A DNA stretch of 63,789 bases, counting the filler, from Anaerolineae bacterium (GTDB taxonomy: Bacteria > Chloroflexota > Anaerolineae > B4-G1 > DUEL01): NCBI GenBank assembly GCA_041082215.1. It is 5 parts of 5 records of this genome, joined end to end, with 100 filler letters (N's around TTAATTAATTAA, not from the genome) between each part and the next. Parts side by side here need not be neighbours in the genome. Positions count along the whole stretch, not along the records: positions 1 to 2,835 come from JBDOIF010000064.1; 4 more parts are not named here. One strand, 5' to 3'. The position numbers were made by a program, and so were the translations under genes. The notes below the pieces were generated by a model that was not told the origin of the DNA, did no database searches, and saw only the letters and a program-made list of their open reading frames with translations. Shown piece after piece: positions 1 through 63,789 of the stretch (position 1 is the stretch's first letter; every line of letters begins with the position of its first letter).

Positions 1-612
1 CGGCCGCAGTATGAGGCGGAGAAAGATCCGCCCCAGGAGGAGCTGGCCCGACAGTCCGAAGAGGACCTGCGGCGAGCGATGGAGGAGGCCGGCGAGGAGA
101 TGGCCTACCGGCGGCTGGACGCGCATGTGAACCTGGCCTGGCTTTACTACTACATACGTCGCCATGAGCTGGCGGAAAAAGAGGCCAACGCCGTCGTTGA
201 CTCGGTGCCGCCAGAATACCGCTTCGGGCAGGGCGGGCTGGATTCAGAGCAGTTGCCCCATTCCTTTTACTGGCTCCTCCTGGGAAAAACTTACCTGCTG
301 CTGGGCGAGGTCGCGATGCGGCAGTTCGAGCACGAGGGGCGGAGGGAGCCGGAATACGCTCGGAGGGGAGGCCAGTGCTATACTCTTGCGCTTGCCTACG
401 ATGAGCTGTACGCTGAGGATTTCCGCGACCTGCGACGGGCCCTTTACCGCATCTACATCCGCATCCGGCGGCTGAACGATGAGGAATTCGGATGGTTGCA
501 CGAGGGGATCCGGGAGGCGGTCGGGATTTGCGGGCGAAGCCCCACCCGTATGGACCGCTTCCTTGCCGAGCGGGGGTTCCCGGTGCGGCCGGAGGTGCAG
601 TGGTTGCTGTAA
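1..612 (+). CDS. TPR-like helical repeat protein, C-terminal part (5' truncated by the window edge)
   Basis: Frame is open from position 1; amphipathic helices such as AHVNLAWLYYY and LLGKTYLLLGEVA resemble TPR repeats. Confidence 0.55.
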   Translation, partial: RPQYEAEKDPPQEELARQSEEDLRRAMEEAGEEMAYRRLDAHVNLAWLYYYIRRHELAEKEANAVVDSVPPEYRFGQGGLDSEQLPHSFYWLLLGKTYLLLGEVAMRQFEHEGRREPEYARRGGQCYTLALAYDELYAEDFRDLRRALYRIYIRIRRLNDEEFGWLHEGIREAVGICGRSPTRMDRFLAERGFPVRPEVQWLL

Positions 613-1052
613 TCCGTCCATACCGCAGGCCAGATCGTTGCGGGCTGATGCAGGCGGTGAATGCTGTGTGCGCCGAAGGGATGATGCGCACCGCCCGTTA
701 TGAGCCGACCCCGGCCTGGGAGCACGCGCTGGCCGAGCCGGATTGCCCCTGCCACCTTCTGCTGGTCGCTCTGGACGGGGCTGACGTCGTGGGGTGGTGC
801 CGGCTGTTCCCGGCGGGGGAAGACAGGGAGGTCGAGTTGGGTATCGGCGTTCTGAGCGGCTACCGTCGCCAGGGGGTGGGCAGGGCGCTGCTCTCTGCGG
901 CCCTCGAATGGGCGGACAGGAGAAAGGCCGACGTGGTGCTCCAGACCCGATCAGACAATCTCCCTGCCGTTCGGCTTTTTGGGCAAAAGGGCTTCCGCAC
1001 CGTGCATCGAGAGGGTGGACTCCTGACCATGTACCATTCCTCTGATCCGTGA
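600..1052 (+). CDS. GNAT family N-acetyltransferase
   Basis: GGAGG RBS at 591-595 before GTG600; acetyl-CoA motif VLSGYRRQGVGRALL; NLPAVRLF..KGF. Confidence 0.85.
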   Translation: MVAVIRPYRRPDRCGLMQAVNAVCAEGMMRTARYEPTPAWEHALAEPDCPCHLLLVALDGADVVGWCRLFPAGEDREVELGIGVLSGYRRQGVGRALLSAALEWADRRKADVVLQTRSDNLPAVRLFGQKGFRTVHREGGLLTMYHSSDP

Positions 1053-2392
1053 ACAAGAGAGGGAGAGTAATCGTGAGAGATAGACCAATGCCTTTCCCAC
1101 AGGTTTTTTGGGATCCAGCACACGGAGAAAGGGTAGAACAGGATTGTGCCTGCGCGGCGGATGAGCCGATTGCCTGGTATGCTGGTGCAGGGGAGGAAGT
1201 GGCAGGGGAGACGGACTGCGCCTGCGCCGGGGTTGGCGAGACTTCAGTTCGTCAACTGGCCGCCCCGGTTCTCCTCCTCGCCTCAGCCCGCCCAGCGGAG
1301 TACGCAGTACGCAACACGCCCCACACCCTCACCATCTGGCTCCACCTCACCGCCCGCTGCAACCTCCGCTGCGCCTACTGCTACGCCCCCCGGGGCGACG
1401 CCGAAATGTCCCCGGAGGTCGGGCGGGCGGCTGTGGATGGGGCCATTCGCTCCGCGCAGGCCCACGGCTTCGGGGCGCTGAAACTCAAGTACGCCGGCGG
1501 TGAGCCGACCCTCAACCTTCGCACCCTCCGCGCCGTCCATCAGTACGCCCGGGCACGCGCTGTCCAGCTCGGCCTGGAACTGCGGGAAGTGGTCCTCACC
1601 AACGGCACGGCCCTCACTCCGGCGCTCCTGGCCTGGCTGCGGGAGGAGTCCATCCGGCTGGCCGTTTCCCTGGACGGCATCGGCCCGGCTCACGACCGGC
1701 AGCGGATGGAGGAGGGGGGCGCCAGCACATTCGCCCTCGTCGCCAAGGGGGTGGATCGGGCGCTGGCTATGGGCCTTACCCCTCACCTCTCGATCACCGT
1801 CACCGCCCGCAATGTGGACAGCCTGGCCGGGGTGGTGGCCTTCGCGCTGGACCGGGGCCTCCCCTTCAACCTGAATTTCGTCCGCCCTGCCCCCGGCTGC
1901 CCCGACCTGACGCCCACGCCGGGGCGCCTCATCGCTGGCCTGCGGGCCGCCCTGTCTGAGATCGAAGGTCGGCTGCAATCCACAATATGCAATCCGCCAT
2001 CTGCGGTCTCTACCCTGCTCGACCGCTGCGATTTCAGCCTCCCTCATCGCTACCCCTGCGGCGCCGGACACTCCTACCTGGTCGTAAATCCCTATGGGGA
2101 AGTGGCCCGCTGCCATATGGAGCTGGAACGGACAGTGGGCAGCGTCTGGGATGCGGACCCGCTGGCGGCGGTGCAGGCAGATGGAGGGTTCCGTAATCCA
2201 CCGGTGGAGGAAAAAGAAGGTTGCCGGGAGTGTCCCTGGCGGTATGCTTGCGCCGGTGGCTGCCCGCTGCTGGCGCGCCGGAGGGCTGGCGGAGAGGTCC
2301 TTCCATCGCCGTACTGTGAGGTCTACCGCGCGCTGCTTCCAGAACTGGTGCGGCTGGAGGGCCTGCGGCTGCTGAGGGGTTCTGCTTCGTAA
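1049..2392 (+). CDS. Radical SAM/SPASM domain protein with an N-terminal extension carrying two DCACA motifs
   Basis: CNLRCAYC, GGEP, and SPASM cysteines CGAG...RC...CRECPWRYACAGGCP...YC; exact start (1049, 1073 or 1088) uncertain. Confidence 0.92.
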   Translation: MNKRGRVIVRDRPMPFPQVFWDPAHGERVEQDCACAADEPIAWYAGAGEEVAGETDCACAGVGETSVRQLAAPVLLLASARPAEYAVRNTPHTLTIWLHLTARCNLRCAYCYAPRGDAEMSPEVGRAAVDGAIRSAQAHGFGALKLKYAGGEPTLNLRTLRAVHQYARARAVQLGLELREVVLTNGTALTPALLAWLREESIRLAVSLDGIGPAHDRQRMEEGGASTFALVAKGVDRALAMGLTPHLSITVTARNVDSLAGVVAFALDRGLPFNLNFVRPAPGCPDLTPTPGRLIAGLRAALSEIEGRLQSTICNPPSAVSTLLDRCDFSLPHRYPCGAGHSYLVVNPYGEVARCHMELERTVGSVWDADPLAAVQADGGFRNPPVEEKEGCRECPWRYACAGGCPLLARRRAGGEVLPSPYCEVYRALLPELVRLEGLRLLRGSAS

Positions 2393-2415
2393 CCCCGGGC
2401 TGAGGACGGCACTTC

Positions 2416-2450
2416 CAGCGGGGGGAGCGAAAAGCTCCCCCCGCTGTTTG
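2416..2450 (+). terminator. Intrinsic terminator after the radical SAM gene
   Basis: Perfect 13-bp stem CAGCGGGGGGAGC/GCTCCCCCCGCTG, GAAAA loop, followed by TTTG. Confidence 0.75.
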
Positions 2451-2598
2451 TCTGTGAGAGAGATGTGAGATTGAGGTAAGCTGTCTATGTGGGTAAGGTG
2501 GAGATCACTGGTAGGTTGCTGGGGGATAAGACAGGCCATAATCCTGTAAAATGATGGCTGAAGCAAACGGGAGGTCAAGAGGAAAGGAGAACAGTGCG

Positions 2599-2835
2599 AT
2601 GTACTGGGATATGTATGACGAGCGGATCAAGGGATTCGATTACGCCCGAGAGCCTCACCGCCTGCGGGTAATCACTTCGGACCTGGTTGCTCTGGAGGGG
2701 CACCATTCCTGGCATTTTCTGGAGCTGGCCGATGGATGTGGGTGGGTGTGTGACTGCCACACGTACTGGAAAAATTGCGAAATTCCTTACGGTGGGTGGT
2801 GTCGGCACACCATTGCCGTGGAGCGGATACTGAGT
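2599..2835 (+). CDS. Small SWIM-type zinc-finger protein (3' truncated at contig end)
   Basis: AAGGAG RBS; WVCDC-x13-CRH motif. Confidence 0.7.
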
Positions 2836-2935
2836 NNNNNNNNNNNNNNNNNNNNNNNNNNNNNNNNNNNNNNNNNNNNTTAATTAATTAANNNNNNNNN
2901 NNNNNNNNNNNNNNNNNNNNNNNNNNNNNNNNNNN
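2836..2935. other. Artificial contig linker
   Basis: N runs flanking TTAATTAATTAA (stops in all frames). Confidence 0.99.
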
Positions 2936-2936
2936 A

Positions 2937-3011
2937 GCACTGCAATATGCAGCAATGCTGGCAGAAGAGAGCGTCTATAGGCTGGAGATGGCGGATGAGG
3001 TTTCTGGCTGA
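2937..3011 (+). CDS. C-terminal fragment of a DUF433-type antitoxin (5' truncated)
   Basis: Translates ALQYAAMLAEE...; overlaps the start of a DUF5615 PIN gene, the usual pairing. Confidence 0.6.
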   Translation, partial: ALQYAAMLAEESVYRLEMADEVSG

Positions 3012-3366
3012 TATGGGGATATCACCTCAGAGCGTAGGACATTTGCGAAGGATGGAGTATGATGTAGTACATCTGAGTGAAGAAGGGTTGGAGCGGTTGA
3101 CGGATTCACCAATATTGGCTAAAGGGCGTGCTGAAGGGCGGGTGGTTCTGACACACGATCTGGATTTTGGCGAGTTGATAGCGGCAAGCGGCGCGGACCT
3201 GCCTAGCGTGGTGATATTTCGACTGCGCGATATGCGGCCGGAGAGAGTAAATTGGCATTTGGAGGAGATCGTCAGGCGATATGAAGAGCTATTAGAGAGA
3301 GGAGCCATAATGAGCGTGGAGGAAGGCAGTGTACGTGTCCGTTCTTTGCCCATACGGAGAGAATGA
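2995..3366 (+). CDS. DUF5615 / VapC45-like PIN toxin
   Basis: MRFLADMGISP...D..IL...RVVLTHDLDFG...SVVIFRL. Confidence 0.85.
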   Translation: MRFLADMGISPQSVGHLRRMEYDVVHLSEEGLERLTDSPILAKGRAEGRVVLTHDLDFGELIAASGADLPSVVIFRLRDMRPERVNWHLEEIVRRYEELLERGAIMSVEEGSVRVRSLPIRRE

Positions 3367-4910
3367 GTTACTATAATAATATCACCGACGACCTGGACGC
3401 TTTGCTTTCCGTCCTGCCGGAAGACATCCGGGGGGCGCTGGAGCGCATCGGTCGGCGGGACGATCTGCTGGAAGTGATCCTCGACCTGGGCCGCGTTCCC
3501 ACGGCCCGCTTCACCGATGAGGAGGTGGTGCTGCGGGAGACGGAGGTCACCCAGGAGGAGATCCAATATGTGGTGGAGCGGGTGGGGGAGTTCGACGCCG
3601 ACAACAGGGCTGGCATCGCCCGCACCCTCCACCGCATCGCTGCCATCCGTAACCGCAAGGGGGACGTGGTCGGCCTTACCTGCCGGGTGGGCCGCGCTGT
3701 CTACGGCACCATCGCCATCATCCAGGACATTGTCGAGAGCGGCAAGAGCATCCTCCTCGTAGGCCGGCCCGGCGTGGGCAAGACGACGATGCTGCGCGAG
3801 GCGGCCCGTGTTCTGGCGGAGAAAAAGCGGGTCATCGTCGTGGATACCTCCAACGAGATCGGCGGCGACGGGGACATCCCCCATCCCGCCGTCGGCCGCG
3901 CCCGCCGCATGCAGGTGGAAATGCCCTCCCTCCAGCATGAGGTGATGATCGAGGCGGTGGAAAACCATAACCCCGAGGTCATCGTCATAGATGAGATCGG
4001 GCGGGAGCTGGAGGCGCTGGCTGCCCGGACCATCGCCGAGCGCGGCGTGCAGTTGATCGCCACCGCCCACGGCAATACGCTGGATAACCTCCTCCTCAAC
4101 CCCACCCTCTCCGACCTGGTGGGCGGGATCGAGAGCGTGACCCTCTCCGACGAAGAGGCCCGCCGCCGCGGGACGCAGAAGACCATCCTGGAGCGACGCG
4201 CTCCACCCACCTTCGACGTGCTGATCGAGATCCAGGACCGCCAGCGGCTGTTGATCCACCGCAGCGTGGCCGAATCGGTAGATGCCCTGCTGCGCGGCCA
4301 GCCCCTCCAGGCCGAGCTGCGATACCGGGATAAGGAGGGAGAGGTCCACACCGAGCAGGTTGTCCCTCTTTCACTGGAAGAGCGGGAGAGCAGCAGAGAG
4401 GAAGAAAGGGCTTCTTTTCCTCCCCCTGTGGCGGTCGAAACCCTGGCGCCGGTGCGGGTCTACCCCTACGGCGTGGCGCGCAACCGGATGGAGCGGGCCG
4501 CCCGACGGATGCACCTGCCTGTCTATCTGGTGGATGAGCTGGGACAGGCAGAGGTGGTGGTCACCACAAAGAATTTCTACCGTAAGCGGACCCGTACCGT
4601 GGTGGATGCCGAACGGCGGGGGCTGCCCATCTATGTCCTGCGGGCCAATACGGTATCTCAGATGGAGTCGGCCCTGAGCGACCTGTTTGAGCTGGAAGGC
4701 CGCCAGCCCGCCGACCAGCTCCATCGGGCGATCCGCGAGGCGGAGGAGGCCATCCGAAAGGTGCTGGAGGGGGCATCCGAGGTCGAACTTTCTCCCCAGG
4801 ACGCCTATATCCGCCGCCGCCAGCACGAAATGGCCCGCGCGGCCAACCTGAGCTCCTATTCGGTCGGAGAGGAGCCCAACCGACGGGTGCGGATCTGCCG
4901 GGAGGGTTGA
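3363..4910 (+). CDS. Ycf45/SpoIIIAA-like AAA ATPase with C-terminal R3H domain
   Basis: Walker A GRPGVGKTT, VDTSNEIGGDG, VIDEIG, ATAHG; C-terminal RRRQH. Confidence 0.9.
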   Translation: MSYYNNITDDLDALLSVLPEDIRGALERIGRRDDLLEVILDLGRVPTARFTDEEVVLRETEVTQEEIQYVVERVGEFDADNRAGIARTLHRIAAIRNRKGDVVGLTCRVGRAVYGTIAIIQDIVESGKSILLVGRPGVGKTTMLREAARVLAEKKRVIVVDTSNEIGGDGDIPHPAVGRARRMQVEMPSLQHEVMIEAVENHNPEVIVIDEIGRELEALAARTIAERGVQLIATAHGNTLDNLLLNPTLSDLVGGIESVTLSDEEARRRGTQKTILERRAPPTFDVLIEIQDRQRLLIHRSVAESVDALLRGQPLQAELRYRDKEGEVHTEQVVPLSLEERESSREEERASFPPPVAVETLAPVRVYPYGVARNRMERAARRMHLPVYLVDELGQAEVVVTTKNFYRKRTRTVVDAERRGLPIYVLRANTVSQMESALSDLFELEGRQPADQLHRAIREAEEAIRKVLEGASEVELSPQDAYIRRRQHEMARAANLSSYSVGEEPNRRVRICREG

Positions 4911-4916
4911 CCCGCC

Positions 4917-5555
4917 GTGTTCATCACCCTGGAAGGCCCCGAGGGCAGCGGCAAAACCACCCAGGCCCATCTCCTGGCCGGGTATCTGCTTCGGGAAGGA
5001 TATGAAGTTGTCCTTGCCCGTGAGCCGGGAGGAACGCCGATCGGAGATCAGATCCGGGCTGTCCTCCACGATCCGGCCAACAGGGAGATGGACCCCTGGG
5101 CAGAGGTCTTCCTTTACGCCGCATCCCGTGCCCAACTGGTAGCCCAGGTGATCCGCCCGGCGCTGGCGGCGGGCAGGCTCGTCGTCTGCGACCGGTTCTA
5201 CGACAGCACCCTGGCCTATCAGGGATACGGCCGGGGGCTGAGCCTGGAGACGCTGCGACAGATCACCCGGATCGCCACCCGCGGCCTGGTGCCTGACCTG
5301 ACCCTCTATCTGGACATCCGGCCCGACCAGGGACTCCAGCGCCGCCTGCTCGGTGGAGAGGAATGGAACCGGCTCGACCAGGAAGCCCTTGAGTTTCACC
5401 ACCGGGTCCGGGCCGGCTATCTGGAGCTGGCTTCCCTGGAGCCGCAGCGATGGGTTATCTTAGACGCCTCCCGTCCGATCGAGGAGGTGCATCAGGCGAT
5501 CCAGGCCGCTGTGAAAGCAAGGTTAAATGTCTGTCACCGTCCGTCCGATGTTTAG
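4917..5555 (+). CDS. tmk: Thymidylate kinase
   Basis: FITLEGPEGSGKTTQ, REPGGT, DRFYDSTLAYQG. Confidence 0.97.
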   Translation: MFITLEGPEGSGKTTQAHLLAGYLLREGYEVVLAREPGGTPIGDQIRAVLHDPANREMDPWAEVFLYAASRAQLVAQVIRPALAAGRLVVCDRFYDSTLAYQGYGRGLSLETLRQITRIATRGLVPDLTLYLDIRPDQGLQRRLLGGEEWNRLDQEALEFHHRVRAGYLELASLEPQRWVILDASRPIEEVHQAIQAAVKARLNVCHRPSDV

Positions 5556-5575
5556 AAACCTGCCGCCCGCGCGGT

Positions 5576-5977
5576 TCAGTCCTCCAGCTCCCCTCCGACG
5601 CTTTCACCCCCCTCGCCCAGCAGGTCCGGCATCTCCTTTTCGATCTCCTCGGGGCTTTGCCCGGCTTCCAGCCGATCCACCACCTCCTCAAACTCCGGCC
5701 CCAGTTCCTCCCCCACCTCGTCGGCCATCTTCCGCATCAACCGCGCCATCGAGCGGGGATCGTTCTCGTCAAAGTCGGAGAGGAAGGAAGGATCGGACAG
5801 GTCCTCCAGGCGGCTCTCCTCAGAACGGACCACCCGCACACGGGAGACGAGCCGCACCAGGTTTCTGCCGCCGCAACGGGGGCAGACCGGCGCCGCTGTC
5901 TCCGCTTCGGCAAAGGTGCGCCAGAGGATCGAGACCCGACGTCGGCAGTCCTGACAGCGGTATTCGTAGATGGGCAT
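5576..5977 (-). CDS. FmdB family zinc-ribbon protein
   Basis: MPIYEYRCQDC...CPRCGG. Confidence 0.88.
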   Translation of the reverse strand: MPIYEYRCQDCRRRVSILWRTFAEAETAAPVCPRCGGRNLVRLVSRVRVVRSEESRLEDLSDPSFLSDFDENDPRSMARLMRKMADEVGEELGPEFEEVVDRLEAGQSPEEIEKEMPDLLGEGGESVGGELED

Positions 5978-5987
5978 AAAGACCTCC

Positions 5988-6035
5988 GTTGGGTGGTTGG
6001 GTGATTGGGTAATTGGGTGACTGGGTGACTGGGTT
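5988..6035. repeat. Intergenic degenerate 8-bp tandem repeat (TGGGTGAY-like, about 5 units)
   Basis: ttgggtgg ttgggtga ttgggtaa ttgggtga ctgggtga ctgggtt. Confidence 0.8.
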
Positions 6036-6085
6036 CATAAAAAGTATACCAACCTGTTGTCATAGCGCAAGTGGGGACGTGAAGC

Positions 6086-6706
6086 GTGGAGAAGCGAGAG
6101 CTGTACAGTTTTCAGACCTATCCCCTGCTGATCGTGGTCTCCGGACCGGCAGGGGTGGGTAAGGACTCCCTGCTGCGACGGATGAAGGAGCTGGGATACC
6201 CCCTCCACTTCGTCGTCACCGCCACCGACCGACCGCCCCGCCCGGGGGAGGTCAATGGAGTGGACTATTTCTTCCTCTCCACAGAGGAGTTCCTGCGGAT
6301 GGAACGGGAGGGAGAGCTGCTGGAACATGCGGAAGTGTACGGGCAGCACAAGGGGATCCCTAAAAGGCAGGTGAAAGAGGCCCTGGCCGCCGGCAGGGAT
6401 GTGATTATGCGGGTGGATGTGCAGGGAGCAGCGACGGTCCGCCAGATTGCGCCGGAGGCAGTGCTCATTTTCCTGACCGCCTCCTGCGAAGAAGAGCTGG
6501 AGGCCCGTCTCCGGCGCCGGGCCGCTGACCCGCCCGACCAGATGGCGCTCCGCCTGAGCAAGGCCCGCGAAGAGATGGCGCGGATCGGTGAGTTCGACTA
6601 CGTGGTTGTCAACCGGGAAGGAGAACTGGACCAGGCCGTGGCCCGGGTGGCGGCGATCATCGAAGCGGAACACTGCCGTGTGCGGCCCCGCGTCGTCCGC
6701 CTCTGA
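6086..6706 (+). CDS. gmk: Guanylate kinase
   Basis: SGPAGVGKDS, TATDRPPRPGEVNGVDYFF. Confidence 0.96.
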   Translation: MEKRELYSFQTYPLLIVVSGPAGVGKDSLLRRMKELGYPLHFVVTATDRPPRPGEVNGVDYFFLSTEEFLRMEREGELLEHAEVYGQHKGIPKRQVKEALAAGRDVIMRVDVQGAATVRQIAPEAVLIFLTASCEEELEARLRRRAADPPDQMALRLSKAREEMARIGEFDYVVVNREGELDQAVARVAAIIEAEHCRVRPRVVRL

Positions 6707-6730
6707 TCTGCTGGAAGGGTGTGAATATAG

Positions 6731-7492
6731 ATGTTGAACGACGAGTCCAACTCTGAAAGGCTCTGGCCTTCTCCTCCTCCATCCATCCCCCTGCAGGTAC
6801 GGGTTCCTCAGTCTTCCCCGTTCTGGACCTATGCGTTGCTCCTCGTCAATCTTCTGGCTTTCTTCAGCACCTGGCTGGTCGGGCGGGACCTGGTGTTGAT
6901 GCTCGGGGCGAAGGTCAACCGGGCCATCGTCGCCGGGGAGGTCTGGCGCCTGGGGACGGCGATGTTCCTCCATGTGGACATCCTGCACATCGGTTTTAAC
7001 AGCTACGCCCTGCTGATCTTCGGCCCCCAGGTGGAACAGCTCTACGGGCGGTTCCGCTTTCTCCTGATGTATCTCCTGAGCGGGGTAGCGGGCAGTGCGC
7101 TCAGTTTCCTGCTCAGCCCCTACCCATCCGTCGGCGCCTCGGGGGCGATCTTCGGGTTGATCGGTGTGATGGGGGCCTACCTTTACCAGTATCGAAACCG
7201 GCTGGTCGCCGGCCGCAGCCGCCTGGCCAACCTTCTTGCCGTTGCCGTCTATAACCTGATCTACGGCTTCGTTGCCCCCGCGGTGGATAACTGGGGCCAC
7301 GTCGGTGGGCTGCTGGCCGGCCTCGCCCTGGGGTGGTTTCTGGTCCCCCGCTACAGGCTGATCTGGGCCACCCCCGCCGAACCGCCCCGCATGGTGGATC
7401 GAGGTCCCTCCCACCACTGGCTGATCGGCATCGCTCTTGTCGTGCTGGGGATCGGCCTGGCTGTTGTGGGAGGCTTCCTGCGGTGGGGATGA
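6731..7492 (+). CDS. Rhomboid family intramembrane serine protease
   Basis: WRL motif, HIGFN, GASGAIFG, GHVGG. Confidence 0.93.
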   Translation: MLNDESNSERLWPSPPPSIPLQVRVPQSSPFWTYALLLVNLLAFFSTWLVGRDLVLMLGAKVNRAIVAGEVWRLGTAMFLHVDILHIGFNSYALLIFGPQVEQLYGRFRFLLMYLLSGVAGSALSFLLSPYPSVGASGAIFGLIGVMGAYLYQYRNRLVAGRSRLANLLAVAVYNLIYGFVAPAVDNWGHVGGLLAGLALGWFLVPRYRLIWATPAEPPRMVDRGPSHHWLIGIALVVLGIGLAVVGGFLRWG

Positions 7493-8877
7493 TGGAGCAG
7501 CCAGGCTCTTTCTGGACCATTCTGTTCAAAGTTCTGGGGGTGTTCCTGCTTATCGGGCTGAACGGCTTCTTCGTGACGGTGGAGTTCGCCGCCGTCGCCA
7601 GCCGCCGCACCCGGATTGATCAGTTGGCCCAGCAGGGCGGGACCCGCGCCCGCATCGTCCAGCGCTGGGTCCGCTCCCAGGAAAGCAAAGACGCCCTCAT
7701 CGCCGCTGCCCAACTGGGGATCACCATCGCCAGCCTGGCCCTCGGTTACCTGGGTGAGGAGACCTTTCAGTCCATTGTCCAGGTCCTTCTCCACGGCCTT
7801 ATCCTCCCCCCCTCCCTTGCCAGTCTCATCCGGGCGCTCCCTCTGGTCATCTCCCTCACCGTCGTCACTGGCCTCCACGCCGTGCTGGGAGAGCAGGTCC
7901 CCAAAGTGATTACCCTCCGCGCCCCGGAAAGGCTGGCCCTGGCGACCGCCCCGTGGATGGACCTCTTCCAGCGGGTCTTCTATCCCTTCGTCTGGCTGCT
8001 GGACCGGGTGGCGGCCGGCATCCTTGGGCTGCTGGGGATGGAGCCGCTGGGAGGCCATTCCGCCATCTACACTGTGGACGAGCTGCGGCAGATTGTCCGT
8101 GAAAGTGAGGAACAGGGGGTGCTGGAGGAGGAAGAAGAGCAGATGCTCCAGGCGGTGCTCGACCTCCGCGCGCTGCGGGCCTCACAGGTAATGGTCCCCC
8201 GCACGGAGATGGTCTGCGTGCCCGCCGATGCTACCCTCCGGGAGCTGGCGGAACTGGCGGCCCAGACCTCCCTGACGAAGTTCCCCGTCTTCCAGGACAA
8301 CCTGGACCAGATTCTGGGTGTGGTCCACGTCAAGGACCTGGTGCGGCGCGTGCTGGAGCGGGAAGAGCGGGCCACCGCACGAGCGCTGATGCGGGAAGCT
8401 CTCTTCCTCCCGGAAACGGTCTCCGTGGCCGATCTGCTGACAGCTTTCCGCCACGCCCACCAGCATATCGCCATTCTGGTGGATGAGTATGGCGGCACTG
8501 CCGGCCTGGTCACTCTGGAGGACCTGCTGGAAGAGATCGTGGGGGAGGTGCAGGACGCCTTCGATCAGACCAGGCCCTATGTCCAGTGGTTCCCCGACGG
8601 AAGCGCAGTTGTGGAGGGGATGACCCAGATCGAGGAGGTCAACGAGGTCTTCCATCTCTCCCTTGAGGACCCCAACTACACCACTATCGGCGGGCTGGTC
8701 ATGGGGCGGCTGGATCGAGTGCCTGCGGTGGGCGACGAGGTGACGATTGCCGATCAGGGCATCCGCCTCCGGGTCGAGGAGATGGAGGGCCTGCGGGTGG
8801 CCCGGGTCCGCCTCACCCGCTTCCCCTTCCAGATGGAGCGAAATGATAGACCCGGCGATCCGACACATCCAGGTTGA
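7489..8877 (+). CDS. HlyC/CorC (CNNM + CBS + CorC) hemolysin-family protein
   Basis: [53 protein letters not shown] overlap with the rhomboid gene. Confidence 0.93.
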
Positions 8878-9061
8878 CGACGTTGTCCAGATGCGCAAGC
8901 CCCACCCCTGTGGCGGCTTCGAATGGGTGGTGACCCGGGTGGGAGCCGACATCGGCATCCGCTGCCTCACCTGCGGGCGAAGGGTGATGTTGCCCCGTTC
9001 CCGCTTCGAAAAGCAGGCCAGGCGGGTGGTTGGCCGGTTCAATCATTCGACTCATTCGTGA
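8843..9061 (+). CDS. DUF951 family protein
   Basis: [31 protein letters not shown]. Confidence 0.9.
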
Positions 9062-10221
9062 TGGAAATGCCGGTCACCGACAGGCCATTCCGTTTCCTTT
9101 TCCTCCACTCAGAAACGGGCGGCGGCCATCGGCAGGCGGCCCTGGCGGTGGCAGAGGCGCTGAAAGCGGGGTGGGGGGGGCAGGCCCAGGTGGAGATGGT
9201 GGACGCGCTGGCCGCCTATGCCCCCTGGCCTGTGCGGCAGGCGCCCGAATGGTACGGGAAAGTGCTCTGGGATGGCGGTCGGGCCTACGGGCTGGGATTC
9301 CGCCTCCTGGACGGACAGCTCCGCGCCTGGGCGCTCTCCGCTCTCTTCCGACCCTATACCCTCCCCGCCGCCCGTCGTCTGCTGGCCGATCACCCCGCTG
9401 ACGTGGTCGTCGTCTTCCACCCCGTGCCGATCCCTACCCTCTCCTGCGCCCTGACCCGGATGGAAGCAGCACCGCCTCTCGTCGCCGTGGGAGTTGACCT
9501 GGCGGTGATGCACGGCTTCTGGGCTGCCCCCGGCGTCCGGCGGTATCTGGTGGCATCGGAGGCGGCACGGGCCCGGCTGATCCGCCACGGGGTGGACCCG
9601 GCCCGGGTCGAGGTGGTGGGCCTTCCGGTCCGGCGTCGCTTTCACGAGGCGGCCGGATGGGATCGGGAGGAGGTGCGGCGCCGGCTGGGACTTGATCCTC
9701 ATCGGCCTCTGGTGCTGGTGATGGCCGGTGAGGTGGGTTTTGGCCCGCTGGAGCGGGTGGCGCGCGCGCTGGCGAAGGCGGAGCTTCCGGCCCAGCTTGT
9801 CGTGGTGACGGGGCGCAACCAGAGGCTGCGGGACCGGCTTCAGACCCTCGTTCAGCCCGGTCGGGTGCGGGTCGAGGGGTTCGTGGAGAACATCCACGAA
9901 TGGATGCGGGCCGCTGACCTGCTGGCTACCAAAGCGGGACCGGCCACGCTGGCCGAGGCGCTGGCGGTGGGGGTGCCGCTGGTGCTCTGGGGGGCGATCC
10001 CCGCCCAGGAGACCCCCAACGTGCGGCTGGTGGTGGAGGTGGGGGCAGGGGTGTGGGCTCCCGGCCCCCGCCGCGTGGTGCAGGCGGTGGCCCGGCTCCT
10101 GGAAGATCCGGAAGGGCGGGCACGGATGGAGGTGCAGGGGCACCGGCTGGCCTGTCCGCAGGCGGCCGAACGGATCGCCCTCACGCTGTGGGAGATGGCA
10201 GGCGGCTGGGCCAGACGGTAG
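9061..10221 (+). CDS. MGDG synthase/UgtP-like glycosyltransferase (GT28)
   Basis: TGGGHRQAA, ADLLATKAGPATLAEA, QETPN. Confidence 0.88.
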   Translation: MEMPVTDRPFRFLFLHSETGGGHRQAALAVAEALKAGWGGQAQVEMVDALAAYAPWPVRQAPEWYGKVLWDGGRAYGLGFRLLDGQLRAWALSALFRPYTLPAARRLLADHPADVVVVFHPVPIPTLSCALTRMEAAPPLVAVGVDLAVMHGFWAAPGVRRYLVASEAARARLIRHGVDPARVEVVGLPVRRRFHEAAGWDREEVRRRLGLDPHRPLVLVMAGEVGFGPLERVARALAKAELPAQLVVVTGRNQRLRDRLQTLVQPGRVRVEGFVENIHEWMRAADLLATKAGPATLAEALAVGVPLVLWGAIPAQETPNVRLVVEVGAGVWAPGPRRVVQAVARLLEDPEGRARMEVQGHRLACPQAAERIALTLWEMAGGWARR

Positions 10222-10242
10222 GTCGGGGTTGTTTCCCCGACC
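10218..10242 (+). repeat. GTAG-type REP-like palindrome overlapping the stop codon
   Basis: GTA-GGTCGGGG-TTGTTT-CCCCGACC. Confidence 0.55.
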
Positions 10243-10278
10243 GGGGCGGGCAGCAGGGCCGCTCTATGGGGGGTAACC

Positions 10279-11601
10279 GTGAGCGAGATTGTGACGGTGA
10301 TCGGTGGAGGGTTGGCCGGCAGCGAGGCGGCCTGGCAGATCGCCGGGCGGGGCATCCAGGTGATCCTCTATGAAATGCGTCCCCACAGGATGACCCCGGC
10401 CCACGTCGGCGGCCGGCTGGCCGAGCTGGTCTGCTCCAACAGCCTCGGCTCCGACCTGATAGACCGGGCGGCCGGCCTCCTCAAGGCGGAACTCCGTCGG
10501 CTCGGATCGCTGCTCCTGGCCTGCGCCGACGAAACACGGGTCCCTGCCGGTGGAGCACTGGCCGTGGACCGGGAGCGGTTCGCTCAGGCTGTCACCCAGC
10601 GCATCGAGTCCCATCCGCTGATCCGTGTCGTCCGCCAGGAGGTGACGGAGATCCCCGACGGGGTGACGGTCATCGCTACCGGCCCTCTTACCTCGCCCCT
10701 TCTGGCCGGGGCCATCGCCAGCCTCACCGGACAGGACCACCTCTATTTCTACGACGCCATCGCTCCTATCGTGACCGCCGATTCCGTAGATATGACGGTG
10801 GCCTTCCGCGCCTCCCGCTACGACAAGGGGGAGGCGGACTATATCAACTGCCCGATGACGAGGGAGGAGTACGAGCGGTTCGTGGATGCCCTGGTGACGG
10901 CAGAGCGCATCCCGCTGCGGGATTTCGAGCGGGAGGATGTCCGCTTTTTTGAGGGTTGCCTCCCCGTCGAGGTGCTGGCAGCCCGGGGGCGGGACGCGCT
11001 GGCCTACGGCCCCCTCCGACCAGTGGGACTGACCGACCCTCGAACCGGCCGCCGGCCCTACGCCGTGGTCCAGCTCCGGCAGGATAACCTCATCGGCACC
11101 CTCTACAATATGGTGGGGTTCCAGACCAACCTGCGGTACGCCGAGCAGGACCGGGTGTTCCGGCTGATCCCGGGGCTGGAAAGGGCTGTCTTCGTCCGCT
11201 ACGGGCAGATGCATCGGAACACGTTCCTCAACGCCCCGGAGCTTCTGGAACCGACCCTGGCCTTTCGGCGTCGGCCGGACCTCTTCTTCGCTGGTCAGAT
11301 CACGGGGGTGGAGGGGTATGTGGGCAGCATCGGCACCGGCTGGCTGGCGGGGGTGAACGCGGCCCGACGGGCGCGGGGGCTGGAAGGGCTGGCCTTGCCC
11401 CGCACCACGATGTTAGGGGCGCTGTGCCATTATATCAGCCATGCCGATCCGGCGTCGTTTCAGCCGATGAAGGCCAATTTCGGCCTGCTGCCGCCCCTAT
11501 CCCAGGAGGCGCAGGGGAAACGGGAACGGTACCGGGCCTATGCGGAGCGGGCGCTTTCGGAACTGGCGGCCTGGATGGACGGGGTTGACAGGGGTGGATG
11601 A
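10279..11601 (+). CDS. trmFO: tRNA (uracil-54)-methyltransferase, FAD/folate dependent
   Basis: [43 protein letters not shown]. Confidence 0.97.
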
Positions 11602-11605
11602 CCCC

Positions 11606-12892
11606 TTACCTCAGTCGGATCGTCTGATCCCGGTCCGGCCCGACGCCGATGAGGGAGACCGGCACTCCCACCGCCTCCTCAATGGTGCGCACGTATGCCT
11701 GTGCCTGGGGGGGCAGTTCCTCCCATCGCCTTGCCTGACCGATCTCCCCGGTCCATCCCGGCAGCTCTTCGTAGACCGGCTGCCAGCGGGCCAGCTCCTC
11801 GACGCCGAAGGGGGCGGGGAACCGGTCTGTCCGCCTGCCCTCTTGCCTGTAGGCCACGGCGATCTTCAACGGATGGATGCCGGTGAGGACATCCAGCTTG
11901 GTCAGTGCCAGCTCCGTCAGGCCGTTGACCTGGGCAGCGTAACGGAGGATGGTGAGGTCGAGCCAGCCGCAACGGCGGGGACGGCCGGTTGTGGTGCCGT
12001 ACTCCCCGCCGGACTCGCGGATCCGGTCCCCTACCTCATCCAGAAGCTCGGTGGGGAAGGGGCCGCCGCCCACGCGGGTGGTATAGGCTTTGGCGACGCC
12101 GATCACCCGGGCCACCTCCCTGGGACCGAACCCCAGCCCTGTCAGCGCCCCTCCGGCGATGGTGGAGGAGCTGGTGACGTAGGGGTAGGTGCCATGGTCC
12201 AGGTCGAGGAGTGTCCCCTGCGCTCCCTCGCAGAGGATCGTCCTCCCTGCGGCCAGAGTCTCGGCCACCAGGGCAGAGCCGTCCACCAGATGGGCTTTGA
12301 GCCGCCGGGCATGGGCGGTGTATTCGGCGGCGGCCTCTTCGACGGGCAGGGGGGCAAGTCCGTAGTGCTCCTGGAGCAGCCGGTTGTGGGCGGTCACCAC
12401 CTCCGCCACCTGCTCACCGAACCCCTCCGGGTCCAGCATCTGCCCAGCGCGGAGTCCTGTTCGGGCTGCCTTATCGGCGTAGGTGGGGCCGATCCCCCGG
12501 CGGGTAGTGCCGATGGCCCCTTCTCCCCGGACTGCCTCGCCGGCCCCGTCCAGCGCGCGGTGGGTGGGGAGGATGATGTGGGCCGTAGTGGAGAGCTTCA
12601 CCCTGCCCGGTCCCACATCCATCCCGAGCGCCGCCAGCTCGTCCAGCTCTGCCACCAGTCGGGCCGGGTTGACGACCACGCCGCCTCCGATCAGGCAGGT
12701 GACGGAGGGGTGAAGGATTCCGGAGGGGACGAGGTGGAGGCGAAGCGTATGGCCTTCGGCCACCACCGTATGGCCGGCGTTGTCCCCTCCGTTGTAGCGG
12801 GCCACCAGATGGACCTGCCCGGCCAGGTCGTCCACCACCCGCCCTTTGCCCTCGTCGCCCCACTGGGCACCGACAACAATTATCGCCGGCAT
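11606..12892 (-). CDS. purA: Adenylosuccinate synthetase
   Basis: GAQWGDEGKG, NAGHT, EGAQG, EYGTTTGRPRRCGW. Confidence 0.98.
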   Translation of the reverse strand: MPAIIVVGAQWGDEGKGRVVDDLAGQVHLVARYNGGDNAGHTVVAEGHTLRLHLVPSGILHPSVTCLIGGGVVVNPARLVAELDELAALGMDVGPGRVKLSTTAHIILPTHRALDGAGEAVRGEGAIGTTRRGIGPTYADKAARTGLRAGQMLDPEGFGEQVAEVVTAHNRLLQEHYGLAPLPVEEAAAEYTAHARRLKAHLVDGSALVAETLAAGRTILCEGAQGTLLDLDHGTYPYVTSSSTIAGGALTGLGFGPREVARVIGVAKAYTTRVGGGPFPTELLDEVGDRIRESGGEYGTTTGRPRRCGWLDLTILRYAAQVNGLTELALTKLDVLTGIHPLKIAVAYRQEGRRTDRFPAPFGVEELARWQPVYEELPGWTGEIGQARRWEELPPQAQAYVRTIEEAVGVPVSLIGVGPDRDQTIRLR

Positions 12893-12935
12893 GGGCCACC
12901 TCCTTTCCCGCGCAGGCTGGCAGGCTGCTGAAGAC

Positions 12936-12970
12936 ACCTGTAGGACAGGCTTTCAGCCTGTCCTACAGGT
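12936..12970. repeat. Perfect 16-bp inverted repeat of GTAG-REP type between tRNA-Glu and purA
   Basis: ACCTGTAGGACAGGCT-TTC-AGCCTGTCCTACAGGT. Confidence 0.75.
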
Positions 12971-13043
12971 GCCCCCAACGGGATTTGAACCCGTGCCGCG
13001 GGCTTGAAAGGCCCGTGTCCTGACCAGGCTAGACGATGGGGGC
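12970..13043 (-). tRNA. tRNA-Glu (TTC)
   Basis: GCCCCCA acceptor stem, anticodon arm CGGGC-CTTTCAA-GCCCG, GGTTCAAATCC T arm; CCA not fully encoded. Confidence 0.96.
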
Positions 13044-13053
13044 GGATAGGCGT

Positions 13054-13081
13054 ATTGTACCATAAAGGTTCCCTCCGTCAA
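13054..13081 (-). promoter_or_regulatory. Sigma70-type promoter for tRNA-Glu
   Basis: TTGACG-16 bp-TACAAT with extended TG. Confidence 0.7.
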
Positions 13082-13093
13082 GGGAAGGGTGGC

Positions 13094-13122
13094 TTTACAA
13101 AAAAGAGAATTTGGGCTATAAT
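13094..13122 (+). promoter_or_regulatory. Sigma70-type promoter for greA
   Basis: TTTACA-17 bp-TATAAT. Confidence 0.75.
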
Positions 13123-13303
13123 CGGACCACTGAAGTCCGCTGCCGGAATGGAACAATTCTCTTCCAAGCTGAGAGCAACCCTCTCAGCCTTCGTGTAAGA
13201 TTATAGGTCCATCCCAGGTACCGCCACGCTCTGCGTGGGGGTCTCTCTTTTTCGTTGAAAGAGGCAGTTGCCGGATTCTGTTATTCCCATCTCAAGAGAA
13301 CCT

Positions 13304-13771
13304 ATGAGTGATCAGATTATCTACCTGACCCGCGAAGGATACGACAAACTGGAGGCCGAACTGGAATACCTCCGCACCGTCCGTCGCCAGGAGGTGGCCC
13401 GCCGCCTCCATGATGCCCTGGCGGAGGGGGACCTGCTGGAGAACGCCGAGCTGGAGGCTGCGCGGAACGAGCAGGCTTTCGTCGAGGGGCGCATCCTGGA
13501 GCTGGAGACCCTGCTGGGTAATGCCGAGATCATCGAGGAGAACAGGTTTGGAGAAGTGGTGGGACTTGGCAGCCGGGTGACCATCGTCGAGGGAGATGGC
13601 CCCCCGGAGACCTACCACATCGTCGGTTCTGCTGAAGCCTCCCCTTCCGAAGGCAAAATCTCTTATGAATCCCCCCTGGGTAGGGCCTTGATGGGCTGCC
13701 GTGTGGGCGACGAGGTCACGGTGAACGCACCCGACGGCCTGCTGGTCTTCCGCGTCGTAGAAATCCACTAG
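13304..13771 (+). CDS. greA: Transcription elongation factor GreA
   Basis: LTREGY.KLEAELEYL, GDLLENAE, KISYESPLGRAL. Confidence 0.96.
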   Translation: MSDQIIYLTREGYDKLEAELEYLRTVRRQEVARRLHDALAEGDLLENAELEAARNEQAFVEGRILELETLLGNAEIIEENRFGEVVGLGSRVTIVEGDGPPETYHIVGSAEASPSEGKISYESPLGRALMGCRVGDEVTVNAPDGLLVFRVVEIH

Positions 13772-13794
13772 CCGTCACCACCGCTGGATGTATG

Positions 13795-13830
13795 AAACGC
13801 CCGCCCGGCCCGGGAGTGCGGGCGTTTTTG
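13795..13830 (+). terminator. Intrinsic terminator after greA
   Basis: AAACGCCCGC...GCGGGCGTTTTT. Confidence 0.7.
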
Positions 13831-13864
13831 TGTAACCGGCAGGGTGGAGGAGGATGGGTGATCT

Positions 13865-15370
13865 ATGGAGCTGAGCGAGCTGGAACGCCAACGTCTGGAA
13901 AAGCTGGAACGGCTGCGGCAGATGGGGTGGGACCCTTACCCCCCGCGGGCGGAGCGGACCTGTACGGCCGCCGAGGCCCTGGCCGCCTATGAGGCCGGCG
14001 GGGAGGGAATGGAGGTGACCGTCGCTGGACGGCTGCGGAGTATCCGCATTATGGGCAAGGCCTCCTTCGCCCATATCGAAGACGAAAGCGGTAAGATTCA
14101 GCTCCTCCTGCGGGTCAACGACCTGGGGGAGGCGGTCTACGAGACCTTCAAGCGGGATTTCGACCTGGGGGACTTCGTGGAGGCGAAGGGCACGCTGATG
14201 CGCACCCGCACCGGCGAGATCACCGTCCGTGCGGATCGGCTCCGTATGCTGGCCAAGGCGCTCACTCCCCTCCCGTGGGGCAAGGAGCAGAACGTCGGCG
14301 ACCAGGTGGTCCGCTACTCTGCCCTCACCGACGTGGAGGAGCGGTATCGCCAGCGGTACGCCGACCTGGCCGTCCACCCCGAGGTGCGCCAGATCTTCCG
14401 CCTCCGCGCCCGCACCATCGCCGCCCTGCGCCGTTTTCTTGACGAACGGGGGTTTCTGGAGGTGGAGACCCCTATCCTCCAGCCGATCTACGGCGGGGCA
14501 GCCGCCCGTCCCTTTGTCACTCACCACAACCAGCTGGATCAGGACCTCTATCTCCGCATCTCCGACGAACTCTACCTGAAGCGGCTCCTGGTGGGTGGCT
14601 ACGAGCGGGTCTACGAGATCGGCAGGGACTTCCGCAACGAGGGGGTCTCTTTCAAACATAACCCCGAATTCACTATGCTCGAGTTCTACGCGGCCTATCT
14701 GGACTACTGGGGGGTGATGGACCTCTGTGAGGAGATGGTCTCCACGGTCGCGCAGGAGGTGCTGGGGACGACCATCCTCACCTACCAGGGCCACACCATC
14801 AACCTGACCCCTCCCTGGCGACGGGTGAGCCTGAGGGAGGCGATCCTGGAGGTCGCCGGAATTGACTATGTCCAGTACCCCACTGCCGAAGCCCTGGCCC
14901 GCGCCCTGCGGGAGATCGGTCAGCAGCCGACGCCCGGCGCCTCCTGGGGGAAGTTGATAGATAAGGAGCTGTTGAGCGGGATGGTCGAGCCGACCCTGAT
15001 CCAGCCCACCATCGTCTACGACTATCCCCGCGACATCTCCCCGCTGGCCAAGGCCAAGCCCGACGACCCCACACACGTGGAGCGGTTCGAGTGTTTCATC
15101 GGCGGAATGGAGGTAGCCAACGCCTTCACCGAACTGAACGACCCGCTGGATCAGGAACAGCGGTTCCTGGAGATGGGGAAGCTCTATGGGGCCGACGAGG
15201 AGGAAACCCATCCTATGGACGAGGATTACATCCGGGCGATGATGTACGGAATGCCGCCCAACGGGGGGTTCGGGCTGGGGGTGGACCGGCTGGTGATGCT
15301 CTTCACCGACCGGGCTTCGATCCGGGAGGTGATTCTGTATCCGCATTTGAGGCCGAGGGAGAGGGAGTAG
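13865..15370 (+). CDS. lysS: Lysine--tRNA ligase (class II)
   Basis: GGAAARPFVTHHN, FRNEG..HNPEFTMLEFY, GMPPNGGFGLGVDRL. Confidence 0.98.
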   Translation: MELSELERQRLEKLERLRQMGWDPYPPRAERTCTAAEALAAYEAGGEGMEVTVAGRLRSIRIMGKASFAHIEDESGKIQLLLRVNDLGEAVYETFKRDFDLGDFVEAKGTLMRTRTGEITVRADRLRMLAKALTPLPWGKEQNVGDQVVRYSALTDVEERYRQRYADLAVHPEVRQIFRLRARTIAALRRFLDERGFLEVETPILQPIYGGAAARPFVTHHNQLDQDLYLRISDELYLKRLLVGGYERVYEIGRDFRNEGVSFKHNPEFTMLEFYAAYLDYWGVMDLCEEMVSTVAQEVLGTTILTYQGHTINLTPPWRRVSLREAILEVAGIDYVQYPTAEALARALREIGQQPTPGASWGKLIDKELLSGMVEPTLIQPTIVYDYPRDISPLAKAKPDDPTHVERFECFIGGMEVANAFTELNDPLDQEQRFLEMGKLYGADEEETHPMDEDYIRAMMYGMPPNGGFGLGVDRLVMLFTDRASIREVILYPHLRPRERE

Positions 15371-15418
15371 GCGAGGGGCAGGTGGGCAAGTCGGAGAGTT
15401 TCGTAATCGGGGGCGACT

Positions 15419-16696
15419 ATGCTGGACATCGCGCGTATCCGCAGTGAACCAGGGGTGGTGAGGGAGGCACTCGCCCATCGGGGGGAGGACCCGGCTGTAG
15501 TGGATCGGGTACTGGCGGTGGACGAGCAGTGGCGGGAGTGCCTGGCTCAGTTGGAAGAGCTGAGGGCGGAACGAAACCGGGTCTCCAGGGAAATCGGCCG
15601 GATGAAGGACCCCGCCGGGCGGGAGGCGCGGATCGCCGAGATGCGGGCCGTGGGGGAACGCATCGCTGAGTTGGAGGACCGGGTCCGGGAAGCGGAGGCT
15701 CTGCGGCAGGAATTGCTGCTTTCCATCCCCAACATCCCCCACCCCTCAGTGATCGTGGGGCCGGACGAGACCCACAATGTGGTGGTGCGGGAGTGGGGGG
15801 AGCCCCGCCCGTTCGATTTCGACCCGATCCCCCACTGGGACCTGGGGCCGGAGCTGGGCATCCTGGACTTCGAACGGGGGGTGAAGCTCTCCGGCAGCCG
15901 CTTCTATGTCCTCTACGGGGCGGGGGCGCGGCTGGAGCGGGCCCTCATCGCCTGGATGCTGGATGTGCATACGCGGGAGCACGGGTACACCGAGGTTTAC
16001 CCGCCCTTTGTGGTCAAGGAAGAGTGTCTCGTGGGCGCGGGACAGTTGCCCAAGTTCGCCGACAACCTTTACCACGACGCCGAGGACGATATCTGGCTGG
16101 TCCCGACGGCAGAGGTGCCGTTGACCAATCTCCACCGGGACGAAATCCTGCCTGCCGAGGTGCTGCCCCTCAGGTACGTCGCCTACACCCCCTGCTTCCG
16201 CCGGGAGAAGATGAGCGCCGGGCGGGACGTGCGGGGGATCAAGCGGGGACATCAGTTTGACAAAGTGGAGATGTATCAGTTCACGGAGCCGGAGGCCAGC
16301 TACGAGGCGCTGGAAGAAATGGTGGAGCACGCGCTGGACCTCTGCCGGCGGCTGGGGATCCCCCATCGGCTGGTGGAGATCTGCACCGGCGACCTGGGCT
16401 TTACCGTCGCCAGGACCTACGACATTGAGATGTGGGCGCCGGGATGCGAGGAATGGCTGGAGGTCAGCTCTATCAGCAACTGTGAGGACTTCCAGGCCCG
16501 TCGGGCCAACATCCGCTACCGTCCCGCCCCCGATGCCCGCCCCCGCTTCGTCCACACCCTCAACGGCTCCGGGCTGGCTCTCCCCCGGGTGGTGATCGCC
16601 ATCCTGGAAAACTACCAGCAGGCCGATGGCTCGGTCGCCGTGCCGGAGGTGCTGCGGCCGTGGATGGGCGGGGTGGAGGTGATTCAGGGAAGATAG
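15419..16696 (+). CDS. serS: Serine--tRNA ligase
   Basis: [26 protein letters not shown]. Confidence 0.98.
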
Positions 16697-16712
16697 AATC
16701 TGTGGTGAATGC

Positions 16713-18038
16713 CTACCCTGGCAACAGCACCGCCCGCAGCTCCGGCACGTATTCGTCTATGATCTGGGGGGTGATAGCGTTGGCCCGGATGATGTCCCGG
16801 TAGAGATAGGCGGACCGGCGGGGAGTGCGGGCCTGCGTTGCAGGGTCCAGCTCGATCAGGCCGAACCGCAGCGTCCACCCCTCCGCCCACTCGAAGTTAT
16901 CCACCAGGGTCCAGTGGTAGTACCCCATCACCGGGTGGCAGCCCTGGAGAACACGCCACACCTGATGGAGGTGGGTGAGGATGTAGCGGGGCCGCTGGTC
17001 GTCGTCGCTATCCGGGATGCCGTTTTCGGTGACGTAGATGGGCAGCCCCAGCCGGGCCAACCGTCGAAGCGTCCGCCCCATCCCCTCCGGGTAGAACTCT
17101 CCGTAGCCCCCATCCAGAAGCTCCGCATCCTCATGGTGGAAGTTGCGACCGAAGAGCTGCCGGGCCATCCGCCGGTCGAAGGCCACCACGTCCCGCGTGT
17201 AATAATTCAGCCCCACCCAATCCAGGGTGTTGCGCAGCCGGAAGGCCCAGCCAAGTCCCAGGGGTAGCAGCCACCGCCCCCGGGTGACAGCGGCCAGGAA
17301 GGACTCGTTGTAGGCCTGGTCCTGCCATCGGGCCACCCGCCGGTCGAGCGGGGAGCGGGGGGAGGCCGGGTCGAAGATGCGGATGTTGTGGGCGAACCCC
17401 ACCCGTGCCCCTGGCTGGAGCTGGTGAATGCGGCGGTAGGCGGCTGCATGGGCCCGCATCAGGTTACGTCCCGCCTCCATCGCTGCCCGGAGGTCCTGTT
17501 TGCCCGGCGGGAAGATTCCCTCCATATAGCCGAGAAAGACGACCACGTTCGGCTCGTTGATGGTGCACCAGAGGTCGCAGAACTCCCCCAGCGCCTCCAC
17601 CACCCGGGCCGCATACCGCTCGAAGAGGGGGATCACCCGGGGGTTCTCCCATCCCCCCATCTCCGCCAGCCACAGCGGGTTGGTGAAGTGATGAAGGGTG
17701 ACCATCGGCTCGATCCCCCGTTCCCGCAGCCCCCGGAGCATCGCCCGGTACCGTTCCAGCGCCGCCTCATCGAAGCGGCCCTCCTCCGGTTCGATACGGG
17801 ACCACTCGACAGAGAGCCGGTGGGCGTTCTGGCCCAGCTCAGCCGCCCGGTCGAAATCCTCCTCCGCCCGCTCCCACCAGTTACAGGCCAGGCCGGAGCG
17901 GTGCTCCTCTTTGATATGGCCCTCCACCTGCTCCCAGGCCCACCAATCGTTGTTGGTGTTATTCCCCTCCACCTGGTGGGAAGAGGTGGCGGTGCCCCAC
18001 TTGAAATCGGGTGGGAAATGGAAAGTAGCCTCTGGCAT
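16713..18038 (-). CDS. Glycoside hydrolase family 1 (beta-glucosidase-like)
   Basis: WGTATSSHQVEG; catalytic TINEP and VTENG; DNFEW. Confidence 0.95.
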   Translation of the reverse strand: MPEATFHFPPDFKWGTATSSHQVEGNNTNNDWWAWEQVEGHIKEEHRSGLACNWWERAEEDFDRAAELGQNAHRLSVEWSRIEPEEGRFDEAALERYRAMLRGLRERGIEPMVTLHHFTNPLWLAEMGGWENPRVIPLFERYAARVVEALGEFCDLWCTINEPNVVVFLGYMEGIFPPGKQDLRAAMEAGRNLMRAHAAAYRRIHQLQPGARVGFAHNIRIFDPASPRSPLDRRVARWQDQAYNESFLAAVTRGRWLLPLGLGWAFRLRNTLDWVGLNYYTRDVVAFDRRMARQLFGRNFHHEDAELLDGGYGEFYPEGMGRTLRRLARLGLPIYVTENGIPDSDDDQRPRYILTHLHQVWRVLQGCHPVMGYYHWTLVDNFEWAEGWTLRFGLIELDPATQARTPRRSAYLYRDIIRANAITPQIIDEYVPELRAVLLPG

Positions 18039-18130
18039 GCTGGCACCTCCAAGGTGTGATAGGATGGAACGCAACCGGGACGCGGAGACGCGGAGGACTC
18101 CGTGTCCTCTGTGTCCCCGTGGTAGAAATC

Positions 18131-20486
<2,356 letters not shown>

Positions 20487-20490
<4 letters not shown>

Positions 20491-21113
20491 CCCTCCACCT
20501 CGATCACGGCCAGGGGGTAGACGTTGATGACGGTGGTCGCTCCGTACCGGGTGCGGCTGGCCTGGGGCCGGTAGACGTGCTTGTGGCCGTGGAGCAGGTA
20601 GCGAGGCCGGAACCGCTCCATCAGCCAGCGGAGGGCGGCGAACCCGCGGTGGGGCATGTCCTCCCCGTCGTGGATACCGCGGGGCGGAGCATGGCTGACC
20701 AGAATGTCCAGATACCGCCCGTGGAATATCCGGTTGAGCAGAAGGGAGGGGATCAGCCGCACTGCTTTCCGCCACATCTCCTCGTCCGTGTATTGATAAG
20801 GGGCCTGAGGCTTGTAGCGCAGGGAGCCTTCCAGGCCAGCCAGCAAGAGCGACCCCGCCCGCATCACCCGCCCGTCCAGATTGACCCATCCCCCCGGCTC
20901 TGTCCGCACCCCTCCATCGGCGGTGTATTCGGGCTGGTCGTGATTCCCATGGACGTAAAAGGCTGGCAGCGAGAGCATGGTCACCACATACTCCATATAG
21001 GAATAAGGGAGGTCCCCACAGGAGATCAGGAGGTCCACGTCGCCGAACAGCTCCCGGATACGAGGGCTATAGACCTCATCTACCACCTGGTCGCTGAGGG
21101 CCAGGATTTTCAT
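20487..21113 (-). CDS. Metallophosphoesterase
   Basis: LSD, CGDL, HGNHD, SHAPP, HGHKH. Confidence 0.9.
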
Positions 21114-21421
21114 GGCTCTGCCCCCTTCGGCCAGTGGCGGGTGTAGTTGTAGGCCAGTTTGTCCAGGATCGCCTGTTCCAGGTCCACCCCGGTCAGGTAG
21201 GCCAGTTGGAGCAGGTAGAGGGCCACATCGGCCAGCTCTCCCGCCAGCGACGCCGGGTCCGCCTCCTCCTCCCACTGGAAGTGCTCCAGCACCTCGGCTG
21301 CTTCCAGCGCCAGGCTGATAGCGATGCTGCGGGGGGTTTGCCGGAAGGGGGAATCCTCCCGGTACCATCCCATATCGGAGACAAACCGGTTCATCCGGTC
21401 GGTCAGTTCCTGAATCGTCAT
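21110..21421 (-). CDS. MazG-like nucleotide pyrophosphohydrolase (dCTPase-like)
   Basis: LEAAEVLEHFQW, ELADV, K...NY. Confidence 0.88.
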   Translation of the reverse strand: MTIQELTDRMNRFVSDMGWYREDSPFRQTPRSIAISLALEAAEVLEHFQWEEEADPASLAGELADVALYLLQLAYLTGVDLEQAILDKLAYNYTRHWPKGAEP

Positions 21422-21610
21422 CCGTGCCCCCACAAAGAAGCCAGCCCTCGACGGTCTGGAGGGCTGGCTGGCATATCCCAATTTGTTTTTTCCCCAGCAC
21501 GCCTATCCAGACCGTTGGTCTGGCTTCTCAGGCGCGGGCGGGCTGGGAAAACGGAATGTCTGCATCGGGACAACACCTATCTACAGTCTATTCTTAAAAA
21601 AGTATACACC

Positions 21611-21642
21611 GACTGGAGTTCAGACGTGTTGCTCTTCCGATC
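21611..21642 (+). other. Illumina TruSeq adapter remnant
   Basis: GACTGGAGTTCAGACGTGT(T)GCTCTTCCGATC at the contig end. Confidence 0.93.
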
Positions 21643-21742
21643 NNNNNNNNNNNNNNNNNNNNNNNNNNNNNNNNNNNNNNNNNNNNTTAATTAATTAANN
21701 NNNNNNNNNNNNNNNNNNNNNNNNNNNNNNNNNNNNNNNNNN
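21643..21742. other. Artificial contig linker
   Basis: N runs flanking TTAATTAATTAA. Confidence 0.99.
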
Positions 21743-22129
21743 CTGCGCCATGGAGGGGCGCTGATGCTCTCCACGCCCAACGCTGGCCACTGGCAGCCCC
21801 TGCGCGAGCCTGAGGCCTGGAGCGCGTACCACCCTCCGGCGCACCTGGTCCTCTTCACAGCTGAGTCCTTGAAAATGGCATTGGAGAAAGCAGGCTTTTC
21901 TTCAGTCCGCGTCTGGAGGGTCTCTCCGCTCCCTCCTCTGCCAGGGCTCGTGCGGCAAGCCACGGCTCCATTAGCCCGGGCCCTGGCAGATGGGAGTGCC
22001 CGACCATGGTTACCGGCTCTGCTTCTCTGGCGGGCCGTTCGCCTCCTGGGATGGGCGTGGCAGAAGGTCGCCCACCCCCAGGATGACATCTTTGCTACAC
22101 TGGAGGCGCTCGCTTGGCATAATGTATAA
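21743..22129 (+). CDS. Class I SAM methyltransferase, C-terminal part (5' truncated)
   Basis: GGALMLSTPN...PPAHLVLFTAESL...LEKAGF. Confidence 0.7.
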   Translation: MRHGGALMLSTPNAGHWQPLREPEAWSAYHPPAHLVLFTAESLKMALEKAGFSSVRVWRVSPLPPLPGLVRQATAPLARALADGSARPWLPALLLWRAVRLLGWAWQKVAHPQDDIFATLEALAWHNV

Positions 22130-23303
22130 GCACCGTGTTGAAAAACTTTGGCTTGCTATATTGGTTATGTCTACCATTGCCGTGCGCGTTGCCCTTTCTT
22201 TAGTAGCCTGTGACATCATTGATGTTCAGAACTATGCGCGTGTGGCAGCGATTGTGCGTGATCACGGCATCTTCGCGCTTTATACACAGACTACCGGCAT
22301 TTATCCTTATCCGCCTCTCTGGGTTTGGTTTGAAATATTGGCCCAACTTTTATCTGAAGCAAGCGGAGTAAATTTTGGCTTGCTCATTCGTTGCCCTATC
22401 ATTTTAGCTGACGTCGGGATCGTTTACATCATCTGGAGATGGTGTCGTGAAACCGCAATCTCCCCGATTCTCTTGGGAGCATCTTACGTGCTTAATCCTA
22501 TATCTCTTATTATCACCTGCCTACACGGTCAGTTTGATGCTATCCCAGTATTCTTTTCTCTACTCGCCATATACAAACTGGAACACTCGGGTTACCTTTT
22601 GTCCGCGGTTGCTTTATCTTTAGGAGTTGCTTTCAAGTCGTATCCAGTATTATTGCTACCAGTAGGACTCACTCGATTAAAATCGTTCCAAATGAGAATT
22701 GTCTTTGCCGTTATTGCCATTCTTCCGGTTATCCTGCTTCTCTTACCTTTTTGCTTACATGCACCTATTGCCGTGCTAAAGGAATTGGTGCTTTACAAAG
22801 GGGCGGCACTGCTGGGTATGCTTGTGCCTATGCGGGTGGCTTATGGGCTTTTAACGCATAATCATTTTCCTGTTACACTAACTCTGGAAATAATTGCTAT
22901 TTCGAGGTGGCTTTTCTTAATTGGCTATGCTAGTTTTATTGTTTGGCAAATAGGCCGACCTCGGTTCTCACTTATCACAGCCTGCACTATCACCTTGCTT
23001 TTGTTCTATTTCCTCTATGCTGGAATCGCGCCCCAATATTTGGTTTGGGTTTTGCCGTTTTTGCTGGTAATGAGTGTTGAGTCTATACTTCCGGCATGGC
23101 TCTATACTCTAATGGGTGCAATGGCTTTGTATGGATTTTATGCCTATGCGGTGCCCGAAACGTTCTGTTTTTTGCCACAGGTATCTGCAGGGGTATCTCG
23201 TGTGATATATGGACTCTCCGGAACACTCTGGTGGATTTTTTTAGCAATCCTTTTAATACGGTTCATTAGACGAGAACAATTGGACACAGGGTTCAGTTTG
23301 TGA
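22122..23303 (+). CDS. Polytopic GT-C glycosyltransferase (GT87/PIG-M-like)
   Basis: YPYPP, LNP, HGQFD, K.YP, PQYLVW; many transmembrane helices; visibly AT-richer. Confidence 0.75.
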   Translation: MYKHRVEKLWLAILVMSTIAVRVALSLVACDIIDVQNYARVAAIVRDHGIFALYTQTTGIYPYPPLWVWFEILAQLLSEASGVNFGLLIRCPIILADVGIVYIIWRWCRETAISPILLGASYVLNPISLIITCLHGQFDAIPVFFSLLAIYKLEHSGYLLSAVALSLGVAFKSYPVLLLPVGLTRLKSFQMRIVFAVIAILPVILLLLPFCLHAPIAVLKELVLYKGAALLGMLVPMRVAYGLLTHNHFPVTLTLEIIAISRWLFLIGYASFIVWQIGRPRFSLITACTITLLLFYFLYAGIAPQYLVWVLPFLLVMSVESILPAWLYTLMGAMALYGFYAYAVPETFCFLPQVSAGVSRVIYGLSGTLWWIFLAILLIRFIRREQLDTGFSL

Positions 23304-24409
23304 TACGCGTTCTTCATATCGCCCGTTACCGTGCGCCCTCTATGGAGCGCAAATTGGAAATTATGGCCGCCCGGCCGGACCTGGCCCTCTGGCTGGTGCG
23401 TCCGGCCTTCTGGAAGGATGAATACGGCAGAAGGGAGGTGCGACCTGTAGTACCAGGGTGTCAGGTGATCCAGATACCGATGCTGGGCCGAACCAATGAC
23501 CCGCATCGGGCCCTGTATCGGACCCTTTCCTTCGGGCTGAAGGTCGCGCGCCCGCATATCATTCACGCTGAGGAGGAGCCGGACAGCCTGGCAGCCCTGC
23601 AGATTGCCCTGGCCCGCCGGTCGTTCGCGCCGCAGTCCAAACTCATCCTGCATACCTGGCAGAACATCAACCGTCCTAAGCACTGGTATGTGTGGAAGGT
23701 CACCCGAATTTCTCTGCGGGAAGCCGATGCTATCCTGTGCGCGAACAGCGAGGCCGTTCAGGTGCTGCGGGAGATGGGGTACCAGGGGCCGGCAGAGGTG
23801 ATCCCGCCTATCGGGGTGGATACGCGCGTGTTCCGTCCGCGGGAGCGTCGGGTGGACCCGGACGTGTTCCGGGTCGCCTACGCCGGGCGGTTTGTGCCGG
23901 AGAAGGGGCTGGATACCCTGCTACAAGCTGCAGCCCGTCTGGGGCCTGGCATGGAGTTGTGGCTGATCGGCGATGGACCGCAGCGGGCCGCGCTTCAATC
24001 GCTGGCGCGGGACCTGGGAATTGAGGAGCGGGTTCGCTGGGTGCCGCCCGTTTCGCCGGAGCAGATGCCGGAGCTGCTGGCTCAGGTAAATGTGGTGGTC
24101 CTGCCTTCTCGCACCACGCCGATCTGGAAAGAACAGTTCGGACGGATTCTGGTAGAGGCGATGGCCTGCGGGGTGCCGGTGGTGGGCTCGGATTCCGGCG
24201 CCGTTCCGGAGGTCGTCGGGGATGCGGGGCTGATTTTCCCAGAGGGGGATGTACAGGCGCTGGTGGAGCGTCTGGAGTCCCTGCGACGGATGCCCAAATT
24301 GCAGTCGGAGTGTGCCAAGCAAGGCTTAGCACGATCTGGGTTGTACACTCAAGAGACGGTTGCCAAGCAAACCCTCGCGTTCTATGAAAAATGGGCGAGC
24401 CCTTGCTAA
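23300..24409 (+). CDS. Glycosyltransferase family 4
   Basis: AGRFVPEKG, WKEQFGRILVEAMACG. Confidence 0.93.
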   Translation: MIRVLHIARYRAPSMERKLEIMAARPDLALWLVRPAFWKDEYGRREVRPVVPGCQVIQIPMLGRTNDPHRALYRTLSFGLKVARPHIIHAEEEPDSLAALQIALARRSFAPQSKLILHTWQNINRPKHWYVWKVTRISLREADAILCANSEAVQVLREMGYQGPAEVIPPIGVDTRVFRPRERRVDPDVFRVAYAGRFVPEKGLDTLLQAAARLGPGMELWLIGDGPQRAALQSLARDLGIEERVRWVPPVSPEQMPELLAQVNVVVLPSRTTPIWKEQFGRILVEAMACGVPVVGSDSGAVPEVVGDAGLIFPEGDVQALVERLESLRRMPKLQSECAKQGLARSGLYTQETVAKQTLAFYEKWASPC

Positions 24410-25245
24410 CCATCATCGTTCTCGCTTATAACAACTGCGACCTAGTTGTGCAGTGTTTAGGGAACTTCTACGACTACGCTGCTGCTTTGGAGTGGCAGGT
24501 CGTTGTTGTGGATAACGGTTCCACCAACGGTACGGCCAGCTTGGTTGTTGAACAGTTCCCTGCGGTAAAACTTATTCGGAGTGATCGGAATTTGGGGTTT
24601 GCGGGTGGCATGAACCTCGGTCTAAAGGAGGCTACAGGGCGGGTTATTGTCCTGATGAATAGCGATGTCCTGATTTCAGCCGAGACTCTTCAAGGTGCGG
24701 CTGAGTCTCTTCTGGCGCAGCCCGGAGTAGGTGCTCTCTCCCCTCTACTCCGTACCCCTGATGGAACACCCCAGGCCTTTGCCTTTGGTAGAGATCAGAG
24801 CCCTTGGTATTTATTCCGGCGTGGGTTGAGGGCCTTGTTGGGTCTGGGTCCTATGCACCAGTGGAATGTGACGCAACCGCTTGAGGTGGATTGGATTTCT
24901 GGAGCCTGTATGCTGGTGCGCCGGGAAGTTGTAGGGCAAGTCGGATTGCTGGATGAACAGTTTTTCCTTTACTTTGAGGACAATGATTGGTGTCTGCGAA
25001 TGAGAAAGGCCGGTTGGCGAATTTTTTATGACCCACGTTTTGAGGTTGTGCACCTGGGAGGGGCGTCACTCCCACAAAGAGATCGGGCAAGTCAGATTTA
25101 CTACCAGAGTCTGATCCGGTTTACGGCCAAACATTACGGACCTTTAAAGGCTGGGATGATTCGGGTCTTATTGGCGGGGTATCGTGCCCTGCGAAAGGGT
25201 TTCGCTCTTAGGTTGCCTTCCTCAATCTGGAAGGGGACCAGGTAG
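24391..25245 (+). CDS. Glycosyltransferase family 2 (rhamnosyltransferase-like)
   Basis: VVDNGS, NLGFAGG.N, NSD, DWISGACM, FFLYFEDNDW. Confidence 0.92.
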   Translation: MGEPLLTIIVLAYNNCDLVVQCLGNFYDYAAALEWQVVVVDNGSTNGTASLVVEQFPAVKLIRSDRNLGFAGGMNLGLKEATGRVIVLMNSDVLISAETLQGAAESLLAQPGVGALSPLLRTPDGTPQAFAFGRDQSPWYLFRRGLRALLGLGPMHQWNVTQPLEVDWISGACMLVRREVVGQVGLLDEQFFLYFEDNDWCLRMRKAGWRIFYDPRFEVVHLGGASLPQRDRASQIYYQSLIRFTAKHYGPLKAGMIRVLLAGYRALRKGFALRLPSSIWKGTR

Positions 25246-25252
25246 AGCGGCG

Positions 25253-25692
25253 ATGAACCTCTGCCTTGCTTCTCCCCCGTCGTCCACCAGAAAGCCGGGC
25301 TGGCTTCTTATACCCGCGAAGAGGAACGGGTCCACTTCACCGGCTACGTCCCCGATGAGGACCTCCCGGCCCTCTACAGCGCGGCCGACCTCTTCGTTTT
25401 TCCCTCCCTCTACGAAGGCTTCGGCCTGCCGGTGCTGGAGGCGATGGCCTGTGGCGTGCCGGTGGTCTGTTCCAGCACCTCCAGCCTGCCCGAGGTGGCA
25501 GGGGATGCGGCGCTGCTGGTGGACCCCACCGACGTGCGGGCCCTGGCGGCGGCGATGGAGCGGGCGCTGACCGATGAGGCCCTCCGGGTGTCACTGCGGG
25601 CCCGGGGGCTGGAACGGGCCCGGCGGTTCACCTGGGAGGAGGCGGCGCGAAGGACGCTGGAGGTGTACTGGCAGGTGCTGGGAAGCGTTTGA
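25253..25692 (+). pseudogene. GT4 glycosyltransferase remnant (frameshift plus large internal deletion)
   Basis: MNLCL is out of frame with [17 protein letters not shown], which runs directly into the C-terminal [10 protein letters not shown]...[19 protein letters not shown]. Confidence 0.75.
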
Positions 25693-25745
25693 CTTCGCTC
25701 CTGTCTTGTGTTATCATTACATCATAAAAGCAGAAATGATAACAC
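25689..25745 (+). promoter_or_regulatory. Toxin-antitoxin promoter with inverted-repeat operator
   Basis: TTGACT-17-TATCAT; GTGTTATCATT-N16-AATGATAACAC. Confidence 0.75.
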
Positions 25746-25760
25746 TTTTTGGGGTGAGGG

Positions 25761-26021
25761 ATGATCCGGACTCAAATCCAGTTGGAGGAAGCCCAGTACC
25801 GCGCGTTGAAAGAGCGGGCGGCGCGCCAGCGGACATCAGTGGCTGAATTGATCCGTCGGGCTGTCAGAGCCTGGCTGGAGACGTCGGCCGAAGTCTCCGA
25901 AGAAGAACGCCGTCGGCGGGCCATCGCCGCCGCAGGCCAGTTCCGGAGCGGGCTGGGAGACCTGGCGGAAAAGCACGACGAATATCTGGCCCAGATTTAT
26001 GACGAAGAGGCTCACCCTTAA
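25761..26021 (+). CDS. CopG/ribbon-helix-helix antitoxin (VapB-like)
   Basis: MIRTQIQL...SVAELIRRAV...DLAEKHDEYL. Confidence 0.88.
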   Translation: MIRTQIQLEEAQYRALKERAARQRTSVAELIRRAVRAWLETSAEVSEEERRRRAIAAAGQFRSGLGDLAEKHDEYLAQIYDEEAHP

Positions 26022-26425
26022 TGAGGATATTCGTTGACACCTCTGCTCTTCTGGCGGTGATAGACGGGGACGACCGCTTTCACATTGCGGCCTTCCGGTT
26101 CTGGGAACAGCAGTTATCCGGGCCCGCCGTGTTTCTGACCAGCAATTACGTGGTTCTGGAAACCACGGCCCTGGTCCAGAACCGGCTGGGCATTGCGGCG
26201 GCCTCGCTCCTCCACGGGGAGATTCTGCCCGTTATCCGCCAGGAGTGGATTGACCCCGGCCTTCATCAAAGGGCAGTGGCGGCCCTGCTGGCGGCCCGTC
26301 GTCGGGATGTCAGCCTGGTGGACTACACCAGTTTTGAATTGATGCGCCAGTTGGGCATCCGCGCTGCCTTCACCTTTGACCGCCATTTTGCTGAGCAGGG
26401 ATTTGAGGTCCTACCAGCGCCCTGA
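26021..26425 (+). CDS. VapC family PIN toxin
   Basis: IFVDTSA, NYVVLET, SLVDYTSF, FTFDRHF. Confidence 0.92.
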   Translation: MRIFVDTSALLAVIDGDDRFHIAAFRFWEQQLSGPAVFLTSNYVVLETTALVQNRLGIAAASLLHGEILPVIRQEWIDPGLHQRAVAALLAARRRDVSLVDYTSFELMRQLGIRAAFTFDRHFAEQGFEVLPAP

Positions 26426-26438
26426 GAACATTCTCCTT

Positions 26439-27962
26439 ATGAAAACGAAAATGGCTTTCCGCTTTCCTCGCCAGGTCGTTGGGCTGGCCTCTTTTGCCGT
26501 TTTATTACTGGCCTTTCTTCTGCTGAATTACCGCCTGAGCGCCAAAAGCCTGTGGGTTGACGAACTCTTCACAGCTCACCTTGCCTCATTGCCTCTCCCC
26601 CAAATCCCTCTCGCTGTGGCTGCTGACCTGCATCCACCTCTGTACTTTCTGCTGTTGAATCTCTGGGCCAGGATGACGGGCACGACCGAGTTCGCGCTGC
26701 GGTGGCCTTCTGTTTTTGCCGCAATGATGGGTTTGTGCCTGACCTATCGGCTGGGGAATCGTCTCGGTGGTCGCCGGATTGCGCTCTTCGGCTTGCTGGC
26801 TCTGACTCTTTCCCCTTTCTTCGTTGAATTCTCTCGGATGGCACGATACTACTCCTGGGCCCTGGCTCTGGGGTTGCTGGCGACTTTTCTACTGCTCTCT
26901 GCCTGGCGGTCGGATAAACCCATCCTGTGGGTGGGGTATGGGTGTGCCCTGGCTCTGCTACTGTATACGTTCTATCTGGGCATCCTGATACCGCTGGCCC
27001 ACGGGTTGGCCGTGATATGGGATAGGGATCCCCGCTGTCGCCGCAGGTGGATGAAGGTTCTCGTTCTGGTTATCCTTTCCTTCCTGCCCTGGGCAACCGT
27101 CCTGGCGGCTCAGATCACTCGCAGTGGGGAGATGGGCCCAGCCGATTTCGCCGGTCACTTCAGCGGTTTCCTGCTGGCGTCCCTGTATCCCTTTTACGCG
27201 TTCAGCGTGGGTGAGACGATCTTCCCGTGGTTTCCGACCGCTGTTCCGGCCGCTCTTGCCTGGCTCGGGCTGGCTACTTATGGCGGATTCTCCCTTTCCA
27301 GGCCGTGGCGGGTCGTCTTCATCCTGCTGGTGGTTATCCCTGTGTTCCTGACAGCCATCATCGTGACCTACATCTCCACTGGCACCCCGTTCCTGAACGC
27401 GCCCGTTCGAGCCTTCTTTGTCCTTCCATACCTGACTCTTCTTGGGAGTACGGGCTGGTCCGTTCTACGGAGCCGTTTCTGGCGGGCTGGGCTGGGAGCA
27501 CTGATCGGGACAACCTGGATTGTGTCGCTTGTGAATGTTTACATCGGACAGCAATACCTGAACCCGAACTACATCATTCCCGCTCGCGAGGTGGCTCGGG
27601 AAATTGCGGCCGAAGCAGGGCCTGGGGATGTGGTGATTGGAGAGTGGGATAGCGGGTTCAGTTACTATTTTCAACGGCAGGGGTCTGAGGCCACTTACCT
27701 GGAGGCCGCTCAGACAGCCGAAGTGATCCGCTTTCTCGCTGAACGTACTCCCGATCGGGTCTGGCTGGTGACTATTGGGCGGGATCGAACCCGTGAGGCC
27801 ACACCGGTGGAAGTCCTGGATTGGCTTTCCGCAAATTATCGGCTGGTGGAAGAGAGGGGATATGTGGAACAGGATCCTCTGTACCGGCGGATCAAAGAGG
27901 CGCTATTGCGACGCCCGGCCTATCCGCACAAACTGATGGTTCGCCAATTTGAACGCAAATAG
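26439..27962 (+). CDS. GT-C glycosyltransferase (PMT/ArnT-like)
   Basis: SLWVDE, DLHPPLYF, RWPS, SRMARYY; multiple transmembrane helices. Confidence 0.85.
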   Translation: MKTKMAFRFPRQVVGLASFAVLLLAFLLLNYRLSAKSLWVDELFTAHLASLPLPQIPLAVAADLHPPLYFLLLNLWARMTGTTEFALRWPSVFAAMMGLCLTYRLGNRLGGRRIALFGLLALTLSPFFVEFSRMARYYSWALALGLLATFLLLSAWRSDKPILWVGYGCALALLLYTFYLGILIPLAHGLAVIWDRDPRCRRRWMKVLVLVILSFLPWATVLAAQITRSGEMGPADFAGHFSGFLLASLYPFYAFSVGETIFPWFPTAVPAALAWLGLATYGGFSLSRPWRVVFILLVVIPVFLTAIIVTYISTGTPFLNAPVRAFFVLPYLTLLGSTGWSVLRSRFWRAGLGALIGTTWIVSLVNVYIGQQYLNPNYIIPAREVAREIAAEAGPGDVVIGEWDSGFSYYFQRQGSEATYLEAAQTAEVIRFLAERTPDRVWLVTIGRDRTREATPVEVLDWLSANYRLVEERGYVEQDPLYRRIKEALLRRPAYPHKLMVRQFERK

Positions 27963-27971
27963 GGAGCAGAC

Positions 27972-29465
27972 ATGCGGTCCGCTTTCCTCCCACTGATGGT
28001 CTTCCTCAGTGCCCTCGCTCTCTACATCCCTACCCTCGCCCCCGGCCTCCTCTGGGGGGGCGGCGATTTCGCGACCTTCCAGACTATGGCCTACCTGCTG
28101 GAGATTCAACTCCCGGGCGGGATTTTCGGCCACCCCCTCTGGGTGGTCCTGGCCCATCCCTTCACCTGGCTGCCGATCCGGGACGTGGCCTGGCGGGCCA
28201 ACCTGGCCTCTGCCGTCTTCGCCGCAGGGGCCCTGGCGCTGGTCTTCCTCACCGCCTGCCGCCTCACCAGGTCCAGGCCGGCTTCCCTCCTGGCGACCGC
28301 CGCGCTGGCGGTCTCCCATACCTTCTGGACCTACGCTGTGATGGCGAAGGTCTACTCCCTCAATGCCCTGCTCCTGATCGCCTGCGTTTACCTGCTCGTA
28401 CTGTGGGGTGAGAAAAGACAGAGCAGTTACCTCTGGGGGTTCGCCTTTCTTTACGGCCTCAGCCTGCTCAACCACCTGGTGATGGCAACGGCGGCGGCGG
28501 GATTTCTGGCTTACGTCGGCATCGTTGCCTGGAATTGTCGCAGGAAGCCGGGTACCGGGCGACAACTGGCGGTCGCCGTGCTGACAGGACTCCTGGGTGT
28601 TTCTCCCTACTTTTACCTGCTTTCCCACACCGGAACGACCGGCAGTATGACAGCCACTGTGCTGGGTTTCCTGCGGGGACTGGGGTACGTGCTGATCCGG
28701 CCCGGCGCCCTCCTCCTGGGCATCGGTGTGGGAGCGGTCCTGCTCCTCTACCAGTTTCCCCTCACCTTCATCCCTGGCTTCCGGGGCCTGCGGGATTCCC
28801 TCCGCTCGGGGCGCCCTGAGGCCTGGATGCTGGGACTGGCCGCGCTGGGAAATGTGCTCTTCCTTCTGGCCGCTGCAGATCCCCGGGCGGGCGGGGAGTA
28901 CTGGTGGAACCTGCACTACTACCTGCAGATGTATGTCATCTTCGCCCTCTGGATCGCCACCGGCTTCGCCCATCTCTGGCCCTGGCTGGCCGGCCGAAAA
29001 TGGGCTGTGACGGGTGTGGTTCTGCTTACCGTTGCCCTCCCTATCCTGCTCTATGCCCTGGCCCCAGTGGTAGCCCGTCCCTTCGTCTCCAACCTCCCCG
29101 GCTTCCGCCCCCTTCCGGGACGGGATAACCTGACTTATGTTCTCTCTCCCTGGAAGCACCGGGAGACCGGCGCGCGGGAGTTCGGCGAGTCAGTTCTGAC
29201 GGCCCTGCCCCCCAACAGCGTCCTCTTCGCCGACTACAGCATCTGGGCCGTCATCCGCTACCTCCAGGTCGTGGAGGGCGCCCGCCCGGATGTGGAACTG
29301 GTCCAGTTGACTGGCGACCAGCCCTCCCTGATCCTGCAATATCGGGATCGCCCCCACCTCTTCCTGGCCGACCTCTACCGGTATTACGACCTGGAGGGCA
29401 TCGGCCGACACTTTGAGATTCAGCCCTTCGGCCCGGTCTATCAGCTGATCGGGAAAAATCCATGA
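27972..29465 (+). CDS. DUF2723 (TMEM260-like) membrane glycosyltransferase
   Basis: TLAP...GD, GHPLW, RANLASA, FWTYA...KVYSLN, YLQVVEGARPDV. Confidence 0.8.
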   Translation: MRSAFLPLMVFLSALALYIPTLAPGLLWGGGDFATFQTMAYLLEIQLPGGIFGHPLWVVLAHPFTWLPIRDVAWRANLASAVFAAGALALVFLTACRLTRSRPASLLATAALAVSHTFWTYAVMAKVYSLNALLLIACVYLLVLWGEKRQSSYLWGFAFLYGLSLLNHLVMATAAAGFLAYVGIVAWNCRRKPGTGRQLAVAVLTGLLGVSPYFYLLSHTGTTGSMTATVLGFLRGLGYVLIRPGALLLGIGVGAVLLLYQFPLTFIPGFRGLRDSLRSGRPEAWMLGLAALGNVLFLLAAADPRAGGEYWWNLHYYLQMYVIFALWIATGFAHLWPWLAGRKWAVTGVVLLTVALPILLYALAPVVARPFVSNLPGFRPLPGRDNLTYVLSPWKHRETGAREFGESVLTALPPNSVLFADYSIWAVIRYLQVVEGARPDVELVQLTGDQPSLILQYRDRPHLFLADLYRYYDLEGIGRHFEIQPFGPVYQLIGKNP

Positions 29466-30610
29466 GCCCCCATTACGTCCTGGACGCCCGTACTGCCACC
29501 GACCATTTCCCCGGCATTGGCCGCTACGCCGTCAACCTGGCGCGGGCAATGGCGCCGCTTCTGGGCTCGGAGGAGCGCCTGACCCTCCTGCGCGATCCCA
29601 CCCGGCCTTCCCCCTGGGACCTCTCCCCCCTGGCCGGGGAGCGGGTGCGGGTGGTGGACGTGCCCCTCTCCCCCTTCTCCCTCCGCCAGCAGTGGGCCGT
29701 CCCCCGCCTCCTGGCCCGCCTGGAGACTGACCTCTACCACAGTCCCTACTACCTGATGCCCTACCGGCCAGGTGTGCTCACCATCCTCACTGTCCACGAC
29801 CTGATTCCCTTGCTGTTTCCCCGCCAGTCCACCCTTCAGGCCCGCCTGCTTTTCCGCTGGACGACGGCGCTGGCCCTGCGTGCTGCCCGTCACATGATCG
29901 CTGTCTCTGACGCAACGCGCCAGGACATGATGCGCTGTTTTCGCGTCTCAGCGGAGAAGGTTTCCATCATCCCTGAGGCCGCCGACCCGGCTTTCTACCC
30001 TCGCTCTTCCGCTGAGGTGGAGGCCCTCCGCCGCCGATACGGCCTGCCCGGGTCCTTCGTCCTCTACGTCGGCTCCAACAAACCCCACAAAAACCTGACC
30101 CGGCTGGTGGAAGCCTGGGCACGGATTACGGAATACGGAATACGCAACACGCTCGTCCTCGCCGGCCCCTGGGACCCCCGCTACCCCGAACCCCGCCTTC
30201 GGGCAGAGCAACTGGGGGTAGAGAACATCCGCTGGCTGGGGCCCGTCCCCGAGGCCGACCTGCCCGCCCTCTACAGCGCGGCGACGCTCTTCGTTTTCCC
30301 TTCCCTCTACGAGGGCTTTGGCCTGCCGGTGCTGGAGGCGATGGCCTGCGGGACACCTGTCGCCTGCTCCAGCACCTCTTCCCTCCCCGAAGTGGTCGGC
30401 GACGCCGCCCTGACCTTCGACCCCACCGACGTCGCCGCTATCGCCGATGCCCTGTCCTGCCTGCTGGCCGATAGCGACCTCCGCACCCATCTCCGCGAAC
30501 CGGGCCTCCGTCGGGCTGCCCGGTTCTCATGGAAGCGGACGGCGGCAAGGATCCTCGCCCTCTACCGCTCGGCCCGTTTTTCACTGCAAAGAATGCGCAG
30601 AGGACGCTGA
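29462..30610 (+). CDS. Glycosyltransferase family 4
   Basis: [37 protein letters not shown]. Confidence 0.93.
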   Translation: MSPHYVLDARTATDHFPGIGRYAVNLARAMAPLLGSEERLTLLRDPTRPSPWDLSPLAGERVRVVDVPLSPFSLRQQWAVPRLLARLETDLYHSPYYLMPYRPGVLTILTVHDLIPLLFPRQSTLQARLLFRWTTALALRAARHMIAVSDATRQDMMRCFRVSAEKVSIIPEAADPAFYPRSSAEVEALRRRYGLPGSFVLYVGSNKPHKNLTRLVEAWARITEYGIRNTLVLAGPWDPRYPEPRLRAEQLGVENIRWLGPVPEADLPALYSAATLFVFPSLYEGFGLPVLEAMACGTPVACSSTSSLPEVVGDAALTFDPTDVAAIADALSCLLADSDLRTHLREPGLRRAARFSWKRTAARILALYRSARFSLQRMRRGR

Positions 30611-30652
30611 GAATCCCCCTGGCCCTCACCCCACCCTCTGGCCCCCTCCCCC

Positions 30653-30681
30653 TTGCTTCTTCCTCCCGCGCATGATATAAT
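30653..30681 (+). promoter_or_regulatory. Sigma70-type promoter for the CHAT cassette
   Basis: TTGCTT-17-TATAAT with extended TG. Confidence 0.65.
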
Positions 30682-30814
30682 AATTTACGAATCCTCTCTC
30701 AATTTCCCCTCTCGCCCTCTTAACCTGTGCGGGTCGCCTCCAGAGAGAAGGAACGGTCTTGCTTGGCCTGCATGTTGCGCCGCATACATCGCCAATCGGA
30801 GGAGACTCGATAGT

Positions 30815-32785
30815 ATGGAGGATAAAAGCCCCCTCAAGGAGAAGCCCCAGGTCCGGGAAGAGAAACGGGCCCTGGCAGAGGAGCAGCCTGCGCGGCTGGA
30901 AGTCTTCCTGGTGCAACAACAGCATCTGGAAGAGCTGCAGGAATGCCAGCGCTGGCTGACGTTGCTCGTCGAGGGATACCTTCTCGCCGTGAAACAGGTG
31001 GTTCAGTGCACAGACATCCGTACCCTTGTCGGGGGGAGTGTGGGGAAGCCACAACAACTGGCCAGATATACCTTCTGGAACAGCATCCGGATCAAGCTGG
31101 ATGACATCCGGTCCTTTGCCCCCGACCTTGCCCTGCTGGAAAGGAAGCTCGGCGCTGCGGCCCAGGCCTTCAACGCCGCCCTGGAGAGGGCAAAGGCGGA
31201 GGTGGATAAGGGCGCAGAGGAATACGCCCAGTCGGACGATGCCCAGCGCAAAGAGATCGCCCGCTCGGCCCTCCAATTCATCCGCGAGATGACGGACGCG
31301 GTGAGCGACATCGCCAAAGAATGCCCCGATGAAATCCGTAACGTGAGGGACCAGATCACATCCTGTATCGAGCGCATCCTGGAACAGCCCCGACCGGATG
31401 ATTCGGCCAGAGCCAGCAGCCAGGCGGCTGGGGTGAGGCCGCGGCCGCCGCAATCGGAGAGCGCTTCGAAGAGGCCGACCGCCCAGCCAGATCGGTGGTT
31501 CAGGTCCGGCCACGACCCCAGCCAGACACGTAAGGCAGAAAGTGTAGTCGAAATAGAGAGCAAAGCCGAAGAGAGAAGGTCGTTGCCCTTCAAACTGCAG
31601 ATCGGGAGATTGACCGACGGGATATTTGAGGTGCGAGTCCTGGAGGCGGCAGGGATGGGCGAACCGCACGAAACAAGCACGTTGCCCTACGACCCCGTCG
31701 GTCTTATCGCCGTCCTCAAGTTGCTGGAGCTGGGTTACAGGGATCCGGACCTCTTCAGCGAGGTGCAGAGGGAGGTGCTGGGGAGCCTGGGCCTGGTGCG
31801 CGATGGCTCCGCTGCCCCTGACCTGCTGGCCTCTCTTGGCAAGGGGCTGTATAAGGCCCTTTTCCCCGGCAGGGTCGGCAACGCCTTCCAGACGGTCCTC
31901 CAACAGGCGAGGAGCAGGCGGGAGGCTGTTGCGCTGCAACTTCGCTTCGACGAGGAGGCGGTTAACCTGGCCCGCTATCCCTGGGAACTGTTGCACGATG
32001 GTCACCGCCACCTGCTCTCCGGCGGGCTGGTGGAGATGACCCGCTACATCACTTACTCCGAGGCTGTGACGGGTCTGGAGGTCAGGCCGCCGTGGCGCCT
32101 CCTCTTCATCGCTCCCCGGCCTGGGGACCTGCTGAAGTTGCCGGATGACGCCGAACGGTTTGCCGTGTGGGAAAGCCTGCAGTCCCTGAACAAGCCAGGC
32201 CGATTGACGCTCGAGCGGCTCGACCCGCCTACCCATAAGGAACTGCTGGATCGCATCAGGGAGGATGAGTACCATATCATCCACTTCGATGGTCACGGCG
32301 TCTTTGCCCGGCGTTGTCCCCAGTGCGAAGCGATGCACTACTCCCATGCCGCCACCTGCGAGCGATGCGGTGCGCTGCTCGAAGGGGTCGAGCCTCTGGG
32401 CTACCTGGCCTTCGAGGGGCCGGACGGCCAGGCGGACTACGTCAGCACCAAGGACCTGGAGAACCTGGTGGTGCGCAGTGAGGTTCGTCTGGCCTTTCTC
32501 TCCGCCTGCCAGAGCGCGACGGTCCGGGGCGAATCCATCTTCGGCGGTCTGGGTCCCGGCCTGATCGAAGCTGGCGTGCCGGCTGTGGTGGCGATGCAGC
32601 TCCCGGTGACGGTAGGGGCAGCCGTCGAGTTCGCCCGGGGGTTCTATAAAGCGCTGGCCCAGGCCGAGACGATACCCCGCGCCGTCGCCGAGGGCCGCAT
32701 GGGGCTGTTCCGTTCGAAGGCCTGGTATGTCCCCGCCCTCTATCTGCGCAGCGCCGACGAGAAGGGCCGGCTGTTTGTCGAGTGA
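30815..32785 (+). CDS. CHAT (caspase-like) domain protein with helical N-terminus and internal Zn-ribbon
   Basis: YPWELL, IIHFDGHG, LSACQS, AGVPAVVAMQ, FARGFYKAL, W.VPALY. Confidence 0.9.
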   Translation: MEDKSPLKEKPQVREEKRALAEEQPARLEVFLVQQQHLEELQECQRWLTLLVEGYLLAVKQVVQCTDIRTLVGGSVGKPQQLARYTFWNSIRIKLDDIRSFAPDLALLERKLGAAAQAFNAALERAKAEVDKGAEEYAQSDDAQRKEIARSALQFIREMTDAVSDIAKECPDEIRNVRDQITSCIERILEQPRPDDSARASSQAAGVRPRPPQSESASKRPTAQPDRWFRSGHDPSQTRKAESVVEIESKAEERRSLPFKLQIGRLTDGIFEVRVLEAAGMGEPHETSTLPYDPVGLIAVLKLLELGYRDPDLFSEVQREVLGSLGLVRDGSAAPDLLASLGKGLYKALFPGRVGNAFQTVLQQARSRREAVALQLRFDEEAVNLARYPWELLHDGHRHLLSGGLVEMTRYITYSEAVTGLEVRPPWRLLFIAPRPGDLLKLPDDAERFAVWESLQSLNKPGRLTLERLDPPTHKELLDRIREDEYHIIHFDGHGVFARRCPQCEAMHYSHAATCERCGALLEGVEPLGYLAFEGPDGQADYVSTKDLENLVVRSEVRLAFLSACQSATVRGESIFGGLGPGLIEAGVPAVVAMQLPVTVGAAVEFARGFYKALAQAETIPRAVAEGRMGLFRSKAWYVPALYLRSADEKGRLFVE

Positions 32786-32891
32786 TGGAAAAGCCGCGCA
32801 GGCTTCCCGGCCTGCGCAGACGGGCCGGAAAGCCCGTCCGACGAAGTCCGCCGTAAAGTGCCTGGCTGGACGAGGATTGGAAAGGAGCCCG

Positions 32892-33263
32892 ATGGCAACT
32901 CAGGATATTTCCCTCCAGGCCCTGATCGAGAAGGTAAAGGACGAATTGCTGGCCCCGACCGGCGGGCCAGGATACCCTATCTTCTTCGTGGACAGGGTCG
33001 AACTGGAACTCCAGGTGGGTGTGACCTACGAGGCGAAGGCCGGCCTCAAGATCTCGGTCCTCCAGATCGGCGGGGTCGAGGCCGGGGGTGGGGGCTCACG
33101 GGAACGGAGCCACACGATCAAAGTGACCCTCTCCCCCATTCTCTCGCGGGAGGAGCAGCGGGCACTGCTCGAAGAGGATGCCCGCCTGCTGGAAGGCGTG
33201 CGACGGGCCACCCAGGCCGCGCTGCGTAAGGGGGAGGGGAAACTCGCCGGGGAACCGGAATGA
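32892..33263 (+). CDS. Trypco2-like (trypsin co-occurring domain 2) protein
   Basis: LQALIEKVKDEL...FFVDRVELELQV...GLKISVL...GVEAGG...HTIKVTLSP; AAGGAG RBS. Confidence 0.75.
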   Translation: MATQDISLQALIEKVKDELLAPTGGPGYPIFFVDRVELELQVGVTYEAKAGLKISVLQIGGVEAGGGGSRERSHTIKVTLSPILSREEQRALLEEDARLLEGVRRATQAALRKGEGKLAGEPE

Positions 33264-33300
33264 CAAAATGGAGTCAGATTCTGTGAGGGAGGATACACCT

Positions 33301-34026
33301 ATGAGCGCAATAGACCCCTGGATATCGCTGTTGACCGGCCAGCTCCCCGATGAGGAACAGGTCCGCCTGTTATCTGAGGGGGTCGCAGAGCTTGAGGCAT
33401 TCCTGGAAAGCCGACCAGAGGCGACAGAGGATGTGCTGGAAATCCTCGCCCGGCGGCTGGATGGGAAGATCGATCACCAGACGTGGGCGACGGTGGACGC
33501 CGCCCTGAGCAGTTATCTGGGCCGGGAATTGGCGTACCTGATCGCGTGGGTGGCACAACCCGAAGAGCAGATGGAACGGCTCCGCGAACTGTCCGGTTAT
33601 GCCGCACCAGAGGCAATGGCCTTTCTGGGCACTGTCCTTGGCCTCTACGGCCCGGAGCTGGAAAGGGCATACCTCTGCTGGAACGAGATCCCCGATGACT
33701 GGCGTGTCCTGTATCGGGACGTGTACTACGACATGCTCAACCAGCGCCCCCACATCAGGCTCCGCATTCAGAAGTACAACGGCGAAACGGTGACCTTCGA
33801 GGGACACAGTGATTCCATCCTTGCGCTCGCCTCCAGCCTGATCCTTACCTTACGCTTAGCCGGCATCCCGGACGCCTTCAGCCAGGGCCGGCTGCTCCAG
33901 TTCGGGGAGGAGGTGAGGGAGTTGTTCCGCCTGGTGTTCCCGGCGCTGGAGGAAGAGATTGATCAATTCTTCGACAAACTTTTCCCAGAGGGGCAGGCTG
34001 GTGAGGTAGAAGGGGAGACTGCCTGA
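33301..34026 (+). CDS. Hypothetical protein, helical N-terminus and possible COMM-like C-terminus
   Basis: GGAGG RBS; open frame of about 240 aa; fold call is by eye only. Confidence 0.6.
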   Translation: MSAIDPWISLLTGQLPDEEQVRLLSEGVAELEAFLESRPEATEDVLEILARRLDGKIDHQTWATVDAALSSYLGRELAYLIAWVAQPEEQMERLRELSGYAAPEAMAFLGTVLGLYGPELERAYLCWNEIPDDWRVLYRDVYYDMLNQRPHIRLRIQKYNGETVTFEGHSDSILALASSLILTLRLAGIPDAFSQGRLLQFGEEVRELFRLVFPALEEEIDQFFDKLFPEGQAGEVEGETA

Positions 34027-34038
34027 ACGACCCCTTCC

Positions 34039-36999
34039 CTACATCAAAATGCGCTGAAGGAATTGCCCTGTGTAACTGCTCGCTACCTGGGCCACCTGCT
34101 CGGGAGTGCCCTCGGCGACCACCCATCCACCCGCATCCCCCCCCTCCGGCCCCAGGTCAATGATCCAGTCCGCCACCTTGATGATGTCCGGGTGATGTTC
34201 GATGATGACCACGGTGTTGCCGGCATCCACCAGCCGGTTGAGCACCCCGACCAGCTTATCCACGTCGGCGGCGTGAAGGCCCACGCTGGGTTCATCAAGC
34301 ACGTAGAGGGTGCGGCCTGTGGCCACCTTCGATAGCTCCCGGGAGAGCTTCACCCGCTGCGCCTCCCCACCAGAGAGCGTCGGCGCGGGCTGGCCCAGGC
34401 GGATGTAGCCCAGCCCCACGTCCTGCAACGTCTGGAGCTTGCGGCAGATGGCGGGGAAGGCGGAGAAGAACTCCGCCGCCTCGTCCACCGTCATATCCAG
34501 CACCTCGGCGATGTTCTTCCCCTTGTAGCGGACCTGGAGGGTCTCCCGGTTGTACCGTCGCCCCCGGCAGACATCGCAGGGGACGTAGACATCAGGCAGA
34601 AACTGCATCTCGATGCGCAGCGTCCCGTGGCCCTGGCAGGCCTCGCAGCGGCCCCCTTTTACGTTGAAGGAGAACCGCCCGGCCCGGTAGCCGCGGATCT
34701 TCGACTCTGGCAGGGAGGCAAAGAGGTCGCGGATGGGACCGAAGAGGTTGGTGTAAGTAGCCGGGTTGGAGCGGGGAGTGCGGCCGATGGGGGACTGGTC
34801 AATATTGATCACTTTATCTATATGCTCGACCCCCTCGATGCGGTCATGGTCGCCAGCTGGCTCGCGGGAGCCGTGGAGGACCTGGGCCAGCCTCCGGTAG
34901 AGGACGTCAATCAGGAGGGTGGATTTGCCGGAGCCGGAGACGCCGGTGATGCAGACGAACATCCCCAGCGGGATACGGACGTCTATGCCCTTCAGGTTGT
35001 GCTCCCTGGCGCCCCGGATAACCAGGAAGTTTCCGTTCCCCGGCCGGCGTGCCCTGGGGACCGGGATGCGGCGGCGGCCGGAGAGGTAGGCGCCGGTGAG
35101 GCTGTGAGGGTGGTCCAGGATATCCTGGAGAGTTCCGGCGGCCACGACCTCCCCCCCCTGCTCCCCCGCCCCCGGCCCCAGATCAATGATCCAGTCGGCG
35201 GCGCGGATCATCGCCTCGTCGTGCTCCACCACGAGAAGCGTGTTCCCCAGGTCCCGCATCCCCAGAAGGGTCCGGATCAGCCGGGCGTTGTCCCGCTGGT
35301 GCAGGCCGATGGTCGGTTCGTCCAGCACGTAGAGGACACCGGTCAGACGGGAGCCGATCTGGGTGGCAAGCCGGATCCGTTGCGCCTCGCCGCCGGCCAG
35401 CGTGTCGGCGGTACGGCTTAACGTCAGGTAGTCCAGCCCCACGTTGACCATGAACTGAAGCCGGTCGCGCACCTCCTTCAGGATGCCCCGCGCGATAAGC
35501 CATTCCTTCTCCGTCAGAGGGGAGTCCTCAGGTTTTGAAGTTTCGGTTTGCAGGGCTTCAGGTTTCAGATTTTCAATTCGAAACCTGGAACCACTCAACC
35601 AGTCAATCCATTCCAGCAGCCGGCTCGCCGGCCACTGGCTGATCTCGTGGATGTTCCGCCCGGCGACAGTGATGGCCAGCGCTTCAGGCCGCAGCCGGGC
35701 CCCGTTGCAGGCCAGGCAGGGTTGCCGGGTCATGAACTCCTCGATCTTACCCCGAATGTAGTCGGAAGCGGTCTCCTGATACCGGCGGCGGAGGTTGGGG
35801 ATCACTCCCTCGAACCGGGTGTGATACGTGCTGCGGCGTCCCTCCCGGCTCATGTAGTGGATGGGGATTTCTTCATCTCCACTCCCGTAGAGGATCACCC
35901 GCTGCTGGGCAGGACTCAGCTCCCGCCACGGACGGTCGGTGGGGATGTGGTAGTAGTCGGCGGCCGCTTCCAGAAGCTGCCAGTAGACCCCGTTTCGGTC
36001 GTTGGTGTTCCAGGCCTGGACCGCCCCTTCCTCCAGCGAAAGGTCTGGATTGGGAACGATGAGGTCGGGGTCCAGCTCCGTTCGCGTGCCCAGCCCCTGG
36101 CATGTGGGGCATGCGCCGTGGGGGCTGTTGAAGGAGAAGGTGCGGGGTTCGATCTCCGGCAGGCTGATGCCGCAGACCGGGCATGCCAGATGTTCGGAGA
36201 AGAGGAGATCGCGGGGGGGATCGGCGGAGACATCGTTGATGATGAGCGTCCCCTCCCCCATCTGGAGCGCGGTCTCAACGGAGTCGGTCAGGCGGGTGCG
36301 GAAGCCGTCGTCAACCTCTTCGGGGACGATCAGCCGGTCCACCACCGCTTCGATGGTGTGCATCTTGTACCGGTCCAGGAGGGGCGTCGCATGCGATGCC
36401 CCCACATCCATTTCCTCTACATCCCGGACGACGCCGTCCACCCGCACGCGGACGAAGCCGGCCTTGCGGACGTCCTCAAAGACCGCCTGGTGGTGGCCTT
36501 TGCGGTCTTTGACCAGGGGGGCCAGGACCTGGAAGCGGGTGCCCGGTGGCAGGGCCAGGACGGCGTCCACGATCTGCTGGGCCGACTGGCGGGAGACCTC
36601 CCGGCCGCATTGGGGGCAGTGGGGGATGCCGATGCGGGCGTAGAGCAGGCGCAGGTAGTCATAGATCTCGGTGACGGTGCCGACGGTGGAGCGGGGGTTG
36701 TGGGAGACCCCGCGTTGATCAATGGAGATGGCAGGGGAAAGGCCCTCGATCTGGTCCACGTCGGGCTTCTCCATCTGGCCCAGGAACTGGCGGGCGTAGG
36801 CGGAGAGGGATTCAACATAACGGCGCTGTCCCTCGGCGAAGATCGTGTCGAAGGCCAGGGAGGATTTGCCAGAGCCGGAGATGCCGGTGACGACCACCAG
36901 CCGGTTCCGGGGGATCTCCACCGTGATATTCTTCAGGTTATGTTCCCGCGCGCCGCGGACAATGATCCGATCCTGGGCCATAGCTTCCCACTCTGCCAT
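34039..36999 (-). CDS. uvrA: Excinuclease ABC subunit A
   Basis: GAREHNLKN, two Walker A motifs, Zn fingers, LSGGEAQR; start may be 36981. Confidence 0.98.
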
Positions 37000-37033
37000 T
37001 CAGCGCCATTTCCTCTATCTGCCCCAGATTCCT

Positions 37034-37062
37034 ATTTTAGCACATTCGTTCTGGAGCGTCAA
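37034..37062 (-). promoter_or_regulatory. uvrA promoter with overlapping putative LexA (SOS) box
   Basis: TTGACG-17-TAAAAT; AGAAC-GAAT-GTGCT (37039-37052) lies in the spacer. Confidence 0.75.
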
Positions 37063-37133
37063 ATGTCGTAGTAACAAAAGGTGTATTTCAGTTTGGGGGC
37101 GAGATGTCCCTGGCCCGGGCCGGACCTGGGGAA

Positions 37134-37223
37134 ACACGAATGGCGCGAATAGAAACGAATACCGCGAATGGAACAGGTATCCCTCCTGTTCGCTGTATTC
37201 GGACCATTCGTGGGATTCGCGAT
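37134..37223. repeat. Inverted cluster of about 9-bp repeats (CGAAT x4 facing ATTCG x4)
   Basis: acacgaatgg cgcgaatag aaacgaata ccgcgaatg ... gttcgctgt attcggacc attcgtggg attcgcgat. Confidence 0.7.
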
Positions 37224-37341
37224 CCACCGGCGGGCGAGAGGACCACTCGCCCCGAAATTGAAATACGTCCGGTAACAAACCCGTCCGTCCGCCGCGTAGG
37301 GGGGCTTTGCTGGCCGCCTTTCGGTTATCTGGAGCAACAAG

Positions 37342-37376
37342 AACAGGGCCTCCGGGTTTCAACCGGAGGCCCTGTT
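37342..37376 (-). terminator. Terminator hairpin after the dehydrogenase gene
   Basis: 14-bp stem AACAGGGCCTCCGG/CCGGAGGCCCTGTT. Confidence 0.7.
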
Positions 37377-37391
37377 GAGGAGGCAGGGCAA

Positions 37392-38642
<1,251 letters not shown>

Positions 38643-38792
38643 ACGTTTTCCTCCTGAGAAGATTAATGGTCAAACGCAACTCACCAAAATGCGGGCATCC
38701 GCCCGCGCTGTCGGCTGACTGTTTTATTGTAACACGAACTGGATTTATGTGCCAGTGACGGAAAACACCCCTCCGGAGTGATGGTCTTCAGC

Positions 38793-40238
38793 TCACCCCC
38801 GCCGTGCCTCCAGAGCCTCCTGCAACAGCGAGCGGACGACCTGGGGGTTGGCCTGCCCGCGGGTGGCCCTCATCACCTGCCCCATCAGCCACCCCATCAC
38901 CTGCTCTTTGCCCGCCAGATACTGAGCCACCTGGGTCGGGTGGGCTTCGAGCACCTCCTCAACGGCCCGCCGCAGGTCCGCCACATCGGAGATCTGGGCC
39001 AGCCCCTTCTCCTTAACAATCTGCCTGGCCCCCCGTCCGGTAGCGACCATCTCCTCCAGCACCGCCTGGCCGGTACTCCGGTTGATCGCGCCCCCCTCCA
39101 CCATCTCGATCAGTTCTACCAGCGCCCCAGGGGGGACCGGTATGCCGCCGATCTCCCGCCCGCTTTCCTTCATCACCCGGAACAGGTCGCCCACGACCCA
39201 GTTGGCGATGGTCTTAGGGTCCACCCTCCCTGACGCTACCGCTGATTCGTAGTAATCGGCCACCCCCTTGTCGGCCACCAGCAGCCCCGCCTCGAACTCC
39301 CCCAGGCGGTACGCGGCGACAAAGCGGGCACGACGGGCATCTGGTAGCTCGGGGAGCTGGCCGCGCAACGTCTCTACCCATTCCTGGTCCACATGCAGCG
39401 GTGGCAGGTCCGGCTCGGGGAAATAGCGGTAATCGTGGGCGTATTCCTTGCCCCGCTGGACATAGGTCCTTTCCCGCAGCTCGTCCCACCCCATCGTCTG
39501 CTGGACCACCTGGCCGCCCGATTCCAGCACTTCGATCTGGCGTTTGATCTCGTAGGCAACGGCGCGGGCCAGCGCGCGGAAGGAGTTGAGGTTCTTGATC
39601 TCGGTACGGGTGCCCAGCCTGGTGGAGCCGGCGGGGCGGACGCTGACGTTGGCCTCAAACCGCATTTCCCCCCTCTCCATATCCCCGGAGTTGATCCCCA
39701 GGTAGATCAGGACCTGCCGCAGCGCGGTGGCGTAGGCCCTGACCTCCTCGGCCGAATGCATGTCCGGCTCACTGACGATCTCGATCAGCGGCACGCCGGC
39801 CCGGTTAAAATCCACCCGGGTGGCGGCCCCCACGTGGTAGAGCTTGCCCGTGTCTTCCTCCAGATGGACACGGGTGATGCCGATGCGCCGGGGGCCGGCC
39901 TCGGTCTCGATCTCCAGATAGCCGTTCACCGCCAGCGGCAGGTCGTACTGGGAGATCTGGTATCCTTTGGGCAGATCGGGGTAGAAGTAGGACTTGCGGG
40001 CGAAGCGGCTGGCGGGGAGTACAGTGCAGTGAAGGGCCAGGCCGGTCATCAGGGTGAGCTCCACCGCCCTCCGGTTGATCACCGGCAGCGTACCCGGCAT
40101 ACCGGTGCAGACCGGACAGACGTAGGTGTTCGGCGGCAGGTCGCCCGTATCCTCCACCACCGGGCAGCCGCAGAACATCTTGGAGCGGGTGTGAACCTGG
40201 GCGTGGACCTCCAGACCGATTACAGCCTCGTATTCCAC
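38793..40238 (-). CDS. gatB: Asp/Glu-tRNA amidotransferase subunit B
   Basis: [33 protein letters not shown]. Confidence 0.98.
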
Positions 40239-40286
40239 ACTCCCCTTCTTTCTCTTTCCTGCGTCTTGCCTCTTGCCCCCTGCCTT

Positions 40287-41456
40287 TTATCCATGCCTCT
40301 GCACAAACCGATGCATCCGTTCCAGCGCCTCCTCGATCTTCTCGTAGGCAGTGGCGTAGGAGCAGCGGACGTACCCTTTCCCCGCCTCGCCGAAAGCACT
40401 GCCGGGGACCACAGCCACTTTCTCCTCGTGGAGCAGCCGTTCGGCAAAGGTCTCCTCATCCATCCCGGTAACGGCGATGGAAGGGAAGGCGTAGAAGGCC
40501 CCTTTAGGTTCCACGCAGGTCAGCCCGATTTCGTTGAGGCCGTTCACGATCAGCCGGCGGCGCCGGTCGTATTCGGCCCGCATCTCCTCAACGAAAGGCT
40601 CCCCCACCTCCAGCGCTGCCAGTGCGGCGTACTGGGCGGTGGTGGGGGCGCACATAATGGTGTACTGATGGACTCTCCGCATCATCCCCAGGATCTCCGC
40701 CGGGCCGGCAGCGTAGCCGATCCGCCATCCTGTCATCGCGTAGGCCTTGGAGAAGCCCATCAGGAGGATGGTACGGCTGTACATCCCCGGCAGGCTGGGA
40801 AAGCAGACGTGTTCGGTGTCGTAGACCAGCCGGTCGTACAGCTCGTCGGAGATGACCAGCAGGTTGTGCTGCTTGACCACGGCAGCGATCTCGTTCAGCC
40901 GCTCCCGGCTCATGACTGCACCGGTGGGGTTGTTGGGGTAGCCCAGAAGAATGGCCTTGGTCCGCTCGGTGACCGCCGCCTCGATCGCCTCCGCCGTCAC
41001 CTGCCAGTCGTCCTCCGCGTAGGTCGGCACCATCACCGGCACCCCTCCGGCGAAAGTGACCTCCGGCGCGTAGGAGACAAAGCAGGGCTGGGGGATGATG
41101 ACCTCGTCGCCCGGGTCAAGAGTGGCAGCGCAGGCCAGGTAGAGGGCCTCGGAGACCCCCACGGTGATGAGGATCTCGCTGGCCGGGTTATAGGTCTGGC
41201 CATACAGCCGGTCCAGATGCTCGGCGATGGCCCGGCGCAGCTCCATCAGCCCGGAGTTGGACGTGTAATGGGTGTCCCCTCGCTTGAGCGACTCAATCCC
41301 GGCCTGAAGGATCGGCTCGGGAGTGGTGAAATCCGGCTCGCCGATCCCCAGGCTGATCACGTCCTCCATCGTCGCAGCAATGTCGAAGAAACGGCGGATA
41401 CCCGAGGGTGGTACAGAGGCGATGCGCTCAGAGATGAAGTTGCGTACACGGGGCAT
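40287..41456 (-). CDS. Class I/II PLP-dependent aminotransferase
   Basis: SGIRRFFD, GEPDF, PNNPTG, SDELY, GFSKAYAMTGWRIG. Confidence 0.95.
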   Translation of the reverse strand: MPRVRNFISERIASVPPSGIRRFFDIAATMEDVISLGIGEPDFTTPEPILQAGIESLKRGDTHYTSNSGLMELRRAIAEHLDRLYGQTYNPASEILITVGVSEALYLACAATLDPGDEVIIPQPCFVSYAPEVTFAGGVPVMVPTYAEDDWQVTAEAIEAAVTERTKAILLGYPNNPTGAVMSRERLNEIAAVVKQHNLLVISDELYDRLVYDTEHVCFPSLPGMYSRTILLMGFSKAYAMTGWRIGYAAGPAEILGMMRRVHQYTIMCAPTTAQYAALAALEVGEPFVEEMRAEYDRRRRLIVNGLNEIGLTCVEPKGAFYAFPSIAVTGMDEETFAERLLHEEKVAVVPGSAFGEAGKGYVRCSYATAYEKIEEALERMHRFVQRHG

Positions 41457-41518
41457 GGTTCCTCCTTAACTCGTTGCTGGTGACGGATGACGAATGACGA
41501 ATGACGAATGACCCCTTC

Positions 41519-42676
41519 TCACACAAGCGTAACTCGCTCCACCTCCTTCCCTCCCCGCAGATAGACCCGCGTCACGCGGGGCAGGAGGCCGGTTGTCACC
41601 TCATAATTGATGGTCTGGGCCCAGCGGGCCACTTCCTCGGCGGTGATCTCCTCCTCCCCCTGGCGGCCGATGAGCACCACCTCGTCGTGGGGGCGGACAT
41701 CGGGGATGTGGGAGACGTCCACGACGAACTGGTCCATACAGACCCGCCCGACGATGGGGGCGCGCTGGCCGTGGATGAGGACGGCGCCCCGGTTGGAGAG
41801 GAGGCGGTGATAGCCGTCGCCGTAGCCCACCGGCACCAGCGCCACGCGGGTGGGCCGGGAGGTGACGTAGGTGTGGCCGTAGCTGATCCCGTGCCCGGCG
41901 GGCAGGGTGCGTATCCGGACGACGCGGCTCTTCAGGGCGAGGGCGGGCCGGAGCGGCACTGCCGGCTCGACCTCGTCCGATGGGCGAAGGCCGTAGAGGG
42001 CGATGCCACAACGGACCATATCCAGCGCCATCTCCGGCAGTTCGATGGTGGCAGCGCTGTTGGCGGCATGCTTGAGAGGGATCGTGAACCCAGCCTCCTC
42101 CAGGGCTGCTATAACCTTTTTAAAAGTCTCGAACTGCTGCCGGGTGGTCCGCTTGTCGGCGGCGTCGGCGGTGGCGAAGTGGGTGTATAGGCCCTCCAGG
42201 ACGAGGCCGGGCAGCCCGTTCAGATAGCGCCAGAAATCCACCACCTCCTCCGGCAGGAGGCCGTACCGCCCCATGCCGGTGTCCACCTTCACGTGGACAG
42301 GGACCTGTTTCCCAAGAGCAACCGCCGCTGCGGAGAGGCCCTCTGCCTGCGGCTGGCTGTTCACCGTGGGGGTCAGGTCCCATTGCACAACCTGCTTCGA
42401 CTGAGCCGGGAGGGTGTAGCCCATCACCAGGATCGGCGCGCCGATGCCCGCCTGCCGCAGTTCGATCCCCTCCTCGACCCGATGGACCGCCAGCCGGGTG
42501 GCGCCTCCCTCCAGCGCCGCCCGCGAGACCGGCACCGCCCCGTGTCCATAGCCGTTGGCCTTAACAGCAACCATCAATTCGGCCCGCGCTCCTGCACGGG
42601 CCTTCAAGGTACGGGCGTTTTCGACGATGGCGTCCAGGTCAATCTCCGCCCAGGTCAGCAACTCTCCACTTTCCAT
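41519..42676 (-). CDS. alr: Alanine racemase
   Basis: AVKANGYGHG, KVDTGMGR, HAANS, GYGDG, GRVCMD. Confidence 0.97.
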   Translation of the reverse strand: MESGELLTWAEIDLDAIVENARTLKARAGARAELMVAVKANGYGHGAVPVSRAALEGGATRLAVHRVEEGIELRQAGIGAPILVMGYTLPAQSKQVVQWDLTPTVNSQPQAEGLSAAAVALGKQVPVHVKVDTGMGRYGLLPEEVVDFWRYLNGLPGLVLEGLYTHFATADAADKRTTRQQFETFKKVIAALEEAGFTIPLKHAANSAATIELPEMALDMVRCGIALYGLRPSDEVEPAVPLRPALALKSRVVRIRTLPAGHGISYGHTYVTSRPTRVALVPVGYGDGYHRLLSNRGAVLIHGQRAPIVGRVCMDQFVVDVSHIPDVRPHDEVVLIGRQGEEEITAEEVARWAQTINYEVTTGLLPRVTRVYLRGGKEVERVTLV

Positions 42677-42759
42677 CACACTGAAAGCACTGAAGGGCAC
42701 TGAAGTTTTGAGATGCAGGCGACTCCGCGTCTCCCCGCCCCCGCTTCTCCGCGTCTCCA

Positions 42760-43497
42760 TCACCCACCCAGGTAGGCCTTCTTCACCTCGGGGTTAGCGG
42801 CCAGCTCTTCCGCCGTCCCTTCCAGAACGACGTTCCCCGTCTCCAGCACATACCCGCGGCTGGCCAGCTTCAGCGCCATATGGGCGTTCTGCTCCACCAG
42901 GAGGATGGTGGTCCCCTGGGCGTTGATCTCCCGCAGCGTCTCGAAAATATCCCGCACCAGGACGGGGGCCAGCCCCATCGAAGGTTCGTCCAGGAGCATC
43001 AGCTTGCCCCGTGCCATCAGTGCCCGGGCCACAGCCAGCATCTGCTGCTCGCCGCCGCTGAGGGTCTCCGCCCGCTGGTTCTTCCGCTCCTCCAGCCGGG
43101 GGAAGATGGAGAACACCCGCTCCAGGTCCTCCCTGATCCGGTCCCTGTCCTTCCGGGCATAGGTAGCCAGCATCAGATTTTCCATCACGGAGAGGTTGCC
43201 GAAGATGCGGCGTCCTTCCGGCACCTGGGAGATGCCGAACCGGTTCACGACATCGTGAGGCTGGTACTTGAGCAGTTCCTCCCCCTGGTAAAGGATGCTG
43301 CCGCCGGTGACGCGGCCTCCCAGCTCGGCCACGTGGGGGATCAGGCGGGAGATAGTCATCAGAGTGGTGGACTTACCAGCGCCGTTGGCGCCGATCAGGG
43401 TGACGATCTCCCCCTCCTCCACGTGGAAAGAGATGCCGTGGAGCGCCTCGATGTTGCCGTAGCTCACCCGCAGGTCCCTGACCTCCAGCAGCGTCAT
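42760..43497 (-). CDS. livF: Branched-chain amino acid ABC transporter ATPase
   Basis: GANGAGKST, VPEGRRIF, LSGGEQQM, DEPSMGLAP. Confidence 0.92.
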   Translation of the reverse strand: MTLLEVRDLRVSYGNIEALHGISFHVEEGEIVTLIGANGAGKSTTLMTISRLIPHVAELGGRVTGGSILYQGEELLKYQPHDVVNRFGISQVPEGRRIFGNLSVMENLMLATYARKDRDRIREDLERVFSIFPRLEERKNQRAETLSGGEQQMLAVARALMARGKLMLLDEPSMGLAPVLVRDIFETLREINAQGTTILLVEQNAHMALKLASRGYVLETGNVVLEGTAEELAANPEVKKAYLGG

Positions 43498-44264
43498 GCC
43501 ACCACCTCCTCCCCCAGGTAGGCCTCGATCACGCGGGGGTTGTTCTGGATATCCCTGGGCGTACCTTCGGCGATCGTCTCCCCGAAGTCGAGCACCTGGA
43601 TGCGCTCGCAGATGTTCATGATGACCCGCATCTGATGCTCGATGAGCCAGATCGTCAGCCCGAACTCCTCCCTGAGCTGCCGGATAAGCTCCAGCAGGTC
43701 GGCGATCTCCGCCGGGTTCATCCCCGCTGCTGGCTCGTCGAGCAGGAGGAGCCGTGGCTCGGTAGCCAGCGCCCGGGTGATCTCCACCCGTCGTTGAAGG
43801 CCGTAGGGCAGGTTCTTCGCCTGCTCGTGGATGTAGTCCTTCAGGCCCAGCCGGGTGAGAAGCTCCACAGCCCGCTCCCGGATCTCCTTCTCCTCCTGCT
43901 GGTAGAGCGGAGTATGCAGCAGCGCGTCCGTCAGGCCGTAACGGATGCGGGAGGCCCGGGCAATGCGGACGTTATCCAGCACCGTCAGTTCGTTCCACAG
44001 GCGGATGGTCTGAAAGGTGCGGGCAATACCGCGGGCGGTAATCTGATGCGGCGGCAGGCCGACCAGGTTCTCCCCGTTGAACCAGATCTCCCCCTCGCTC
44101 GGTCGGTAGGCCCCCGTCACCAGATTGAAAATCGTGGTCTTGCCCGCCCCGTTCGGACCGATCAGGCCGACCAGTTCTCCCTTCTCCAGGTCCAGGTTGA
44201 AGTCGTGGACGGCGCGCAGCCCGCCGAACCAGTGGGTCAGTCCTCTAATTTGAAGCAGCGGCAT
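43494..44264 (-). CDS. livG: Branched-chain amino acid ABC transporter ATPase
   Basis: [33 protein letters not shown]. Confidence 0.92.
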
Positions 44265-45291
44265 ATTCCTCCTCCTTGGAACCGAACCAGGCTCGCAGCC
44301 GCGGGAAGACGTCTCCCAGCTCCCGGCCTCCCATCAGCCCGCTGGGCCGGAAGAGCATCATCACCACCAGGAGCAGGGGGATGACCACCCACTTGTAGAG
44401 ACCCAGGGGGCGGAGGACCTCCAGGAGCAGGGTGAAGAAGATCGCGCTCAGGACGTTGCCGCTGATGGAGCCCATGCCGCCCAGGTAGACCATGACCATC
44501 GCCTCAGTGGACTTGAGGATGGTGAACATGCCGGGGTTGACGTACCCCCCCGGCCCGTGGGCCAGAAGGCCGCCAGCGATCCCGGCCAGGCCACAGGAGA
44601 CCATAAAAGCGACCAGCTTCACCCGGCGGGTGTTCACCCCCATCAGCCCGGCCGCCACCTCGTCCTCGCGGATGGCCATCACCCCCTTGCCGAAGGTGGA
44701 AGAGACGAACCGCTGGATAATGAGGATCGTCCCGATAACGCCGATAAAGGTCCAGATGAGGAGCCACGGGGCGTTGAAGACATCCATCATGGCGTTCACC
44801 ACCCGCTTCATCCCCATGAAGCCGCGCGGCCCCCCGATGAACTCCATGTTCTCAATGGCGCTCTTGACGATATAGTTCACCGCCAGAGTGATGATCGCCA
44901 GATAGTCCCCCCGGGTACGGAAGGAAGGGATGGCGATCAGCAGCCCCACCAGAGAGGCGGCGAGGCCGCCGATGAGGATCGCCACCGGCAGCAGCGGGAT
45001 GGACCAGGCGGCCGGGAGGACAGGCGGCCCGAACACCCTGTCTTCGGCGAACAGCCAGACGGTGAGGATCCCACTTACGTAGGCCCCCACAGCCATAAAC
45101 GCGGCATGGCCGCAGGAGAACTCCCCCATATAGCCGTTGATCAGGTTCAGGCTGACCGCCATGATGATGTTGATGCCCATGTAGAAGAGGACCAGTTGCC
45201 AGTAGTCGTTGAAAAGGCGAAGCCACGAGCCGCCGACGATGATGATGAAAAGGGCCAGGACAAGAAGCGGGGCGTACAGTCTCTTGCTCAT
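44245..45291 (-). CDS. livM: Branched-chain amino acid ABC transporter permease
   Basis: [27 protein letters not shown]. Confidence 0.9.
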
Positions 45292-46241
45292 ACCTTCTGC
45301 CTCCTTGCCACGCCGAAGAGCCCCGTGGGCCGGAAAGTGAGGATCGTCAGGAGAATGGTGAAGGCAACCAGGTCCCGGTAAGTGGACGACAGGAACTCCA
45401 GGCCGGGGATCTGGCCGAGGGCGACGACGAAGATCTCGACAAAGCCCAGCAGGAACCCACCAGCCATCGCTCCACGGACCTCGCCGATGCCGCCCACCAC
45501 CGCGGAGATAAACGCCTTCCAGCCGATGAGAATCCCCATGTCGAAGCTGAGGACATGGTAGGCCGAACCGAACATGATCCCCGCCAGCGCGGCAAGGGAG
45601 GAGCCGATGACGAAGGTGGCCCTGATGATGGTGTTGACCGGAACCCCCATCAGGGGGACCGCCATCCGGTCGTAGGAGATGGCCCGCATGGCCAGGCCGA
45701 CCTTGGTGCGGCGCAGGAAGAGCTCCAGGCCGACCATCACCAGGATGGCCAGGCCGATGACGAGCACCTTGATGTTGGTGAAGCTCACCCCGCCGACGGT
45801 ATAGATCCGGTTCGGGATCAGTTCCGGGAAGCCACGGTCGGCTGCGCCGAACAGGGAGAGGTTCAGATACTCAAGGAAAATGCCGATCATCAGCGCCGTG
45901 ATGACGACGTAAAGCCGGTGGGCACCCCGCTCCCGCAGGGGCCGGTAGGCCACCCGCTCGATGGTCACCCCCACACCCGCCGTCAGCGCCATAGAGCCGA
46001 GGATGGTCAGGGTCAGGATCGCCCAGTTGGGGAGACCGAAAGCGGTGTTGGCCGCCAGCCCCAGGAGGAAAGAGGCGATGAAGAAGCCGATGTAGGCACC
46101 GACCATGAAGATATCGCCGTGGGCGAAGTTAATGAGCAACAGCACCCCGTAGACCATCGTGTAACCCAGGGCGATCAGGGCGTAGAAACTGCCCCACTGT
46201 AAGGCGTTGAGCAAATATTGGAGGAATGTGGCGAGGGTCAC
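45288..46241 (-). CDS. livH: Branched-chain amino acid ABC transporter permease
   Basis: YALIALGYTMVYG, INFAHG, KAF.SAVVGGIG; GGAGG RBS before GTG46241. Confidence 0.92.
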   Translation of the reverse strand: MTLATFLQYLLNALQWGSFYALIALGYTMVYGVLLLINFAHGDIFMVGAYIGFFIASFLLGLAANTAFGLPNWAILTLTILGSMALTAGVGVTIERVAYRPLRERGAHRLYVVITALMIGIFLEYLNLSLFGAADRGFPELIPNRIYTVGGVSFTNIKVLVIGLAILVMVGLELFLRRTKVGLAMRAISYDRMAVPLMGVPVNTIIRATFVIGSSLAALAGIMFGSAYHVLSFDMGILIGWKAFISAVVGGIGEVRGAMAGGFLLGFVEIFVVALGQIPGLEFLSSTYRDLVAFTILLTILTFRPTGLFGVARRQKV

Positions 46242-46363
46242 CGGGCAACCTCCTTTATGGCTGAGACCAAACGATGGGGTGGAGAGGAACCCCCAGAAGG
46301 GATCCCTCTCCACCGTTACGGTCGCTTCTCAAGCAGAGCCGCCAGCAGCACAGGAAATCATCT

Positions 46364-47536
46364 CTACGGGCAGGCCTGCTGGTAGAAGACGAACTTCCCA
46401 CCCTGAATCTTGACGATCACCGCGCACTTGATGGGATCGCCCTCCTCAGTGAAGGTCATCCGACCGGTGATGCCCTCGTAGTCCTTGATCTGGGCCAACT
46501 GATCCCGCACCGCTCGCCGGTCGGCGGCCAGGTCGCCGGTGAGGCCACCGGTGTTCTGGATGGCCTGGAGCAGGATACCCATCGCGTCCCACGTCAGCGC
46601 CGCCACGTCGCCGGGCACTTCCCCGTATCGGGCGGTGTAGCGGTCAATGAACTCCTTTGTGGCACCGACCGCACCCTCGGCGGCGTAGTGGGTGCTGAAG
46701 AACAGCCCCTCGCATGCCTCGCCGCACAGCTCCAGCGTCTTGGGGTCGCCCCAGGAGTCGGAGCCGAAGATGGGGAAGTCCAGCCCCAGCTCGCGGGCCT
46801 GCTTGACGATGAGCGGGACCTCATTATAGTACTGCGGGGTGAAGAGGAACTCGGCGCCAGAGGCCTTGATCTTGGTCAACTGGGCGCTGAAGTCGGTGTC
46901 GCCGGTGGTGAAGCTCTCGAAGGCCACCACCGATCCCGCGCCGTGCAGCTCCTCCCATGCTGCCTTGAAGAACTCGGCCAGCCCCTTGGGGTAGTCGGAG
47001 GCCACATCGTACAGCACCGCCGCCTTGGTAAAGCCGAACTCATCCGTGATGAAGTTGGCCATCACCGGACCCTGGAAGGGGTCCAGGAAGCAGGCACGGA
47101 AGACCCAGGGGCGGTTCAGCGTGGTGTTGGGGTTGGTGGACCAGGGGCTGATCATAGGGGTCTCATTCTCATTGGCCACCTCTCCGGTGGGGACAGCCTG
47201 CTTGCTGGCCTGCGGGCCGACGATCGCCAGGACCTGGTCCTGCACGATCAGCTTCGTCGCTGCCGCGACAGCCGATTCGGCCTTGGACTCGTTGTCCTCG
47301 ATCACCAGCTCGATCTGGTAGGTCTGATCTCCCACCTGCAGGCCGCCAGCGCCGTTGATGTCCTCCACCTTCATTTCGGCAGCCCGCTGTGACTGGACAC
47401 CCACATAGGCGATGTCCCCCGTGAGTTCGATGTCCAGGCCGATCTTGATCGTCTTGGGTGGCTTGGGGCCGCAGCCGGCCAGCAAGGCCATCACCGTGAC
47501 CAGGGCAAGGGTTGCCAAGGTGAGCTTCTTGAGCAT
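46364..47536 (-). CDS. Branched-chain amino acid ABC substrate-binding lipoprotein (LivK/LivJ-like)
   Basis: Lipobox LAGC; FRACFLDPFQG; DTDFSAQLTKI. Confidence 0.92.
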   Translation of the reverse strand: MLKKLTLATLALVTVMALLAGCGPKPPKTIKIGLDIELTGDIAYVGVQSQRAAEMKVEDINGAGGLQVGDQTYQIELVIEDNESKAESAVAAATKLIVQDQVLAIVGPQASKQAVPTGEVANENETPMISPWSTNPNTTLNRPWVFRACFLDPFQGPVMANFITDEFGFTKAAVLYDVASDYPKGLAEFFKAAWEELHGAGSVVAFESFTTGDTDFSAQLTKIKASGAEFLFTPQYYNEVPLIVKQARELGLDFPIFGSDSWGDPKTLELCGEACEGLFFSTHYAAEGAVGATKEFIDRYTARYGEVPGDVAALTWDAMGILLQAIQNTGGLTGDLAADRRAVRDQLAQIKDYEGITGRMTFTEEGDPIKCAVIVKIQGGKFVFYQQACP

Positions 47537-47764
47537 TTTCTCTCCTCCTTACAGAACCTGAATAGGCTACGCGCGATGGGACGAAATCACGAGGACAGAA
47601 AGCAGCTTCGTCAGATCTCCCTCCGCCGATCACCTCCTTTCCCAAACTATCTGGTTCAAGCCCTTCCTTCCCGACCCTGGTTCAGGAAGGCTCTGGTTCT
47701 TCGTCGCGGCAGGCGTCTCGATCTGCGAATAGTAAGAGGAAACAGTCCAAATCTGGCGTTGGCG

Positions 47765-47792
47765 AGTATAGCATGATTTTCCTGAAGTGCAA
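47765..47792 (-). promoter_or_regulatory. Putative sigma70 promoter of the liv operon
   Basis: TTGCAC-16-TATACT with extended TG. Confidence 0.55.
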
Positions 47793-47822
47793 CCATCCTG
47801 TGGCCCGCCTCCTCACCGCCCA

Positions 47823-48029
47823 TCAACCCGCCACAACCCAGGTATCGCTGCGCTCGTGGTAGGTCAGGATGAACCGGCGGCCATCCGCCGCACGGACCCG
47901 GAAAACCAGGCCGTCGGGGGTCCGGCGCCGGGCCTCGACCTCCGCCACTTCCAGCCACTGCCCCTCCCAGAGGAAAGCGCGGGGACGCTCGGGGTAGCCG
48001 GAGCCAGCGTAGCACTCTACAATGGTCAT
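47823..48029 (-). CDS. Small conserved hypothetical protein (DUF6504-like)
   Basis: ERPRAFLWEG...FRV...F.L.Y...W; ATGA overlap with galU. Confidence 0.65.
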   Translation of the reverse strand: MTIVECYAGSGYPERPRAFLWEGQWLEVAEVEARRRTPDGLVFRVRAADGRRFILTYHERSDTWVVAG

Positions 48030-48886
48030 ATCTCCAGCGTCCGCAGGTAAGCGATCAGCTCGTCTCGCCAATCCTTCCGTCGCAGGGCGGCCTCGATGCA
48101 GGCTTTCAGATGGTGAAGGGGGTCGCCGGCGGGCAACCACTTACCCTCGATCGGCAATACGATGACGCGGGAACGGGCAGCCAGTCGGTCTACTGCATCG
48201 GCCAGCCACAGCTCCCCTCCCTTCCCCGGCTCCAGCCGGTCCAGCACCTCAAAGATCTCCGGGGTGAAGACAAAGTGACCGATCTGGGCCAGGTTCGAAG
48301 GGGCCGTACCCGGCTTCGGCTTCTCTATGATGCGGGCTATCTCGTTGGCCGATCCTGCCTTCAGCTCGATCATGCCGTAGAGATGGGTCTCCTCGTCCGG
48401 TATAACCTGTGTGGCGACGACGGCTGCTGGCTGGTATTGGCGGAAGGCCTCCAGCATCTGCCGGGGGGCAGGGGTATCGGCCAGGATGATGTCGTCGCCG
48501 AACATGTAGTAGAACGGCTCGCCGGGAGTGAGCCAGGGCCGGGCGGCCAGGGCGGGGGACGCGTTGCCGTAGGGAAGGGCCTCCGGCTGGCGGACGAAGA
48601 TGATCTCCGCCATCCGGGACACGCGCCGGACCTCTTCCAGAAGCTCCCGCTTGCCGGAAGCCTCCAGGTGGCGCTCCAGGTCGGGGGCAGGGGCAAAGTG
48701 AAGGGGGACCGGCCCGCCAGTTCCCCGCACGACGATGATGATCTGCTCGATCCCTGCAGCGACCAGGCTCTCCACGTGATGCTGGATGAGGGGAACACCG
48801 CCGATGGGGATCATCTCCTTGGGGATCGCTTTCGAAGCAGGTAGAAACCGGGTTCCGTATCCGGCGATGGTGATGATGCCTTTCAT
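48026..48886 (-). CDS. galU: UTP--glucose-1-phosphate uridylyltransferase
   Basis: AGYGTRFLPASKAIPKEM, IEKP, GELWLADA. Confidence 0.85.
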   Translation of the reverse strand: MKGIITIAGYGTRFLPASKAIPKEMIPIGGVPLIQHHVESLVAAGIEQIIIVVRGTGGPVPLHFAPAPDLERHLEASGKRELLEEVRRVSRMAEIIFVRQPEALPYGNASPALAARPWLTPGEPFYYMFGDDIILADTPAPRQMLEAFRQYQPAAVVATQVIPDEETHLYGMIELKAGSANEIARIIEKPKPGTAPSNLAQIGHFVFTPEIFEVLDRLEPGKGGELWLADAVDRLAARSRVIVLPIEGKWLPAGDPLHHLKACIEAALRRKDWRDELIAYLRTLEI

Positions 48887-48913
48887 GTTCGCTCCTTGTG
48901 TGCTGGTTGCTGG

Positions 48914-49558
48914 TTACTCGTTGCTGGTCATCGCTTTCATCAACCGTCGCACTTCCCCCTCGAAGAAGCGCTTCACCTCCTCCCACTCAAGGGGAACAAG
49001 CATCTGGGGCATGGGGTCGGATTCGGCGTCGTCAAAGTAGGCCAGGGCACGCAATAAGTGATATGAGGAATATGTGATTCTAGGAAACTTCTCCGGCATA
49101 TGCCGCAAAAGATCGTCAAGCGTGTACTCTGCTTTGCAGATCTGATATAGGTCTATGAAGTCCCTCTTCCGTCCCCGTTGGCCGATGGCGGCCAGTTTCA
49201 TCAGGGCCAGATCGAGCAGCCCGGCAACCTGTATCCCCCAGAGCTGGTGGAGGGTTTCCAGCAAAGGGTAAGGGTAAATGAAAAAGCTGATATGCGTGTC
49301 TTCCAGAGTGGCATTCAACGTCGTGCCCGGCCGCTCCTGGCGAATGATGAGATGTCCCACCTCTTGCAGCGCCTGGATCAGCGGCTCGACCTCATATTCC
49401 TCCTGGGGAGTGAAGAAGTCGAGATCCATGGAGAGGCGGTGACCCAGGTGAAGGGCTACAGCGCTACCGCCAGCCAGGTAGAAAGGTGCGATAGCAGACA
49501 ACTGGCCCAGGCGCTTTAGAAGACTCTGGACGTGATGCGGAAGCGTTTGGAGAAACAA
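48914..49558 (-). CDS. AbiEii/AbiGii-family nucleotidyltransferase toxin
   Basis: FYLAGGSAVAL.LGHRLS.DLDFF, MKL.AI..RG.KRDFIDL; TTG start inferred from the RBS. Confidence 0.88.
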   Translation of the reverse strand: MFLQTLPHHVQSLLKRLGQLSAIAPFYLAGGSAVALHLGHRLSMDLDFFTPQEEYEVEPLIQALQEVGHLIIRQERPGTTLNATLEDTHISFFIYPYPLLETLHQLWGIQVAGLLDLALMKLAAIGQRGRKRDFIDLYQICKAEYTLDDLLRHMPEKFPRITYSSYHLLRALAYFDDAESDPMPQMLVPLEWEEVKRFFEGEVRRLMKAMTSNE

Positions 49559-49812
49559 CCTATCTCCTCGCGAGGGATATCCAGTAACAGTGCCCACAGG
49601 TTAGCGGTGTTGGGAGAAATAACCCGGCTTCGGCGCACCGCGTCGGCAATGGCAGATGGCCCGAAGGCGTGCCACAGCCACCGGATCGCCTCGTCGTCTC
49701 CATACTCCAGCACCCGCTCGATGATATACCGCTCGTGGCCAGGAATACGCAACCGGTCGAAGTTCGTATCCCAGAAGAGGGGACGGAGGAACTCGGGCAG
49801 TTCTGTCTCCAT
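49516..49812 (-). CDS. DUF6922-like partner of AbiEii
   Basis: LFWD...YIIERVLEYG...W. Confidence 0.8.
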   Translation of the reverse strand: METELPEFLRPLFWDTNFDRLRIPGHERYIIERVLEYGDDEAIRWLWHAFGPSAIADAVRRSRVISPNTANLWALLLDIPREEIGCFSKRFRITSRVF

Positions 49813-51395
49813 TACCTCTCCGGCCTCCGCTTATGCCATTCCGTCGCCTGCTCGTAGGCGTGGGCCACCCGCAGGATCGCCTCCTCCCCAAAGGCTGGCC
49901 CCATCACCTGCATGCCAATGGGAAGCCCCTGCGCGTCGAAGCCGCAGGGGAGGCTGATCGCACAGATGCCAGCCAGGTTCACCGAAAGGGTGAAAATATC
50001 GGAAAGATACATCTGGAGAGGGTCATCTACCTTCTCACCCAGTCGGAAAGCGGTGGTCGGTGTAGTGGGGGCCACAAGGACGTCTACCCGCTCGAACGCC
50101 CGGTCGAAATCCTGCTTGATGAGGGTACGCACCTTCTGGGCCTTGAGGTAATAGGCGTCGTAGTAGCCGGCGCTGAGGGCGTAAGTGCCCAGCATAATCC
50201 GCCGCTTCACCTCCGGGCCAAAGCCCGCCCCGCGGGTGGCTCTGTAGGTTTCCTCCAGGTCCCCCGCCTCCACCCGCAGCCCGTAACGGACGCCGTCGTA
50301 GCGGGCCAGGTTGGCGCTGGCCTCCGCCGGGGCGATGAGGTAGTAGACGGGGAGAGCGTATTCGGTGTGGGGAAGGCTCACCTCTTCTATCTCCGCCCCC
50401 AGCTCTGCCAGCTTCTCCACCGCCGCCCGGACCGCCGCCTCGACCTCAGCCTGCATCCCGGGGATGAAGTACTCTCCCGGCACGCCGACCCGCATCCCCC
50501 GGATGTCCCCGGTGAGGGCAGCGGTGTAGTCCGGCACCGGTACGTCCGCCGAGGTGGAATCCAGCGGGTCGTGCCCGGCGATGACCCCCAGGAGGATCGC
50601 TGCGTCGGTCACGTCTTTGGCCAGGACCCCCACCTGATCCAGTGAGGAGGCGAAGGCCACCAGCCCGTACCGGCTCACCCGCCCGTAGGTCGGCTTGAGG
50701 CCTACCACGCCGCAGAAAGCGGCTGGCTGGCGGACGGAGCCGCCGGTGTCGGTGCCCAGCGCCCCCAGACACTCCCCGGCAGCGACGGCGGCCGCACTCC
50801 CCCCGCTCGACCCTCCGGGCACGCGGCTCAGGTCCCACGGGTTGCAGGTGGGGAAGAAGGCGGAGTTCTCCGTCGAGGAGCCCATCGCAAACTCATCGGT
50901 GTTGGTCTTCCCCAGAAGTACCATCCCGGCGGCCCGCAGCCGGGCCACAGCGGTGGCATCGTAGGGCGGGACAAAATCCTCCAGGATGCGGGAGCCGCAG
51001 GTGGTCGGCACGCCGGCGGTGCAGAGGACATCCTTGACGGCCAGGGGGATGCCCTGTACGGGCGACCGGCTGGTCGCCCCAACGACGGGCGACCGGCTGG
51101 TCGCCCCAACGACGGGCGACCGCCTGGTCGCCCCAACGACGGGCGACCGCCTGGTCGCCCCAACGGCAGGCGACCGGCTGGTCGCCCCAACGACGGGCGA
51201 CCGGCTGGTCGCCCCTACGGCTGCCTCGGCGGCCTGCTCCAGCGCGACCTCCGGCGTCAGCGTCAGGTAGGCCCGGATGTCGTTATCCACTTCCAGAATG
51301 CGGTCGAGCACCGCCCGGGTCAGCTCCACCGCCGAAATCTCCCCCTCATCCAGCAGCCGACGGGCCTCGTGGATGGTCAGGTCGTACAACCTCAC
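49812..51395 (-). CDS. gatA: Asp/Glu-tRNA amidotransferase subunit A, with an in-frame repeat insert
   Basis: [43 protein letters not shown]. Confidence 0.97.
51058..51219 (-). repeat. 6 x 27-bp tandem REP-like palindrome inside gatA
   Basis: Plus-strand unit ACGGGCGACCGGCTGGTCGCCCCAACG; terminal copy reads GTAGGGGCGACC on the minus strand; encodes (VGAT[S/R]RSP[V/A]) x6. Confidence 0.93.
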
Positions 51396-51706
51396 GGCTC
51401 CTCCTCCGGGGTAGACCCCTCTCCCCACACCGGCTGCACAACGAAGCAGCCTTCTACAACAACAGGGGCATTGGCCAGAATCTCCTCGCGGGGAGAGGGG
51501 GGACGGGGTTCGTCGGGTCGCATCACACTGTGCAGGGGGAGAACGGTAGCCGTGGGGGGGATCGCTTCTGTATCCAGCTCCTTCAGACGGGCGGCGTATT
51601 CCAGAACGGCAGAAAGCTGCTCCCGGAACCGTTCCTTTTCCTCCCCGGTGAGGGCCAGCCTCGCCAGTTCGGCGATGTGTTCGACCTCCTCCCGCGTCAA
51701 GACCAT
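51392..51706 (-). CDS. gatC: Asp/Glu-tRNA amidotransferase subunit C
   Basis: [15 protein letters not shown]...LDTEAIPPT...LANAP. Confidence 0.95.
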
Positions 51707-51836
51707 CGGCGGCCTCCCTGGAGGGATTATAACATCGTCAGAAGAGCACAGCAACCCTTTAGATTATGTCAAGAGTTACGGGCCGCGGCGCAGAGGACGA
51801 TGCAAAACCCCTCTGCCCTCCGTGTCTCCTTGTCAA

Positions 51837-52913
51837 TTAGAAAATATAGATCGGCGTGCCCACCTGACTGTTGCCCTGAACAAAGTCGTCCTCCGCCCCG
51901 CCGAGGGGATAGGCCCAGCGGTAGATCCAGCGGGCGGCGTCGGTGGAGACGTTGAGACAGCCGTGGCTGCGGGGGACGCCGAAGTCGTTGTGCCAGTAGG
52001 TGCCGTGGATGGCGGTGCCGCTCTGGTCGAAGAAGGTGTTCCACGGCACCCCGGGCAGGTCAAAGAGGTCGGCGGGCACCGGGTCCCCTTCCTTTTGGGG
52101 ACGGTTGCTCATGTGACGGGAGGGCTGTTTGAGGATCACGCAATGCTCCCCCTTGGGTGTGCCCAGGTCCTCCACCGTGCCGTCCTCATGGGTGCGCAGG
52201 CCGATCCCGGAGGAGCAGGGGGTGGTGAAGACAACCCGGTTCCCCTCAAAGCAGGTAATCCGCTGCTTGCTCAGGTCCACCTCGATCCGCTTGGCTCCGG
52301 CGAAGGGGCGGATAGGGGAAAGCTCCTCCCGCCCGATGCGGCGGACGTCCCGGGCGAGCACCCACTGGTGGGTCGGCGGGGGGAACTCATCGTAGACCTG
52401 ATACCAGCCATTGCCGAGCTCGTCGAAGGCGACGCCCACCACATGATAGACCGTGCCGTTGTAGAAGCGGTAGGGGCTGGGGGCCTCAAGATGCGGCTCT
52501 TTGCGTGCGTCGGTGAAGGGGACACAGACCTCCCCCCAGAAGCCCCACTCACCCAGGTCGGTGATGGTGGGCTGGGGCGGCCAGACCCACAGGGGTTGCA
52601 CCCAGGCGGAGAAGACGTAACCATCCGGGGTTTCGTACCACAGGTCGTTATAGGCGTTGAGGCCGGGGGCACGCACCTCTCCGAGAATGGTGAAGGTGTC
52701 CTCCCGGGACCAGGTCCCCAGCCGCCCGGCATCGGCGCGGGGGGCATCGTAGATGACCACCGTATGGATCGCCCGTCCCATCCGCACGGGGCCGCCGCTG
52801 AGCGGGCGCTGCGGCCGCCTTCTGTCACCCTCCTCTGGCAGGGCGGGCAACAGGGCTGCCCCCAGGGCAACCCCGGAGAGGCGCAGAAACTCTCTTCTGG
52901 AAAACTGGCCCAT
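51837..52913 (-). CDS. Tat-exported L,D-transpeptidase (YkuD family)
   Basis: SRREFL signal; IHGTYWHNDFG.PRSHGCLN. Confidence 0.9.
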   Translation of the reverse strand: MGQFSRREFLRLSGVALGAALLPALPEEGDRRRPQRPLSGGPVRMGRAIHTVVIYDAPRADAGRLGTWSREDTFTILGEVRAPGLNAYNDLWYETPDGYVFSAWVQPLWVWPPQPTITDLGEWGFWGEVCVPFTDARKEPHLEAPSPYRFYNGTVYHVVGVAFDELGNGWYQVYDEFPPPTHQWVLARDVRRIGREELSPIRPFAGAKRIEVDLSKQRITCFEGNRVVFTTPCSSGIGLRTHEDGTVEDLGTPKGEHCVILKQPSRHMSNRPQKEGDPVPADLFDLPGVPWNTFFDQSGTAIHGTYWHNDFGVPRSHGCLNVSTDAARWIYRWAYPLGGAEDDFVQGNSQVGTPIYIF

Positions 52914-52961
52914 ACGATCTCCTCCCTAACAGGCGATATGCCAGCCCGGCCATCCACCTGG

Positions 52962-53134
52962 CCCTCACCCCACCCCCGCCCCTCTCCCGCGCGGCGGGAG
53001 TTGTCCTCACCTCACCCCCTCCCCTCTCCCGCGCGGCGGGAGTTGCCCTCACCCCACCCCCGCCCGCCTGCGGCGGGCACCCCCTCCCCTCTACCGCGCG
53101 GCGGGAGTTGCCCTCACCCCACCCCCGCCCGCCT
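52962..53134. repeat. About 4 copies of a CCCTCACCCC...CCCTCTCCCGCGCGGCGGGAG hairpin repeat running to the contig end
   Basis: Direct repeats are visible, with the palindrome CTCCCGC-GCG-GCGGGAG. Confidence 0.8.
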
Positions 53135-53234
53135 NNNNNNNNNNNNNNNNNNNNNNNNNNNNNNNNNNNNNNNNNNNNTTAATTAATTAANNNNNNNNNN
53201 NNNNNNNNNNNNNNNNNNNNNNNNNNNNNNNNNN
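53135..53234. other. Artificial contig linker
   Basis: N runs flanking TTAATTAATTAA. Confidence 0.99.
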
Positions 53235-53817
53235 TGATCGGGCGATCGAACAGTTCCGGGCGGCGATCCGCGCCGCCCCCGACGAGCCGGAGTACCGTCT
53301 GAACCTGGCGAAGGCGCTTTCGCGGGCCGGCGACTTCGATCAGGCCCTGCGGGCAGTGGCCGACTTTCTGCGTCTGGAACCCGATTCGAAGGTCTCCGAA
53401 CGGCTTCAGCAGCTCTTCGCCTCCGGGCTGGACCCGGTGGAGAGCGTGCTCACAGAGAGGATGAGCATGGCTCGCCTGCCGATCGAGGAGATCGGGGCTG
53501 CGCTGAAGATATGGCTGGAGTTCCGCATCGCCATCGGCCGTGAGCCGCTGGTCCTGCGCAAGCCGGAGGCCTGGGCGGCGGCGGTGGACTACACCGTCCG
53601 CAAGGTCAACCTGCGCCAGATCACACAACGGGAGATCGCAGAGCTGTACGGAGTGGGCGAGCGTACCGTACACGAACGCTTTGAAGAGCTGGTCTCTGTG
53701 CTGGATGTCATGCCCTGCGACTACCGGTACTTCGTGGGGGACGACAACCCGCTGGATAAGCTGGTGGAGGCAGCGGAACTCCTGGAGAAACTGGAAGCCC
53801 GGTTCCACGAACCGTGA
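53235..53817 (+). CDS. TPR protein with C-terminal helical/HTH-like domain (5' truncated)
   Basis: EYRLNLAKALSRAGDFDQAL; RKPEAWAAAVDY; TQREIAELYGV. Confidence 0.7.
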
Positions 53818-53840
53818 GCCTGCAACCGCACCTGGGGAGG

Positions 53841-53868
53841 AAGCCCGCTACCTTGGGTAGCGGGCTTT
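53841..53868 (+). terminator. Hairpin terminator
   Basis: AAGCCCGCTACC-TTG-GGTAGCGGGCTT. Confidence 0.6.
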
Positions 53869-53967
53869 GCCTGTGGAGAGGATGTGCGTTAACCAAACCG
53901 TAACCGCATCGCAATTTCGAGCCGGTTTTTTTGTGGTATTCTCTGGGCAGAGCAGGAGGGGCTGGTC

Positions 53968-54855
53968 GTGCGTTTGACTCTCTCGGCCTGTCCGCCCTTC
54001 TCCCTTTGGGCGGTCGTGGAATCCCACGGATGGGCGCGGCTCCCGCCTTTCTCCGTTGACCGATCGGCGGGGGTGCTTGCGCGCGTCGAGCGGCTGGCAA
54101 GCGGCCGGGTGGTGGAGCTTCTCATCAGGGAAGCAGTGGGCGGGGTCTCCGTGGAGATGCGGGACCCCCTGAACGGCCCCGAACGGGAGGAGGTGAGCCG
54201 CAAGGTCTGGTGGATGCTGGGACTGGGGGAGGACCTGACCCCCTTCTACGCCCTTGCCCGGAAGGAACCCAAGCTGGCCCACGTCGAGCATCGGGCGTTG
54301 GGGCGGATGCTCCGTTCCCCCACGGTCTTCGAAGACCTGGTGAAGACGATGTTGACCACCAACACTACCTGGAACGGGACGATCCGCATGGTGGAGGCGC
54401 TCGTCTCCCACTTTGGGGACCCCCTGCCCACCGATCCTTCCCGCAATGCCTTCCCTACCCCACAACAACTGGCGGCGAGGACCGAGGAGGAGCTTCGGGA
54501 CCTGGGGTTGGGGTATCGCGCTCCTTTTGTGGCAGAATTATCCAGACGGGTGGCCGCTGGGGAGCTGGACCTGGAGGGATTGAAGGATTCTAACCGACCA
54601 GCAGAGGAACTGCGTGAAGTCCTGCTCAGTGTGAGGGGGGTGGGCGAATACGCAGCGGCTACCCTTCTCATGCTTCTGGGCAGACACGACTACCTGCCGA
54701 TTGATACCTGGGCCTGCAAGCTGGTCTCCCGCGAGTGGTACGGCGGTGAGCCAGTAGGCCGGGAAGAGGTGGAGGCAGTCTTCGAACGATGGGGTCCCTG
54801 GAAGGGGCTGGCCTACTGGTTCTGGGACTGGGCCCTGTGGGAGGAAAAGGCGTGA
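53968..54855 (+). CDS. HhH-GPD DNA glycosylase (AlkA/Ogg-like)
   Basis: FPTPQQL, GLGYRA, LLSVRGVGEYAA, LPIDTW. Confidence 0.88.
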   Translation: MRLTLSACPPFSLWAVVESHGWARLPPFSVDRSAGVLARVERLASGRVVELLIREAVGGVSVEMRDPLNGPEREEVSRKVWWMLGLGEDLTPFYALARKEPKLAHVEHRALGRMLRSPTVFEDLVKTMLTTNTTWNGTIRMVEALVSHFGDPLPTDPSRNAFPTPQQLAARTEEELRDLGLGYRAPFVAELSRRVAAGELDLEGLKDSNRPAEELREVLLSVRGVGEYAAATLLMLLGRHDYLPIDTWACKLVSREWYGGEPVGREEVEAVFERWGPWKGLAYWFWDWALWEEKA

Positions 54856-54875
54856 GAGGGAGCAACAGAGCCGGA

Positions 54876-56669
54876 ATGATCAGGGGAAGCCTGGGAGCCG
54901 CTCTGCTGGAAAGCATGCGGGCCGTCCAGCGGGCGCTCCTGCAGCAACCTGGCCTTCCTCCCGAGGTGCTGGTTCAGCGGATCGAGGAATGGAAACAACT
55001 GGTCGAGGAGATGGCAGAAGGATCGGCCCAGGGAGCGGAGCTGGCAACCCTGTATGAGATGAGCCAGGCCCTGAACTCCTCCCTCGACCTCTCAGAGACC
55101 CTCCAGGTGGTTATGGACTCCCTTATCCATCTCACCGGTGCGGAGCGGGGCTGTCTGATGATGCTGGATGAGGAAGGGAACCTGGAGATTCAGGCAGCCC
55201 AGAGCTTCGACCAGCAAAACGTTGATGCATCCGACCTGGAGCTCAGCCACACCGTCGTCCGAAAGGCCGTGGAGGAAGGTCAGCCGGTGCTGACCACCAA
55301 CGCCCAGATTGACCCCCGTTTCTCCAGTCAGGAGAGCGTCATCGGGTATCAGTTACGTTCCATCATCTGCGTCCCTCTCCACGTGCGGGGACGGGTGATC
55401 GGTGCCCTCTACCTGGATAACCGGATCCGGGAGGGGGTCTTTTCCGAGACCGACCTCCCCATCCTGAAGGCCTTTGCCAACCAGGCCGCCGTGGCGATCG
55501 AGAACGCCCGCCTCTATACGATGACCGATCAGGCCCTGGCCGCCCGGGTCGAGGAACTCACCACCCTTCAGAGGATTGACCAGGAGCTGAACGCCAGCCT
55601 GGATGTCGGGCGGGTGCTGGATCTGACCCTCTCGTGGGCGATGCGGGCCACAGGAGCCAGAGGAGGAACGCTGAGCATCCTGGACGACGAGGGGAAGATC
55701 CAGACGATTGCCCATATGGGAAGTGAGACTTCGACAGCGCTGACCCCCGATCTGTTGCAGGCTGCGATGGCTAACCAGCAGCCAGTCGTCGTTGGGGATG
55801 GCCGGATTCTGGTGCCCATCCGTTCCAAAGACCGGGTGATCGGGCTGCTGGACCTGGTGGGGGACGGCGATGGGCCGTTTCGACAGGACCATGTCCAGCT
55901 CGTCGGCCGGCTGGCGGACCACGCCGCCGTCGCTATTGAGAATGCCCGGCTTTATGAGAAGGTGCAGCAGGCCAACCTGGCCAAGTCTGAATTCGTCTCC
56001 GTGGTCTCCCACGAGCTGCGCACGCCGATGACCTCCATCCGGGGCTATGCCGACCTGCTGGCCAAGGGGGTCGTCGGCCCGCTCACTCCCCAGCAGGAGG
56101 AGTTCGTCCGCACCATCCTCAGCAACGTCGAGCGGATGCAGGTGCTGGTCTCCGACCTGCGGGATATATCCCGCATCGAAACGGGACAACTGCGGCTGGA
56201 GATGGAGGCGGTACACCTGAAGGACGCACTGGAGAGCGCGCTGGGAACCATCCAGGCCCAGATCGAGGCCCGATCCCAGGAACTGACCATCATGGTGCCG
56301 GAGGGGTTGCCGCCGGTCTATGCCGACCCCAACCGGCTGGCGCAGATCCTCACCAACCTGCTCAGCAACGCCCACAAATACACCCCCGAGGGGGGGCGGA
56401 TCGGCGTGCGGGCCTGGCTGGACGGGGGATACGTCCATTGCGCTGTCTCCGACACCGGCATCGGTATGTCCCCGGAGGACCAGGCCCGGTTGTTCACCAA
56501 GTTCTTCCGCTCCGAGAACCCGGCGGTGCGAGAACAGCCGGGGACCGGACTGGGGCTTTGTATCGTCAAGAGCCTGGTGGAACTCCAGGGGGGAAGGATC
56601 GAGGTGGAGAGCCAGCTCGGAAAAGGGACCACCTTTACGTTTACCGTGCCGGTGGCTGTGGGGAACTGA
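54876..56669 (+). CDS. GAF-GAF sensor histidine kinase
   Basis: Two AVAIENARLY GAF ends; SHELRTP; NLLSNA; DTGIG; GTGLGL. Confidence 0.95.
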   Translation: MIRGSLGAALLESMRAVQRALLQQPGLPPEVLVQRIEEWKQLVEEMAEGSAQGAELATLYEMSQALNSSLDLSETLQVVMDSLIHLTGAERGCLMMLDEEGNLEIQAAQSFDQQNVDASDLELSHTVVRKAVEEGQPVLTTNAQIDPRFSSQESVIGYQLRSIICVPLHVRGRVIGALYLDNRIREGVFSETDLPILKAFANQAAVAIENARLYTMTDQALAARVEELTTLQRIDQELNASLDVGRVLDLTLSWAMRATGARGGTLSILDDEGKIQTIAHMGSETSTALTPDLLQAAMANQQPVVVGDGRILVPIRSKDRVIGLLDLVGDGDGPFRQDHVQLVGRLADHAAVAIENARLYEKVQQANLAKSEFVSVVSHELRTPMTSIRGYADLLAKGVVGPLTPQQEEFVRTILSNVERMQVLVSDLRDISRIETGQLRLEMEAVHLKDALESALGTIQAQIEARSQELTIMVPEGLPPVYADPNRLAQILTNLLSNAHKYTPEGGRIGVRAWLDGGYVHCAVSDTGIGMSPEDQARLFTKFFRSENPAVREQPGTGLGLCIVKSLVELQGGRIEVESQLGKGTTFTFTVPVAVGN

Positions 56670-57603
56670 AGTCGTTCAACCACTCCCACACGAAGGCTTC
56701 GATGGCCTCCGGGGGGGTCCGGGTGACGTCGAACCAGCGGATGTGGGGGTCGTTCAGGCGGAACCAGTTGTACTGGTGACGGATCAACCGGCGGGTGGCC
56801 CGCTTGATCTCCGTCACCACCTCCTCCAGTGTCGCTTTCCCCTCAAAGTAAGGCCGGAACTGCACGTAGCCCAGGCCCGACATCGCCGGCAGCTCCCAGC
56901 TGTACCCTGCTTCCAGGAGCCGTCGAACTTCCTCCAGCAACCCCGCCTCCATCATCCTTTCCACTCGCTCGTCGGCGCGGGCATAGAGGGCGGCCCGGTC
57001 CATCGTGAGGCCGATCTGGAGGGTCCGGTACGGCGGCGGCTGGCGGAGCTGCTGGGCGGAGAAGGGCTGGCCGGTGGTCAGGCAGACCTCCAGGGCACGG
57101 ATCACACGGCGGACGTTGCGCGGTTCGATGCGGGCCGCTGCCTCCGGGTCGAGGGAGGCGAGGCGGGCGTGGAGCGCTTCGGCCCCCTCCCGTCGGGCCT
57201 GCGCCTCCAGCTCGGCCCGAAGCCGGGGGTCGGGGGGGACGGCGGGGGGACTCCACCCTTCCACCACGGCCCGCACGTACTGGCCTGTCCCCCCGACCAG
57301 CATCGGTAGCCGACCCCGGCCGTGAACGGCAGCGATGACCTCCTGGGCCATCCGTCTGAACCGGGCCAGCCCTACCGTCTCATCGGGGTCGGCGATGTCT
57401 ATGAGGTGGTGGGGGACCCGCGCCCGTTCCTGGGGGGTCGGCTTGGCCGTGCCGATGTCCATCCCCCGGTAGAAGAGGCGGGAGTCGGCAGAAACGACCT
57501 CCCCGCCCAGCCGTTCCCCCAGATACAGCGAGAGCGCCGTCTTCCCTACCGCTGTGGGGCCTACGATGACCAGTAACCCTGTCACCCAGTTACCCTCCCC
57601 CAA
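56641..57603 (-). CDS. miaA: tRNA dimethylallyltransferase
   Basis: GPTAVGKT, SADSR, GMDIGTAKP, GGTGQY, RRVIRALEV. Confidence 0.97.
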   Translation of the reverse strand: MGEGNWVTGLLVIVGPTAVGKTALSLYLGERLGGEVVSADSRLFYRGMDIGTAKPTPQERARVPHHLIDIADPDETVGLARFRRMAQEVIAAVHGRGRLPMLVGGTGQYVRAVVEGWSPPAVPPDPRLRAELEAQARREGAEALHARLASLDPEAAARIEPRNVRRVIRALEVCLTTGQPFSAQQLRQPPPYRTLQIGLTMDRAALYARADERVERMMEAGLLEEVRRLLEAGYSWELPAMSGLGYVQFRPYFEGKATLEEVVTEIKRATRRLIRHQYNWFRLNDPHIRWFDVTRTPPEAIEAFVWEWLNDFSSPQPPAR

Positions 57604-57961
57604 TCACATTTTCCAGCAATTCGACCCGGACCAATCTGCCCGATCGGTCCAGCTCAACCGCCACCAGGTCCAGCCGCCATTCGACCTCCTCCAGCCCGTG
57701 CTCGGCCATATAGTGCCCGGCCACTTCGAGCATACGGGCCTGCTTGGCGGGGGTCAGAGACTCCTCCGGTGTTCCGTAGCCCATTCCCCGGCGGGTGCGC
57801 ACCTCGACGAAGTGCCACACATCCCCTTTCCGGGCCACGATGTCCACCTCGCCGGCCTCACAGCGCCAGTTCCGCGCCACGATCTCGAAGCCCCGGCGGG
57901 CCAGCTCCTGAACGGCCAGCGCTTCCCCCCGATGGCCCAGCCCAACGCGGCTGCGGTTCAT
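57590..57961 (-). CDS. YraN family endonuclease-like protein
   Basis: G..GE, RNWRC..GEVDIVA, FVEVRTR. Confidence 0.92.
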   Translation of the reverse strand: MNRSRVGLGHRGEALAVQELARRGFEIVARNWRCEAGEVDIVARKGDVWHFVEVRTRRGMGYGTPEESLTPAKQARMLEVAGHYMAEHGLEEVEWRLDLVAVELDRSGRLVRVELLENVIGGG

Positions 57962-59094
57962 CTCCTGCGCCTCTCCAGCATCTGCTCGTAGAGAGCGACC
58001 ATCTGGGCGGTGGTATGCCGGAGGTCATACCGCTGGCTGGCGGCCTGCGCCCCCTCTGAGAGACAGGCCCGGAGCGATCCGTTCCCCGCCAGCTCTGCCC
58101 AGGTCTGGGCCAGGGATTCCACCTCCGGCCTGGCCAGAAGGCCGTTCTCCCCCGGCCGGACGACCTGCCGGATCCACGGCACGTCCAGCCCCACGACCGG
58201 CAGCCCGCCTGCCATCGCTTCGATGACTGCGACAGGGAGCATCTCGATCCGGGAGGCGGTGACGAAAAAGTCGGCAAGGGCCACGTAGGTCGGGATCTCC
58301 TCAGGAGGAACGTTGCCTGTGAACCGGACCCGGCTCCCCAGCCCCATCCGATGGGCGTCGGCCTCCAGCCGATGCCGCTCCACCCCGTCTCCCACAAGCA
58401 GGAGGTGGGCATGGGCCAGCTCCGGTCGGGCGAGGGCCTGCAGGAGGAAAGGGACGTCCTTTTCCCGTTCCATCCGCCCGACGAAGAGGGCAAGCGGAGC
58501 CTCTGCGGGCAGGCCCAGCTCCTCCCTTCGCAGCCGCTTTGCGGGATGCCGGCATCTCTCCAGGTCCACCCCGTAGGGGACCACCTCGATGGGCCGTCTT
58601 ACCCCCAGGTTTCGCATCACCTCTGCCGCCTCTAGCGAAGGGGTGGTCACCACATCGCAGCGGTCGCTGATCCGGCGGAGGATGGGGCGGAGGATCGCCC
58701 GATAGAGGGGAAGGGGCATAAAGGGGATGCGGATCGTGCCCAGCAGGTCGTACCGGCTGTGGCAGGTAAGCAGGATAGGGAGGCCATACCGTCGGCCATA
58801 GCGGAGCGCCATTCCCCCGCTGAGCAGCGGCTGGTTGGGGTGGAGCACGTCCATTGTGCGGAGGAGGGCCCGGGCCTGGCGGGAGTAGCCTGGGGCCACG
58901 TGGTAGCCCGGCTTAACGAAGGGGATGCCGGGGGAACGGACCACCCCTGGCTCATCTTCTGGGTCGGGAGCCCCTAAGGTGAAGACGAAGGCCTGGTGGC
59001 CCAGCTCTTCCAGCGCCCGCTTGTGGAGGGTGATGAAGCGGATCACGCCGTTGCTTCCCGGCCTGTAGCCATCGGTAAGAAGTCCGATGCGCAT
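57958..59094 (-). CDS. Glycosyltransferase family 4 (diacylglycerol glucosyltransferase-like)
   Basis: MRIGLLTDGY.P..NGV, VGRMEREK, IEAMAGG. Confidence 0.9.
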   Translation of the reverse strand: MRIGLLTDGYRPGSNGVIRFITLHKRALEELGHQAFVFTLGAPDPEDEPGVVRSPGIPFVKPGYHVAPGYSRQARALLRTMDVLHPNQPLLSGGMALRYGRRYGLPILLTCHSRYDLLGTIRIPFMPLPLYRAILRPILRRISDRCDVVTTPSLEAAEVMRNLGVRRPIEVVPYGVDLERCRHPAKRLRREELGLPAEAPLALFVGRMEREKDVPFLLQALARPELAHAHLLLVGDGVERHRLEADAHRMGLGSRVRFTGNVPPEEIPTYVALADFFVTASRIEMLPVAVIEAMAGGLPVVGLDVPWIRQVVRPGENGLLARPEVESLAQTWAELAGNGSLRACLSEGAQAASQRYDLRHTTAQMVALYEQMLERRRR

Positions 59095-59112
59095 TCTGCC
59101 TCCCTAAATAAA

Positions 59113-60276
59113 TCAGGGGTTGGAGGGTTTCTGTCGCTTCCGCTCCTCTATAAGCCGGTGATAACAGGCCAGCAGCCGGGCCGAAGTCTGGCGGATGTCG
59201 AACCGGTGGCGGCTCCGGCGGGCCCCTTCGGCCAGGCGGGCCCGCAGGTCGCCGTCCTGCGCCAGGCGGACCATCTGCCCGGCGAAGGCGTCCACGTCCT
59301 CGGAGCTAAGCAGGCCGTTGTCCCCATTCTCGATGGAGTCCTCGATGCCGGGAGAGGTGATGCCCAGGGCGGGCAGGCCGGCGGCCAGCGCCTCCAGCAG
59401 GGACAGGGGGTGCACCTCCGAGACGGAAGCGGTCACGAAAAAGTCTGCCATTGGCAGCCAGTTGGGGATCTCTTCATAGGGCACAGCTCCCACCAGATGC
59501 ACCCGATCCGTCAGGACGGCCCAGGAGGCCAGCTCCTGGAGGTGTTCTTTCTGGGGGCCATCGCCGATGATGACGAGGTGGAGGTTGGGGACCAGGTCGG
59601 CGGCCCGACTGAAGGCCCGCAGGAGAAACACGACGTTCTTCTCCGCTGCCACTCTTCCCACGAAGAGCGCCACACAGGCTTCTTCCGGCAGTCCCAGGTC
59701 GGCCTTGGTGAGGGGGGCTGGGGGGTGGGCGATGCGCTCCACCTCCACCCCGTTGGGGATGACCTCGATGGGAGCCTCGACCCCCATCTCCCTCAACAGC
59801 TTCGCCACGTAGTGGCAGGGGGCTACAACCAGGTCGCACTGGTTGGCGAAATGGGGCAGGTAGGTTTCCAGCATGCTCTCGGAGAGGGGGGAAGGCACAA
59901 AAGGGAGGTAATAGCGGGCGTAGAGGTCATACCGGGTGTGGTTGGTAAAGACGAGGGGGATGTTAGCCTTGCGGGCGATGCGGACCGCCTGGCGGCCAGC
60001 CAGGAAGGGGTGGTGGGCATGGAGGACGTCCATCCGCTCTGCCAGCCGCCGGGCCCGGGAGGAGTAACGGAAGCTCAGGTGGTAGCCTGTGTCGGAGAGG
60101 GGGACTGCCGGGGAGCGGACAATGTTGGGTTCTGGGTCCTGGTAATCCTCGTAGCCGATGGTGAAGACGTAGACCTCGTGGCCCCACGATTCCAGGGTCT
60201 TCTTGTGGAGGGCGATAAAGTGGGTCACGCCGTTGATGATCGGCTTGTAGCAGTCGGTCAGTTGGCCGATACGCAA
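59113..60276 (-). CDS. Glycosyltransferase family 4 (diacylglycerol glucosyltransferase-like)
   Basis: TDCYKPIINGV, HAHHPF, FTNHTRYD, GRVAAEKN; AGGAG RBS before TTG60276. Confidence 0.92.
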   Translation of the reverse strand: MRIGQLTDCYKPIINGVTHFIALHKKTLESWGHEVYVFTIGYEDYQDPEPNIVRSPAVPLSDTGYHLSFRYSSRARRLAERMDVLHAHHPFLAGRQAVRIARKANIPLVFTNHTRYDLYARYYLPFVPSPLSESMLETYLPHFANQCDLVVAPCHYVAKLLREMGVEAPIEVIPNGVEVERIAHPPAPLTKADLGLPEEACVALFVGRVAAEKNVVFLLRAFSRAADLVPNLHLVIIGDGPQKEHLQELASWAVLTDRVHLVGAVPYEEIPNWLPMADFFVTASVSEVHPLSLLEALAAGLPALGITSPGIEDSIENGDNGLLSSEDVDAFAGQMVRLAQDGDLRARLAEGARRSRHRFDIRQTSARLLACYHRLIEERKRQKPSNP

Positions 60277-60375
60277 GAGGCTTTCTCCTGTGAAAGTAAA
60301 TAAACCTCTATATGGAGACACAAAGAACACGGAATACCCAGAGGTGTCTCCGTGTCTCTGCGGTCTTTTTTTCGC

Positions 60376-60882
60376 TTAGCGATCGAAGTAGATGGACTTA
60401 CCGGTAGCGGAGAGGGGGATGCCCATCACCAGGTCGGCGTCTATGAGGCCCAGTTCCCGCGCCACGACCCCCGCCCGGTACATGATGCGGTTGTCCACGT
60501 TAAGCATCGCTGCCGTTTTGACCGCCGAGCCGAGGGCAATGCCCATATCCAGAATGCGCATCGCGCAGTTGGGGCCGCGGAACTCTCCCTCCACCGTGTT
60601 GGTCTTGATGCACTTCTGGCTGCCGCAGGCGGCGCAGTTGAGCCCCACTGTGTCGGCGTCCTTGATGCCGATGAGGACCACTGCCGCGGAGTTGAGCACG
60701 TTCCGCCCATCCCGGTCGAAATTGACCTTGCCGGTCCGCTCGCCAAAGGCGATCATCGCCTCTCCCAGCCGCTTCAGCTCCTCCCCCTCGACGATCCTCA
60801 CCACCACGAAGTCCCGTCCGGCAGTTTTAGGCGCGGTTCGGGCGGAAATCTCCATCAGCTCGGCAACCGTCCTCACACTCAT
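60376..60882 (-). CDS. DUF2148 ferredoxin-like domain protein
   Basis: ARTAPK, NCAACG..C, DMGIALGSAVK, VDNRIMY, KSIYFDR. Confidence 0.88.
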   Translation of the reverse strand: MSVRTVAELMEISARTAPKTAGRDFVVVRIVEGEELKRLGEAMIAFGERTGKVNFDRDGRNVLNSAAVVLIGIKDADTVGLNCAACGSQKCIKTNTVEGEFRGPNCAMRILDMGIALGSAVKTAAMLNVDNRIMYRAGVVARELGLIDADLVMGIPLSATGKSIYFDR

Positions 60883-61298
60883 CTTTCCTCCTCCTCGATC
60901 GTGTAGTTGTACGTGATCTCTGCTGCTGCTGCCAGGGTGGCGCCCACTGAACAATATTTGTTCCTGGAAAGCTCGATGGCGTCCTGCACAGCCTTCTCGT
61001 TCAGCCCCCGACCCCGCACCCGATAGGTCAGGTGGATCTTTCGGTAAGCCCACGGTGGTTCGGGTTCCTGTTCACCGGCGACTTCGACCTCCAGGCCGGT
61101 GAGCTGTTGCCGCTTCTTGGAGAGGATGTTAACCACGTCGTAGGCGGTGCAGCCGCCCAGCGCCACCAGCAGCAACTGACTGGGGCTCATTCCGACGCCG
61201 TTCTCCTCATCGGAAGCGGACATCACCACTGAGTGCTTCGTCCCGTCTATTCCTACGAACTGCAGTTTCTCCAGCCACTTCACGCGCACGGTTGCCAC
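60879..61298 (-). CDS. OsmC family protein
   Basis: SP.QLLLVALGGCT..DV, KYCSV. Confidence 0.92.
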   Translation of the reverse strand: MATVRVKWLEKLQFVGIDGTKHSVVMSASDEENGVGMSPSQLLLVALGGCTAYDVVNILSKKRQQLTGLEVEVAGEQEPEPPWAYRKIHLTYRVRGRGLNEKAVQDAIELSRNKYCSVGATLAAAAEITYNYTIEEEER

Positions 61299-61349
61299 TG
61301 GACAACCTCCTGACCGATGCCTGACGTTTGACGTTTGACGATTGATGCG

Positions 61350-62063
61350 CTAAACGTCAAGCGTCATCAACCTCCTCAACTGCCGCGCCGTCCCCACCGC
61401 CTGCCCTCGCCAGTGGTTGTTCATGTAGACCAGGGTGAGCGGTGCTTCAGCATCCAGTTGACGGATCTTCGGCACCCACTCCATCAGCTCCTCGTCGCTG
61501 TAGGTGTAGTCATACCGCTCCCATGCCTCCTCGTGCTGCCACCATTTGGCGACGTTGCGGCCGTGGAAGCGGACGTAGGCCACAGGGCCGGTGGCGACGG
61601 CGATGGGCGGGATCAGCCCTTTCAGCCGGGGCTGGTCCACACAACAGAAGCCCAGGTTCAGCGCCCGCAACTCGTCAAAGGTGCGGCGGGTGATCCAGTC
61701 CCGGCTGCGGAACTCCACCACTACCGGCAGGTCGCCGAAGCCCTCCCGCAGACGGCGCAGGTAGGCGCGGTTCTTCTCGCTGGCGTGGAAGGAATAGGGA
61801 AACTGGACCAATGTGCAGGCGAACTTCCCCGCCTCCCGGAGCGGCTCCAGGGCTTCCACGAACTGGCGGACCAGGGGTTCCGGGTCCTCTCGCTCGTGGG
61901 TGATGCCCTGAAAGGCCTTGACGGAAAAGAGGAACCCTTCTGGTACTTTATCCACTATCTGAGCCAGGGTGGAGGGGCTGGGGATGCGATAGAAGGTGAA
62001 GTTCAGCTCGCACGTTGGGAACTCGCGGGCGTAGAATGGGAGCCACTCCGCCCTGGGCAGGTC
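61350..62063 (-). CDS. DUF72 family protein (5' truncated)
   Basis: ELNFTFY, VEFR, VDQP, YVRFHGRN, YDYTYS, YMNN. Confidence 0.92.
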   Translation of the reverse strand, partial: DLPRAEWLPFYAREFPTCELNFTFYRIPSPSTLAQIVDKVPEGFLFSVKAFQGITHEREDPEPLVRQFVEALEPLREAGKFACTLVQFPYSFHASEKNRAYLRRLREGFGDLPVVVEFRSRDWITRRTFDELRALNLGFCCVDQPRLKGLIPPIAVATGPVAYVRFHGRNVAKWWQHEEAWERYDYTYSDEELMEWVPKIRQLDAEAPLTLVYMNNHWRGQAVGTARQLRRLMTLDV

Positions 62064-62163
62064 NNNNNNNNNNNNNNNNNNNNNNNNNNNNNNNNNNNNN
62101 NNNNNNNTTAATTAATTAANNNNNNNNNNNNNNNNNNNNNNNNNNNNNNNNNNNNNNNNNNNN
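62064..62163. other. Artificial contig linker
   Basis: N runs flanking TTAATTAATTAA. Confidence 0.99.
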
Positions 62164-63732
62164 AGCCGGACGCTGAGCCCTGCGGAGGTTACCGGGGCCT
62201 GGCAGAGGGAAGGGGTACACCTCGTGTACACAGGGCCGGGCAAACAGGGGCGCGCCCAGTTTCTGGGCGGCTTTGTTGTGCGCCTGGACCACGTCGTGCT
62301 GCTCGATACGGATGGTGACCAGAGCACCACCGATGACCAGATCGTGGCGAACGGCAGCATCTCCTTCGATCCGAGTTATTGTTTTCGCCTTTCGATCCGC
62401 GGGCACAAGATCGAGAAGGCATACTTTGCCTACACGGCCAGTGAGCAGGTAGAGGTGGGGATCGAATCGCGGCTGGAGATCCCCGGCCTGAACCAGAGCC
62501 TGGAAGTTGCGCGGTACAGGTTTGCTCCGTTCACGATCTACATCGCGGGGTTCCCCGTGGTCTTTATCCCGGTGCTTAAGGTGGAAGTAGGGGTACAAGG
62601 CGACGTACATGTGGGGATATCTGCGGGGATCAGCCAGCAGACGACGCTGAAGGCCGGGGTGCAATACAGCGGGGGCAGTTGGGCACCGATCGGCGAGCTG
62701 ACGGCGACTTTTGACTTTATCCCCCCGACGCTTTCGGCCGGAATGGAGTTGCGCGGCTTTCTTGGGCCGAGGTTGAATCTGCTGCTCTACGGTCTGGAGG
62801 GGCCCCATGCGAAGCTCGACGCTTACCTGCGCCTGGAAGTGGATCCCTTGGCCACTCCCTGGTGGCAGTTGTTCGGCGGGATGGAGGTAATCGTGGGCAT
62901 CTACACGGAGGTGTTGGGCCAGACGCTGTTGAGCATCGAGAAGAGCGTGATCCACTACGAGAAGCCCTTGGCCCAGGCAAAGTCGACCCCGAGCCCGACG
63001 ACTGTCGTGACCGCGCCTGCTCTGGCGACGTTGACACCGTATCCCGCTACCAAGCCCCCTACGCCATCTCCGCCCGTCCCGCCTGTCCGGGATGGCACCC
63101 CCGTGCCGCGGCCGGCGGCGCGCATCTCCCCGGGGAACGCGGCGCAGGTCGTCCAGCTGGCCCGCCTGGGGAGAGGCCAGATCGGCGAAGTCGCCTACTC
63201 GCCCGACGGCCGACTGCTGGCGGTAGCGTCTTCGATCGGGGTGTACCTCTACGAGGCCCGTACGCTTCAGGTGGTGCGCTTCCTGGAAACCGAGGATTGG
63301 GTGTGGAGCGTTTCCTTCTCCCCGGACGGGGGGCTGCTGGCCTCGGGGAGGTATGATGGAACCATCCGGCTGTGGCGGGTATCGGACGGGGGGCTCGTGC
63401 GCACGCTGGAGGGGCACAGGGGCTGGGTGTGGAGCGTTTCCTTCTCCCCGGGCGGAGAGATGGTGGCCTCGGGGTCAGAGGATGGAACCATCCGGCTGTG
63501 GCGGGTATCGGACGGGGCGCTCCAGCGCACGCTGGCGGGGCCCGGGGGTTCTGTGTGGAGCGTTTCCTTCTCCCCGCACGGGGAGATGGTGGCCTCGGGG
63601 TCGGAGGATGGACCGATCCGGCTGTGGCGGGTATCGGACGGACGGCTCCTGCGCACGCTGGAGGGGCACACGGGCCCTGTGTCTAGCGTTTCCTTCTCCC
63701 CGGGCGGGGAGATGGTGGCCTCGGGGTCATAG
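62164..63732 (+). CDS. WD40-repeat protein with beta-rich N-terminal domain and Pro/Thr linker (partial)
   Basis: 42-aa repeats LEGH..WVWSVSFSPDG..LASGS.DGTIRLW. Confidence 0.88.
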   Translation, partial: SRTLSPAEVTGAWQREGVHLVYTGPGKQGRAQFLGGFVVRLDHVVLLDTDGDQSTTDDQIVANGSISFDPSYCFRLSIRGHKIEKAYFAYTASEQVEVGIESRLEIPGLNQSLEVARYRFAPFTIYIAGFPVVFIPVLKVEVGVQGDVHVGISAGISQQTTLKAGVQYSGGSWAPIGELTATFDFIPPTLSAGMELRGFLGPRLNLLLYGLEGPHAKLDAYLRLEVDPLATPWWQLFGGMEVIVGIYTEVLGQTLLSIEKSVIHYEKPLAQAKSTPSPTTVVTAPALATLTPYPATKPPTPSPPVPPVRDGTPVPRPAARISPGNAAQVVQLARLGRGQIGEVAYSPDGRLLAVASSIGVYLYEARTLQVVRFLETEDWVWSVSFSPDGGLLASGRYDGTIRLWRVSDGGLVRTLEGHRGWVWSVSFSPGGEMVASGSEDGTIRLWRVSDGALQRTLAGPGGSVWSVSFSPHGEMVASGSEDGPIRLWRVSDGRLLRTLEGHTGPVSSVSFSPGGEMVASGS

Positions 63733-63789
63733 GATGGAACCATCCGGATGTCGCGGGTGGCGGGCGGGGGGCTCGTGCGCACGCTGGAG

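Follow-up and report, generated by a model that had tools for sequence, protein, structure and literature searches.

The radical SAM/SPASM gene described here probably encodes its own substrate: homologue comparison and structure models suggest that about the first 65 residues of its product form a peptide resembling a precursor, joined in cis to the CteB-type maturase that would act on it. SPASM enzymes such as PapB, QhpD and CteB form Cys-to-Asp/Glu/Thr thioether crosslinks on Cys-rich peptides, and to our knowledge the radical SAM/SPASM peptide maturases known so far all act on separately encoded peptides; no description of such a fusion was found in the full-text literature searched (one library). 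If the reading is correct, this large natural family, whose members would unite leader, core and enzyme in a single chain, would parallel the borosins on the radical-SAM side, account for many "orphan" RRE-bearing maturases and offer a ready one-protein system for studies of thioether formation.

The window, by which we mean the whole stretch of DNA analysed (63,789 nucleotides), is made up of several contigs with N spacers between them; the radical SAM gene is on a contig of 2,835 bp, which has the following features:

1..612, + strand: 3' end (last 203 codons) of a large STAND NTPase-TPR gene, c1, an ORF open at the window start
492..1052, + strand: GNAT acetyltransferase gene (Pfam Acetyltransf_1, E 6.5e-17)
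1049..2392, + strand: radical SAM/SPASM ORF with the putative fused N-terminal peptide, 447 aa from GTG 1049
1091..1156, + strand: peptide unit 1, P-F-P-Q-V-F-W then E-Q-D-C-A-C-A, a leader-like segment and DCACA (1142-1156)
1166..1228, + strand: peptide unit 2, P-I-A-W-Y ... G-E-T-D-C-A-C-A, with DCACA at 1214-1228
1229..1333, + strand: short linker, RRE mostly missing, from alignment and structural mapping of the RRE of homologue P0003 onto CteB
1358..1381, + strand: CxxxCxxC, the radical SAM [4Fe-4S] ligands (C104, C108 and C111 from GTG 1049)
2057..2317, + strand: SPASM region with seven invariant Cys including C-x2-C-x5-C-x3-C, from invariant columns and alignment to CteB and anSME

The earlier note on this DNA had pointed to a doubled D-C-A-C-A, and the motif is indeed encoded twice (1142-1156 and 1214-1228), in the frame of ORF 1049-2392 and exactly 24 codons apart. 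The two copies (GAT TGT GCC TGC GCG and GAC TGC GCC TGC GCC) differ at three synonymous third positions, which argues for retention at the protein level and not for a fresh duplication of DNA. Candidate starts are GTG 1049, GTG 1073 and ATG 1088, the last being that of the database record; GTG 1073 appears to be the best of them, with the strongest Shine-Dalgarno sequence of the three, GGGAGAG, ahead of it at 1061-1067 and the best fit to homologue N-termini. A start downstream of the motifs was rejected, because all three candidates lie 5' of both motifs and the N-terminal sequence is conserved at the protein level. The extension had been described as acidic, apparently unstructured and about 90 residues long, and this holds: 90 aa separate ATG 1088 from CxxxCxxC, with 12 D/E against 5 K/R, and AlphaFold2 (AF2) gives pLDDT <50 for residues 1-67 of the 434-aa form. 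In a six-frame scan of the 3.53-Mb genome DCAC occurs seven times, with a plausible coding context only for the pair in the radical SAM ORF, which agrees with the earlier note, where no separate precursor gene was seen in the contig.

Among 119 listed homologues, the window's own record left out, DCAC is conserved in 108, which carry one to three copies before CxxxCxxC (two in 89, one in 18 and three in 1); it is absent in 10 and one further record is a fragment, and in 9 of the 10 motif-less homologues the called N-termini are only 13-96 residues long. Putative core peptide and enzyme form a single ORF in the window and in 108 of the 119 listed homologues; the proposed reaction may be autocatalytic. 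The repeat unit of about 24 aa has the homologue consensus P-x-I-L-W...E-x-D-C-A-C, Glu stands at position -2 in 188 of 199 units, and, judged from the sequences, the pattern lies far beyond chance. When the best 150 of 1,624 representatives (E <= 1e-30, 50% clustering) were sorted by pattern, 94 had DCAC, 31 a CxC/Asp variant and 25 neither. Copy number also varies, a point that the earlier note had wanted checked, from 1 to 4 or more, and carriers of the fused family are found in Chloroflexota, Nostoc and actinobacterial MAGs. The fused units, P-x-Phi-Phi-W ... E-x-D-C-A-C, correspond to the encoded precursor with leader and core of a RiPP; however, Pfam, NCBIfam and PADLOC scans of the five upstream genes, and a look at sampled cassette proteins, turned up neither a leader peptidase nor an exporter, so that this is not a classical RiPP pathway.

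The enzyme itself falls within known families at the superfamily level. The window protein scores 48.6 bits with PF04055 against a cut-off of 29.5, the CxxxCxxC columns are invariant in 91 sequences, and the seven invariant SPASM Cys (C324, C342, C379, C382, C388, C392 and C410 in the 434-aa form) match the CteB and anSME SPASM domains by alignment. Pfam PF13186 (SPASM) does not appear among the hits of the window protein at E <= 0.01, and its score in P0003, 17.9 bits, is under the cut-off of 21.5. The best partial NCBIfam matches are to rSAM_nif11, PapB, QhpD and SCIFF maturases (E 1e-36 to 1e-30) and include Cys-to-Asp/Glu thioether formers, but all four curated equivalog cut-offs are missed: TIGR03974 (SCIFF, CteB/ScfB) with 103.5 bits against 425, NF047865 (PapB) with 120.8 against 340 (E 7e-35), TIGR03906 (QhpD) with 120.6 against 453 (E 7e-35) and TIGR04064 (nif11-like), where the match covers only residues 87-239, with 125.2 against 518.7. 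Most homologues are CteB-like, with RRE, radical SAM and SPASM parts, and a profile search of the PDB ranks CteB first (E 4.7e-38). P0003 as modelled by AF2 (pLDDT 86.8) aligns with CteB 5wgg_A at Z 32.9 (rmsd 5.0, 402 aligned residues), a likeness of fold that does not imply SCIFF equivalog membership; its residues 72-503 cover the CteB chain 1-450, RRE included, and residues 72-145 align with the CteB N-terminus. This structural match is what assigns the RRE in P0003, Pfam PqqD being undetected there and weak in the enzyme of locus L116 (21.0 bits against 23.4). An N-terminal RRE is a PqqD-like winged helix with a three-stranded sheet. In the window protein, with its low-confidence N-terminus, it is not present: by alignment, about 60 residues (three strands and two helices) that most homologues have are missing, leaving the last helix R-Q-L-A-A-P-V-L-L-L (1250-1279) and a spacer.

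A DCAC-type core also stands alone, another point that the earlier note had wanted checked, as the C-terminal end of small ORFs directly upstream of the nearest non-fused enzymes, where the ends read DDCAC, QCDAC or QCDCAC. At L116 the small ORF 2805-2957 ends ...CQDDCACENNN, at L117 the small ORF 2486-2602 ends ...GQCDACGNDNNLE, and at L167 the small ORF 1083-1370 ends ...GAQCDCACSPGRITFI; all three lie 0-60 nt 5' of RRE-rSAM-SPASM genes without a fused motif. Such precursor-like ORFs occur at 3 of 9 distinct non-fused sister loci examined, two of the three being related, and the loose core pattern is matched by only 23 of 6,283 small ORFs (80 loci). A core-domain tree places the L116 and L117 enzymes as sister to the fused clade (support 93) and that of L167 within it. 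A search with P0003 residues 1-150 yielded no genuine shorter split forms; it gave two matches, both defective records, one cut at a contig end and one frameshifted. L031 and L114 were likewise rejected as splits because they are frameshifts within a fused gene, and L053 because it is a deletion variant without a start codon. Nor did a separate search for "longer" fused forms return any, which is weak evidence, since a profile search found P0165, a protein record that reads CHAT-STAND-TPR-DCAC-RRE-rSAM.

Whether the peptide could reach the active site, a point raised by the earlier note, was addressed by co-folding P0003 residues 1-60 with residues 61-508 in the presence of SAM and three 4Fe-4S clusters, and such an arrangement was predicted for unit 1, on the RRE and in the active-site barrel. 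The ipSAE values of 0.74, 0.75 and 0.74 (best of three controls, 0.02) pass a mark that 116 of 157 solved complexes attain but only 2 of 215 mismatched pairs, with the qualifications that the co-fold, unlike the calibration, used its own alignment and riding ligands and that the good score may be due to solved leader-RRE complexes already familiar to the model (CteB-CteA and SuiB-SuiA). The runs share at least 59% of contacts; the partner has pLDDT 44-46 and only unit 1 is placed. In the predicted pose, I-F-W lies on the RRE strand and the first E-x-D-C-A-C inside the barrel, peptide residues 6-27 contacting the RRE (93-103 and 120-127), the ends of the barrel strands (148-152, 200-204, 236-238, 258-260, 301-303 and 327-331) and residues 379-405, 464 and 467, which include the invariant SPASM C399 and C467. 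Because the window copy is without an RRE, this docking mode cannot apply to the window protein as such.

We propose a model with two tandem units, each comprising a hydrophobic 'leader' strand, P-x-I/V-L/F-W, and, about 9 residues later, an acidic core, E-x-D-C-A-C. The prediction for full-length relatives has the leader strand pairing with beta-3 of the RRE, and the Cys core would then thread into the barrel beside the first auxiliary cluster; in CteB this cluster has a site left free for a cysteine of the substrate. The 5'-deoxyadenosyl radical would take a hydrogen atom and the Cys sulfur would form a thioether, most likely with a nearby Asp/Glu carbon as in PapB and QhpD, in a reaction that could run within one chain or between subunits. 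In the RRE-less window copy, recognition would instead proceed through the covalent tether and active-site contacts. RRE-less forms occur in separate branches (the window protein, P0037, P0112, L111/L112 and L115) and always keep the Cys core, as would be expected if tethering makes the RRE dispensable.

Several known systems share parts of this arrangement. Full-length relatives have the RRE, barrel and seven-Cys SPASM of CteB (SCIFF thioether maturase, PDB 5WGG/5WHY, TIGR03974), which also acts on a Cys-rich peptide like the substrate proposed here; however, its substrate CteA is a separate gene, whereas here the peptide is part of the enzyme, and the window copy differs further in having no RRE and in its STAND-NTPase cassette context. 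PapB (ranthipeptide) and QhpD, both SPASM enzymes, join the sulfur of Cys to side-chain carbons of Asp or Glu, and the core here pairs Cys with Asp/Glu; their substrates are separate polypeptides, not fused ones, and PapA and QhpC have the reverse of the order in the window family, where acidic residues precede Cys. QhpD, which functions in the maturation of quinohemoprotein amine dehydrogenase, has as its target a protein subunit that remains intracellular. In borosins of the OphMA type, enzyme and core peptide are one polypeptide, so that every enzyme molecule brings its substrate along, as proposed here, but neither the fold nor the chemistry is related: OphMA, a SAM N-methyltransferase, has its core at the C-terminus and possesses no Fe-S cluster and no RRE. 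CrpC, an RRE-bearing SPASM radical SAM enzyme, places ranthionine links on the Cys-rich protein CrpA (ACS Bio Med Chem Au 2026, PMC13692751), and is similar in that a protein rich in Cys, and not a short secreted peptide, receives the links; it differs in that its substrate is a separate protein and the system archaeal, with no STAND cassette mentioned in the abstract (PMC13692751).

The earlier note had offered a fused, repeated substrate and a new metal/Fe-S binding module as alternatives; comparative evidence and co-folding favour a substrate, which would then be modified, because of the stand-alone small ORFs, the co-fold pose and the lineages with one Cys per unit. That the Cys/Asp repeats form a metal or Fe-S module (an extra cluster, redox relay or sensor serving the core) and no substrate is very unlikely in our view. 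A metal could be bound by two CxC pairs and the carboxylates beside them, some metal-binding tails are similarly rich in Cys and acidic residues, and the motif is retained even in RRE-less enzymes, which ties it to the catalytic core. However, a single copy leaves only 2 Cys in 18 of the 119 homologues, and units with one Cys in some lineages (DCAP, DCR x3 and QCS repeats) fit poorly to a metal site built from a fixed set of four Cys. The copies vary in number and in position, with extra DCAC copies in the RRE-to-rSAM linker at L009, L014 and L092 and HCAC in that linker at L019; single-chain AF2 shows no folded module (P0003 residues 24-54, pLDDT <50), the motif ends stand-alone leader-plus-core ORFs next to RRE-bearing enzymes, and the co-fold puts it in the substrate channel. 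The same pose would suit an inhibitor as well as a substrate, and the tail might be an unmodified docking or regulatory element, either a pseudo-substrate plugging its own RRE and active site or a ligand held by the TPR sensor of the neighbouring STAND NTPase, with the real substrate elsewhere. This is also unlikely, if a little less so. In its favour, fused forms accompany a STAND-TPR gene while the three split-precursor loci (L116, L117 and L167) are without one, P0165 joins CHAT-STAND-TPR directly to DCAC-RRE-rSAM, and the scanned cassette genes hold no peptidase or exporter. Against this, no other motif-bearing substrate was found in the genome, nor any other DCAC-type candidate within 1.5 kb at 30 loci (L003-L032, the window's and 29 of other genomes); the near-invariant E-x-D-C-A-C is expected of a chemically reacting core, and sister enzymes own ordinary precursor genes with the same core.

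It is improbable, too, that the family feature is real and the window copy is a decaying allele, in which loss of the RRE killed substrate recognition and the gene is drifting. Besides the missing RRE residues, 9 of the 10 codons that differ between the window ORF and the near-identical alleles of three other metagenomes are non-synonymous, which, on the sequences, fits relaxed constraint as well as diversification, and RNA-library contigs (run X7, depth 3-4) cover only parts of the gene region, at 688-856, 1340-1697 and 1718-1874, with none over 856-1340. Yet the window ORF is intact and every invariant catalytic and SPASM residue is present, and the 9 amino-acid changes all avoid columns that are invariant or nearly so. 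Contigs of three independent metagenome runs of another study carry this short allele again, both units included, and span 1229..1333 without an indel; RRE-less forms recur in the other branches named above, and the terminal branch length of the window protein in the core-domain tree, 0.2, is ordinary for its clade.

The radical SAM gene is the last gene of a conserved P-loop/STAND-TPR NTPase cassette. The 5' part of c1 lies on the preceding assembly contig, C3, whose end is identical to the first 147 bases of the window, and has AAA_16, NACHT-like and TPR Pfam matches, which makes c1 a STAND NTPase with TPRs. Of 20 loci sampled in other genomes, 19 have a c1 homologue, which in 17 is the gene directly 5' of the radical SAM gene and on the same strand; c1 homologues are also present at radical SAM loci of Nostoc, Vecturithrix and metagenomes. 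By Pfam, NCBIfam and PADLOC the five upstream genes encode only P-loop/STAND/TPR proteins. PADLOC 2.0 identified no system, giving only generic radical-SAM matches to pVip (E 2e-13) and one weak mad8; PDB sequence searches gave only generic TPR matches for c1 and nothing for c3. Pfam detected no effector domain in the window genome's own cassette; elsewhere CHAT is fused to c2 (L038), and the L039/L040 cassettes include SIR2_2 and PNP_UDP_1 proteins. Cassettes with fused enzymes resemble bacterial immune or cell-death switches.

Last place in an NTPase cassette argues that there is probably no secreted natural product and, together with the absence of a peptidase or exporter from the scanned cassette genes, that the modified tail is probably intracellular; it would then probably act inside the cell as part of the NTPase system. 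We speculate further, as a possibility we rate as unlikely, that the crosslinked N-terminal tail is a signal which the neighbouring STAND NTPase recognises through its TPR sensor, in a RiPP-type intracellular switch of an NLR-like immune or cell-death system of filamentous bacteria, for which the CHAT, SIR2 or PNP proteins of some lineages would be the effectors. Since SAM, intact Fe-S clusters and reducing power are all required for the reaction, the tail's state could be a readout of these in infection or stress, and fusion of peptide and enzyme would keep the signal private, with one tail per enzyme. The link to STAND-TPR proteins, and in some lineages to CHAT, SIR2 and PNP, suggests a role for peptide crosslinking in intracellular signalling or immunity of filamentous bacteria (Chloroflexota, Nostoc and actinobacteria), beyond secreted natural products.

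A comparable coupling has been described for FxSxx-COOH peptides and their FxsB radical SAM-SPASM enzymes, which are associated with AP-ATPase-TPR proteins, the processed peptide being predicted to serve as a signal or toxin (Kaur et al., eLife 2020, PMC7159879). In both systems, filamentous or multicellular bacteria bring a peptide together with a radical SAM/SPASM enzyme and a TPR-bearing STAND NTPase, but the FxSxx peptide is a separate small protein, cleaved by a zincin peptidase and ending in FxSxx, with vWA-MoxR partners (PMC7159879), whereas here no peptidase was found in the scanned cassette genes and the peptide, with E-x-D-C-A-C as its core, is at the N-terminus of the enzyme. The window protein matches the FxsB model only at E 1.3e-15.

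The stop codon of the GNAT gene overlaps GTG 1049 of the radical SAM ORF, and its true start is probably near 612-650. As a general partner GNAT was rejected: it is not adjacent to the radical SAM gene in 20 more distant loci, the lone other match (L038) lying about 5 kb off, and adjacency is confined to the close clade, where a GNAT homologue stands directly upstream of the radical SAM gene in 22 close-relative loci.

The radical SAM/SPASM gene is carried by contig C43 (2,835 bp). At each end this contig shares 147 bases with another: on the upstream side with the end of C3, and on the downstream side, in reverse orientation, with the end of C137. Paired 44-base N runs (2836-2935, 21643-21742, 53135-53234 and 62064-62163) separate C43, C44, C45 and the other contigs, and genes on opposite sides of such a spacer are not shown to be genomic neighbours. 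The earlier note had read D-C-A-C-A twice, 24 residues apart, ahead of the radical SAM core, and this was borne out by two in-frame copies, spaced by 24 codons and differing at three synonymous positions.

Features of the radical SAM/SPASM gene
1049-2392, + strand, radical SAM/SPASM open reading frame with Pfam and NCBIfam matches
1049, + strand, candidate start GTG, sharing bases with the stop codon of the GNAT gene before it
1073, + strand, candidate start GTG, five bases after GGGAGAG (1061-1067)
1088, + strand, candidate start ATG, where the database record begins
1142-1156, + strand, DCACA copy 1, in frame with 1049-2392
1214-1228, + strand, DCACA copy 2, in frame with 1049-2392

A true start downstream of the motifs, which would have undone that reading, is not found, as all three candidates lie upstream of both copies. 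Since the N-terminus encoded from GTG 1073 (M-R-D-R-P-M-P-F-P-Q) matches that of homologues (M/V-K-D-x-T-x-F-P-Q), this codon is the likely start. Pfam Radical_SAM covers residues 100-250 (48.6 bits), and the top NCBIfam matches are rSAM_nif11, PapB, QhpD and the SCIFF maturase (E 1e-36 to 1e-30); because these scores all fall far under the curated cut-offs, no curated family claims the protein.

The DCAC motif is a hallmark of the family. A word-indexed search listed the best 120 of 1,995 matches, and among the 119 counted, the window's own record being left out, DCAC precedes CxxxCxxC in two copies in 89, in one copy in 18 and in three copies in one; the motif, whose conservation and copy number the earlier note had proposed to check, is present in 108 of the 119 listed homologues. 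It is absent from ten, nine of which have short called N-termini (13-96 residues), and the remaining record is a fragment. The copies, 19-25 and most commonly 24 residues apart, each end a unit consisting of a hydrophobic leader-like strand and an acidic Cys core, with the consensus P-x-[IV]-L-W-S-x-P-x-E-x-A-E-x-D-C-A-C-[APS]; Glu stands two residues before the core in 188 of the 199 units (position -2), and Pro at -14 in 124. When 1.84 billion representatives were searched exhaustively with a profile, 1,624 proteins matched at E <= 1e-30, and our own sequence pattern assigned the best 150 of these (all at least 450 bits) to DCAC (94), a CxC/Asp variant such as CDC, DCDC, DCNC or CDAC (31), or neither (25). 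The last class includes NCAC, HCAC, DCAP, QCPC and one protein with more than ten QCS repeats, and about ten of its members are N-terminally short or come from split systems. Among distant members, those of Nostoc carry QCDCDGGDCAC, and CEDCAC is seen in MAGs of Pseudonocardiaceae and Solirubrobacteraceae; other Chloroflexota have a threefold DCR or [DE]C, and some members have additional copies within the linker between the RRE (the PqqD-like peptide-recognition winged helix) and the catalytic domain. The gene was found in 40 of 401 genomes sampled from the phylum, mostly in a few families, with a single match in 37 and two in three; beyond Chloroflexota the family extends to Nostoc and to actinobacterial and other MAGs.

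Two further kinds of repeat were observed. In P0190 (589 aa), more than ten [AV]-Q-C-S repeats replace the DCAC units in the N-terminal 250 residues, an extreme expansion of a one-Cys unit. In homologues P0005, P0009-P0011 and P0015-P0021 and in loci L054-L067, the RRE-catalytic linker holds tandem low-complexity repeats whose copy number varies among close relatives (for example H-A-F-T-F about 3 to 8, S-C-N-L-A-F-L-P/Q 3 to 5); both of these are absent from the window's copy.

For P0003, a full-length homologue, the AF2 model (mean pLDDT 86.8; residues 24-54 below 50) matches CteB (5wgg_A) with Z 32.9 and rmsd 5.0 over 402 residues, its residues 72-503 aligning with chain positions 1-450, including the N-terminal RRE; Foldseek and a PDB profile search concur. 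From this match and from seven SPASM cysteines that are invariant in the family alignment, we conclude that the family is CteB-like, sharing the RRE and catalytic fold but differing in about 60 extra N-terminal residues that bear the units. The window protein (model residues 1-67 at pLDDT below 50) lacks about 60 RRE residues in the alignment and retains the last RRE helix alone. An assembly artefact was rejected as the cause, as contigs from three DNA runs (hot-spring metagenomes of a different study) cover 388-1382/1386 without an indel, differing at four bases. Other RRE-less members (P0037, P0112, L111/L112 and L115) lie on separate tree branches, and all keep the Cys core. Against alleles from other samples, nine of ten codon differences are non-synonymous, and no invariant column is affected; with ten sites, no choice can be made between relaxed and diversifying selection on the window's copy. 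All four runs show a 3- to 5-fold increase in summed contig depth over 1331-1425, where many contigs end loosely. Contigs of other organisms map on the conserved CxxxCxxC-coding stretch there, and the increase is no copy-number signal.

The same core also occurs outside the enzyme, ending small ORFs that lie directly upstream of RRE-rSAM-SPASM genes without a fused motif, the stand-alone form that the earlier note had sought.

Small ORFs co-directional with the enzyme gene, with a C-terminal core
L116, 2805-2957, 50 aa, ending CQDDCACENNN
L117, 2486-2602, 38 aa, ending GQCDACGNDNNLE
L167, 1083-1370, ending GAQCDCACSPGRITFI

Such ORFs were present in three of nine distinct non-fused sister loci examined, and even a loose core pattern matched only 23 among the 6,283 small ORFs of 80 loci. 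Judged by sequence, these three are ordinary precursor genes with the core of the fused units. A FastTree analysis of 114 catalytic domains, N-termini excluded, places the L116/L117 enzymes as the sister group of the fused clade (support 93) and the L167 enzyme within it; as supports are local and inner forks open, the tree is read for neighbourhood alone, not for the order of events.

Leader-RRE complexes of this kind have already been solved for CteB and SuiB. Co-folding of P0003 residues 1-60 with 61-508, SAM and three 4Fe-4S clusters gave ipSAE 0.74, 0.75 and 0.74 (best of three controls, 0.02), a mark that 116 of the 157 solved complexes attained, against 2 of the 215 mismatched pairs. 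The job differed from this calibration in using a custom alignment and riding ligands. The runs shared at least 59% of contacts (partner pLDDT 44-46). In the models, the P-Q-I-F-W stretch of the peptide (residues 8-12) pairs with residues 97-103 and 120-127 of the RRE. The peptide up to residue 27, including E-Q-D-C-A-C, touches the strand ends of the barrel as well as residues 379-405, 464 and 467, a set that takes in the invariant C399 and C467. The peptide is thus predicted to reach the active site, unit 1 docking on the RRE and in the barrel; because of the solved complexes, this result may show likeness to them rather than binding by the P0003 copy.

Between the two readings offered previously, comparative and modelling evidence supports a fused, repeated substrate, which is favoured over a metal site on four lines of evidence. 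If the Cys/Asp repeats formed a fixed metal site, one-Cys units, single-copy members and variable positions would fit poorly. The stand-alone precursor genes of L116, L117 and L167 share the core at their C-termini, and the modelled pose, with unit 1 on the RRE and inside the barrel, likewise argues for a substrate. In the RRE-less L111 and L112, the hydrophobic strand is lost along with the RRE and the Cys core is kept, as a leader/core division predicts, in few cases. The reading supported by sequence comparison and modelling is therefore that of a CteB-like maturase carrying its own precursor in cis, encoded within a STAND-NTPase cassette; full-text searching of one literature library found no description of a radical SAM maturase fused to its own precursor. 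The enzyme would join a Cys to an acidic residue close by through a SAM-dependent thioether crosslink, the tail being modified in cis or between subunits, and peptide recognition by the window's RRE-less copy would depend on the tether.

Clustering of neighbours in 20 loci from 19 other genomes defined the operon.

Cassette members
c3, one or two Sll1717-like P-loop ATPases
c2, AAA_16/NACHT-like ATPase
c1, about 1,000 aa, AAA_16 and TPRs
radical SAM gene, listed after c3, c2 and c1

The c1 gene occurs in 19 of the 20 loci, directly upstream of and co-directional with the radical SAM gene in 17, and precedes it in Nostoc, Candidatus Vecturithrix and most metagenome loci with enough upstream sequence; the split-precursor loci are without c1. 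The window's genome keeps the order over C3 and C43, but with a GNAT gene inserted before the radical SAM gene, as in 22 close-relative loci and not in more distant ones. Classic conflict-system domains accompany some cassettes: CHAT is fused to c2 in L038, and SIR2_2 and PNP_UDP_1 proteins flank the core in L039/L040. As recorded at protein level, the 1,620-aa representative P0165 joins CHAT, STAND NTPase, TPRs, a DCAC segment (E-I-I-L-P...G-G-G-G-S-D-C-A-C), RRE and rSAM/SPASM in one chain. The modified tail would probably act inside the cell, in connection with the STAND-TPR partner. Passages on FxSxx systems in Kaur et al. (PMC7159879) report a coupling on a similar theme, in which multicellular bacteria combine FxSxx peptides and a radical SAM/SPASM enzyme with AP-ATPase-TPR proteins; these passages make no mention of a DCAC peptide-enzyme fusion.

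In one Chloroflexota family (L039, L040, L044, L046 and L051), two proteins of one similarity cluster flank the cassette, one with SIR2_2 and the other with PNP_UDP_1, which suggests a common adaptor domain coupling different effectors to the NTPases. Downstream of the radical SAM gene, a partial ORF (2551-2835, +) runs on into the reverse of C137; its Cys/His pattern (C-x-C ... C-x-H) recalls a SWIM zinc finger, the truncated form has no Pfam match, and it is not conserved beside the radical SAM gene except for a weak match in L068. On C44, a DUF5615/PIN-like protein (2947-3366; E 1.2e-22) and a 515-aa protein with AAA/SpoIIIAA-like ATPase, PTPase-like and R3H domains (3363-4910) are both unrelated to the fused enzyme. 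Outside the window, at about 64.8-73.5 kb of contig C84, three more radical SAM/SPASM paralogues (24-27% identity to the window protein) lie within 9 kb and may form a separate peptide-modification locus.
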